64,000 bases of DNA from Klebsormidium nitens (Eukaryota; Plantae; Klebsormidiophyceae), in contig DF236994.1 of NCBI GenBank assembly GCA_000708835.1, forward strand, positions 223,257 to 287,256, written 5' to 3'. This document shows, piece after piece, positions 1 through 64,000 of this stretch (position 1 is the first letter of the stretch; each line of letters opens with the position of its first letter). The notes under the pieces were generated by a model. It saw nothing but the letters and a program-made list of their open reading frames with translations. It did not search any database and had not been told where the DNA came from. The position numbers and the translations under genes are program-made.

Positions 1-3000
1 GTGTGTTTGAACGCAATTGAAATGATTCTGCAGTGCAAAAAGGTTGCGGCAGCTCAGTCTGCCTACAAACAGGTGAGAAATCCATTAGGTACTCAATATC
101 GCAGACGGACGTCGAATGAAGGATGAAAGCTTGCGGGTTGGATCTGCTTATCTGCGCTTACGGTTAGATCCAGCAAAACCTATGGTTTGTGCCTGTAGAA
201 ACTTCTTTACTTGTCGGCAAGTCGTTTCAACGACGGGACGTTCGTTGCGGATACTTGTTTTGCTGTGAGGTGGCTGCGAAGGACAATCTATTCCGGTCGA
301 GTGAGTACTTTACCACGTGCTTCGACTAAAGTTGGACTCCTTCCTTTGCAGTTACTGAAGCGCTTTCCGTCTGACACTCAACTGCCGGTCAGGATCGTCG
401 AAAAGCTCCTGGCAACCTCGGTCGACGACAATCTTGAAGTCGCCCTGGACATATGCGCCGATGTCGCCGAGGCGGCGGAACTTGCGCATGAGCACGGGAA
501 ACCGGTGGACGCCAAGGCAATGAGTGCTCTTCATGCTCTTCTCTGGAACCGGGGCGCTTCCATCTTTTCAAGCAAGAAGGACTACAAAGTCAGCTTGAGC
601 CTCTTCGAATCCGCGCTGCTCTTCTTATCCCCCGATAACAAGAACAGGGGCAAATCGATGAGAGTGCTCGCGCTGTGCCACATGGGGCTTCAGGAGTTTG
701 ATCGGGCCCTCGAGTATCTCACTCAAGCAGACAAGGTGAGACAAAGATCCACTGCATTCGCAGCGTCAAGTTTGTAAAACAGGATTCTTTCAGGCAGGAA
801 CAGGACTTTGGGGCGTGCGTCAATGTGCAGAGAAGCAGCATTTGATGCGGAACATGGTCTTGCAATAAGATAAGTCACAACGTTGGTACAAGGTACTCGA
901 TCGTGTTATCCTCCCAAAGTGGATGCAGAGATCTCAGATATCTTGCATGCACTTGAGGCCCGCTCCGCAATTGTAGATGTAATAAGGGGCTACGAACCCT
1001 ATGGATTCGACACCACTGAGTTGGCTTTTGTTGCAGACGGAGCCCGGCATTTCAGCGTCTGCTGTTCTACAGTTCAAGATTGCCGTTCAGCAGAAAGACG
1101 AGAAAAGAGCTGCAGAGATCGTGGAAAAGATAATGTCATGCCGCGACTTCGAGGCCGACTATCTCAAGTAAGTTCTCAATCTTAGCCTTTTCTGATTGAT
1201 CCGTTCAGAAGCTGAGGATAGGTGACCTCGTAGAAAGTTAGAAGAGAATTGATTTACGGGCTTAAGATGGCTATTGGCTCCAAGCGCGTCTGATTCGAAT
1301 TCTCAACTCATGGAGCGGCGCTACTTTCTCGACTCTGATTGACTTCTCAGGTCGACGCATCTTTACCATATCCAAGTATCCGCTACTCAATGTGGATGAT
1401 CTACGGATATGAACATTTCTTACCATCGTTCCTTACAGGCTGCTGTCTCACGAGGCGACTTTCTGCGGTTACACGTCGGTGGCTGTCTCCGCTCTCTCGC
1501 ACCTTCTGGATCTGTCTCTTGAAAAGAAGGACGTGCAAGAAAAGGAAGCCATATTGCTGCGAAATCTGATCAAACTCACTGGCGACGAGACCCCAGGCGA
1601 CTTCACCAGAACGATTCAGCCCTACGAGAAAGCGAAGGAAAGGCTCGACACTTTGGGAAAGGAGGTCTTCTTCGGCGGCGGCACGGTCGGAGACAAAGAA
1701 GTCAAGTGGTTCGCCGGATCGGCTTGGAACAGCGGGCTTCAGGCGGCGAGAACAGGAGACTGGCCCCTCTGCGCGCGTCTTTTCGCTTGCGCTTCGGCCT
1801 TCTACGAGCAACTTCCGGACCCGAGTCTCGAAGATCTTCAAGCCGTAAAGCTGAGCCACCTTCTGGGAGCTACCGCAGCATTGCAGCTTTCGGAAAGTCT
1901 GTCTGCGGAGGAGCTGAAAGCCGTCGAAGCGAAGTTGGAGAAATGCAGATCGGTGAGAGATCTTGCTTGCAAAGCTGGGCAACCGAGTGCGTGTATTCCA
2001 GCATGCCGATAGATGCTTCAACTTCCACACTGCAATAAATGCGTGGCATGATGCGCATGGTGAAGGACAACGAACAATAGATAACTTTGAGTCAGTCCGG
2101 TCTTCTGACAGGTGCTCACTGAAGTCTCGAAACGGACCGAATCATCTTCCAGTTCGGACGACGGAACCGAACTGCAGTACAAGTGAGATTTGAAACCCCC
2201 TGCGCTTCTTACTGCGTTTTACAGTCTTTGTTGTCGCAGTTGCTGGGAAGGCGTCTCTGCTCTGCTTTTGCCTTGACTATCTGTTGTCAGCCCGATTTTA
2301 CAACATCTTTCTCCTCACACACACTCGCGAGACCTCACACACACTCGCGAGATTTCCCCGCCTTCGTCTTACCAGCCTCCTAAGCTTCACCCTCAAAGGC
2401 CGGCAGAAGGACTACAAGGCCCAGATCGACATCCTGGCGCGCGTCCAAAGCGTTCCCGGCGCGACAGCTCAGCATCTCTTTCAGATGGGCCTGCAAGCAG
2501 CAGATACGCCGGGCGCCGAGAGCCTCGACGTGGCGATGGCCGCCCTGCGCGCGAGCCTGCAGATGGTCATGCGCGCGCCGATGCCGGACTACGCGCTTGC
2601 CAGCGCCATCAATAGGAAGCTCATCAACCTCGCCGACCTGAAGTGCAAAGATGGCCCAGAGGTCTTCGCCACGTACAAGGTAACAGAAACATTTCGAGTC
2701 CAGCATTTTGATAGGTCTCCTGGTTTCTGGTGCTAACAGCAGGAGGTTCGGGAATATCTAATTTCAGGCCACTCAGCAGCGACTAGACCACGGGCGCCAT
2801 TTAGAAATCTCATTGCAGCGCGTCAATGAATGAAACGAGTATCTCATCGAACTCGAGAGCAACCTGCCGTGTGTTGCTTCCTTTACCATGGAGCTTTGCT
2901 AGGTACGGAGCAAAGGTGGTGGAGCTGACGGTTCCCTTAACACCGGTCCGAAGCAGGAAAACAGTTTTTGTGGGTGTTGTGACCCTTGCCTTCTCGACCT

Positions 3001-3258
3001 TTGCAGGAAGTCAACCAGCTCCTTGTGGGCCTCTCTGCTGGGCAGTATCCCAAAGACGAAGTCAGCTGGCTAGTCTCGACTGCTTGGAACCGGGCTGCAT
3101 TTCATGTAAGATTCTCGCACAGCACAGAGGCTGAGAAGTGGATGAGGGTTGCCCTGAGTCTGCTCCAGCATGCCCCACAGATGGAGAATAAGAGGCAAAT
3201 GATGACGAGCGCGTTGGATGATCTTTTGAGTAGTCGGAAGGCTGACATCGAAGAGTAA
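1..3258 (+). CDS. ZIP4: ZIP4/SPO22/TEX11-family meiotic TPR protein, 5' end outside the window. Exons approx. <1-72, 352-735 (possibly extended from 199), 1037-1167, 1439-1952, 2112-2182, 2376-2679, 3007-3258
   Basis: Spliced translation contains HALLWNRGASIF..KDYKVSLSLFESAL, KSMRVLALCHMGLQEFDRALEYL, FKIAVQ..IMSCRDFEADYLKLLSHEA and YPKDEVSWLVSTAWNRAA, matching recalled plant ZIP4 motifs. GT-AG sites and phases are consistent. The exon structure at 73-351 is uncertain. Confidence 0.88.
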
Positions 3259-4136
3259 ACGACAAGAGCAGTTTGAGAAAACAATGTTTGCAGGCTGCAA
3301 TCAAAGGATCGGCCGTTTTCTGGTCTTTCGCCTTCTCGTATGAGCAATATTCGTGCTCTGAATGAAAATAGGTTTGATGGTGTACTACATCGACGGGCCG
3401 CTGCTTTTTTTGCTACATGTTGCGAACGTAGGACCCGGCAATGCTGCGTACTTCAGTGATATCCAATGATCTTCCGCACTGATTTGTGAATCTGACAAGC
3501 ATGCTCAGTGTGGCCAGCGTCATTAACGTCAAGGACGATGTTCGTAGTATAGTTTAAATTATTATTGCAAAAAATGAGAAATACACCATGAGTGCACAGC
3601 TTGTAATATACTCGGGCCGTATATCAACCTGCCTTTACTACGGAATCTGACCGGATCGGTCACTCATTCCGGCGCCGCTTACTCTAGAGAGCTGTATACT
3701 GAGCCAAACTATCACATCGATCGGACCAGGGTACGTTAGAAGCTCATTGCCCCATGCACCGACGGTGCGGGCCCCGCACATGAACGCGTTGCAGGTCCGG
3801 CTGTGAAAGCCTTGGTTTACAATGGCGGCACCATGCGGTATATGGGCTCAGATCCAAAGACACTGCCATGATCATCCTCCTCTAGCGAGTCGTGTCACGC
3901 AATGCAGAGCCGATCGGTGTCCTGATTATCTTCCTGGCGTTGGAAAGGAATATGCAATCATGATGAAAGGTAAGGCCTGCACAGTTGCAACTATTGGATA
4001 GCCAGAGCCCTATAGTCCCCGATCAAGCATGGCTTCCATGGTCGCGTACAGCTTTTATTTTGAGTAAAAAATCGAAATGACTGCGGCAATGCGCCAGCTG
4101 ACGGTTAAGACGTGGACAATATCTACAGAGGACCAA

Positions 4137-7100
4137 TCATAACTTCAATTGGGCTATGGCTTCCGGCTTGAAGTCCACCCGCAAACCAAGCACTCTCCGC
4201 ACTTCCGCTGGGGTCAGCCGCCACGTCATCGGCCCCGAGTTCTCGCCCCAGTAATCCAGGATCTCGCTCACTTTCTCGAGGTTCAGAATTGTGGCCATCT
4301 GCGTCAGACGCGCAAACTTGTCTCGGACCGTCCGCTGCGTCATCCCCGAGAAGTGCCCGACCAGCGTCCGAGCGTCCCGATCTAGTTGCAGCCCCCCGAG
4401 TTGATTGAACCGCTTTTGCGTCATGATGACCTCTATCCTCTTCACTATATACTCGATAATCAAGTGTACCAACGAATCGTAGTTATTGGTGGTTAACAGC
4501 GGCTGTAACCACGTCACGTTCTGCTCCACCGCCACCAACAAACTCTGCACCCACGGGTCGTGAATCTCGTTCTCGGCGTACTGCGCCTCGGTTAGCTCGT
4601 AACCCACGGCGTTAACCGCGTCCAGGAGCGGCCGGAACCGCGGGCTGATGCTGTTGGCCAGGCCCTCTAGGCTCGAGACCGCCATCGCCTTGAGCGCCGC
4701 TGCTGTTTCGCCCAGATCGTTGAGAACGGTTTTGATCTTCTCACGGTCGGCAGGGGCAGAGAACATCTGCACGGTAAGTCGTCGCTCAGATAAGGAAGAT
4801 AAAGGTCTGCCGACGGGACGCAGTAAGTTGCATGCACACGTCGGATTGTCGAGCGCCAAGGGCGACGATTCGGACCTTCCAACAAAAGATTCTTGTTGTG
4901 TCCTCCGTTCTGTGAACTTTGCGAAGCGCTGGTCCAGACGTCTTCTGTGCAGGCTTCTGAATTATCCTTCCTCTTGAGTCATAACTCAGAGCTGTGATAT
5001 TGATTCAAGAGCACTCAAGGTGAACACGTACCGAGAAACGGCTCCGTGGTGATTACAAGGGTGCATCCGGCATCATAGACGCCGAATTCCTTCTCTTGCC
5101 TTCCAGCTCGAGCGACTGGGGACAGTTTCACGAGAGTTCCGCGAAGGAGCGAATCAGTCGCAGTAGGAACGAGACACGGAGAACACGATAGATAAGGCTA
5201 GCTGAGAAAAGCAGCCAAGCGAAAGCAAACAGCGATCACAGTGTCAAATCCAACAAACCGGGGACCTTGGGAGCGGAGACGAGCCCCCACCTCTGCGCAA
5301 AACTCGTCGAGCTCGTTCCGCAGCTTCTGGACGTACTCCGCGCTGACGTCGACGTTGTTGAGCGCGGTCGCGATCTCGGCGCCGCTCTTGGGCGCCGCGG
5401 CCGCGCCCGCGAAGAGCTTGGCCGCGAGCGCGGGCTCGCGCGTCTTGCGGTGCAGCGCCTCCTTGTACTCGTTGCCCAGCAGGTTGTTGGCCGTGTTGAG
5501 GCAGTAACACACGCACTGGACGCTGCCTGCGGGGCCCGGTGTGAATGGGGTTGGAAAGCGCAGCAGGAGTGCGATTGGGGGTTCAGATCGACGGTTATGA
5601 ACGGTGCTGACGGGATGGGAGCACCGAAGGTCTCTCCGAAAGTAAGAGAGAAACAGAACGCGGAAATGAGAGCGGAGAAAAAGAAGCAATTTGAGACCCA
5701 GGGTGTCGGATTGGACAAGCGGGAGAGCTGTTTCGTTCAAAGAGGTTCGGTTCAAGACAGAATCCTCTCGATTGCTCCGATAGGTTCCCTCAAATGTCGC
5801 TCAGCCCTTCTGTGAAAGTACAATTCGCGCCAGGGGACAACCGGGCCAGCCCCTTTCTACCTGCTGCAATCACGGCATAATCACAGAACCACCACAGAAT
5901 AACCAAAGACTAACCGCAGACTAATCATAGAAAATCACAGACTAACCGTAGTTCACACGCAGACCAACCCAGCGCAAAACGAACTTCGCCCCCCCCAATG
6001 CTCACCTGTTGAGATGGCCCGCCGCGCGCAGTTCTGCAGGATGTAGAAAACGTCATCCACCATGGATGTCGTCAGCGCGTCCTCCACGAACTCGTCGATG
6101 CGCACCGCCTTGCTGACGTTCTCACTCATAAAGTACTCTTCCAACGTCATGTAGTAGCCCAGCAGCTCTTGGACCGCCCGGCTGAACGCCCCGGTCTTGA
6201 AGGCGTCCACTTCGCCGGGGCTCAGCTGCGCGCCACCAGCCTCGGCTTCCCGGATCTTGGCGATCATGAACTGGGGGAGAAGGAAAGGGTCTCGGGAACT
6301 TGGGAGTTTTGCGGAGATTAATCACCTGGCAATCATTGCTCGTGCCTTCGCGCAGGCTGGACAAGGCTGGCGTTCAAGTCGTTCATTACACACGCGATTG
6401 CGAGAGTGAGATAGCAAAGCCCTTCCGTCGAGTCGCGAATCGGTTTACGGCAACTTTTCTGCCAACAGTCACAGCGTTTCCTCGGTAACCAGTCCACAAT
6501 TGAATCATTCCTCGTGAAGCTGCAGCTAAACTGCCCAAGGATCAGCCCGAAGACCATCTTAAGGCAATCACCGACGCTCAACCTACCTGGGAGTACTCCT
6601 CGCTCCGTTGTGTCAACAACAGCATCTCCTCCAAATACACCTCCACCTCCCGGGGGTCCACTCCCTCCGCCGTTCCAACGCCCCCGGAAGGCTTTGCGGT
6701 GACGTCCTTGGCGTGGCGCGCCAGTTTTCGGTACTCCGAGTACTGGCGCAGTATCTGAGCGCCACGTGTCTCGCATTCGTCCTGCAGCTCGCGGACGACG
6801 TACGGGACGGCGTCCTCGCCGAAGGACGTTCGCAGCAGCTCCTCGTTTTCCTCAATCGTCAGTGCGATGTCCTGCGGGTTAGAAGTCGGTTCTGATTGAC
6901 TGGAGTGTCTGGTTGATCGGGGGAATGATAGGGAAGAGATGGAGGTGGTTTAGGCTGCCCTACTGGCCTGCTGCAAAAATTTTTGAAATTTTTGCATGAT
7001 TACAAATAAGGCGCCAAGAAGGAAGATAATGGATATTTTGTGAGGGAGGCCTCTGTAATTTCTGATTCGAGCCACACGGAGCAATGCTGCTTTTCCTGTG

Positions 7101-10100
7101 CGGTCACGGCGTCAAGCCGGCAGCGACGCCAAAGCACAAGTGGTCTCCGTCCGAGCTTCATGCCGTTCGATTGGAAGTGCAATTGCGATTGCAGAAGGCT
7201 ACTATAGAAACAAGTACGTGAACGAACGAACCTTGAAGAGCTCCGTCAGCACTCCGACGAAGTCGGGACCGGCGCCCTTTTCGATCACATTTGAGAAGTT
7301 CAACCGAGGCTTCTCAGCGGTTCGATTGGAGGCGCACTGGCGGGCGCAGAAATGCATTAAATCAAGTTCGTGAGGGCTAACGAACCTTGAAGAGCTCCGT
7401 CAGCACTCCGACAAAGTCCGGACCCGCGCCTTTGACTGCGGGCCGGTCCATGGCCAGTACGAGCGCCTCGATGCTCTCCTTGGCGGAGGCGGAGACTTGG
7501 CCCCGCAGATACGCTGTGAATGTTCGGAGGCCCTCCTCTTGCAACTGCGACGGTGATTAAAAACTTCGCTCAGACTTCGTTTCACTTGAGTTCCTTGAGG
7601 CGACCCGTAACCTGGCGGCGAAGGATTGGCCCTACAGATGCGCCACGAGAATGCACAGGCCCTCCTCTTCGCCGCTCTAAAGATGCGCCGCGAACTTTTA
7701 CAGGCCCTCCTCTTGCAACTTCAACCAGGTGTCGCAAAATCGATCAAAACTCGTTTCGTTCAAAGACGTGCGAACTGCGTCTCGGTTCCTTGGGGCGACC
7801 CAAAACCTTTGGCTGCGCAGGAAGGCCGTGAACGTTTGGAGGCCCTCCTCTTGCAAATGCACGGGGTTTGTTAGAAGATCCGGTTACTCTGACAATTATG
7901 AACGAAGCATCAACCTGGTTTGTTCCGTGGGCGCCGATGTATACAGATTATTATAACGTGCGTGCTTCCTTGGAAGTGCCAACTAGGAACATGCGCAAAG
8001 GCGGACTGCAAAACACCGAGCCTCGCCGTTGAGGAGTTTTACGTTCGAGCCCACTACTTCTGTCGCTCAGAGGGGGGAGTCTGCCGCGACCAGTCCAATA
8101 TTTTGTCAGATCTGATTGCAAGCGTGCCAGGTGTGTATAAGGTCAATCGCAATGAGTGATGCGTGTTGTTTGTGGGCCAATCAGATTTCAACGAGCGTTT
8201 TGATGGGACTAAAGAATTCCTGCCCGTATGACTCAGAGCAGAGATCCTGCTTACCTGCAGTGGGGGGTACAGCTTTGCGAAGCGCACGACCTGTTCGTGG
8301 TCTTTGCTCTCCACCGCCTGCGCAAACTTGCTCCGGATAACCTCTTCTAGCTGCTGCTTCGACTGCATCAGCTGCTCCACCTGCGAAAAAGTTCATATCG
8401 CTTCAGATCGTATGAATGTCAGGAAAAGAGGAACTTTGATAGAAGTACAGCAGGAGGAGCGCTGAGGATCTTTAAGAAAGGCAAGCTGGCAGAGCTTTCC
8501 AAGGAGAAACGGTAGCATACATACCCCCGTTCTCGGGAGTTTGTGCAGAAGCCAGCAGTAGTTGATGCCAGGATCTGCTGAAGCGCTCTTGTATAGAAGG
8601 GGTTGTAAAAGACAACTCTCCCTCAACCTGAAACAAAAGTCGGACTTGAACCCAAATACATATGTCTAGATCCACGCACCTGCTCTCTCGCTGTCTCCGC
8701 CGAGTTCTCCTGCACCGCCGCATCATGGTACGCCCCATCGAGCTCCAAAAACGTCTCCACATACTTGGCCGCCGCCTCGTAGTCCTCGCCCTCGAGTGCC
8801 GTCTTCACGCCCTCTATGCAACTGGTGCGATCCACGATGGCGTTGATGCGCGTGATCGCGTCTTGCACCCGGGATTGCGCCATGTCTAGTTCCCGGACCT
8901 TTCCGCTCACGTGCTCTGCGAGGCTGCACGTGCTGCGCACGCTGGCGGCCATTTGGTCTGAGTCTGCTCGGACGAGCTCGAGCACCTGGGGGAGGATGAT
9001 AAGGTATTGGGGATTGGGATAGGGTATGAGAAGGTGGTGCACTTAGAGCCTGTTGTGACGGGAGGGGCAAGAAGAAGGCCAGACTAAAAGAATAGGTCGT
9101 CGCTTTTTGCCCCTAACTTGTCGGGTCTCGTTGACTGGACTGATCGGTTGAAGCCAACGAGGCAGGATTTGATGAGGCTGACCACCTGCCTCTTACCGTC
9201 CTTAGAGCGGCTACAGAGGAGATTCACAAGGCCTTGGAATGCAGCTCCCATTGGTGACCAGCAACGAGCGACCAGACCCGTGGACCATGACCAGAGTGGG
9301 GGCTTTGGTCAGAAGAATCCGTGGGCGCTTTGTTGCAAAGCAAATACATCACCATTTAAAACGATACAATGTGGCGTTCCTTGACTGAATGAAAGTGCTG
9401 AGATCCCCTCCAACGAGGTCCGGAAGCACTCCTTCGTCAGGCCAGGATCGAGACGTTACAGGCACAATGAAGATTGATTTCACACAATTCGACGAGGAAC
9501 CGTTTGCTTGCACTGCTGACTGATGACCTTGCTGCGACTTGTGGACTCCCCAGTGGTGGCAATTCCCACCATCAAACAACCTATCAGAGGAGAAGTAGTG
9601 ACTGTACCTCAGCTGATTTGTGCAGGCTGCTGAGTTTCCTCTCCAGCTCCTGTCGTTGCCCCAGCAGGACTTCCAACTCCTTGTCAATCTCCCGCTCCTG
9701 GGCAATCGTCTCATGCAGTAGCCGGGTCATAGCGCCAACATCTGCAGGATACATCGCACCGCCTCATACAGCTCTCCTTTGCAACCATCAGAAAGAATAC
9801 TCGAACCCAAAACATCTTTTCCAGTTGGCTGTTTGGCACACATTGTGAGTTCAGATTGTATGGATGATCATCAGTCATGTCACCACTTCTCAGAAGTCAC
9901 AGCAATCATGCTGCAGGCTTGAAAAAGCTGGTGATGGCTCTCCAAAAGCCATTACAATCTCGTGCAATGAGAATGCAGGAATATGTCACACCGCATTCGC
10001 CGATGAAGAATCGAGGCCCACCCGTCAGACCCTTGATCTTGTCCAGCATGCTTTGCTGTCCATCGTGGCCCGAAACCCCATTGGTAAGGACTGGCAGCCC

Positions 10101-10103
10101 CAT
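4137..10103 (-). CDS. COG4: Conserved oligomeric Golgi complex subunit 4. Exons 10103-10022, 9741-9608, 8985-8680, 8380-8255, 7544-7386, 6871-6587, 6270-6006, 5526-5291, approx. 4767-4137
   Basis: Motifs LTDVGAMTRLLHE, VSGKVRELDMAQSRV, DPREVEVYLEE, LTTSMVDDVFYILQ, IATALNNVDVS and C-terminal ENSGPMTWRLTPAEVRRVLGLRVDFKPEAIAQLKL closely match recalled plant COG4. Junctions checked are GT-AG and in phase. Confidence 0.96.
7225..7277 (-). repeat. Intronic copy of the 3' end and donor site of COG4 exon 7544-7386
   Basis: AACGAACCTTGAAGAGCTCCGTCAGCACTCCGAC occurs at both approx. 7225 and 7379. Confidence 0.92.
7545..7870 (-). repeat. Three degenerate intronic copies of the 5' part of COG4 exon 7544-7386
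   Basis: GGCCCTCCTCTT(GCAA) recurs at approx. 7658, 7703 and 7841, as in the true exon at 7529. TTCCTTG(A/G)GGCGACCC recurs at approx. 7592 and 7786. Confidence 0.88.
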
Positions 10104-10671
10104 TGCTGAATTCAATGCAAATAAATAATTTCAGCGTTGTCCACCAAAATGCGGCCCTCGACAGAAGCTGAAAGTCGATCAGATGGATTCCAAAGGACAC
10201 GATGGCGATGGAACTAAGATCTGAAGGGAAGGACCTGTTGGTTGCTGCCAGACCCTTCAAGAAGCCAAGCAAACAGCACTTGCCACCGGCTTGCTTAATT
10301 GCTAACTGGCTCGTTGTTTGATGGATTGCCTGCAAAGCAATGCAGTGCATGATGCAGGGTCACATGCTTGTTGTGTGCGTGCATCCCTGCCGTAGAAAGT
10401 ACCTTTTATTATCGGACGGTTCATGTATATGAGCAATCTTGTAATCGGCCGGCTGATGTTGCCTTGTCGCCATCGACGGTCTCAGCTTATGCTGGTCCGC
10501 TGGAGACAAGGGAGCCCCCACCACAACTTTCAAATGCACCTGCTCAACATCAGATGCAGTGGTGGTGCACAAGGACGCCAGGACAGTTCGATGCTCTGTT
10601 GCCCACATTGGTGTTTGCTTTAGCGCGTCGAAAGCTTCAGAGGGGCTCAGAAGGAGACTCTTTGTGGCAAG

Positions 10672-13600
10672 ATGCTTTCAAAGTGCCTGAGCTCGGAGTT
10701 GCAGTGGCTATCGCGAAGGGCTGCTTGGAGGTCGTCCTGTTCTTTCGCTCAGTCCAGGCACAATGCGATACCTTCTGCAATGCCTGGATGCGGCTTTGGA
10801 GGGAACCCATTTTTAGATCTTGATGCTGTTTCCAAGAATCAGCGGGTGGTCAAAAAAGGTTCTGCAGCCAGCCAGCCAGACTCAATATTTAACAGCTCTC
10901 TGATCCATACTGCTAAGTATAGGCGCGGCGCCAAACTGGAGCACAGGAGTTGTGCCACATCAGCCGCCTCCGTCCAAGAAAGTGCTGTACCACCGGAAGC
11001 TTTTTCAAAAGAAGAGTCAACTGTGGCTTCCGCAATTCCGTCAGGCGGTGTGAAAGGTGGCCCAGCATTTGATGGTAGAGGTGGTACAAAAGGTGGTAGA
11101 ACATACTTCCCATATGGAAACCAATTTCGGATAGGAGAGCAGGTGGTGTCGCCCCGCCAGGTCATTGACATGCTTGGGGTCTTCATGGACGACAAGCGGA
11201 AGGAGAGGATGGCTCAGGTAGGGGCGTAAGGTTGAACTCACGGGTTGAGGTCTGAACATTTGAGCAGAAGTGCTGCGAGTTGAAGCTTTCTGATTCATGT
11301 GCTTCTCTTTGTGCGGACGGCGCCAGGTGGGTTCCATGAGAGCACCATGGCTTCTTAGGTTGCTCTGTAGATCTGCTATACTGGACTGAGGAAATGACAA
11401 TGTTAGCGGAGAAGAACTTCTATGTGGGGTCAGGCTTCTGATAACCAACGCCCTCACTTGTGTGCACCACCCTTGCTTATTCAGAAGCCTCAGCCAACTT
11501 TTGCCGCAATAAACAAGGTATACTGTAATGGTATGATGTGAACTCCCTTCAAAAGTGTTCATGGCCTACCATATCTGGAGAAAGATTTCGATCGCAAGGT
11601 CTGGCTTGTCTTTCTCACAAGATGTCTTTCTTCAAAATTAAAATGGCACCACAGTCATCCTCAATTGAAGGCCGGCCTTCGGAAGCTGACTTGACTGGAA
11701 GCTTAGAAACCAGGCTTGATCTTCGAGCCCCCAATGATCAATAGTAGTAGCACGGCTCTGAATAGGACGTTTTGCAGCCTTCGACAGTAGGTCGCTGATC
11801 CCAGTGTGTCTAGTCAACATCCAGAAGTTTGGGATTGTCCTTACGGTAAGGCCTCTCAGTGTAATTTTGAACATGAAAGCCATAATGCTTGATGCGCTTG
11901 ATGATACCAGCAACTTATTATTTCAATTGTTTCTGTTTAGGTTGTCGCCGGACGAACATATGGAATTGTGCCGGTTGTGGAGGGGTTGATAGACTTGGGG
12001 AACGTTGCGGCTGTGTGTCGGTCAGCAGAAGCTCTAGGCTGTCAGGTGAGATGACCGACGCTCCACTCTGCTTGCGTTTCGGTTCGGAGAGAGTTTAGGC
12101 ACCCAACTTGTGTGCATCCCACACCATCGTTCTGATAGAACTCAAAGAGCTAGGCAGTCTGATCGCGGTGCCCATACAAAACCTTTGCTAGATGCCTACG
12201 AAAGTTATGTGGTCAAAAGCGATCCGGCTCATTGGTCAACTGATTTTTAATCAGGCGCTCCAGAAATTCCTGTAAACCCCTTCGCAGAACGTCCATACAA
12301 TGGATCAGCTTGTTTAGACGAACTCTCGAATTTTCGTGCAGGAACAAAATGTCATACTCGTAATTAAGAGTAAGTCAGAACTTCGAAAATGGTCTCAACT
12401 CTCCTTTAAATCATCAACACGTTCCTGCCGCAGAATGTTCATTTGATAGAGCGGGGTGACAAGAAGTACCGGTCGAGTCAGCGGATCACGGCCGGCGCCG
12501 ACAAGTGGCTCGACTTCGAAACCTGGGGAACAACCGAGCAATGCTTTGCCGCTCTTCGGGAGAGGGGCTACAGGATAGCTGTGACGTACTGCGACGGGGG
12601 GTCCGTTTCCACTCCGATTGAGGACATGGATTGGTCGATACCTACGGCAGGTGAAGTGCATTCTGAGCTCGCTTGCGTTTTGATGACAAGCTCTATAACT
12701 AAAGACCGGAGTGCATATGCTGGTGTTTCGTGGTCCCTGCTCTTTGTTTAGACGAATACGTCTTAGGCGAACGTCGAACGGGCAAAGCTTCTGGTATCTG
12801 ATTATTCAGAACCACGAAGCGTAAGGCCAGAAAGGTGGCAGTAAATATGAAGAGCCTCCTTGTCCCGATTGTCAAAGCATTCTAATGATCGAGTTCTCAA
12901 GGTTCAGTGAGCAATTGACATAACCGCTTCCGTCCCTTAACCAGGAAACTGGTCCTCTGACACTGATCCTCCGTCCATCAGCTCAGGTTCCAGCCCCCGG
13001 ATTCCAGCCCTCTAACCTAGAACTCAGTCCTTAAACCTAGGAATCTAGCCTTCTAACCCAGTTCTAAATGCCTGCGCAATCGTTGCTGGGCAACGAGCAC
13101 GCGGGGGGTGAGCCCCGAGACAACTGCGGGCGCGGACCTGCGGCGTTTTTTCATGAACAGTCTTGTTCGAGATTCTTCTTTCCGCTAACCCTACGTCTTC
13201 GATGCAATGACCCGCCTTCCAGCTTACTATCCCAAAATCTAACCCCTGCGCAGTTGTGTTGGGTAACGAGCACGCCGGGGTGAGCCCCGAGGCCATTGCG
13301 GGCGCCGACTGCGGTAGTCGGTCCCCATGAACTATCCTGTCGACAGTTTTGGGTCCGCTAACCCTCCGTCTTCGAGTCATCAACCCAAAATTCAGCCCTC
13401 TAACCCAAAGATAAACCCCTGCGCAGTCGTGCTGGGTAATGAGCACGCCGGGGTGAGCCCCGAGGCCATCGCGGGCGCCGACCTTCAGTGCTCGATCCCC
13501 ATGGACGGGTTCGTCGACAGTTTCAACATCTCGGTTGCGGCCGCGATTATCATGCACTATGCGAAGCGGCAGCGGGTAAGCACTTTCTTCACTAACTCTC

Positions 13601-14586
13601 GTCTCGTACATACGCAGACTCAGCCATCATCGGGAATGTGTGCTTTTTCAATCGCGTCTAAATGAAGGGCCCCGGAGACTTGAAGCCCCTGCGATCGGAT
13701 CGCAAGTGACCACTCAGGTTCTATTAATGATGAAACCGTTCGTCAGTGTGAGTGGGACGTCTCGCACTCCGCTCTGTTTGTGCGGCTGTTTCATCTCCGG
13801 GCGCCTGAGCGCGTCGAGGGGCGTCTTAGCGCAGTCGGGCCCATCGCCTGTGCCACAGAATGGTCTTTTCTATGGGCCGTGTGATGTTGAAATTCTGGCA
13901 TTGAATGCTTCATATTTCACACCCCGGCCTCCTGAGAGTCCATCCCTTGAAAACATTTCGCTGCAACTTGACAAGATTCCAACTTTCTCGTACGCTGACT
14001 AAGCAACGAACAAGGAAAGCCTCTCTGACGATTTGCGTTCATTCCCTTTTTCGAAGACTGCCCGACTCGTTGACAAACTTTTTGCTGCCTCTCTTGCAGG
14101 GCCGACGCGGCGACCTGACGCCCGAGCAGCAGGAGATTCTGACCGCCGAGTTTTACCTGCGCAACAACTCGACCACGGAGGACGTGCTTCAGCACCTGCT
14201 GTCCAAGAGCAGCGTCGTGCCGCAGGTGACGCCCGCTCTAGTTCCTGAGCACTGGTTTTATATGCTTTGACTTCCACTCGTATTCCTGGACTGATGTGAA
14301 CTTGCATGCTTCTCGCTCCGCCCTAGTTTCTGCGCCATCGTCGCTCCTATGCTTACGGATTGGATCTGGTTTTTGCCCGTCGTTTCCGTCACGTTTCCAA
14401 CCTGCTTAAGGAGTCGTTCTTCTGCTACATGCTTGTTGCTTCCAAGGGGCCGTCCAACGTCGTTGCGTATTCTCGAAAAGCAAGCGTGATTCTGCACCAC
14501 ACTTGGTGCAACGAACAACACCGGAAGAGTGAACGTAACAGCTAAGCGCCTGTTCGGATTTGCAGGGCCTTCGATCGAAACTCTGA
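10672..14586 (+). CDS. trmH: TrmH/SpoU-family tRNA/rRNA 2'-O-methyltransferase with N-terminal organellar-targeting-like extension. Exons 10672-11217, 11941-12045, 12434-12650, 13427-13575, 14100-14225, probable last exon 14566-14586 (alternatively read-through to the stop at 14270)
   Basis: SPOUT motifs VVEGLIDLGNVAAVCRSAEALG, AGADKWLD, VVLGNEHAGVS and SIPMDGFVDSFNISVAAAIIMH. Splice phases are consistent. The terminal exon is uncertain. Confidence 0.9.
13071..13480 (+). repeat. Tandem array of approx. 174-bp units, each containing the acceptor and 5' part of TrmH exon 13427-13575; the third unit is the real exon
   Basis: CCTGCGCA at 13071, 13245 and 13418, each followed by a variant of GT.GTG.TGGG.AA.GAGCACGC.GGGGTGAGCCCCGAG. 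CCGCTAACCCT.CGTCTTCGA is also repeated. Confidence 0.92.
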
Positions 14587-16076
14587 AAGAGCCGCGGCAT
14601 GCAGCCGACAGCGATGCGTAAACCAAACTGTTGTATATGAATACTTCCATGAGCGTCAAGGTTAGTGCTGGATACAGGAAGAGGCTTGAATTGCGAAATA
14701 GGGCGGGTACGGGTGCCGCAAAGGGAAGACCTGGATGCCTTGAGCACCTCCGTTGAAGCTTTCGCGGCTTGTTACAATCAGAAGCAATTGTGGTCGCTGC
14801 TTACATTGGCTTGATTCTATCGCGGGCATAAGCAGCTAGCTGACCTAGCCGCCTTTCTCAACATTCGTTGGTGAAATCTGACCCTTACGTTTATATGTCC
14901 GTTCGCTCTGCTCATGCCACGAAAGAAATCCGAGATCCGAAGATTCAAGATAGCAAGTGGAAGGCAATAGGTGATTGTCGTATGCGAAATGTGTTTGGTA
15001 TGCAGACCTACCACAACGACAATTAACTGGCTCATGTCCGACACGTCGGCATACCTTTGGACACTCTGTGTTTCGCCGGCCGGGCATTTCTCAAAATTAC
15101 TGCGCTGCCGATCCTGTTCATCATGCCATTTCCAAACATGGTATAATGCAGTCATGTCGCGGTCTGTCTTGTCACGGTGGCGCATGATTGAATGTTTATC
15201 GAGCGCTGAATGTTGCATGGCCGGCACAGAGTTTGCAGCAGCCTCTTCACGTCGGAGGCCCTGTTGGACTAGCCTGTTACTGGCAAGCTAGGGGCAATTC
15301 GAGTGCTGCCGATTGACGGTCCTGTCCACAAATTGCCGAAGTGAGTCCCACTTGTGGACTCAGAGCCTCAGCGGCCTGAGCCCTGCATCTGGCTCAGAGG
15401 CTGCCGGGCATGCCCTTAAAACCCAAGTGGGGCGGTTGATTTACTTCGGCATGTTCATCATGCAACTATCAGGAGCGATATTTTTTGCGTGACCGTCACA
15501 TGGCTGCTTGCAGCAACTGCACCATCCTAGAGTACAGAAAGCTATAGTTGGGATTGACGCTTTCCATCCTCATGACATCCAGCCTGTATGCCGGGTTAAC
15601 TCGAACGAATCTGAGATGAGCCGCTCCAGTCGGTTCATGCAACTTGTGCGTGGCCGCGGGACGAGGTCAGAGAGCAGGTTGATATCCATAAAAGTCTGGC
15701 ATTGTCTCTGACGAAGCGTATAACATGGACGGGCCGGCTCCTTGAGCGGGTTCTCTTCGGCGCTGTCTGCGATGAACCTTTTGAATTGCTGGCCGGCCAA
15801 AGAAAAAGGTCATGATCACATCCGGGACTCGCATTTCAAGCAGCGCTTAGTACAGAGAACCGGATTTGACAGACGGTTTCACATGACCTAACAGCCGCGT
15901 GTGTTCTGGCATCCAGGAAACCCGAGCACTCTAAGCAAGGTCCCGCACCCAAAAGTCGAGGCGGTCGGCATCCGCATGCACCCTAACCCCCAAGCCAACC
16001 CCACCCGATCCCCGACTTCTTTGCCTATACATGCTTATGCTTTACATGACACGTGTCAGGTTAGCGCCAGCTCAAG

Positions 16077-18909
16077 TCACGGATTGGCGCTCGATTCCTC
16101 CACAGTGAGGCCGCGCCGCAAACTGGCGGCCAGTCCCCCCACCGGGTCTGACGCGGTGGGTACCACGACGACCGGGACCGGGCTGTTGTGCACCACATGG
16201 TTGCTGACGCTGCCCAGGAAGAGTCTGAAAAGAAGGAAGGGAAATGGAGCGTCAGATGGGTCCTCCCGGGATTGTTTGCTGACCTTAACGACAAAATAGA
16301 AGAGAAGCATCGATGTTCAAGACGAAAGTCGTTGGCCAATCGGACGCAAAGTCACGGGTATCAGGAGGCGTATCAGACGGCCAAGATTTGGTGATTGCGA
16401 AAGACTTTTCTTGGGGTTTCTTGGGGTAGTGCTTTTCTTATCAGGGACGAAGACGAAGGCAGTGTTGCATCTCCAGTCACACGGAGTCTGATCAAAAGGG
16501 CGGCTGGCTGAAACGGGATAATTTGAAACCTGACTCGGGACCTCATAAAGAGTAGTACCATCGGTTAGACGCAACGGACCTGTATGTGGACTCCAAGTGG
16601 GAAGATGCATGAAAACAGTTCTTTGAGTACAAATTCCTGCTGTGAACCTGGAAGTTAGCACGCTTAACCACTGCCGTCGACGTGGGTCAAGGCTTACTTC
16701 CTCTTGTAACAGCGGGATGAGGTTAATCCAATACTTCCGTTGTGATTGGAGGATGACTCAATGAATCGAAAGTAACGGCTAGGGGTTACTTTCTGTCAGA
16801 AGTAGGTTCCAGCGATGTGAATTAAGGCTGACCACTCACCGCGACATCGGGTTAAGGCCCCGGCTGCCCATAACCACCAAGTCCACCGGATGGCTGTTCA
16901 GGTGCTTGAGGAGCTCTGAGCGCGGGTCGCCTGCAACGACCGCGAAGGTGCACGGAACGGACTGCAACGGAAAACGGGAAGTCGATTCTTTTGGTTCTTA
17001 AGGCTGAAGGATTCTCATGATTGTATAGATAAATGGCGAGATTCACCTTGATTGTTGACATCGTTTGGAATAGTCCCGCAGTCTTACTAGGAAAAGTAAG
17101 GAGTTGTCTGGCAAGACGGCAGCCATGCACTTCTGCCGTTGTTAAATGCTCCCAAAGATCAAAGCGGATGTACTCAAAAGAAGTGTTCGCGCGTGGTCTA
17201 ATTCTCAAGCAACTACGTGTTCTTGATTCGTGTTAAACCCGAAGATACGATATGAAATAAGGCACGAGAACAAGAACTGAGCCTTCGTGCGAGACTTTGA
17301 CCGGCCAAAGATGAGTTAGTGAAATGTCTGAGAACCTTTTTTGGTTATTGTTCACGAGGAGAAGATTTCGATACTAGACATGACTGACGCCCCGAACGTT
17401 GCACGTCCACACCCCGCGATGTCCAGAAAAGGCTGCCGCCACACCAGTGCTTTTTATCAGAACAGCCAACGAGCTGGTGACGCAAGCATGACGCCACGAT
17501 CCGCAGCACGCGCGCGCGCTCACCCCGGACGTGCCGGCCAGTTTGTGCAACTCGTTGACGGCCTCGGTCAGCCGGCGGCCCTCCTGCTCCTGGAGGGTCC
17601 GCCGTGTGCCCTCGCTGACGGTGTCGAAGAAGCCCGGGGCTGCACGGAGGGGACACGGATTCGACTGATCAAATTACTGTCTCCAAACTCAAATGTTGTG
17701 GGGCGTCCCTTTCTGATTCAAAGCAAAAGGAGCCAATGACCAAGATGCTCGAGTTTGGAGCTGCCGGGTAACCCCCTGCCAGCGGAAACCTTCTACGACT
17801 ATGATTGAGCTTCGGGAGATTGTCTTTGAGGCCGTGTTCATTCTTTCATCGCAGCATCTTACAGTATCAGACTCGGCCTTCAACAAACGAGCCTTTGAAC
17901 TATAGATCTGCATGTACCAAACATTCCTTTCTTGGTCATTTTTGCAACCGCCTCTCTTGTTGATGAAGCGTCGCGAAATTGAGATGGCTCCTTTTGGTCA
18001 TTGGAGAACTGGCCAGCGGTTCCATTTCCCACCAAACGAAAGACAAACTCACACCGAGCTTTTCTCTAGCACCAACGAGAAGCCAATGAACCAGAAAAAT
18101 GATACAAATCGTACAGCTTTCGTGTCTTGCAAACGAGCGACTCAACGTCTACTGTTCTCCTTTTAGGGTTTCTTATAATCGAGCAAAACCCATTTAGGCC
18201 GACGAATGAACAGGGCTCGTGTTTCTGGATGAAGGGCCTCAAAGGTCTGCACTTCCCGTGTTTTGCGACAACCACCAGAAAAGTAGAGCGAAAAATGAAC
18301 GGGGCTATGGCTCAATACAGCGACTCGAAAGTCTGCTGATCCTGCTCTACTGAAATCAACGAGCACAACCACATTGGGAAGAGTCAACAAGGTTTGTGTC
18401 TCAAATCCGAGCAGCTCAAAGGTCCGCTGATCCCGTTTTCTTCAAAGACCAAGGAGCAAAACCAAACGAGAGAGAGAAAACACCAAGGATATTCTCCCAC
18501 GATAGAGCGAACTCAAAAGGTCTGCCTTGCGCGATGTGTTAAAAAACCGGCGAGCAGAAGCAAAGTTGAGAGGGGGTAAAACAGGCTCATGTCTCACGAT
18601 ATAGCACCTGAAAGGTCGTACTCTTCAATGTTCAACGAGCAGAACCAAACTGAGGGTGGAGGAATCAGAAGCTCTCTTACGGTATAGCGACTCAAAGGCC
18701 TGGAACAGCACCAGGTCGTCGCCGCGCTCCCTGCTCGCAATCTTGTCCCGCGCAAACTCGAACGCGCTCCTGGCCCCGAGGGAACCATCGAACGCGCACA
18801 GAATGTGGCGCTCCGCGGGCTCGGCCTGCGGGGTTTCGGAGGGTTTGGGCGACGTCGGCGGCGCGGTCTCCGCGCCTAACTTGGGCTGGTCTTGCGCAGC
18901 GGGCTCCAT
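16077..18909 (-). CDS. Universal stress protein A (USP) domain protein. Exons 18909-18681, 17639-17524, 16961-16840, 16224-16077
   Basis: Motifs HILCAFDGS, GDPRSELL..DLVVMGSRG and LFLGSVSNHVVHNSPVPVVVV are diagnostic of USP domains. Junction phases 1/0/2 are consistent. Confidence 0.92.
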
Positions 18910-20161
18910 CTCTTTCCTTCTCAAACGAAGCTTGACTTTCTGTTGGGTGCCGCCCTCTCCCTTCACATCGACTCCTCCTCGACGATCGAAAGAGACAGCC
19001 TCCGGTGTGGTGACGAGCCAGGGCAATCTTGCGAAGACTGAGCCTTCTTCGGCCGCAAGAGCAAGCTCAAGCCAAGAGCTTTCTTGTACAAGCGTTTCTT
19101 TCGTTTGGAAACGAGGCCACCCGCAAGCTCATCAATGTGGATGAAGTCTGTGGACTGGGATGATTCGTCTGCAAATGAGTACGGGAGCTGCGCGGGCTTG
19201 CTGGTTGGGGGTCGGAGACTGCATGTCAAGCGGGGCGAATCGTGCATGCTAGCTGCTATCGTCAATGTGAAAATCGCCTACTGACGGTATCCGATTTGCC
19301 TAACGTTGACGGGGGGAGGCTGCGGTTGCCTTGATCAAAGTCGATTGAGCGTGAGGAGAATCCGATCCGAGATAAGACTTTGGTCATGCGTACAACACCC
19401 TGACACTTCATACGAACACGAAAGAAGGCTGCCGTGGACCTCAGTACCGCTATACTCGACTCAGGTTCGCACTGCTCATCTTGATCATAATCGATCCCTG
19501 AAGCTGATCTCGAAGCCAGCCGATCGATCTCCAACCTCGCCGGCCGTCTTGCCGGGTTCCAGCAGACGTTCCAGTCAATGGTGACTTGATGCCTTGTCAG
19601 CGCGTCAGTGTGCGGCCCCTGAGCGAGCTGTGCGTCGTGTGATCAGTCTAATTCAATCAATCTCCGCATGTAATGACGTCCCGCGTATCAGAATCCCCCA
19701 ATATGCAGCAACCACGGAAGTACAGGATTGGGACAAGTTGCAGCCGCGAGATAAATTCTACTGCAGGCGCTGCACAATACTTGCCGCCAGTTGAGGCCTG
19801 CGACCCAACCTCTAGACGTCAGCTACTGCCTCAACAAACTGATCCGTGAAGACTCCAAGACCATGCGATCCTTTCAACCCATCGCAAGCTTGGGGTCTGC
19901 AACACCATGCAGATTGGAATGCAATCCACATTGATAAGGTACCCGCAGAAGGGTACCAGACCCGCCCGTTGGGTATGAACGGCAACGGATTGCAATCACC
20001 CGTCATGCTTAAAATCTCCAACCGTTTGTTTGAAGTAATCGTGACCTCCTTGACTGAGGTGACCACAATTCCTCGACCAAGACAACGATGAAAGTGGGTA
20101 GACGATACTAGCATCTCGAAGTGCGTGCATGGACTGACGTCACAGTGGGCACGACTACACG

Positions 20162-23100
20162 TCAATCCTCTAGAAAGTAGTCCTCTGCCGCCTCTTCCGA
20201 ATCCGAACTGCTCCCGTCCGTTCTCCGGCCCGCGGCGACACGCGGCGCGGCTCCGTTGCCCCGCGCTTTGGGCTCCGCGCCCGCATTCTCCCCGTCCAAC
20301 CCGTCGCTCATCTCCAGCACCCCGTCCGGCGACAAAGTCGCGGTCGCCGTCATCCTCTGCGCAACTCTCTCTCGTTTCGGCGACACGGCTGCCGCGTCGC
20401 TCCGCCGAGTCGCCAACCCCGATAAAGTTCCCGCCAACAGCACATCCTCCGCCGCTCGAAGGCCCGGATCGCCCCCCCGCGAGCCGTTTCCGGAGGGATC
20501 CCCCCGCCCCGACCCGCTCGCGCCCGCCGTCTCCTGCAACGCCCGTGCAAGCACTTCTTTTTCGATTTCCCCCGCCTGGGGCGGCCTATCTTTCACCCCC
20601 CCGACCAGCTTCGGCCCCTTCTTCCCGGGCGCCCGCACTTCCTCCTCTGCGCGCCCGCTTACGCTCGGCTCCTCGACGGCCCACTGGCCCTCATACGCTA
20701 TGACCACCACGTCCGGACGCTTGTTGCTGTACTTTCGGACGGCCCCCCGGATCGCCTGCGCCACCTCCTTTTCGATCACCGAGAGCGGCTGGTTCGCGGC
20801 GATCCGTTTCAGGCATCGCTGGGCCTCGGTTTGCATGACGCCGAGCAGTTTTCCGTGGTCCACCCACATGCATCGTGTCGTGATGCGTATCCGTGCCTTC
20901 AACCCGTACGGCTCCTTTCCGTCCTGGTATTGCTGCGCGCTCGCCAGGACGCGCGTGCCGGCGGGCCGCGTGATTTCGAGGCTATGGCCAAAACGAAGGA
21001 AGCTGATTAGAAGGTTGAATATGACGGCGCCAAAGAGTGCTACGGAGTCTGTCTGTCCAATTGATGGTTATGCTGGCTCCCCAATGGGTTTGGTAAGTGT
21101 GCTTTAGGCAGTCTGTCGCTGAAGGCTGTCGCGGAAGCGGTGCACACTCGGAACTTAGGCGAAACAGCACAACTCAGTGCTGTTTGAAACAAAAGGAACG
21201 ACGCGGCAAGCTGCTTCACTGCGGAAGACGGAGTCAAGCCTTGGATCCTACCACGCGATTAAGGCCGCACGAACGATTTGAGAGCTTACAAGAATTGCTT
21301 GCAAGGCTTCTCTGCTAATGAATCTTGGAAGGTCCTCTTTCTTCCTACCGAGGACCTTTCAGTCGAGTCAGCGGGGCCAAGGAGAAAGTAGGGAGGGCAC
21401 TTGCCTGGCGATTACCATCCCCTCGACAGCGATGTGCATCCGCTCGGCGATCGCCATCTCGTGAGACGACCCCGTCGCACGATCGCCGTCGTTGTATTGC
21501 AACTGCAGCAAAGAAAACGAAGTCAGACGAACTGCCACGTAATTTTTAATCAAGAGATGTCGATAAACAGGAGTATGCATACCAGACAGCATGCGCATCA
21601 ATGAGCTGGTGATGCGTCAGGGCGAAGCTTTGCTTTTTGGCAAGTGGTTGCCGTCTCACCAAAATCGTCCTAGCCATAACTGGCCCGCCAGGTCGAAAGC
21701 TTGAGTTGGGACCATGTCGAGTCAGAGATTCTTGTCGAACTATTACCTCAATGAAAAATCGAAGCTCGTGGCTTCAAAGCTTACTTCCTCTCCCACTTTA
21801 CGGGCGCTCTCACTTTGCGGGCGTGAAAGTCGTCTCACCTTCAAGTTTTGTTGGCCCATCAGGGCTAGTTGACCGGTGGTTACCGTGTTCTTGTTCCGGA
21901 GGGGGGCCACTCCGAGCATTTCACCATTCTTGATGACCTGCAAAATGGATCTTAAGGGTTAAAGCGGCGAGATCTCAGTGCTGGTGGCCGCAAAGGTAGC
22001 TGCTCTGTGGCCACGGACTATGTTAGTAGCAAAGAGTAGCTTAAATGTTATCGAGAAACCCGTCGCTTCCGAATCTCTTGGTCTTACCTCTGTCCAGACA
22101 GCAGATTCCGTGCAACAGGGGCAACCACCGCGCTTCCGCCGAGTCTTTGAGGGGCAACAAATTTTGCCTACGTGGCTCTTAATCGAGGTTCAGCTAGTCC
22201 TTGTCAGCCCACAATGGACCTCACTTCGTTCAAGGACCTCAAATGAATTTCGAAATTGATTCCTCCTCCAAGAAAAAGAGTACCCAGGTTATAACTGAAG
22301 CTCCCAACTCCGTTCTCCAAACCGAAACATAGAGACATTCCTCCTCACCGTGGTATGCCGGATCCCCTGTTGCCGCGCCAGCTGTTCGTGCGCCTTCAGG
22401 AACGCGTACTCGCCGTGCACCGGCAGAAAGTGCTGCGGCTGGCACAGCCGGATCACTTCCTCCTGCTCGTCGGAGTACGCGTGTCCTGACGTGTGCAACC
22501 GCTCCCCGCGCCCCATCGCGATCGCGGGCCCGAGCTCCGCGATGCGGTTCATCATGCGAACGACACGTGTCTCGTTTCCAGGGATCATCTTGGCAGAGTA
22601 GAGGACGAGGTCGTCTTTGTTGAGCTTCAGGTTCTTGCTGCCGCCGAAGGAGGCCAGGTTGAGGGCCGCGCGCGGCTCGGCCTGCAAAAAAGAGGTGATT
22701 TGGCTTTTAAGAGCTCTAGGAGAACATGGAAAGTCTTCTAAAGGAGCCAAAGATTACCCTGCAGGGATCTTCGGCTCTGTGCCGTCTCGTTCTGATGAAA
22801 GTAGTGATGGTTCTAACATTTCCTCTTTACGGCCACCCTCAGCGGTTCTATGTTCGGGGGAAGATTTGAGGCCATTCAATGGCACATGTACAGCTTATAG
22901 ATTGGAAAACGCTCTTCACTTCTTTTCGCTCAGAAGGACAAGTTGCCCATCTCCACACTGAAGTGGCTAAGATGGCCAAAGTCCGTCGCTTTCTGAGGCA
23001 TGGCTGCGAGGTCTCCAAGCACATTCAAGAGTCTGCAACGTTCTGTTACGTGGACACAGCTGCGAGCACGGACCTGAGAGCCGGTGGTGACGATAAGCAA

Positions 23101-26100
23101 CTCGTGGGGGGCGTAGTTGTCGAGGTCGCCGGCATTGATCTGCAAACACGTGGCAGGGCGTCAGAAAAGAGGGGCGACATTCAGATGAAGCACGAACTCT
23201 GTCTACGTCACGGATGGCCGTTAAGGGGGCTGAAGAAGCTTAAGAAAAGATGTAAAGCCGAAGAAAAGATGGAAGCTATCACGGAGCGTGCAAGCGAATG
23301 GCGCGCCATGAAGGCAGATGAACACTGGCGATATTCAAACGATGCAAGAAAAGGAAGGTCAGCAAAAACTCAAAAAAACATCAAAGTACGCAGCCGAGCC
23401 AGCGTACAGCTCGTACCAGGATGGAGGGGTCGAATGGTGCGCGGCCATCCTTCCAGGCGGCGTCCAGGTAGCTCTTCAACGACATGCCCACGAAGCACTG
23501 CACAGTGACACGACAGATCGGAGTGAGCAAAGCCTTCAGTCCGATACAACTGCGACTGAAGGAGCGCCCGTTCCTCTCGTCTCAGTGCACCAGAAGTCAC
23601 GTCAAAGGCGGTCCGCTCCCATTGGACTGCAAGTCGAGCTTACTGGAGCGGCCCAGCCTTCTAAAATGTTGGATAGATCCTGCGCGCCAGAGTTTCGTTG
23701 ACGGACGGCGAGCTGTCTTACAGTCGCTGATTAAGGGTGCACACAGATCCACCTGTCCTGATTAGCTGTGCAGCTGTCCGTGTTGCTGTTATCACAGGCG
23801 TGATGAAGGATCCGTGGCACCATCTGCGGCGTCGACATTGCTCGATAGCAACATAGCAACATAGAACACACAGCCCTCCTAGAAAGGGCGGCCGGAACCG
23901 CTCGAGACTCCAAAGCCCGGAGCTCCCCTGATCGGTCGCACCCATGTGGTCAATTTCGCAGCGACTGCGATGCGGCATTTGTGGTTTTGCAGACACCCAA
24001 GCGACAATTGGCGACGCCCTCTTTAGCATGGGAAGAAAATCTCACCAGCTTGCGCCCCGTGGCGTCCGCTGCCGCCTTGACGCTGCCGAGGCGGTGCACG
24101 TTGGACGCGAACTGTGTAGTGATGACGCGCCCCGGATGCTCCGCGACCCTCCGCATGAGGCTCTTGGCCACCTCGGACTCGCTCACGGTGCGCCCGGGGG
24201 ACAGCACGTTCGTGCTGTCGCTCATCATCTGCGGTCGAAAGCACGTTTATATGCGTACAAACACCTTGTCAATTCGCGGGGCGGGTTGGATCCAGGACGT
24301 CCAATGCACACCCAGGGAACACCTGTCGCGCATCAATTGCGCCCGAGAGGAGGGAGAACGTTCTTAAGGCTGACCGCGGCCTGTGGTATGTGGAATCATA
24401 GACGGGATGGGGGACGCTGGGTCGTACCGCTTTGCAGATCAAGTTGCGGTTTCCAACGTCTTACGACATGGTAAAAAGGGAAGTGACAAGTTCCTGAACA
24501 CCAATCTGTAGAACCCACAGATTGCCATGGTAGGGCAGACCGAAATCTCTGTTGAACACAACATATAGATGCTGTCAACAAACAGCTGTCCAGAGACGCC
24601 CAAAACACATTCAAACACGACAAAAGGGGGCTCTTGCACGCACTCACCAGCGTCACCCCTTCCTGACCCACTTCCTCCAGAGCTGCCCTGTCGAAGATGT
24701 CCCCGTCGATGGGGCTCTCGTCAATCTGCACAAGGCAGAAGGCTTCGCAGGTCCGATATCCGATTTTAGCCGCTGACCGAAATCTGACACGAGGTCTAAT
24801 CGTCATCCTTCTGACCTGGGGACGCAGACTCAACGGCCCCGTATGAACCGCCCAGGTACGCGGTGTTGCTAGCGAGACGCCGACCTCATTCAGTAACTTC
24901 TTTGTCTTCCTAATCTTAGAAACTCGGCTCTTTCTAGTTTTCTGCAATTACCCAGGCCCTGTCCCTGCCTTGGGGTCCGGCTATCTCCCTTCCTCTTCCG
25001 ATGCTTGTATGCGCAGCCATCTCGTCTGTTCGCAGTTCGACTTAATGCCGGTTTCCTTCAACTTGATGATGCTTTATTGTTGGCACCACCACCGCGGAAG
25101 CTACCCAGCCTGGGCCTTTGGCTGAAGGATTTTGAATCCTCACTTTCGTGTCAACCAGAAAAGAACCGTCCCTCTCTCGGACCTCAGAACTCACCACTCG
25201 AAAGCATCAAACCACCAGCTTGACGGCTTCATTCCTAATTGGGTAGTTCACCGCAACACCGAAAACCTTTTCCCTGCCAGGAGATTCTTCGACTTACCTT
25301 CCAGTCTCCCGTGTGCACTATCGTTCCGTCCTCGCACCGGAAGATCACCCCGCACGCATCCGGGATGCTGTGCGTGACCCGTATGGGCTCCAACTCGAAC
25401 GGCCCCGCCGTGAATCGCTCGCGCATGCGGAACGTGTGGAAACGCTCGGGCTCCCACAGCCCATACTCTTTCATCTTGCGCTGGATGAGGTGGTACGTGA
25501 ACCCGGTGGAAAAGATGGGGGTCTTCGGATCCAGGGCTGGCACCACCTGGCAGGTTAGAACCAGAATGCATGATGCATAGACTTGTGCATTTGAAACCTA
25601 GGCTTGAAGAAAGGGGAGGACTGGAAGCTGGGGTTTAACTCACAGAAACGGTTTCACAGGGCCTCAGACAAGATGCTTTCTATACTTAGACAATGGAAAC
25701 TTTTGCTTTGGCCTATGCTCACGAAATGGAGGAAAAGGTTGAAATGAAGTGGTTTTCGCACTTACCCAGGGCAGGGCCCCAATATGGTCCTCATGCCCGT
25801 GTGTGATAAAGACGGCCTCAATCTTGTGCTTCCAGCGCGAGATGAACTGCGTGTCTGGGAGCACTCTGTTGATGCCAAGCTCGTCGAAACTGCACTTACG
25901 AGTCAAGTGGTTATTCACGGGCATTGATCGCCGAAGATGGGGGCTTAAAAGGGCAGTCTGCATGTTGGCGCCTTCGCACAGATTGACATGGAATCGACGA
26001 TGCTGTCGACGAAAGCATCGGCGCCGTATGGAGACTCAGAACTGTCACGCCTGGCATGTCCAGCATTCAGAATCTGCCCAGCGACAGCGCAAACTTCAAG

Positions 26101-27126
26101 TCCAAGTCGTTGTGAATCCCAAAGGAGCCCCAACCCGACCGAGGCGGGTTGCCCACTTTCCTCCTTACAGGGATACGGAGGAGAAAGAAAGAGAAGAAAG
26201 AACACAACAAAGTTGAACACTCAAAGAGCTTTGCAGTAGCGCCTCACTCTGGAAACATGAGCCCCGCGTCCAGCATGATGTACCGGTCGTTGTGCCCGAC
26301 CAACATGCAGTTCATGCCAATCTCTCCAAGCCCGCCAATGGGAAACACTCTCAGGGGGGGCCCGGGGAGGCCTAGGTCCACAATTCCACCCATCTTGCGC
26401 TGCGTGCTGTCGTCTCGGCTGCGGCCGGGGGCGTCCGTAAGGTTGTTAGGAGAGCTGGACTGACGGCGGCCGCCTGCGTAACAGAACATAACCAGTGAGA
26501 ATTTTGTCTCATTTCTGGGCCTTGCTGTGAGTACTAACTTGTATCGAAGTGCAAAGCATTCAAACTGAGACGATAGCCAACGAAAGCCAATGGCGTGGCG
26601 CCAAACTTTCAGCATTGCAATTGAGTAGACGTAATTGTAAAGATTGCAACTGTAGCTTTTCAATATGCGATTTGAGGGAATGAAGATGCACCACTTAACA
26701 CTCCCTGGAAAACTTTCTTTGGACAAGGGAAGAGGAAAATTTCTTGTAAGAGCAATAAACCAAACGGACACTTGTGACTGACGATTCCTCCACCAACATT
26801 TAAAAGTGGGTGTCATAACAAGGCAAAGACGAATATGTGCACGCACCTCGTCGATTGCCCGATGATGATGCTGCCATAACTCGCACATTTTGCCTGTGCT
26901 TGCTTTGAAAGCTCGTAATGGCAGGAAGGAAAGTTGCAAGGTCAGCGGAACGAAACCCCCATTTTCCGGGCTTCAAAACAGTCCCGCAGAAATCTGAAGC
27001 AGGGGTCTGGAGACAGGTTGGTTTGATGGAGCAGGTGGTTGGTGTTCTTATCTTTACATTGGTTTGACGCATAACACTGGGAGCTGGGCCTGTGAGGCAA
27101 CCAGCAGATGCCACCATTACCGCCAT
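20162..27126 (-). CDS. RNJ: Plastid ribonuclease J (metallo-beta-lactamase/beta-CASP). Exons 27126-26847, 26473-26248, 25889-25766, 25546-25298, 24725-24648, 24228-24046, 23497-23417, 23139-23074, 22681-22349, 21937-21839, 21502-21405, 20981-20162
   Basis: Motifs [81 protein letters not shown] and FLPVHGE. Exon 1 is Ser/Thr/Ala-rich and transit-peptide-like. All junctions are in phase, one with a GC donor. Confidence 0.96.
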
Positions 27127-27707
27127 CTTTCAAGAGCACGAAAGAACTACCCTCACATCACACGGATGAAGCTTCCTAACGTGCTCGACTTTCTATGTGG
27201 CAATCAGAAGCTCAGAATTGTGCCCATGCAAAACACCTTCAAAGCATCGCCCATGGCAGAATTTGCCTTCGCTTTTTGGCCAGCTGTCCACCTTCACTTC
27301 GAAGTTGGTGACTTAAGAAAGATGGCGCCAATGGCAGTTGCTTCGTTGACGGATTTGAGCCGTCCAATGTGTATCTTCCGTCACCATCTTGCATCTGAGC
27401 CGTACGATGGAGCCCTGGTTCTACCAGCACCTCTGAAAAGTGAAAAGTCAGCTTGACAATGACGGTCAAACGCTGGACAAGCTAAACGCGCTAGCTTTTC
27501 AGAGAAGGAGAACGGCGTCAGCTGGGGAGGTGGCCAGTTCCTAGCCAGGGCCTCTAGGGAAGAGTAGGGAAGAGGAGTGAAACGTTGGCAGCCTCGGATA
27601 CGAGCTGCAATTGGCGCAGAGTAGTGTGCTATTTTCTGCAGGAGGCTCAGTGCAAGCGGCGCCTTTTAATTGACAGAGAGCCCTCACGTCTGTTCACTTG
27701 TGCACGC

Positions 27708-30270
27708 ATGATGGCTTTCTCTGCGGCAAAGTCTACTCCAATGACCATTTTCAACCTCAATGAAAGAGGAATTGGCAGCGGGGTGGGGAGTGGGCAGCTC
27801 ATGTCACCAGTAAGGACCGTCAATTGCCCTTCAGTGCATGCACTGTTGCCCCATCAATTGTCTGGGCGAAAGCTCCAAGTCCAGAGCACGCCTACAAGGA
27901 GTCAACGAGTGGTCCCTGTTCCAAGGGCATCAAGTGGCCATGGCAGCATAAGGAAATCACAGCCAGGGGACGCAGTTCCTGGTGACTCTAAGCTCCAAGA
28001 GGAACTTGTCGATGTCCTAAGACTAGAAATTGCAAAAGCACAGATGTCCATGTTCTGCGATGCGGAAGCTGACAAGCTCCGTGAGATTGCTGCGGAGGGG
28101 CTCCGGGAGCTGGACCGCAAGTTCCAAAACACAATTCTGAACACGTGCAATGAAGTTGATGCTGAGGGCGAGCGGGTGAGTTGGAGGCAGCATGTTTTGG
28201 AGTGCTCTGATTGCAGGAGATGTTACATGCAACGAGGTCAATTGTGTCTTATTCCCCTGTTGCTTGCAGGCAACTGTGAGCCTGTGCGTGTGTTGGATAT
28301 GAAACTAGGGTTCGCCACAAATAATGCATCTCTATTTGAGAAACTTTGTTTAGTGGACCAAGACAAGAGGCTAGTAGTAGGTTGTCACACTTACCTTCTG
28401 ATGATCTGAAGGCATAAATATTGTGAGCCTCACAGCTGGATTGAAAGCCTTCGTGTGACATCGTTAATCGGTTATTAGACATCATGTTTCTTTGAATGCC
28501 CTATGTGGCTTTGTTGTTGATTGTGTCCTGTCAATTGTCATGTGCAGGCTTTGAAACGTTTGGATGCGGATGCTGCGCGGTTCAGGATGAGGATTGAAGA
28601 GAGCAAAGCTCAAGCTGAGGTAAGACAAGCTGGTGGCATGTTGCAGCACAAGATCGAGCATGCTAATAGTAGAAAGCATATCTGAAGCCTGATGTAGTGT
28701 GCACCACAGGCCTATGGTTCAATGAAGCCGGCTTCAGAGGGTGGCTCACCATGAGGACTACGTCAACCGAAGTGTCTGGAAGTTGGTGGTTCGTCAAGGT
28801 ATTTTTGGAAGTTAGATGTACTTCAGAAATTTGTTCCAGTCTGAGGGACAAGCTCTTCTGCTCAGGCTTCTGCGAGGGACTCGGAGCTGCTGGAGCAGAG
28901 CATCTTTGAGGCACGCAATGAACGCCTATTCTTCAAGAACCTCTACACGCCAGCCAAGGCAAAGTCCCCGCCAAGAACAGCCGCACAGGCACAGCAGCTT
29001 CAGCAGGTACGTAGGAAGCATGTGCAGCTGCAAGAAGGGCTAGAGATGAAGATCAGCATGTGCAGCTGTCAGAAGGGCTAGAGATGAAGATCAGCAGTTC
29101 TGGATAATCAGGAGGGACTGTCGAGGGAGGCAGGGTATTGATCTTGTCGTCAGTTGCACACTTTGCAGGTACTTGTGGAACTGATGCTGTTCTTAGCAGA
29201 GGACGAAACGCACTACTGGCTCCTTTTCTCTGCTCTCTGTCGTTGGTATGTTGGTCCCGGCAAGATTGGGCAAAAGTGACAATCTCTGATTGCTTGAAAT
29301 CTGATTGTTCTTCAGGAGCTTCAAGCCATCCGTGATGTGGCCGCTGACAGCTTCGGGTCAAGTTACAGACGGTTGCTTTATGGAGCGCTCTCAATCGTCA
29401 TGACATCTGCGCTCTGGAGCACAGCGACTGGTGAGGCCATCTGTGACTGTAGCTGGGCATTGCAACTGACCTTTTAGACACAGGGTATTCTGTGCTAGCA
29501 CACTTCCTGAACCAGTGACTCGTCCTGTTGGAGACCTGTGATTGTTGTCATGTACGACATAAGGGGGAGGAACATAAGCTCCTCGTGTCATTGTTGCACA
29601 GCGTTACTTTCGAATAACTAGTGTCGAGAGTACGTCGCAAACCCTTCTGGTGGGTTGAAGACAAACTCTTTCCTTGAAATTTCGGAGATTCCTGACATAT
29701 TAATGGTCTACTTGTGTTTGAAATTGTTCGGCAAAGAATGGGAGTATTTGAATACAAGCCTCCAGTCTTGACAGCGGCATAAGCAAGCACTCCTGAGCAA
29801 CCGACTCACACGTTAGAATGAAGTCGAATCGGTGTAAGGCATAGTGAACACTATTTCGTTGGATGAAAGTTGCTGAGCTGGAGTTGAGTCCTCATAATTC
29901 TCCTCGCTACGTCCACTGCTTCGCAACAGATGTTCTTGAGTTCCTGTTTATCTTGCCTTTTCAAACTGTCGCAGCTTTGGATCAGTTGCAAGAGTTGATA
30001 ACACAGTATCAAGAGCGGGATTTCGAAGCCGGGTCTTCTTGCCGCACAACAGAACACAGGAGCTTCTCCGATTTCTGATCCTTGGATCTGCTCCATTGCG
30101 CAGCTTTCACGTCAGGGAATCCCATTCGCTGGTCTAAGGTGGTGATTTACCTGGCGATTCTGGGGTGTATCTTCATGCAATTCTGGTTTGAGAGCTCTCA
30201 AACCTCCTCTGCCACAGCAAACGGTTCCGTCTCAGAGGCTGAGACTTCAAAGAAGGACGATAAGAAATGA
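27708..30270 (+). CDS. Conserved unknown plastid-targeted protein with coiled coil and two C-terminal TM helices (resembles recalled Arabidopsis AT3G09050-type proteins). Exons 27708-28175, 28548-28619, 28866-29006, 29316-29430, 30116-30270
   Basis: Transit-peptide-like N-terminus, helical acidic region, ARNERLFFKNL motif, then TM RRLLYGALSIVMTSALW and TM RWSKVVIYLAILGCIFMQF. Splice phases are consistent. Confidence 0.75.
29017..29096. repeat. 38-bp direct tandem duplication in an intron
   Basis: AGCATGTGCAGCTG(CA/TC)AGAAGGGCTAGAGATGAAGATC twice, plus a partial third start. Confidence 0.9.
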
Positions 30271-30892
30271 TGACTGGCTGAGGCCTTCTGTTCGACGTGC
30301 TTTTACTTGTACATAGACATAAACACTGGATGGGAGAACCAGTTATCGCTTCTCCCTTGTCAAATTGCCATTGTTGTACAGATCGACTAGCAGCTAAACA
30401 GTGTACAGTGCTTATTTGATTGCTTTCTACACGGATAGAGCTTGTGAATAACACCCCATAGCTAGCAACGTTGTGCATGTGCAAGAAAACCGTAACAAGG
30501 ATAGAGCAGTTGAGCTAGTGGCTGTAAAGCTAAGGTAGGCTTGCTAAGCTAGACCAGTGCAAGCAAGAGGGCACGTGTGATGTAATTCAGCTTGATACAC
30601 TTCTCCGAGTAAGTTCCTGCAAGATTGCTCTTGCTTAATGCTTACAAATGTTTGTGAAGCTTTGGCCGAATTTCTGGTTGTCAAGCACCGAGTGTAATGC
30701 TAAACCGGAAAGGGTGACTGCTCTACACTTTACAATTCCGCAAGTTCGTAACGCCAGTCGATCGGGTCTATTTAGCGTTACCAGATTTTCGAGGACAATC
30801 TTCTACTAAATCTATATACCTAGTCCACTTTGGTACCTCTTTATATGGGGACGCCAGCCGTCTGGCCTGCGAGCATGAAGTTTGAACTCAAG

Positions 30893-31260
30893 NNNNNNNN
30901 NNNNNNNNNNNNNNNNNNNNNNNNNNNNNNNNNNNNNNNNNNNNNNNNNNNNNNNNNNNNNNNNNNNNNNNNNNNNNNNNNNNNNNNNNNNNNNNNNNNN
31001 NNNNNNNNNNNNNNNNNNNNNNNNNNNNNNNNNNNNNNNNNNNNNNNNNNNNNNNNNNNNNNNNNNNNNNNNNNNNNNNNNNNNNNNNNNNNNNNNNNNN
31101 NNNNNNNNNNNNNNNNNNNNNNNNNNNNNNNNNNNNNNNNNNNNNNNNNNNNNNNNNNNNNNNNNNNNNNNNNNNNNNNNNNNNNNNNNNNNNNNNNNNN
31201 NNNNNNNNNNNNNNNNNNNNNNNNNNNNNNNNNNNNNNNNNNNNNNNNNNNNNNNNNNNN
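30893..31260. other. Assembly gap (368 N)
   Basis: Uninterrupted run of n. Confidence 1.
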
Positions 31261-31421
31261 AGTGTTAGTTGGAGCTTACTATAATATCTTTGCTTATTAT
31301 CATCTTTCTTGAGAATTATGCAGCGAGCCAGTCTGGTCTCCGGGTTGTCCGCCCAACATGTGCTTGCGGTATCTTGGAAGTTGGCCCCGGTCGAAGCGGG
31401 TAACTTTGCCAGCCTCGAAAC

Positions 31422-31446
31422 TACCCCGGGCCCCGGGCCCGGGGTA
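31422..31446. repeat. GC-rich palindrome (12-bp arms, 1-nt spacer)
   Basis: TACCCCGGGCCC-C-GGGCCCGGGGTA. Confidence 0.85.
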
Positions 31447-32558
31447 CCGCTGTCAGAGCAGTAATTCGACTTCTGCTGCCTGCATCCTCTTGCCAATTGG
31501 CATGCATTGCGAGTGCCAAGCAGCAGTAGACAACTCTCAAGAAAGATAATAGTAAGCCAAGATATTAGTAAGCTCCGACTAACACTAAAAACCCTAACAT
31601 AATTGAAACACCCGCTCCGCACCCGTACCCACCCTAACCACCATACTAACCCTACCCGTCACAGTACGGTTACCTTACTATTATCTGGGCTTACTACTAT
31701 TTTTCTTGAGTTTCATCAGCAGTAGCCAGTTTGTTACGGGGTCAATCATGTGTCAATCATACCGATCGACCGTACTTCGCGAAATCCGGCGGCTACACAT
31801 GACGGAATCATGCAGGGCCCAGCGGATGCGCCTAGCACCCGGGTCCCGGACTCCCGGTCCCCCGGGGTACCACCACGGCAAGTACTGTATGTCGTAATCT
31901 TTTTCCGGTTTCAAGCGTTACGTTTCGAACTTTCGACTCTGCGTCCTTCCGATTCTTGACGCCTCGATGAGTTGACGAGTCTAGCGTACACGGTACGATT
32001 CGTGGTCGGGCGTTGCCAAGCGACTACCCCGGGAGGACTTACCGCCCGATTCTGCTCGGATGTCGCCCGTACTTACGTAGTAGTCTGTACCGTACGAGAC
32101 CCTATACCGGCTCACCTTATTTTTCAAGCGCTTATCTGCAATGCTGGGACCAAATATGGACCATTTGAGACGCGGTTTTCTGCACATATCCTATCTTATT
32201 GAACCCCATCGAGGGCAGAAGTCGGAATTTCATTTGGCCCCGAGGAGGTCCTTGCAGCCCTGAAAACCTTCGATTTTGGCCAAAAAGAGCAAGAAAACTT
32301 GACGGATCGGCGATCGCCGTAGACTGGAACAAGATAACAAATAAACCGAGCCACTTCTAGCTCAGCCCGATCCACTTCTGGACCCAATTCGGTTCTGGGG
32401 CTCGTACGGTAGGTGTTCTGTAGGTGTTCGGAGGCGCCCTCGAACCGGCCCGGGAAGAGCAGCCCGGGACTCGACATCGGTGCAGCAAGTATGGACTCGC
32501 GGCATCCGGACTTGACCGTAACGTCCGAGTCGGAGGCTCAAGAGTCGAACAGTCTGAG

Positions 32559-32825
32559 TACCGTAGTGACTTGGGAATTCATCTTTTAATAATAATTTTG
32601 GCTCAAGACGAAAATTCAGAAACTAAATTGGACCCTGAGGGAGAAAAGGAGAAACAACAAAATTATTGGAAATCAGCCCAGATTGCTGTCAAACAAGGCA
32701 AACAAACCAAAATCTCAAATTTGGAGAAATGTAAAATAATATCTCTTATCGCAGGACGAAACCTGAAAACTTTCGAAAATAATTATTCGCGGCGCTTGGG
32801 GGTGAATTCCCAAGTCACTACGGTA
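32559..32825. mobile_element. Non-autonomous Tc1/mariner-type MITE: 263-bp element (32561-32823) with 21-bp perfect terminal inverted repeats and TA target-site duplication
   Basis: TA|CCGTAGTGACTTGGGAATTCA at 32559-32581 and its exact reverse complement TGAATTCCCAAGTCACTACGG|TA at 32803-32825. The interior is A-rich and non-coding. Confidence 0.85.
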
Positions 32826-33196
32826 TTGTCTGACACATAGGTAGGTCCGAGGCCGGTAGATCCGAGGTACGGTATTGAATTTCTGAACCCGAGATCTGCA
32901 ATGCAGATCAGCATGCTGTGCACTCTGGGCACAGGCAGCACTTGGCACTGATAGCACTGGCAGTCTGGCAGCATGGCTTTCGGCAAGAGTCGGGGCCAGC
33001 ACAGACATGGTTTTCTGTTTTTGCCTGATACTTTCCTTGGACCGCCAAGGACAAGTAGCTAGGTACTGGGAGGGAGACAAGCTGCGTTGTTCTCACAGAA
33101 AATTCTGGCTCTGTATCTTCAGAAGACGAAGTACAGGGGCTGCGCGGCGGGCTTGCAAGCTCTTTTGTGGGAGACCACTGCTTTTAAGGAGAAACC

Positions 33197-36100
33197 ATGG
33201 CGGGTAGCTCCAGCTGCTCAATGCATTTGGCTCTGTGGGCTACGCTGCTCTTTAGCGTGCTCTTAGGCTGGGGGGGCGCGGCGGCTTTCAACGTTACTTA
33301 CCTCCAGGGATGCGATGTTTCCAACAACCTGACCCAGCTGTGGCTGAATGGCACAGGCCTCAGGGGGCCAATCCCCCCCGAGATTGGCAAGTGTACGGCG
33401 CTGCAAGTTCTCAGCCTGAGCAATAATTCAAGGGTGAATGGGTCCATTCCGCCGGAGATTGGGCAACTGACAAATCTTAGGACCCTGGACTTGGGGAGCA
33501 CCGGCCTCAGTGGGCCTATACCCTCAGAGATTGGCAACTGCACAGCGCTGCAAGTTTTGACCCTGCGGAGCGCCTATAAGGTGAATGGCTCCATTCCCGG
33601 GCAGATTGGGCAATTGACCAACCTCACTACCCTCGATTTGGGGAGCACCAGCCTTACTGGGCCTATTCCAGAGGAGATTGGCAACCTGCCTAGTCTCCAG
33701 GCACTGGAACTGGCGTTTAGCTCTGTGGGGGGCTTCATACCATGGGACGCTCTTTGTTCAAAGACAAACCTCTCGCTGCTATTGCTCAACTCTACGGAGG
33801 TTGAAGGGCCCATCACGCGCGATATTGGCAAGTGCACGGCGCTTAAGTACCTTTCCTTGACTGGCAACACCAAGGTGAACGGCTCCATTCCCGTGGAGAT
33901 TGACCAGCTGGGTAAGCTAACAAAGCTTGATCTCAGTGGCACGAACCTCAGTGGACCTATCCCCAGTGCGTTTGGCAACGTCTCCAGCCTTGAGGTGCTA
34001 TTTCTGAATGATAATAATTTGACAGCACCGGTACCTTGGGAAGCCCTCTGCCAGCTTGCAAAGCTGTATTCTTTGAACCTAGGCGGCAACTCGCAGCTCA
34101 AAGGTCCGCCCCCCCCACCTTGTGTGTGGAGCTTAACACGCCTGCGGAGCCTGGCGCTAACCGACAGCCCAGTGTTTGGGGGAACCCCGCTCCCTTTGGA
34201 CTTTTGCCAGCTCGTCAAGCTGGAGTTTCTGTATCTTGGGTCTACTAACCTAAGTGGCACAATACCCCCTTGCTTAGGCAACATGCCAGGGCTCAGAGCG
34301 TTGGGTTTGTCTGCAAATCGGTTAGTGGGGCCCATTCCCTCCGAGCTTGGCTCGCTCCGCAACCTTACCCTCGCAACACTCAAAGACAACAACCTGACCG
34401 GAAACATTCCAGAGGAATTCAGCGATTTGGCCCAGTTAGTCTGGTTGAACATTGCTAACAACCAACTTTCTGGCCCGTTGCCCGCCAAGGTGTTTGAAGG
34501 CCTCCGGCAACTCATCTCTTTAGACCTGTCCAACAACAGTCTTACGGGGCCTATTCCCACTGAGATAGGCGCCAGCGGAGAGGCGTTTGACTTCCTCAGC
34601 CTGGCGCACAACAACCTCTCCGCAGTCATTCCCCCGGGTCTTGGTAACCTCTCCAACCTAACCTACCTGGATCTGAGTTACAACCAGCTGTCAGGCGAGC
34701 TCCCCGTGGAGCTGAGGGCACTCCGCCCCTCCAAGTTGGGCCACATCAACCTCCGGCACAACAACCTGACTGGGGGGGTGGGCCCTATCGGCCACCTCAC
34801 AGCCCTATCCGTGATTGCCCTCGACAACAACAATTTCAGTGGGCCTATTCCCACCGCGTGGTTCAACAGTACCGAGCTTGGGACGCTCATCCTCTCTTTC
34901 AACAGCTTCTCCGGGCCCATCCCCTCAGCCATTCGCAACATGCGGCCCCCCAACATCGCCGAAGTGTTGGCTCTATTCACCGGCGTTCCTGCCTCCCAAT
35001 TCAGCCTCGTGGAGGAGATCTTTGGGTCTATCACCATAAGCCTCGACTCCAACCAGCTCTCCGGCAGCTTCCCAGACATAGGCCAAATCAACGTCACCGC
35101 CATAATTTTCAATGCTTCCGACAACAAGCTTTCGGGTACGTTCCGTGCGGGGCCCTTCAAAAAGAAAAATTTTACGGCGAGCTACTTAGAGCTGAGCAAC
35201 AATGGCCCCCTCGAGCTCCTCCCCGGGTACAACCTGAGCGGGTGGGAGCTGGTCTCCCTCCCCAATATATCCTCCCAGGGGGATCCCCTCGTCGCGCCGG
35301 ACATGCGGGCGCTGACAATTGCGGGGCGCGGCATCCCCCCCAGCAAGAAACTAGACCTGGCGAGAATCCCCGCCACGTGCCCCTATGTATCTTACGCCAA
35401 CGGCAACGTCAACGACATCAGCTTCTGGGACGCGTGCGACAAGTCTTTTGGATGCGTTGTCAACCTCATTGGCACGGGCTCAAAGCTCAGCCGCGCGACG
35501 CGTGAAAGGGTATGCCTGGGCAAGATCTCGGTCTTCTTGGAGGGCGACTCGCCGAGAGTCCAATTCACAGCCTCGGGAGGCACGGGGTCCGCATTCCTGG
35601 TGAACCGGCAGGGCAGCGTCTACTTCAACGACTCTGCATTTGTCAACAAGCTCGACTTGGGCCCGGGCGGCGTGACTTATACCGGTGTCGACTTTCCACG
35701 CGTCCAACGAGGCAACCTGTGCCGCAACGAGGAGGCGGCGGAGGTGGTGGGCATCACCTATGGCGTCTTCGCAGCGCTTATTCTGGCCAGTGCTGCCGCG
35801 TGGTGGTGCGCCAGGGCCTGGGGCGTTTTCGATAAGACGGGCGGCAAGCTTTCGCCTCGGATTGCGCGTGGACTCGGCGCGGGCGCCTACCTCTGGGGCG
35901 TCGCGGGCTTCTTTGTATCCTGGGGCGATCTGGTGTCCGACGTCCAAGTGGTGGTCGAGATCTGGGGGGTGTGGTCCGCCTGGGTGATTCTGGGACTGAT
36001 CCTCGCGCCGTTTCTCCTGAGCGCGCTGTATGCCGGGCGCGTGCTCTTGGAAGGTTCTGACTACCGTTGGTCCCTTTCGGAGGTGAGAACCTTAACTCTC

Positions 36101-37204
36101 TGTCAAAAACTTTGTTGACACATAAGTGGCACCTCAAGCCCCGCCTCCTTCTGTTCGACGAGACTTCTGTAAAGCTACTGTGTGCTGTGGTTTTGGACAG
36201 AGTTTCACATATCGACCTTCTGGATTCCTTTGTTGGTCCGTCAAATTGATGCGTACATTCAGCAGATCAAGCTGATGCGGACAGAAATTTGCATTGAGTA
36301 GCCTGATTTCTCAGTCTAGCTGAGGCCTAGCGGAGATTGCCAGGCCTCGAGACCCTTTCGCTTGTCATGCTTGTTCTGATCTGGTTTTCCAGGCTGGCGA
36401 CGCCTACTGTGATTAGAGATGTACCGCTCAATTGATAGAGCCATTCGAGTTAAACCAAATGGTTTGATCGGCAGGGACGTAATGGAGATGCATTCATAAG
36501 AATTGCCGTGCAGACAGTACGAATGCAGCCCGTCGCAAGCCTGAAGCGTTGTGCCGTCAAGTGTCCGTTTGATTCGACTTCCTGACCGAACCCAAAACAG
36601 ACAAAAGATTGTATATTGTTGATGTTTGCATTCGAAGGTCTTAATCTTCCCCCTTGACTTGCAGGCGCGCTTCAAGTGGATCCCCTTCTACAACCTGCCC
36701 GACCCCACTGATCCCCTGCCTCTGAGCGCCCTCCCTTTGTGGAAATACCCTCTCGTCCCACTCGCGCTCCCTGTCACTGTCGTATACGTCATCATACTGG
36801 ACCTCCTCGACCTGCTCGACAAGATCGGCGCCCACCTGCGCTTCGGCCCCACCGTTTACTCTCTCCACGCCTACTCCGAGTTCCGGTCGCAAGCGGACCT
36901 GACGCTCCGCTCCATCCCGCAAGCGGTGTTCCAGACGACGCTCTACCTGCTGGGCAGCTCGCGCGCCACGCGCATCTACATCGACGAGCAGATCCTGTTC
37001 CGGTCCGTTGTGCTGTCGCTGCTGAACGTTTTCATCCGGTTCAACTTCCTGGCGCACGAGCACCTCACGACGCGCGTCCCGGTGGGGACCATCCTGCAGA
37101 GGCGCTTTGCGGCGCGCAACTGCCGCGCGACCGCGCTGCGTGCCTTGGGCGACGACGATGAGAAGGTCGATGAGCATATCTTTGAGAAGATCGAGGAGCT
37201 GTAA
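33197..37204 (+). CDS. Signal peptide + >20 plant-type extracellular LRRs + multi-pass membrane module (about 6 TM, XK-related-like), no kinase domain. Exons 33197-36082 and 36665-37204, 1141 aa
   Basis: Hydrophobic signal MHLALWATLLFSVLLGWGGAAA and repeated LxxLxLxxNxLxGxIP units, followed by several hydrophobic stretches. Single GT-AG intron (GAG|gtgaga ... ttgcag|GCG), phase 0. Confidence 0.85.
33352..33645 (+). repeat. Tandem 147-nt (two-LRR, 49 aa) internal duplication in the LRR gene, with a third more diverged copy near 33790-33945
   Basis: GLRGPIPPEIGKCTALQVLSLSNNSRVNGSIPPEIGQLTNLRTLDLGST is followed by GLSGPIPSEIGNCTALQVLTLRSAYKVNGSIPGQIGQLTNLTTLDLGST, with visible nucleotide similarity. 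Confidence 0.85.
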
Positions 37205-39368
37205 TTGCATTTGTACATGCTTTCTAAAATATTGTAACAACAAGGCTCTCCGGCTGCGTATAGGGTGTTTAAGCTGAAGATCATCATTGTGATTGCACAG
37301 AACGGAAGCCTGTCAGCACCCCGCCTAGAGTTGATGCCGTGCTAGGAGAGTCATCAGAGTGGCTGCGCTAGTAGCATCCATTAACTACTTCAGACGAACC
37401 GGACTTGAAGTTGGACGGTCGTGTAGGGGTCACGAGTTTGGCTAGACTCAATCAAGCGCAGCCCTAAACATATTACTGGTGTCTAGTCTGTTCAACTATC
37501 CGTCTAATGAGTCCGTCTCCAATTTCGCATAAAGCTTCTGCGCTAAGTTTGGCAGGGCCCCTTGATTTATCCTATACCGCATTGGTTCATGGATTTTAGA
37601 GCAGATGTACGTCTTACTACCGTAGAGACTTCGACGATGTTCCTGCGTGATCCAACCGTCCAACAACCAAGTATGTTCTTCCGTTTGGGCACCAACTTGG
37701 CAACAAGGACTGATGCGATCATTGGTATTGAGTATGCATGTCGAACTTGGTAAGGTACAAATGCTTTCTCTTTCAAGGCCAGGTTGATTGGCTGCTATAA
37801 AGTGAATGCAAAATGTCGATCTTTCTTTGGAGAGTCGCTCTGGGATGTGACTCGATCATCAGCGTACGGGCTGCTGATTTGGCGGAGTTGCTGTCAACCG
37901 CGCGGCCGCGTTCACTCTCAACTTTCGCGCCTATATAGCCTACTAAGCCGTACTGGCCGTATGCGCGCCCAGCGCCTCGCGCAGGCCAGGCTGCAACTAA
38001 GAAAAGAAAGGTCACGTACTACCTGTTTGAAGAGCTCCTCGTCACTTTTGAAGTGTCGATCATAAGAGGAAGGAAAGAGAAGAGCATAGCGCAGGCGCCA
38101 CGGTTGGCTCGCTAGTATGTGCCAGCTGTTCTTACATACCACTGCAATATTACCTGGGTCTCTGGCATCTGCAACTTAAGTACATACACAGTCGAAGCTC
38201 TACCTAGCTTAGTAGGTGAATGCAGGATCTCCTTAGGTGCATGTGCCAGTCACTGCTGCTCTTTCATGTGGCCGGCTCTGCATGCCCGCCCAATCTATGC
38301 ACCCCTGATTGAAGTATACATGGCGCTTCAAGACCTGCACGTAAATGAAGCTGCAGCGTGATTGGTCCAATCGACTGCGCACCGTCATGCTGATCATCAT
38401 GTCTGCTCAGGCTACCACCCGCCTACAGCATACGTGTCGCACACTTAGAATTCTGGAAGACCATGCACTGACGGCCGAGTCACTGACTGCACCGCAATCA
38501 TTGATAAAAGGGCCACATATGAGGTGATAGCTGAGCGCTGGCTGCACGCGCTTGGATTACGGAATGCACACATCTCAATCGACGGGGAGCTCGTTATGTT
38601 TCAACCCCGAACTTCGTGCAAGAGATCACTCACGTACGAACGCAACTCCGTATGACCACGTCGCTAAACTAGCTGCTCAAGCATTGTCATGTTGAGTCAC
38701 TGCCTGAAATATTTGAGCTCGTGTGCAGTCTTTTTCGGTGTTTCGAAGAGCTGAGCTCGGGTCGCCTAGTGTCCAGCTAAGACTCTAAGTTCTATGCAAG
38801 CTACATGTCGTCTTTAGGAGGGAACCCTTGACGTTCGACTGCGATGCTACCAGAACAGCGCGCTCGGTTGTAAAAGTACTCTCTGGTGCCCCAGCACTGA
38901 GAATGTGCTCAGATGGCGGGCTCGACTTCGTCTCTAATACCTAGCTGCGGCGCCTGTCAAGCCCTAACAAACATATTCAATAGCCGCTACCCTATCCATG
39001 TCATTACTCGTCAATGGAAGGGAAAGTCGATCAGCTTAAATTCCTTAATCTGATCTCGTTTAGGAAGTCACAATCAAGTTCAGATGCGCAACAACCAGTG
39101 CGGAAAAGCTCGTGCTTCTCTCTTACAGCCCTTTGGCGTTGAGGGCACGTTTTCTGCCAGTGAAGATACCCACTTTCCAACTCTACGTATTTAGTAAATG
39201 TCCCTTTAGTAACTGGTGGTGAGCAGTCCTAACAGTGGCGTCTGCTGAGGGGTTCATAGTCCCTCCACAGGGTCACCCGCAGAACGGCCCGCCAAGCAAA
39301 CCGTTCGCTTAATTACGGTCCGCAGGCCGCTCACAGTCTTCCTTCAACAAGATCTCTCCGCGACATAT

Positions 39369-42300
39369 CTACCGTTGGCTCAGCGCTTTCTCACTGATCG
39401 ACCGTCGCCTAAACAGGTACCAAGTGAGCAAGAGCCAGCTGCCACCAGTGGCAGCCCCCGCGGCCCACACTAACGGCTTCCCCGTTTCGCTCCTTACTTC
39501 CGTTACAAGCACCGGAACCTTCTCTCCATTCTGGTCCGGTTCAAGCGTCTTCGGCACGGTCCACGTCATCATGGCCTGCTCCCCCTTCCCCGCCTTCTCC
39601 CGCTGACTCCTGATGTTACTAACGTACCAGCTATACGTCCCGACGCACTCCTGGGGTGCGGTTAGAAACGCGGCCGCGTCGAGGCACAGCGCGGTGTCGA
39701 GCGCGCCCTGCAGCGCCGAGTCGATCTTCGTGACCGTCCCGTCGAAGTCCTCCCAGGTGAACGTGTCGATCCGTTGCTCGATATAAGCGGCGGCGTCGGA
39801 TGCCTGCTGGATGCGCGCGGGGCCGTGCTGGCGGTAGGAGTGGGAGCGCATCTCGCCGGACGCAGTCGGGACGTCGGTCGCGAAGAAGACGCGCGAGAGG
39901 TTCAACTCGCGCAGCTTGGCGCGGGCGGCCGTCACCGCACCTGGGGAGGGGCGGAGAATGGCGTCTACTTCCGGAGAAACTCTGATCGCGACAGAGAAGT
40001 GACGGAAAAAAAGAGTGCGTGCAGAAATTGCATGCATTAGAATTGTGAGGAACTTTGATCGTGACAGCAGAAACTGAGGGGAAGGAAGCGCTTGCGAATG
40101 ATGGATGCTGCTGAAGGATCGACCTGCTATGGCAATGGCTGACTATGGTCGAAAAGTTGCTGGTCTGGGGAGATCTATTGCAGTCATTCATCTCGATTCA
40201 AGGACTAAGGGGATAACTTACTTGCTGCCGTTACGAAAACTTCGCTAATGGCTAAAGAGATGAATGAATGAACGGCGATAGTGAGAGATCAACATCGTTG
40301 CTACTCTCACGCACTTATCGCCAACGGTCAGGGCAAACCACTCCTCACGCCCTCACCCTGTGCACACCGAAGCAGGAGGTCCATATCGCAGTCCTCCCGT
40401 TCGATGCACTTCTCCACGCGCCATTGCAGGGCGATGTAAGGCCCGCCAAGCCACTGCTTCAGCTTTGCCGCATGCTGAGGGACCTGGACGAGTCGTACAG
40501 CTGGCAATCAGCACGAGGCTCCACGGTCGGAGGGCAACTAATTCCCCAAACAGGTGCTTGCCTCGTTTAAGCTGTCTGGCGAAGGCTGGGCAGCGGCCAC
40601 ATGGGCGATGAAAAGAGGGTATATATCATCGGCACCTCTTCTGTCGGTTCTTCGTCGAACAGGCTCTTTCCTCGCTTTTGACTTCGGGTCAACTGTCCAC
40701 TGTAGTCCCTAACGAAACACTGGGCAACTGACACAGAACGAGCAGAAGGTAGCAACGACCAACCAATAATGGCGGACCTGCGCAAAGCTCATTTCCACCG
40801 TAAGAGCTTCCCAAAGCGCCCTCAGAATCTTCGAGTGTCCGGACCTGCTGTTGAAATGCTGACACAGTGTTGCAAACCTTCAGTCTGTGTCTGGCATTAT
40901 GCCGCTCCTTCCACCCCGGAGTGTAAGGAAAGTCTCCTTGATTATGGATAGGCCACGCACTCCCACCGACAGTGCCCATTATCATGACGTCAGCCCATGC
41001 TGCGGGTCACACTCGTGGCCCTGCCGATCCCTGCTGGCCATAATCACCCAACCAAACCAGAAAAAGGTCCCCGCAATGACTCCCTCACCTTGGGCGTAAC
41101 TTCCAGGTACTCCAGCCCCTTCTCGATCAGCTCCTTGGGCGCAAACGCGTCAAATGCACGGCTCTTCACTACAAACAGCACGTCCGGATCCTTGAGCGCC
41201 CGCACCTCGTCCACCACTCTCCGAAACGCTTCCTTTTCGTCGATCCCGTCGTACTTGGGCTCGTCAACGCACACCACCCGATCGACGTCCGCTAGCTGCG
41301 ACATCCGATACCATAGCCACGGCCTCACTCGCATCCCGCAAAAGTCCTCCCGCCGCCTCAGCACCAGCGCCGCCCCCGACGGCTTCCTCCCCGCGCCTAG
41401 TTGCTTCCACTCCTCGTTCGCAAGCCCCTCGAAATAGTCCGGGTAGTTCGTCACTGGGTGCGTTTCGTTGAACGCCAGAAAGAAAGCTGTCCGTCTCATC
41501 TCCGCCACGGCACGTGTGGCATCCTCCTTCTCGATCTCCGCGCCCTGCCGTTTTCGCGTCTCGTAGACAAACTGTTCGAGCGTGACCCAGTCCACGTATT
41601 CCCCGAGCTTCTCAGAGTCGAAGTACTGACAAAAAGGGGCAGGGCGCTGCATGCCAAACTCCCCCTCGCCCGAGTCTGGAAGGACGATTGTGCGCTTGAG
41701 CTCCAGTGCAAGCGCCAGCAGCTCCGCAAAGTGGCGGGACGCTTTCGTCAACTGTTCGTTGATGTCGGCGGCGATGATGTACTTGTCTGAAAGGAACGGA
41801 GAGCCGGATAGTTGAGTTGCTTGGGGGCAGCAATGGTATTCAGCTTGATTTGCAGAATCGAGTTATTGTTTAAACAGAGATTTCACTTGCTTGAACCTGA
41901 AGTCCTTTAAAGGCCAGAGCAGAAGAGGAGCAATTATTCGTCCACCAGCTCACCAAAAAAGCCAACTCCCTCAGCTTCCGCTCTTAGACGCCAGGAAGGG
42001 GTGACAACTAAATTCATCTCGACCTAAGGTTGTCTGTGAGCCAAAAAGAATGTATTTTAACATAACTTTAAGATATAAATTGATGGTGTTTTGTGATGGT
42101 TGTTCTCTGAAAACTTCAAGCGGAACAGAGTTGTACACGCCGACGAGCTTCCTTTGGCCAAGATATCTAGTAGTTAATCAACATGCCATTGTCAACTGGG
42201 CTCTCTTATTGGTGGTGGTAGTTTCTGTTCGACCAGTTCGCGAAACATCCTTGAGGATCATATAGATTAACGTGATCATCATGGTCACATTAATCTATAT

Positions 42301-42669
42301 GATCCTCAAGGATGGACATCCCGCAAAACTGTTGAAGTAACCTTCGCGTGGAATCATGCTAGGCTGCGGGTGAACTCAAAAGCCCATTGAAGAGACCTCA
42401 CCTGACCGCATCCCTGTTCTTCTGGAAGACTCAAGCGAAGAGCTGCACTCCCAATCCTCCACTCTGGATTGCATCACAGATACTGGCAAGGGTTTCCCTC
42501 CATGGCACAGAGCACCCTTGTGGCACAGGTCTGAACTCAGGCCTTTGTTCTGTGATGAACGAAGAGCAGACGGCCGGTCCCGAAGCAACAGCATGAGAAT
42601 GCACGATGAGATGATACAGCCGCCCAGGAGAGCGGCGACGCGCACGCGCTCTGACTTGTGCCGCTGCAT
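39369..42669 (-). CDS. O-fucosyltransferase-family (GT68/POFUT-like) type II membrane protein. Exons 42669-42402, 41786-41089, 40483-40357, 39940-39369
   Basis: N-terminal signal anchor, KYIIAADINEQLTKASRHF..LALELKRTIVLP, YIALQWRVE, VFFATD and LDTALCLDAAAFL motifs typical of the O-FucT fold. There is also a C-terminal hydrophobic segment. Phases are consistent. Confidence 0.8.
42246..42314. repeat. Intronic fold-back: 25-bp perfect inverted repeat extended by an imperfect inner stem (69-nt hairpin)
   Basis: CATCCTTGAGGATCATATAGATTAA (42246-42270) and exact reverse complement TTAATCTATATGATCCTCAAGGATG (42290-42314). The inner gtgatca/tggtcac also pairs, with one G-U. Confidence 0.92.
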
Positions 42670-43476
42670 TGCGTGGGACGCTGATGAAGCACTCGCTGTT
42701 GCATTGTACGCCTCTCTAAAACTTGCTTTCCTCCGACTCTGGAAGCTAGGGCACCTATATCATCGGCAGGTGGTAAACCTGCTCATCGGTCCTGATAAAA
42801 GTCAAAGCTGCGCCAGCCTCACCCACATTTCAGCTAGATTGCAGCATCGCGATCTTCAGCAAACCGACTTTTGCTTTTGCTTTTGCTTTTCAACAAGACT
42901 CAATGACAAGAGCAAGATCAAAGACTCGGAGCAAGAGAAGAGCGACGACGCCGCCACCTGTCACATCAACCTGACCCATCGGGCATCGCCGATTCGTCGA
43001 AATAGGCATCCAATCAAAAGGCTTGATACTTGATCACGTGGATTTTAAAGTACGCACCAGCGCCGCTCTGAACCAGAAAAGCTTCTCGTTCCGGTACCGG
43101 TTGCCAATCGACAGTGCACCAAGTTCCAAACGCCCTGCATGTCGCCACAGAATATTCTGTCCAGCTCAGCTTTCAATGAGCCTGCTGCAAGGCTTTGAGG
43201 CGCAGGCTTGCGCTGGAAGGGTCACATGACCAATGTCAACGGCAAGGCACAGAGGAGAGCGCTCTCACACCGTCTTCTAGCGCATCAGCATTCAGCCAGC
43301 TACACAGGAACGTTTTGCTCCATGCTACTGATTTCAGGAGCTCCACCTTTCCGACATTGTCTGGTGTCGCGCTTAAGAGGTCGGCAGTGTTGTAGGCGGC
43401 AGCAAAATATCTTCTTTTTCGGCTGTCGCCCGATTGCCATTTTAGATTTGAAGCAGACCGTCTTTTACAACGTGGG

Positions 43477-46400
43477 ATGATGGCTGCTCAAGGAGCAGAG
43501 GAGGCTTTGAGTGCTTCTGTAAGTGGCAGACTTTTAGATTGTTGAAAGTATCAAAATCTACCAGCATTATGAGGATCGGTGCAGACAGAGATAGCAGTCT
43601 CAGTGAACCAAATGACAGTGATCCAACGGAAGCACAAGCGGCCAACTGATTGCAGAAAGAAAATGACCTAAACTTGCATCCTGGCATTGGTTGGTTCCCG
43701 TGTGACCATACTGCTGAGTGTCAGATATTTGTGCCTGTTTGCATGCTTGATTGCATGCCACGAACCTTTGCAAGCCAGCAGTGGCAGGATTTGGATGCCT
43801 GTATCTCTGTACGAGTGCTGCATGTAAGAGCTGGCTGCAAATGCTGAGGGCGGGGTTCTTGGCTCTTTTGTCTTCCTTTCGAATCGAGATGCGTTTCCTG
43901 CATATCAGGTTGCTTGCTTGGAAAATGGTATTTGAAAGGGCTTTTTTCAATTATAACCTTGTTTTCCAGGTTTGTTCCCTTGCACGAGGATGGCTTCTTA
44001 TGTTCCCCTTTGCGTCGAATTGCAAGAATGAGGTTTTCCTTGATGCATATCAACAGATGTCAAGAAGGGTGGTAACTTGTTGGTCTCTTTGGCTGATCCT
44101 GCACTGAGAACCACATTGAGAGACTTATGTTCTAAAAGAGACCCCCCCCATGTCTAATCAGGCCAGGTTTGTTCGGAGTGATCGAACCTGAGTCACCGAA
44201 ATCCAATAGACATTTACCACGACGCGCTCTCGTCATTGTCAGTGCGGCACTGCGTCTGAGACTGAGAGCGATCCCCTCTTCTTGGTAAACTGGATGGTTA
44301 AAGATCAGCGGCCATGAATGCAAGGCAAGGCCCATCCATGTAAACTCGTTCACGGCACACTAAACATTCTGTCTCTATCAAGCCATTCAACGCTTTGCAC
44401 AAGCCCATTCTGCTCTTTGCCTAAAGACAAACCACTCCCTTTCTTCACCAGGGTGCTCCTCCAGTAACAGAGAAGCTGGTGCATCACTTGACTAGCCAAA
44501 TGAGCCGGATGGGGGACTCTGGCGAGGAGCGCCTCGCAATGCTGAAGGTGGTCGGAGAAAGGGCGGGCTGGCTCATCCAGCCAACGGACGTGACGCTGGG
44601 GGATCAGATCGGGAAAGGCGCGACAGCGAAGGTTTACAAGAGCGTTTGGCACGGGCTTGACGTGGCCGTCAAAACGATCGACCCGGAGCTTTTTCTCAAG
44701 GATCCGGTGAGTTGCAGTTTCAGCATTTCCAGCTTTTGTCACCGTTGCTTTCTCATTCAGCTTTCTCTTCGCATCGATATTTGACAGGCCTCGTACAAAA
44801 AGTTTGGATACTTGCTTGTACTCTTAGACATGTCTTCATCAGTTTCTATTGAAAACATCCATTGTTTGTTGTTTGGAAACACAAACTCGACACGTCTTCA
44901 GCAGTTCCTATTTTGAGACGCACGTTGTCTGCACTTTAGGAACAGATGATAAGGAGCTGTGTTGAAAGGCATAGCAGAGAGAATCTGAAGTAATGTTATA
45001 GGGCCATTCTTATCCGCTCAAATGCATCCTTTTACCCAGGGCGGCCTCACCTCGTTTTGCCGCGAACTCGAGATCCTCGCCCGTCAGCGGCACCCGTTCA
45101 TCCTGCCTTTCTTTGCGGCCACGCTCAACTACCCCGAGCACTGTTGGGTCGTGACCGATGTCATGAAGTGGACGCTCGTCCAGTGGCTGCACGGAACACG
45201 GGAGCGCCAATGGACGCGCATCATCCCACTCCCGCCCCTGCGAGATCGCCTGCGGGTTTCGCTCGAGGTGGGTTAAGCGAGGGGCTTGGCAGAATTTGGA
45301 GACGGGTTTGAGAGGGGAAGAATGTCAACTTTGAGTAGGTTGCGTATCACATTCCTCTTTGGGTGCATTTCGAGGCAGGTCCGATGGAAGTTCGAGGCTA
45401 AGGCTCCGCTAGAATTCTGCCAGTTTAAACCAAGGGTCCGATTCAAGGCACTTTAAAACTTGAGACTGGTGCGCTCTCGAATGCCTGCGATTAGACGGGC
45501 AATGTTTTGAGATGGTTATAAAATGGATAGAGGAAATGAGGCGGCAGTCTGTTTGATAGCTTTAAGCACAGAAACGGAGGTAAGCCTCAGTCTTGCAGCA
45601 AGAGTAAATCAGGCCGGCAAGAGCACACCTGGGCCTGGTTTCCTTCCGTCTAAAAAAGCTACCATTGCGGTCTAAAGGATCGACACGTGTCTGCATTCAA
45701 GACGATGTGATCAGCTGTGTGGCGAGCTGCGAGGGCGTTCCGGAAGTTGGCTCACGGCATGCCCTTCTGATCGAATCTTTTCGATACCGTAATGAGAATC
45801 TTCGAAACAGACACTGGAGACTCCTTGGGATCCCCGGTACTTTCAGATGACACCAAGCAATCTCGAGCACTGCGAGTTGCTTATCTCTCTCATTTCTTTG
45901 GTGTGTTTGCAGATCGCGTTGGGCATGCAGCACTTACACGAACAGGTCCCTATGATCATCCACAGGTGAGGCCTCCTTGCCATCCATTCCTTTACAACTA
46001 AACAGACGTGTCCTGAGATGCTTGGAATCGCTAATAATCGAACTTGAAAGTCTTTGCCAACTCAACAAGAGTGTCTGGTAAAGTTAATTGAGTTGTTCAA
46101 ACTGGCTTGTATTTGGACTGCAAAGACACCGAATGTAGAGCCTTCCATCTCGCAAAATCCTTGTCAGGAAGATGCGCTCCCTGCATTCGTGAAAGGACGA
46201 CCAGCAAGCGACGTCTGTACTTGTGCACTTCATATACAACGCCTTCTAGATCGGGGATTGCCTTACCCTGGTTCTTCTGTTCTTTCAATGAAGGCTCAGC
46301 AAAGATCCGACGCTTCGAGACTTTCCAAAGTACTCTTCTCTCCCTCGTCTGCAGGGACCTGAAGCCGTCGAACGTGTTTCTGGACTCTCGGGGCCGTGCT

Positions 46401-48667
46401 TTCGTGTCGGACTTCGGCTTCGCCCGCCAGCTGCAGCCCCAGGATGCAGACCAGACGGGCGAGACAGGTGGGCTGCCCACCGCTTGCCACGTGTACACCG
46501 TTAGTTTGCCCAGAGCCTGGCCAGTCAGAACCGAGAGGCACGTTGAAGCGAGCAGCAATGAGTCCACCTTTTCTTTTGCTTGTTACGAGGCTGGAAATTG
46601 TACGGAGAGGGTACAGAGCTTTCTTTCTACAGGCATGCCTCACACGTCGTGAGTTGTTGAACCGACCAAGCTGGATTGGGACGATAGCTCTTCGAGAAAC
46701 ATGACCTTTGAATGGTTTCACGTGGCCGTCCCAACGTATTAGCGACCGGGCGTCAACGTCATTTGCTCAGAACGCAGAACGCTGCTGGCTTTGGCCTCGG
46801 TTATGCCCGGGTTTGGAAGGTTGTAGTTTTGAACGGACAAACCAAGACTTAAATCTGAACTCAGTACATACAGTAAACTGAGTCTTCAGCTGCTCGAGCG
46901 GGTCTTTCTGTGAAAGTGCCATTATGACACAAGCTGCACGAAGTACCTGCTGCACACGCGCTTGTGCGGCCACAGATTGGATCAGACAGTCCGACATCAG
47001 AATCCGAGTTTGCCGCGTCCAGAATCGTACTCATTCGTTAAACGGCCGCACCAGTGCTACAACTCTTCTTTGTAGCTAACACGTGGATTATCGGTCCAAG
47101 TTTGCTACTGAGTTTCTGCCAGCCTGCGGTTAAAACGCCCTTAAAACAGGCAGACTCGATATTAACTTCGAGAAGGTTTGCGCGCGAGCGGCAAAAAGAC
47201 AATTCCGCGGGTGCAATCCGACGTCTGCAACGGTTTGCCTTTCCTGCAGGCACGTACATGTACATGGCTCCTGAAGTGATCCGCTACGAACATTACAACG
47301 AAAAGTGCGACGTTTATAGGTGGGCTTTTTTCTCAAAGAAATGTCGGGGACGGTTGACGTCGACGGCCGGACGGGACTCATACGCTGACTCCTGAGAAGG
47401 AGAAGCCCCGCGTTCAGCTGATCAACCACCTTTCGAGCAGCGCCATCAAATTCCACACTTTTTGCATTCTCGTCCGCATGCCCAGAATGCGTTCTTCAGT
47501 TACATGATACGTTGATCGGGCCTTTTCGCGTCGTTCATCACACCCGCTTTTGGATTTCTTAATCCAGTCACCCAAGAGCGCATCATAGAGGAATTTGACG
47601 TGGCCTTCAAGACTTTGGAAACTATTTTGAGAGCAAGGACGAAATCGGCAAGGAGGAGTTGAGAAGAGTTGAGAAGAAACTGCGACTCGGTCAGGCTGAG
47701 AGGCTGCTCTTGCTTGCCCAAGAGTCGTTCTCTGTAGCGCGTAGAGGATACAGACGAGGGACGTTGAATAGGAACGAGGATCCACAGACACCCTCGTAAC
47801 CACGTGGCGATGTAAGCAAACTCTCTGTATCGCAAGTGCACTCGATTGTGTCGAATGTGTACGTAACGACGTCAAACGACTTTTATCGACCAAACCCCGT
47901 GAGAAACGCGTAAAGGACATTGTTTGGGCACTTTCCGCTAATGCTGGCACGGTCTTTTCACGCAGCTTCGGGATCCTGCTCAACGAGCTGATGACTGGGC
48001 ATCCCCCGTATCTCGAGGCCTACCTGTCACCTGTCCAGGTAAGGAGGCGGCCAGGCTGTCGGTCTTTTCTAGCTAGATTTTTCGCAATCCAGTTTTGCCA
48101 TCTTATTAACTTAGTTTAGTCATATTTACGGTTCTGCGATGACACCAAGTAGAGCCGTTGATGAACGCTACTCTAGTCTACGATATTGTAAGCGAGAACA
48201 AGCATTACTCTCATGCACAGCAGCTTTTGCGGTCTCTCAAGGCTTGCGGGTCGATACGGTCACGTTATGGCAATCTGGCTCTGACCACCTTTTAAGTAGT
48301 CTCTGCCCCAATCAATGAGTTGCATAGCGGCCCGCTGTCCGCATCTTGGTCTCGACACGTCGCTGCCTGCGATCAAAGCGGCGACCTTCACCTGCTTCCT
48401 TCTCTCTTGAAGGTCGCCCGAGGCGTTGCGGACGGGAGGCTGCGCCCGATGCTCGCCAAAGAGCCCGGCCCGCTCATGTCTGAGCTCATCGAAGCGTGCT
48501 GGGCCAAGGAACCCTCTGTGCGGCCCGCGTTTGGCCAGGTTACCACCCGCTTGCGTCAAATCATTGCTGACGTGGACAATGCTGGTAAGCACCACTCTGA
48601 CAAAGGGGCTGACGGCCACCATGAACACCACGGCGTGCTCGGAAAGTTGTTTCATAAGTCGAGCTAG
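43477..48667 (+). CDS. Raf-like (group C-type) Ser/Thr/Tyr protein kinase. Exons 43477-43518 and 43656-43689 (both tentative), 44471-44706, 45040-45267, 45913-45965, 46355-46467, 47250-47319, 47966-48038, 48413-48667
   Basis: Kinase motifs IGKGATAKVY, VAVK, IIHRDLKPSNVF, DFGFAR, GETGTYMYMAPEVI, KCDVYSFGILLNEL and LIEACWAKEPSVRPAF. Phases are consistent. The first two mini-exons are inferred only from phase and splice signals. Confidence 0.9.
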
Positions 48668-50169
48668 AGCGGATATAAGAGATGCGTCTGGCGGGGTAGC
48701 GATGCTTGTCTAATTATAGATAGCACCGGTGGGTTGGTTGCGAGAGTTAGAGCCCGAGCTAGCGAGCCGAGCTCCGTGTGTCAAAGTTGTTTGATGGAAG
48801 CGTCCGCTAAGCGTGTAACGAGCAGTTACACGGTCTTGTCTCGCTCGAAGGGAGCCGCTTCGCGACGGTGAAAGAAGCATAGGCGCAGGAATATTGCTTT
48901 GCTTAGATGCATAAGATATTGCTTGCCAAGTTTTGTACGCATGGGATTGATATAATACCAGATGGTCACACATCCCTTTTGTACAAAGTTTTGTCTGAAA
49001 ACTGTGGCGCCTGATATATCTTTCTGTTGCATCCTCAGATGCACCAAAGCCGAGCACGATTTGGACTTGGTGGCAGTAGCCTCCACCAAGGGGCACCCCT
49101 CATTATGTCAAATTTGTATGTAAGCTAGCGTTTGTCGGAAGTCAGATGCGTGTTGAATATTTTTGAAACCGCTTCGAAAAGTCCGTTGAACGTGTCGGCG
49201 GGAATTCAGTAAGCCCATGGATAGACTCACGGCCTCCACGGTGGTTCAATGTGCTTTATGTACGTTTTGCCTACATTGACTCATATCAAACCGAACCTAT
49301 CCTGATACTTGACTCCGGCATTAAGCATGCGTCGCCAGTATCCGGGCGGGGCACGTTGTTAACCACTTATTGTTGCTTGTGCATGCTGCTTGCATGGAAA
49401 TCCTTCCAGGGCGCGGCCATGATCGATATGCACAATTAGCGAGCTCGCATGCACATGCCTGAGGCATGCATGCTTGGGACATGCATGAGCCTAGCTCGTT
49501 CTGACCATGTATACTCATGCGTTAGAGGGCCTGCGCATGCTATAGGGCAGGACTAGACCGGTCCTGCCAGCATCGGCATTGGCATTCGACTAGCGGCGGG
49601 GCGGCTCGCGTGGCCCCCTGACTATATTAGAATTCTTAGCCACGGGTTCATACGTGTGGTAAGGCGCCTTAGTGCGCTAACAAGCCGCCTGGAATTAATA
49701 CATGTACCTAGATGCGCTATGCTGCTGGCATGCATGCAATGCAATGATCATGGTACTAACGCATGAGCGCGCAGCTTAAACAGCCTGGCATGCTCAGTGT
49801 ATGCGTGCATGTGCACAAGTGAGTCGTACACCAAGGATCAAAATACCGTGCCTCCAATGCCAGGCTCTGGCATTACAATATAGACGAACAATATCATCAA
49901 AAGCCAACACAGAGCTAGTCAATCGCATCAAGCTGCGCAATCTGATCCATACAATCTAGCAGTGTGTCGAGGAACTTTGACCTCTGCAATGCGTGTTACA
50001 ACAGGAAAACATTCCCATAACCATGGTCTGGCGCAATTGGCGGCCTGCTCATCATCATCTGTCGTGCGCTCATCGAGATTTGCTGCATCAAAGACAGTCT
50101 CCAAACAGCGGACGAAGTTCGTTACAGAAGCATGGAAAGTTCCTACAACACAACCCATTTTAATGCACA

Positions 50170-53100
50170 CTATCGTACTTGGGTGGCAGAAACCATCAGC
50201 CCGGACACGTCAGCCCCAATCTTGGCAATCTGGTCAACTACGCAGATCTTGCCGGCCATCTCAGGCACGTAGTGCGCGCCCGAGTACGGGCTCTGCACCG
50301 ACCGGCTGCCCTGGTAAATGGGCGTCATGGTCGCCGCACACACGACAAACGGATTGCGGGGCTCGTAGTTGAGCGGCACCTCGTCTTTGGGGGTCTTCTC
50401 GCACGCCTGCAACACCTGCCGCGCCTTGGTGGCGACCTGCGGACAAAATGCAAACCCGCCTCAGCGAATGGACGACGTTTTTCTGCTGCGCATCTTCAAA
50501 CACAAAGCAGATCAATGGAAGAAGAGTTGGGCTAAAGTCGAGTCCATCCAACCACAGAGCACTGTGTGGTGTTTTAGGGTCGAATGCAAGTCAGATTGAT
50601 CTAAATTCCTTACAATCAGTTCCGAATGGGTTGGAAAAGCATATCAGCTCTTCAAAGAGACTTTTGTGAAAGCCACAGGACTTCGACATCATCGCCTCCT
50701 AGAGTTTCGACCCGTGTGCGCGCTTGACAAAGCCAACCACCGCTTGTCCTGCCCGCACAAACCCAGTCCATCGAGCCAACTTCTTAATCGCAAAAAGCCG
50801 TGTGCGGTCCCGACACTTCCGTCTATATAAGATTTTTCCCAATCACGACCCAGTGCGTCCACACTCACCGCGGGTGGCGGGTTGAGCTCCAGCAGGCGGC
50901 GGCAGAAGGTGGCCGCGGTGTTGAAGTTCTTGAGCTTGTAGTTGATGGACATAGCGCTCTGCAGGCTGAGCCGCACGTGCGTCGGCTGCAGTGCGCAGTG
51001 CGTGAAGTAGGCCGCGAGCTCTGCCTGCCGCTGCGGGTCATCTGCGGCCGCCTTGCGCGCGAGCTCAATGCGCAGCGCGTGCACGTACTCCTTGGCGATG
51101 CTCAGGAGCTCCTTCACATCGTCCACCTCCTGCAGGGCGGAGCGAAGGGGCAGGACCAGTGAGAATAGGCACTCGGGCGCTCCTTGGATGGGCTTTGGTA
51201 AAAGCTGTCCCTAAATTGTCCAAACCACAACGCGGTTGCGCAGCAGGTAAGGATGGGCAGGAGGTAAGAGCTTTTGATACGGCTCTGAGATTTGGATGGC
51301 CAGGTATTGAAGCTCCTTTACCTTGATCGAAGGCAGCAAGAGCGCAATCGGCGATACGTGTACCGATGGGATACGAACATTGCCTGTTTAGAAGTAAACC
51401 GCCGATTGCAGGCAGACCTCTCAGTCGGGGAGAAGCGAAGGACACACGGAAGCTCAGATGCAAAAGCCTAAGAGAACAACGGCAAGAAAAGACCACTGTC
51501 GAGGTGCCAATGACAGAGTCGACATCCACACCTGCCACAGTCCACAATTACAAACTTGCACGCTTTCCGTCAACATAGAAAACTTTCAGACGTTGTCTCC
51601 CTGCGTCCCCCACTTTATTCGTCCGCTCTTTCATCACTGCATTCCGCCCACATCGACATCGACAAACGAAACGCCCATATAGAGGGAGGCTCGAGGCTCA
51701 GCCTTCTGCCTTCTCGTTCCTTGGATGTCCCTTCAAGACGATAATGCTTAAAGCGAGTATTGAAAGCAACTAGAGGCGAGAACAAGCTGCGCTTCGGCTT
51801 CCTGGTAACCAAAGCAACTAGAGGCGGGCACGCGCCGCGTTGCGCACCTTCCTCGTCTCCACGACGACGAGCGGGATGGTGTGCAGGATGGTGGTGAACA
51901 GCTTGAGCGCCTCCGTGAACTTGCCCTCCGTCGTCGTCTTGTACGCCACCTTGAGCTTCTCCTCCAGCTGCGGCAGCTTGAACGCCAGCGACGGCGCGCC
52001 GGGGGTGCCCGACACAGACTGCACGGGGACCAGAAGCAGGAGTCAGCATAAGAACACGCTGTCTGCTTTCTACTACAGCGACCCGATGTGAAGGAGTGCT
52101 TTATTGAGGGAGCGCTGCGCAGATAAATTGCAACGTAGCAACCATGGGGCCGTTCCACTCGTCAGCTCTGCGTTGATGCAGCGCTAAAGGCGGCAGAAAA
52201 GGTCACCACGTGCTTGACTGAACCACCTCAGCGGACCTCCTTCGTTGTGTGCCGTTCCCACAAATTAGCACCCTCTCTTCCAAGAAAATTCCTCCTATCA
52301 ATCACCACGAAACGATTGCTCTTCCAGCCAGAAGGACCCGGTCCCCACCTGCTCGGTCCAGCCCTTCTCCACGCCAAAGCTCGCGCTCGGCATGCCCGCG
52401 ACGCCCGGCACGAACGTGTGGCTCGCCAGGAACGCCTCCATGAAGTACGGCTTGAGCGGCTCGAACGCGGCCGCGCCGATCTGCCGGCTGAGCAGCCGGA
52501 ACGCGGTGTCAAACGCGCCCGCCGCGGCGTGCTCTCCGGCCAGAGACGACTTCTGGGTCCAGCGCTGGGTGAGCGGAACGCCGGCCGAGGGCGTGACGAA
52601 GAAGGAGCTGTCCGCGGGGCCGACGTCGGTCTCGCCGCCGGCGGGGAGGTCCAGGTCGTCGACGCCGCCCCAGCCGCCCTCGGCGTCGTCGCCCTCCTCG
52701 GCCTCGACCTGCGCAGAGGACTTGAGTATTGCGACAAGCACACGGGAACTTAGAAACCGGCCTGGTTCTCTCATTTGCAGCGAAACGAAAGTAACTCTTC
52801 GATTTTGCATGCTTTTGTTCCACAGTTGATGCACGTTTCGTACAGATCCACTCTGCGGAACGAATCAAACTGCGACTCCAACGGTTTGCTGGCTTCCAGT
52901 AGTTCTGTTGACTTGCAAGCCGTGGGAACAAGTACGCGCTCTATCTACTCGAGCCGTTCTGCATCAACGGAGGGGAAAGCATCTGGGAAAGCATCCTTTC
53001 GGCAGTGCTCCTTCGAACTTCGGATGCAGGGAACTTTGGAACTCGCGACAAAGCATTTACATTAACGACGGACGCCCCAACATGAGCTCTCAAAGGTCTT

Positions 53101-56100
53101 TCTTCCAACAACAGTCAGCAAACCAGAATACCACGCACCTCCTCGCCGGCATCGCCTTGGTCTCCGTCCAGTGTCTCGGGCATGTCGGCCTCCTCGCCCC
53201 ACGCGCCCTTCTCCTCCTCCTGCTCCGGCGCCTCCTCTCCTTCGATGGCCCCCTCGAAGAAGCCCTTCTGCACCAGCAGCAGCGGCCAGTTGTTCTCGCG
53301 CAGTACTGGAGTGGGCGGCGCCAGTAGGTGGCATTTCGCGGCGTCCGGGACCGGGGGGAGCGCCTCTTCCTTCGCCTGGAAGTCCGCCTCCAGCTCTTCT
53401 GCGACCTCCGTCAGGCCGTGCACCTGGGAGGAGCGGAACGGAAACGGGCTTAGGCAAAAAAGACTATTCCGAGGGAGACATCGGCCAACGCACGGGTCCG
53501 ACAAGGGATGGAAGGTTAACGCTTGAAAGACGAAACGTGTGAGCCAGTTCAGTACAACTCCGCTTGAAACAAATGACACTCATCGTGCACCATGATGACG
53601 GATGTGACGGGGACATTTTTGAAGACTGCTACTCAGTCGACCCTTTCAAGGAGGGAGAACTCTAGATGACCTAGGAACAGCCGAGAACGGCGTTATCACT
53701 CTTGAGAATATCTTAGATGCAATCAAAGTCCGGAAAAAGCAGTTAGCAGAAAAGCGGCACGTCCGGGCTGCAAACTTACCTAAAAAGGAGAGGGTATGCT
53801 GCAATGCACCGAGAAGAGCAATTGTTTACCAATCGGACAAAGTAAAGCAGCGCAAAGTGCTCTCTGTCCATACCTTGGCAGTGACGTAGGCGAGGGGCCG
53901 GTGGCCGGCCTCCTGCAGGATCTTGACCCGCTCGGCGGCGTTCCCCAGGTAGAGCGCGTTGTGGAAGCAGCCCATAACGTCCTGGCGCATCTCGGCGATC
54001 TTGAGCATGGTGGCCAGCTTGTCCAGGTTGCCCGTGATCAGGTACAGGAACGACAGGCGCTCGAAGCTCTTGGTCTTCTGGTACGAAAACTCCACAATCT
54101 GCGGCACAAAAGGGGGTCTTGCTCAGGACCAGAGGGGCAGACTTAGCATGACGTTAAAAAGATAATCTGTGGTTCAGAATGCCAGGTCTGCAGTCCTAGA
54201 TTGGATACTTAGGCTCGGCGCATGCAAGAACGGAGGAGGTTCTTGTGCTATCCAGCCAGTACGGAAAAATCAACAGACTTCTACTACAGCAAGAGAACAA
54301 GCTTGACCTCCAGAAGCGTTTTAAAGTCCGTACGTGCACAAGAGATTCTGGCACCGGCTTAGCATTTCCCAGGCGTTTGGTAGGAAGGAAGCTGCCGAGC
54401 AAGGCGCAGGCTGGACTCCGTCTACTCAAACACTCAGAGAACCAGTACCAAAAATTGGACGGAACCAAAGCAATCAATCACAAATCGAATGCCAGTTGCT
54501 AACAGTACTGTCCCCTCACCTCGTAGTTGCCCTGGCGCAGCGCCTCCACCCCGAGCTTGTACCAGTAGTCGTTCTCGTCGATCTCGTGGCAGCTCTGCAG
54601 CGCGACCTCGATGTTGCCGCACTCGATGGCCAGGTTGAAGCGCGTGCGCTCGTCCTTGACGAAGTGGAGGGCCACCTCGGGGAAGCCCTTCTGCTGCAGG
54701 TATGCAATGATGGACTGCCCGCACAGCTGGCTGCCGCGGATCATCTGGAGCACCAGGTCGTACTTGCGCTGCAGGAGAGCGAAGGAGCATGATAATATTA
54801 GAGAAAGGAGTGACAAAGAGAGGTTTGGTTGCATAGCGGTGGTCGGAAGATTCTCAATCGGGGCTGAGACAATAGAGTGAATACTACGTGCTCTATGCGT
54901 ACAAAAAGCTCCGAATATTGATGGATGCAAGCAAAAGGACGTCCGTCATAATCATTACGCTAATTATGCACTAGATGTTTTCGATTGGATGTCTTGATAC
55001 CTTGACATGCTATCGAGACACCTCTTGACAACAGGCAATCAAACAACGTGATAGAAGGTGCAAAGGTGGCAACAGGGCCAGCCACGTCAGTCCCCACACC
55101 AAGTAGAGTCTGTCAAAGCAAGCAACATTTAAAGCCTTCTCTGGGCTGCTGCTCAAGATCCTCTCGTAGACTTTGCAGGCGGTGTCGGTTGGCCACAGCA
55201 TGTCTACAAGGTGAAATGAGCGTCTGCTGCTTCGCCCCTTGCAACAAAGCCCTCTTTCCTCACCTGGATGAGCGCGAGCTTGAACATGAACTCGGTGGTG
55301 TCGATCTGGATGGTGCGCGTCTTGCCGTCGCGGTCGAGGCAGAAGACCGAGTTGCCAAACACGCGCGTGATGTATACGGGCACGTCGAGCGTGCGGATGA
55401 TCCCGCTGTCGCCGTTGGGCAGGCAGTACTTGATGTGGTTCAGCGTGGTGTAGATAAACACGCCGCTGTCGTCCCACGCGCCGCTCTTCACCCGGATCGT
55501 CTCGTGCACCGTGCACTTGTGCGCCAGCTTCTTGCTCGCGATGATGATCGCGTGCTTGCTCAGCAGCGCCACGCTGTTGTTGTCGTTGGACCACACGACG
55601 TACTTGATGAACGGCGTCGCCAGCTCCGCGATCGTGCTCTTCTGCTGCACGTCCAGCATCACCACCTTGTCGTCCGAGCGGCACAGCACGCTCCCCGTCC
55701 CCGCATAGAAGATCGCGTCCGTTGTCGCGCCGGGGGGGGTCACCTTCTTCGTCACCTCGTTGCGCAGGTTCTTAATCAGGATCTGGTTGTGCGCCTTGTC
55801 GAGCACCGCAAACCGGTTGCGCGCCACAAACACCGCCGAGCTGCCGGACCCCTTCTTGGCCTCCTGCGTGTCCCCCCGTCCGGCCGCGTCCTTGGGCACA
55901 ATGTACAGCTCATACGACCCCCCGTCGTGGTCGCTGCACACGAGCACTGCGTTCTCGGCCGGGTTGTAGTGCAGCGAGCGGGGGCCCGCGCTGCCGCTCG
56001 TCCCCGCGCGCCGGATTGCGACCAGGGGGTTGTCGCGCGTCGTGCCGTACTCAAACGTGCGCAGATAGCGGTCCTTGACGTAGTACAGCGTGTTGCCGTG

Positions 56101-57852
56101 GCTCGCGTACGCGGGGCGCTCGCGCTCGAGCTTGAAGACAATCATGCCGCTGTCGTGGCCAGCCGCGAGCAGGTTCATCTCGGGGTGCGCGGCAAGGATC
56201 CAGAAGCGGTCGTGCTCGCGCCGGAACGTCTGGACGCCCGTGCGCTTGGACATGTCCCACACGCGGATGCTCTTGTCCTCCGAGTTGGAGACGATGATGT
56301 CCTGGCGCGCGTGGAACATGACGCACGAGACATTGTTGACGTGGCCGCGCAGGGTGTCCACCTCCCAGGCCTTGGTGTCTGCCGTCAACAGGGAAAGCAA
56401 GTGTGAAATTCGTAGGGCAACACTAAAAGGGTGGATATAACTGGTGCAGTGTTGATTCTGTGTGCCAGGGGAGCATCAGAGAGGAAGGGTCACTGTGCAG
56501 AAGACCTTTTTCTTAGTTTTAATGTCCTTCTGATGATCAAACAGGGAATCTGGCTGCCTGATTGAAGAGATGATATAACTTTGAGAAACACGCAACATGG
56601 CTCTGCCACGCAGGAATGATAGATGAATAAAATTGGCTAAATGGGAGCTCAGATCGACGAGCCTTGGCCAATCAAGCCCGTACATCTGTCAAGCGGGCTA
56701 GGGTTTCAGATGGTGTTAACTTACAGAAAGGGCCACTCAGAAGGATTCTATTCAGCGGTGCTTAGGCAAAAACCTGGGCACTTTATATGCCCCTTGACCT
56801 TGATGCTTGGACCTCGTTGGAAACTTCCTAACCTGCCATTGCGCAATGCAAGAGGATACTTTTCAGAACTGGCGCCAATTCAGCAGATCAAGCTCACCAT
56901 TCATACGCCACAGCTTGACCTGTCTGTCGTCCGCGCCAGACACAATCAGGGGCAAAGTGGGATGGAACGCGGCCCAGTTGACGCCCCTGTCGTGCCCCTC
57001 CAGGACATACTTGACAATGGCATCCCCGCCACCAAAAAGGTCGGTGTTCATCTGGGGCAGGCGGAGGATATCCTCCGCAGGGGAGACCGTCTTCTTGCGG
57101 AGCGCAGAGATGTCCCAGACGCGCACTGTCTGGTCCAGCGACGCTGAGACCACGAGGTCCTCCTTGATGTGGAAGGCCGCGCACATGACATAGTGGTTGT
57201 GCCCGGTGAGGACTGAGATGCAGTTGCGGGACTGCCAGTTCCAAATGCGGATGGTCTGGTCGTCGCTGGCGCTGACGATCCAGGGGTACTCCTGGTGGAA
57301 TTGCACCGTCCGGATGTAGTCCAGGTGGCCGAGCAGCGTGAAGAGGCACCGGCGCATTTTGTAGTTCCACACCTTGATCTTGTAGTCATCGCCTGCGGAC
57401 AGAAGATTCTCATCATGCATTCGCCACGTGGGTTCTTGAGCTGGCGAACACGCTAACCATAAACTCACATGTGTTCCACAATGCAAGCTTGATCAGCTCA
57501 ATTGCATTTGATTGTGATCTTGCTTAAATTGCTTCAAAGTTTCTACTTGTACAATCAACTTCCTGCAGATGCTCTATGCGGTATCTTCAAGCATTTGGCA
57601 GAAGTGCAAAATCCTCTTCTTATCGAGCAGAACGATCTGCTTACCTCCAGACACAAACAGAGGTTGTGACTTATGGAAGTGGACCCCTCGCACAGGTCCA
57701 TCATGCTCATCAAACCGATCGATCAAGGTCCCCATCCGATAATCCCATAATTGGATCACCCCGCTGTGCAAACTTGCAAGAATCCATGGCCTTTTGGGAT
57801 GAAAACTCAGACCCTTGACCCTGTTGCTTTTGGTCTCAAATTTGGTCAACAT
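50170..57852 (-). CDS. COPA: Coatomer subunit alpha. Exons 57852-57645, 57392-56898, 56378-55264, 54768-54520, 54098-53874, 53423-53139, 52708-52349, 52018-51848, 51129-50869, 50436-50170
   Basis: Start [45 protein letters not shown]40 repeats, [26 protein letters not shown] and C-terminal [13 protein letters not shown]. All junctions are GT-AG and in phase. Confidence 0.98.
51763..51826. repeat. 16-bp direct repeat in a COPA intron
   Basis: AAAGCAACTAGAGGCG at 51763 and 51811. Confidence 0.8.
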
Positions 57853-58742
57853 CTTTGTGGCAGCTTATTGACAACTGGAGAGATCTGTTGCTGGTGGTTC
57901 TGTCCTGCGGCCTGATTGATTGCCAGGCAGATGATTATCCTCATTCAATCGTGACTAGCCGAACAGACTCTTCAATACCTAGGCCTGCAGGAAGCAATGC
58001 AGCTTGCCCTTGGCCATAAAGAAACTCCACGCCCCCTGCTTTGCTCTTCCTCTCGTCAAAAGAGCCACAAGCAAAACAGCTCTGATTCTGAACAGAGAAG
58101 GCAGGAGAGTCGCCGTCGAGACTGCAGCTAGGGTTGCCACCTAGCTTCTGGAACAAATGGAGGGAAAATCGCGTTGAAGGACTTCGTATATGCATCGGGG
58201 ATGGGTAACATAGGACACGTGAACAGCACCTCTCTTATAAGTATATGGACAGCGGGGACAGTGCTCGCAGGTGAATGTCACCCGCTTGATCCAGGACAAT
58301 CCGCCCGGGACATGTCATCGGTCAATTAGTTGGTCGATAGGTTATCAGCTGGAAATCTGGGTGACCTGTTCATACGGGGGCAGTCTGGGAGCTGTATTGA
58401 AAAGCATTTCACAAATTTTTCGAGTTTTCCTGGACCTCAGCGATCAGACTCAGAGTTGGTCACTTGGTGTTGACATCAGAAGCTCAGTTCTGCCTTAGGC
58501 TTTGGACAGCTCCGCTCCAGCTCCACTTCAGCCGGAGGGCTCGCAGCTCAGCAACAGAATGCTGAGGTTGTAGGCGATGCGGATGCTGTAAAGAAGCGTC
58601 CGACGGGTATTCTTCCCCACTGAAGGCGTACTTATATGGTAGCGGTCAACGCATCTCAAAAAGTTCATTAGCGCCTTGTTTTTTGGTTCGAAACAGAACA
58701 GCACACAAACCCAGTGACAGGATTTGTCACCAAATCTGCAAG

Positions 58743-61700
58743 ATGGAGAGCCCAGCACCAGGAAAAGATCCTGCAAACAGCAAAGCTTCAGACTCTGAAG
58801 CAGCCAATGCGCTGAAACAGATGGAAAAGATGGCTCTTTTCATGAAGCCTGAAGATATGCCGGAAGATCCTTCTCAAAATGATGACTTGGCTGCCATTCA
58901 GGCCCTCATATATGATGACCAGACGCCTGAAGAGATTGCTGAGAACTTCAAGGTAGGGCAAGCATCGAGGCCGTGATTTGTGGGGGCTCAGTTGGTAAAA
59001 GGAAGTGTTGGAACATCAAATGCAAATTTGCAATAGGACTTAGTACCACCACCCAGACATAGCGGCAGCTGCGTGCGTCTTGCTGTGCAACTGGTGGCGC
59101 CGCTTTTGACTGTTTTCTTGAGCACGATACGAAGATGAAGACTGATCGTCCATCAAATGATACAATGGGGACGACTTCCTCCTCGGCTCTACTTGCAGGA
59201 TCAGGGCAACCATGCTTTGACAAAACATAAGCGGTTCATACCCGACGCTGTCAAGTTTTACACACAAGCGATCGACCAAAAGGTCGAAGACCCAGTCAGA
59301 AACTCCATCTACTATGCCAACAGAAGTCACGCAAACCTTCTCCTTGGTATGTTTGCTCCGACCACCATGGAGAGCCAACTGTTACTTTGTTATTGCTTGC
59401 CAAAGCTTTTCCGCTGAAAGTGGTAGATTTGTGCGATCCAATCTGATGCAAGTATTCCTCAAGACTTGCATCTGTCGGGTCTGATCTGCTGATTCAAAAC
59501 ACTTGCTTGATCATTGCTCGATCATGTTTTTTGAATCTTCACATGGCCCTCTTGGGATGGTCAGAAGATTCACTGGAGCTCGCGAGTCTCATCTTTCTCA
59601 CCGTTGATTGTCCAGGATGCAGGAAACTATCGGAGGGCTTTACAAGACAGCCAAGAAGCTGTACGCCTTAATCCAGACAATATAAAGGTCAGGTGCCAGT
59701 GGTCAGATTGTCCCCTTACTTTCATGGTGCGGTAGAAGTCAGGGACAGTATCGCTCTTATGCTTCAGAGTCTTTACAGTACTGATCAGAAGGCCAACATG
59801 CAAAGGAAGCTGCTCGAGATTGTGATGCCACGCAGAAAGGAAGATGTTTACACTTAGTCAAAGGAACAGCTCTCGACCATTGTCTGAACGCTGGCATAGC
59901 TCCTTGAGATTCCTCCTGCTAAAGCGGGACGTTGATTTATGTAGGCGTACTTTCGAGCTGCAAAGGCCGCCTTCAATTTAGGGGAATACGACGAAGCGGT
60001 TCAGCAAGCTATGGCTGGCTTAGAAAGTAAGCAAAGGTCTCATGTGTGCCGTACAAAGAAAACGAGTCTGACATAGAGAAGTCGGTGAGGAAGTTGCAAT
60101 TTCTGATGTGTGCAAGTTATTGTCTTCTGATGGTTTTGTCTTGCTCCGACATCTTTCTCAACGAAGAGCACGGCGTTGATGAGTTGGCTCGATGAGACAT
60201 CTACTGGTTCGAAGCAGGGACTAATATGTTGGCCTCCATTCGTCAATGCAGAAGACCCAGAAAATGAGGAACTTCGGAAGTGGAAAGAAAAAGCAGAGAA
60301 AGAAGTTGCTGGTAAGTGTAACAGACTCCCTTTGCTGGGTTACTACTAGCCCAATGGCACGCTGTCTTCCCTGCTTCACATCTCATATCTTGGCTTGAAA
60401 GGAGCGACTCTCATTATCAAATCCTTGGCTTTTCTTGGTGCTTCAATGTTCCGGGCTGTCGAGTGTTTCGCAACGTAAACACGTCGTTCTCGCTTCTGCA
60501 GTCACAAGAGCGCGGCGAGATCGAGAAGCTAAGGCCTTGGCTGACTCGCAGGTGGGTCCTTCTGCGGCGCTTTCAGGCGATGGTGACCAAGCACTTCTGC
60601 TTTGGACGTATTGGTCGTAAGGAACAAATAGCAGAGGTCGAGCTAGTCGTAACTGGTTCTTTAGACTTTTGACCAAGGCTTTTGACCCTGACTTGTTGCA
60701 GCACACATTGGAAATTGTGCCTTTTTGTTCGTCACCCTGACGAAGTGACAACAAATCTGAAAGACTCCTTGACTTTCTATGGTGCACAGCGTCTAGCCAA
60801 GGCCCTAGTGGAACGCGAAGTGAAAGTGGGGCCGCCTGCGTACAAGCAACAGAGGGGCGGGAAGGTGCCTTGGATCGACGAAAGCAACCTGGTGAGCCGA
60901 AGTTCAGATCGTGACTCCTTCTTTCTGCCTTCCCTGATGGTAGCACTTTCCTTGAGGCGGCCAGTTCGTGCTTGGAGAAGCTCGGTCACAGGCGCGAGCA
61001 AGACTGCGATGCTCGAGTCTTCTTCGCTTTTCTTTCCTCAAACGGAACATCGTTGGCACTGCTCGATTCAAAAGAGCCCCACCCCTCGCGGAACTGAGTA
61101 AGGACTTCGTGGCCGGAATTGCTCAATTGCTGATCAAGCACTCTTGTATGCAGATCCACTGGCCGGTTCTCTTCGTCTACGGCGAGACGATGGTGACGGA
61201 CTTCATCGAGGACTTCATGGAGACGGACAACTTCCGTTTCCATCTCGACGACATGTTTGGGGACGGAGCCCCTCCGCTTGCGTGGGACCAACGGCGGGAG
61301 TACACCCGAGATCGAGTGCAGCTCTATTACCAGGTGAGCTGCCTGATCGGCATGGCCTGAGCAGAGTCGATCAGAGAAAGTCTTGACTTCGATGCTTCTA
61401 TAGGATGCAATAGTTTTCCTCAAGATCAATCCAAAGAGGTCGTTCGGCTTACCTCTCTAGCTACCCTTGTGCCTTTTTGGTCTCTAATGATCACAGTTGA
61501 TTGCTGACGGCTCTTGAAGACACGTCTGTCGTCGATGCGCTTTCCGGGGTGCTTTTGACCGTCCCGCGCTGTATGCGTGCTAAAAGTAAGCGTAAACTCA
61601 ATCTGCAGGAAAACGCTATGAAGCCGTTGCCCCAGACGAGGTGGCCAGAGGTGTTCCTGTCAGACCCGGGGGCAACAGCGGCTGCCGAAACAGTCGAAGA

Positions 61701-62253
61701 CGCTGCCACATCTACTTCTTTTGTGACGCATCCGGAAGACAGGAGGTGGAGGAGAATTGAGGAGCAAGATACTCTGGGGGCAATCTTGGCACGGCCTGGC
61801 CACGTGATCCCAGGCATCCCAGGTGACAACCCGAGCTTTTCGTGCTTCGACATTCTTCCTGAGTTATCGAAGTGGGCCCATCAATGAGGACGCTGCTTGC
61901 TTCCAGATCCGCAACGTTCTTGATGGATTTCGTTGGTGTTGTGGTGGCGATCAAAGCCTCATCTGTTGTGGACAAGGAAGCAATCTCAAAGCTTGGTTCA
62001 GCCCTCATTGAATGCTTTTAATCCTCTGGTAAGAGACCTGTTCTTATCCTGTTTTTGCTGTCTAGTTCACTGAGGCTTTACTCAAAGAGGATGCTGCTCC
62101 TTCCGTTCCGAGAGCTGAAATCACGGTTGGAATACCGTGAGTGTCTGCCTTATGATTCTAAAATCCGGCTGCTTGCTTGCAGTGTTCTACGTCACGTCTG
62201 AAAACAGCTCCTTCGCCAGTCGGATGTCAAATGGTCAATGGGTGCCACCCTAG
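58743..62253 (+). CDS. TTC4: TTC4/Cns1-family TPR Hsp90/Hsp70 co-chaperone. Exons 58743-58952, 59199-59346, 59623-59687, 59945-60026, 60252-60311, 60502-60551, 60790-60891, 61154-61333, 61609-61822, 62183-62253
   Basis: EIAENFKDQGN, YTQAI..YANRSHANLLLGNYRRAL, KAYFRAAKA (TPRs), IHWPVLFVYGETMVTDFIEDF and GHVIPGIPVFYV (wheel-domain-type motifs). Phases are consistent. Confidence 0.9.
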
Positions 62254-64000
62254 TGTACCCCTAAGCGGAATATGACAGCTCGTAAGCTTCCTTAGTGTCT
62301 ACATATTACTCAGGAAGACGGTTAGCTTTGACAATCTTTACAGAAAGAGGCCTTAATCCTGATTACCTTATTTCTTTGTTCGTTAACGCTCTCAGACGAA
62401 CTCTGATGGAAGTAGCCTTGACTCATTGAAAGCACTATAAGCGCATGTGAGCAAGAGCAACGGCAGGTCTTCATTGACTTGAGCAGGTTGTCGAAAGCTT
62501 TTTTTTTGCATGCGGGAGACAATCCTTGCGGCTCAAAAAAGAAAGGGCAGAACGTCCAACGGACGTCCAATCGAGCCATATCAATGATTCAACTGGGTGG
62601 CAATTGTTGGGCTGCACAGTGCCCCTGAAGAACTTGTCCTCTGTTTGATTCCAAGATGGAAGCAGTCATCTCCCCGCCCTATACTCAGATATGTTGCAAC
62701 GAGTCTCTTGATCACCTTAATGACCGAAGGCCCGTATAATTGTTGCCTTGTTGAGTCTTGATGGATAGAAGGGGAAAACACCGTTACTTTTGAGGCCCTT
62801 GCAACGGCACTGGATGATCCGAGCCCACTGAATAAGCGACAATCTCAAATCTCAAATCTCAAGACATCTGTATGCATGTACGAAAGTACCACACAGATTG
62901 AGCGCATGTATATATTACATGCAGCCCATTGATTAACTCCCATCATGAAGGGGATTTCATGGCACAGCATGCAATGTAAGAGATAGACAGGATAGACGGC
63001 GCTCGAGGCATATAGGCAACAGCCTACGTCAGTTCTGTTGGAGATTATCAAGTACGTTGCAAGAAGTCCATCGCATGCCAGCCCATAAAGGCTTGAAGTT
63101 AATCGCTGTCAGTGTACTTGGTCGCTGTACTTGTCAACAACATGAAAGGTAACTATATTGAGACCGGGCAAAAGCCATCCTTCAGTGCTAGGTACCTGTT
63201 CTTCGGCACTTCTTCGGGATGGCAATAATACCAACTCGCACGCTTTCATCTCCGATTTCCGCCTAGAGCCATGGCCCGTGCATGAGGCATTCCGAGTGAA
63301 GAAGTATTTGTTGCATTTTCTACGTTGAGAACACGTACTGCAAGTTGCGCGTGATCCCCCTCGCGCTCGCCCGATTCTCAAACAGAAGCTCAGGCTGGTT
63401 CGGCCGGGTTACGTGGTGGCGACGATCCCAAAGTGCAGTGCTTTCGGGGAATAGTCCGCCTTCCTAGTTAAGAGATTGTCTCCGCGGTCGATTGGCACTT
63501 CTTCGCTCTGAGAGTCGTCGGCAAAGTCTGCGGGAGGTACTTAAATTAAGTCTCACCCGTCCAGAGTGACATAAGTCGTATCCAACGTACCGTATTGTAC
63601 GACCGGCGCATGTGCTGTGACGTTGGGTGCCGGATACGGGAACCGGCCATCGTGTAACATTCGCAACCGTCGGATGCTGCTGTTTGTACGACCGGCGAAA
63701 TCCAGGACACCTGGCGACGGCCCTTGATTCAATAACAGACTGGCAAAATACAGAACGACTGGCGGACCAGAGGAGGGTCCAACCGGGACCATCCAGCACT
63801 CAAGTGCCGACAAAGTCGATTATATAGGAATTTCATCTCAAAATGGTAATGCATACGTCGGAGCTTACAATTATCTTACACATCAAGACTGAATATTCTG
63901 ATAGTTACGATTCCGTCACAGTATCCTACGTACTTGTGAGTATCCAGCCTGCAAACATAATACGTACATATTCTAGTATTAGTATTGAAGGCTCTAGGTA

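Follow-up and report, generated by a model that had tools for sequence, protein, structure and literature searches.

The window (the whole 64,000-nucleotide stretch of Klebsormidium nitens DNA analyzed) contains an expressed gene of two coding exons that probably encodes a kinase-less cell-surface receptor, in which an LRR ectodomain is joined to a membrane module resembling half of an XK protein. From the outside to the inside, its architecture would comprise a signal peptide, the LRRs, a juxtamembrane domain, an anchoring helix (TM0), the half-XK module and an acidic tail, with the module itself predicted to run through TM1, TM2, a half-inserted helix accompanied by a small cytosolic beta-sheet, a hydrophilic and kinked TM3, and TM4. 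Such a receptor design seems to be absent from the literature searched, where no paper was found linking XK-related proteins with Klebsormidium or with the LRR receptors of streptophytes.

That both exons reside on one mRNA follows from transcript-like contigs in four runs of four studies, which match the window at 100% identity and lack precisely the 582 nt between the exons (GT..AG), a single contig running from 32967 to 37458 across the exon joint. The 36082/36665 splice, which the first-pass annotation had proposed to check on transcripts, is thereby borne out, its donor GT (36083-84) standing directly after ...TCGGAG, and its acceptor AG (36663-64) directly before GCGCGC at 36665. Left unspliced, the ORF (33197..36118 on the + strand; 973 codons in the ORF list of the window) reads 11 codons beyond the donor up to a stop at 36118, which, along with low-depth contigs within the intron in run X1 and a JGI annotation dividing the gene of a close homolog into two models (P0001 and P0019), is what could be expected if the gene model were an artefact, with exon 2 forming a gene of its own and the LRR protein terminating through intron read-through at 973 aa. 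This is, however, next to inconceivable: the spliced contigs from the four studies are 4-8 times deeper than the intron pieces and refute the separate-gene reading of exon 2, the two exon pieces fit complementary halves of one profile, and proteins of K. nitens, K. subtile and Trebouxia hold both parts in a single chain. As residues 894-954 of exon 1 correspond to positions 6-66 of the family profile and residues 2-152 of exon 2 to positions 75-227, and as the mRNA is one, the fusion of the LRR part with the membrane module, as originally proposed, is real. The K. nitens homolog P0002 (72% identical) spans the exon junction, and its gene has a phase-0 intron at the position equivalent to the 36083..36664 intron. 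With dN/dS of 0.13-0.37 across every part of the gene, pointing to purifying selection, the 973-codon ORF is not a chance feature, because it is transcribed, conserved and under such selection.

Table 1. Features of the gene and of its predicted protein, in window positions
Feature	Position	Strand	Basis or remark
5' untranslated part	32967..33196	+	transcript contigs start at 32967-33042
Coding exon 1, 962 codons	33197..36082	+	ORF, splice contigs
Signal peptide, residues 1-30 (hydrophobic core 11-29)	33197..33286	+	hydropathy; cleavage site by eye
Plant-type LRR ectodomain, approximately residues 40-716, last repeats degenerate	33314..35344	+	Pfam LRR, pattern count, PDB matches
Juxtamembrane ectodomain, conserved, residues 717-844	35345..35728	+	Cys 728, 747, 753, 773, 842
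TM0 anchor helix, residues 850-872	35744..35812	+	hydropathy 2.06; K/R-rich linker after it
TM1, residues 896-924, with D911-L-V-S-D915 at 35927-35941	35882..35968	+	homolog model, alignment
TM2, residues 927-951	35975..36049	+	homolog model, hydropathy
Intron, 582 nt, GT..AG, phase 0	36083..36664	+	splice contigs
Coding exon 2, 179 codons and stop	36665..37204	+	ORF, splice contigs
Cytosolic TM2-TM3 region	36668..36865	+	secondary structure of homolog model
Strand RFKWIPF, TM2-TM3 region	36668-36688	+	homolog model
IH1, half-inserted hydrophobic helix, residues 990-1017	36746-36829	+	homolog model
Hairpin AHLRFGPTVYSL after IH1	36830-36865	+	homolog model
TM3, hydrophilic helix, residues 1032-1059	36872..36955	+	homolog model; XKR TM3 comparison
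TM3-TM4 loop GSSRATRIYID	36953..36985	+	most conserved family motif
TM4, residues 1070-1096	36986..37066	+	homolog model, hydropathy
Cytosolic tail: basic amphipathic helix, then acidic end DDDEKVDEHIFEKIEEL	37067..37201	+	sequence
3' untranslated part	37205..37458	+	one contig ends at 37458; others extend beyond 37500

The ectodomain is largely what had been read from the letters: the signal peptide is present, and the LRRs are of the plant type, as exon 1 matches the Pfam families LRR_1 (2e-45), LRR_8, LRR_14 and LRR_4, the LRR-like region extends over approximately residues 40-715, where 12 repeats with a period of 24-25 residues fit a strict plant pattern (which is not an exact count of the repeats), and a profile including the last LRRs matches the ectodomains of plant GSO1, FLS2 and PEPR1 in the PDB, "FLS2" also being the name that NCBI gives to the K. 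nitens homologs. The segment previously described as a non-LRR spacer turned out to be a conserved, family-specific and Cys-containing juxtamembrane domain with RVQxGNLCxN as its C-terminal end, for which no relative was found in Pfam or, by profile search, in the PDB. The stated lack of a kinase holds as well, since Pfam detected nothing besides LRR families in the two exons, hence no kinase, and no kinase in the homologs examined.

All six of the approximately six hydrophobic segments noticed at first were found, and so was the short acidic tail after TM4. Five of the helices would span the membrane and one would be half-inserted, in place of the single pass of a plant LRR-RLP or of the fewer than three spans that had been named as speaking against the proposal. 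Exon 1 encodes the chain through TM1-TM2, and exon 2 the remaining module together with the acidic tail. Hydropathy rates TM1 and TM3 too low and IH1 too high, a pattern also reported for XKR9. By the positive-inside rule, and by analogy with the XKRs, TM0 would lead the chain from the outside into the cytosol, and the invariant GSSRATRIYID loop would come to lie outside the cell, adjoining the juxtamembrane domain.

The likeness of the module to XK-related proteins was judged on an AlphaFold structure model (m747afb0b786b; pLDDT 88.3, pTM 0.83) of the 72%-identical K. nitens homolog, not of the window protein itself, which was based on a 27-sequence alignment and replaced an earlier, weaker model from a 6-sequence alignment (moderate pLDDT of 69) that had yielded the same top three XKR matches. 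In a VIA-align comparison with 48,161 PDB chains, ranks 1-3 were taken by rXKR9 (Z 11.7; 152 aligned residues within chain 2-190, at an rmsd of 3.5), hXKR4 (10.4) and hXKR8 (9.2), and in a second look the top five chains were all XKR at Z 9.2-11.7 (hXKR8 7dce_X was aligned over chain residues 7-200, hXKR8 scoring 10.8) with the next family at 7.5, bearing in mind that, by the tool's own note, a Z of 9-12 is attainable by helical bundles through arrangement alone. The fold search of the ESM Atlas led to a 195-aa PF09815 cluster (TM 0.55/0.64 over 155 residues), and in its feature search PF09815 is present in the best named cluster, with 14 of the 20 matches falling into that set. These results support a module predicted to fold like the N-terminal repeat found in animal XK/Xkr proteins, hence "half-XK". 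The structural match is limited to that repeat (TM1-TM2-IH1-TM3-TM4): XKR9 is made of two structurally related repeats with 8 TM and 2 half-inserted helices (PMC8298096), and the module stops 45 residues beyond TM4.

At the level of sequence, the picture is a different one. The Pfam search for PF09815 that had been suggested came back empty for both exons (E<=1), for the homolog module P0002:520-797 (E<=10) and for 35 distant members (E<=0.01), so that membership by profile cannot be claimed; no XKR was retrieved from the PDB sequences by phmmer or profile hmmsearch, and a word-index search for PF09815-bearing proteins, based on the family alignment, returned family members only. Foldseek against the PDB gave nothing at E<=0.001 with either model, the best XKR E-value being a non-significant 0.49, although the XKR rows had the highest TM-scores listed. 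Of the XK-related identity put forward in the first-pass annotation, the fold and the PF09815-bearing Atlas clusters therefore speak for it, whereas the PF09815 profile and a second repeat are missing, and the AlphaFold and Foldseek check that it had outlined came out favorably in the TM-scores but not in the E-values. That neither sequence nor profile searches connect the module with PF09815 or XKR chains, together with the non-significant Foldseek result, would suit a four-helix membrane bundle of a generic kind, unrelated by descent to XK/Xkr, which would only anchor (in several passes) or oligomerise an LRR protein that signals via partner kinases, as land-plant RLPs do; so would the Z of 7-8.7 reached by other four-helix membrane units (Piezo repeats scored 8.2-8.7 in the 48,161-chain comparison) and the loss of the TM1 acidic pair from several paralogs, e.g., P0003, P0011 and P0048. 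Such a bundle is, nevertheless, quite unlikely, given that all the XKR representatives come first in two independent models, that the language-model and Atlas fold neighbors have PF09815, that two motifs predicted beforehand from XKR appear to lie on matching helices with matching spacing, and that the invariant 11-residue loop and the dN/dS of 0.2-0.37 amount to more conservation than a mere anchor requires.

The two motifs, DLVSD (residues 911-915) and RSIPQ (residues 1044-1048, within DLTLRSIPQ at 36896-36922), had been read as XK-like signatures at equivalent positions, and they do appear to fall on the counterparts of the XKR helices TM1 and TM3, where the module has D-x3-D and [DE]-x3-[ER]-x2-PQ, respectively. 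D911/D915, D1040 and P1047-Q1048 (TM3 also holds R1036 and R1044) are spaced i+4, as are Xkr8 D26/D30 and E137/E141/Q145, the register being taken from this spacing and the alignment ranges. The replacement of the canonical Glu by Arg was likewise seen correctly: R1044 would stand at the position of Xkr8 E141, and paralogs have Glu in its place (LEAVPQ, LESVPQ). The N-terminal repeat of Xkr8 contains all the residues demonstrated to be necessary for scrambling. In XKR9, too, a hydrophilic TM3 with a "PQL" kink is missed by hydropathy (PMC8298096).

The survey for LRR+XK paralogs envisaged at the outset yielded approximately 86 cluster representatives matching the module; the named ones come from Klebsormidium and, in one case, from Trebouxia, most of them have LRRs, and in all ten of the long distant representatives tested Pfam found LRR families only, and no PF09815. 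The representatives looked up include at least 11 named proteins of K. nitens and no land-plant name, which agrees with the initial remark that the architecture is not one known from land plants. As the design is expanded in Klebsormidium and occurs in Trebouxia, it seems to be either ancient or mobile within the green algae. No family member has more than one module; a two-repeat form, suspected from two matches per protein, was rejected, as both matches proved to be pieces of one module. GSSRATRIYID is invariant across the family, and so are W, G and L residues in the strands near TM2-TM3 of the homolog model.

Land-plant LRR receptors are single-pass RLKs/RLPs, the LRR receptors of the plant lineage signal via kinases, be it their own or those of a partner, and Xkr scramblases are activated from the cell interior, by caspases or kinases. 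An LRR sensor joined to an Xkr-type core suggests a third route, in which an outside signal might act on the bilayer itself. Ligand binding by the LRRs would reach the module by way of the juxtamembrane domain and TM0, or, alternatively, the ligand would bring two receptors together; the module would then act directly within the membrane, without phosphorylation, either by moving lipids between the leaflets, as Xkr8, Xkr9 and Xkr4 do, or by presenting its cytosolic sheet for a partner to bind, as in the case of XK and VPS13A. By analogy, the module may thus function as a scramblase or a channel. A ligand-gated scramblase, in which the LRR ligand would pair two half-XK modules in the manner of the Xkr8/9 repeats and open a lipid path, lipid asymmetry being the signal, is an improbable version of this, which, if true, would mean kinase-independent transmembrane signaling in green algae. 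Rather doubtful is also an XK-like rather than Xkr8-like role, where the beta-sheet of the TM2-TM3 region would dock a partner, e.g., a VPS13-type bridge-like lipid transfer protein, and the receptor would position lipid transfer at the plasma membrane. The predicted strands after TM2 and the hairpin after IH1, with their invariant W, G and L, would fit such docking, as would the lack of a caspase-type tail and the precedent of XK, whose second cytosolic loop has a beta-hairpin that binds the PH domain of VPS13A (PMC9436381); the strands, however, correspond to that hairpin by position only, the partner is putative, and the conserved intramembrane charges favor a role inside the bilayer. For the half-XK module as such, the family suggests that a single XKR repeat can be a stable conserved unit, which bears on the origin of the two-repeat animal fold and on its active half.

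Among known systems, the XK-related proteins (Xkr8, Xkr9, Xkr4, XK; PF09815) would share with the module the fold and topology of the N-terminal repeat, as modeled, and apparently also D-x3-D on TM1 and acidic-x3-(E/R)-x2-PQ on TM3; a TM3 overlooked by hydropathy is common to both, as in XKR9. They differ in having two repeats instead of one and in being recognized by the PF09815 profile, whereas the window protein has, ahead of the module in the same chain, a large LRR ectodomain and one more helix, and it further has an Arg at what would be the Xkr8 E141 position, a GSSRATRIYID loop not seen as an XKR feature, and no caspase-cleaved tail. Stand-alone XK-like proteins of protists (180-200 aa, with PF09815 in part of the members), known here from ESM Atlas cluster summaries, are similar in one-repeat size and fold (TM 0.55/0.64) but have no ectodomain. 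With the land-plant LRR RLPs/RLKs (FLS2, GSO1, PEPR1), the signal peptide and the plant-type LRR ectodomain are held in common, while the window protein is kinase-less and multi-pass, has another juxtamembrane domain and carries a polytopic module instead of a cytoplasmic output. The Xkr8-basigin and XK-Kell complexes, finally, likewise associate a single-pass helix with a big ectodomain with an XKR-type core, a likeness of arrangement (PMC8500837), except that here the helix and the ectodomain are covalently fused to the core, and the ectodomain consists of LRRs rather than being Ig or peptidase-like.

The gene encodes a surface LRR receptor whose sole output on the intracellular side is a conserved module resembling the N-terminal repeat of XK-related (XKR) proteins, followed by a short tail, an architecture of which we are practically certain.

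Features of the gene (window coordinates) and its protein (residues; numbers above 962 were obtained by adding 962 to the exon 2 position)
Feature	Position	Particulars
Exon 1	from 33197 (+)	962 codons; donor GT at 36083 directly after ...TCGGAG
Intron	between 36083 and 36664	582 nt, GT..AG, phase 0
Exon 2	36665 to stop at 37202-37204 (+)	179 codons, in-frame after acceptor AG at 36663-64
Apparent signal peptide	1-30	
Juxtamembrane domain	717-844	conserved through the family; Cys 728, 747, 753, 773, 842
TM0	850-872	followed by K/R-rich linker
TM1	896-924	holds D911 and D915
TM2	927-951	followed by a strand
Hydrophobic (half-inserted) helix	990-1017	between strand and hairpin
TM3	1032-1059	R1036, D1040, R1044, P1047, Q1048
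TM3-TM4 loop	between TM3 and TM4	GSSRATRIYID
TM4	1070-1096	
C-terminal tail	45 residues after TM4	acidic end

A + strand ORF of 973 codons (window 33197-36118) opens the gene, and its splicing from 36082 to 36665, as proposed in the first-pass annotation, was borne out by three kinds of evidence. The gene's stretch is present in 20 public runs from 7 studies, many of them containing 0.84 of its words (the share of the two exons), and all four runs, from four studies, aligned to 32900-37500 contain contigs that match the window at 100% identity and skip the 582 nt bounded by GT..AG, a single contig spanning 32967 to 37458 across the splice joint; as the records of these runs carry no RNA label, transcript status is read from the absence of the canonical intron, a contig without it thus being a transcript copy. 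The closest database homolog, P0002 (K. nitens), is annotated across the equivalent junction (...RWSPFK|ARLKWIPFY), and its gene is interrupted once, at the corresponding place, by a phase-0 GT..AG intron. Finally, exon 1 residues 894-954 match positions 6-66 of the family module profile and exon 2 residues 2-152 match positions 75-227, so the splice unites two halves of one domain. One public run, X1, also has thin intron contigs (36144-36602, depth 3-4 versus 27), the pattern that trace amounts of unspliced RNA or DNA in that library would give.

Two runs contain a distinct 37-nt contig (36939-36975; depth 89 and 47 versus 27 and 18) that covers the DNA encoding LLGSSRATRIY, where the longer contigs break, and is probably an assembly node common to transcripts of several paralogs. 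Window 31000-31499, ending about 1.5 kb before the transcript begins, is very AT-rich (GC 0.25 versus about 0.5-0.6 nearby), and a 360-aa minus-strand ORF opposite the LRR region (33574-34656) is treated as a by-product of repeat composition, without evidence of a gene.

The plant-type LRRs, non-LRR spacer, acidic tail and missing kinase noticed earlier were all confirmed, and residues 1-30 resemble a signal peptide, likewise as noticed. Exon 1 matches LRR_1 (2e-45), LRR_8, LRR_14 and LRR_4, while the Pfam search of both exons returned no non-LRR family, hence no kinase; a profile including the last repeats matches the GSO1, FLS2, PEPR1 and MIK2 ectodomains in the PDB, which makes the LRRs of plant receptor type. 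The juxtamembrane domain (motifs FWDAC, GCVVNLIGT, VCLxKISVFLxG and DLGPGGxxYTGVxFxRVQxGNLCxN) has no relative in Pfam or the PDB. TM1 and TM3 escape hydropathy analysis, which does detect TM0, TM2, the half-inserted helix and TM4. The XKR N-terminus is cytosolic, so that an ectodomain can be attached only via an extra helix; TM0 with its basic linker is exactly such a helix, and the topology is consistent.

The XK-related assignment of the first-pass annotation stood as regards fold and did not as regards the Pfam profile. PF09815 (the Pfam XK-related family) matched neither exon, nor the P0002 module, nor 35 distant relatives, and neither phmmer nor profile search gave a PDB match for the module. 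P0002 served as stand-in for the joined two-exon protein in searches and modelling, and its residues 545-775, modelled from a 27-sequence alignment (pLDDT 88.3, pTM 0.83), were structurally aligned against each of 48,161 PDB representatives: rat XKR9 ranked first (Z 11.7, rmsd 3.5, 152 residues, chain 2-190), followed by human XKR4 (Z 10.4) and human XKR8 (Z 9.2), and then by Piezo repeats (Z 8.7 and 8.2). Since Z below about 13 may, by the aligner's own note, stem from common helical arrangements, the weight rests on rank, not score. Foldseek E-values against the PDB were not significant, the XKR rows having by far the top TM-scores (0.38-0.42) and top probabilities, and re-alignment of that list placed XKRs as the best five chains (Z 11.7, 11.7, 10.8, 10.4, 9.2), with TTYH2 next (7.5). 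An earlier, poorer model (pLDDT 69) also ranked XKR9, XKR4 and XKR8 first, so XKR, predicted beforehand from two motifs, occupies every top place in both models. The Atlas fold search led to a 195-residue cluster, 42% of whose members carry PF09815 (TM 0.55/0.64), and the feature search, among named clusters only, put a PF09815 cluster first (score 0.90; 14 of 20 hits in that set), the lead from exon 2 alone being weaker (0.83). An XKR-type fold or descent of the module, which matches the XKR N-terminal repeat only, thus seems likely.

XKR9 consists of two related repeats, each of four membrane-spanning helices and a half-inserted helix; its TM3 is hydrophilic, goes undetected by hydropathy and has a kink where a conserved PQL motif lies, and the acidic residues of TM1 and TM3 are conserved family-wide (PMC8298096). 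The module shows the same pattern, including the overlooked TM3. Scrambling by Xkr8 requires D26, D30, K/R134, E137, E141 and R183, and a contact with the lipid is proposed for Q145 (PMC8500837), all these residues falling within 7-200, the part of hXKR8 (7dce_X) aligned to the module model. Both previously suggested XK-like motifs hold Xkr8-like spacing, with the register taken from spacing and alignment ranges rather than residue by residue: D911/D915 repeat the i, i+4 spacing of D26/D30, and D1040/R1044/Q1048 that of E137/E141/Q145, Pro preceding Gln. With the alignment starting at model 5/chain 7, the two Asp of P0002 would fall on Xkr8 26 and 30, if TM1 is ungapped. As noted earlier, Arg stands in place of the canonical Glu: R1044 sits at the E141 spacing, and paralogs P0004-P0011 have Glu there (family consensus D[LIF]x[TS]D and L[ER][ST]xPQ).

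An exhaustive module profile search of 1.84 billion representatives returned 86 proteins at E<=0.001, each with a single module at its C-terminal end; LRRs precede it in 10/10 long distant members tested, the shorter ones being fragments or stand-alone modules. Names, drawn from 30 representatives looked up and 6 from word-index searches, comprise 11 K. nitens, one K. subtile transcriptome and one Trebouxia sp. (chlorophyte), the rest coming from JGI, ENA or Logan assemblies, with no land-plant name in this lookup, which is no survey. The window gene's own protein is absent from the protein database (nearest relatives 72-75% identical, P0002 72%), and the flanks of those relatives do not align. 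In comparison with the P0002 gene, the LRRs show a dN/dS of 0.19, the juxtamembrane domain 0.13, TM0-TM2 0.20 and exon 2 0.37. NCBI names for homologs are “FLS2 kinase” or “hypothetical”, the former misleading for P0002 because no kinase domain is present. In L001 (K. nitens DF237695.1, positions 1369-2201), DNA similarity to exon 1 continues for about 830 nt ahead of the start annotated for P0002, and the 797-aa NCBI model therefore looks N-terminally truncated. The JGI proteins P0001 and P0019, both listed with a 19,854 nt longest contig, are apparently a single homologous gene that was divided at the intron into two models, P0001 running past the donor into intron sequence and P0019 being the exon 2 part only. 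The 847-aa Trebouxia protein P0085 (KAL3154985.1) has LRRs, and its C-terminus weakly matches the TM3-TM4 part of the module (E 4e-4); the architecture therefore extends beyond streptophyte algae. A 173 kb contig encoding distant member P0060 (ENA ERZ24825746 k141_309873), with many short called genes without Pfam matches, gives the impression of eukaryotic DNA on which genes were called with a prokaryotic tool.

As for mechanism, ligand binding would, we infer, alter the module via the juxtamembrane domain, which would lie beside the invariant external TM3-TM4 loop, or by dimerisation; two half modules could pair, because XKR repeats are related to each other. The module might then pass lipid head groups along its charged TM1/TM3 face, scrambling being, by analogy, a tentative and rather doubtful candidate for its activity; alternatively, its cytosolic sheet may be presented to a partner.

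The literature search found no paper tying XK-related proteins to Klebsormidium or streptophyte LRR receptors. Unlike an RLK, the protein has no kinase, and unlike an RLP, it is not single-pass; unlike an XKR, it has one repeat only, and because the second repeat is missing and the PF09815 profile unmatched, it is not filed as an XKR; in its way of working it would amount to half of one at most.
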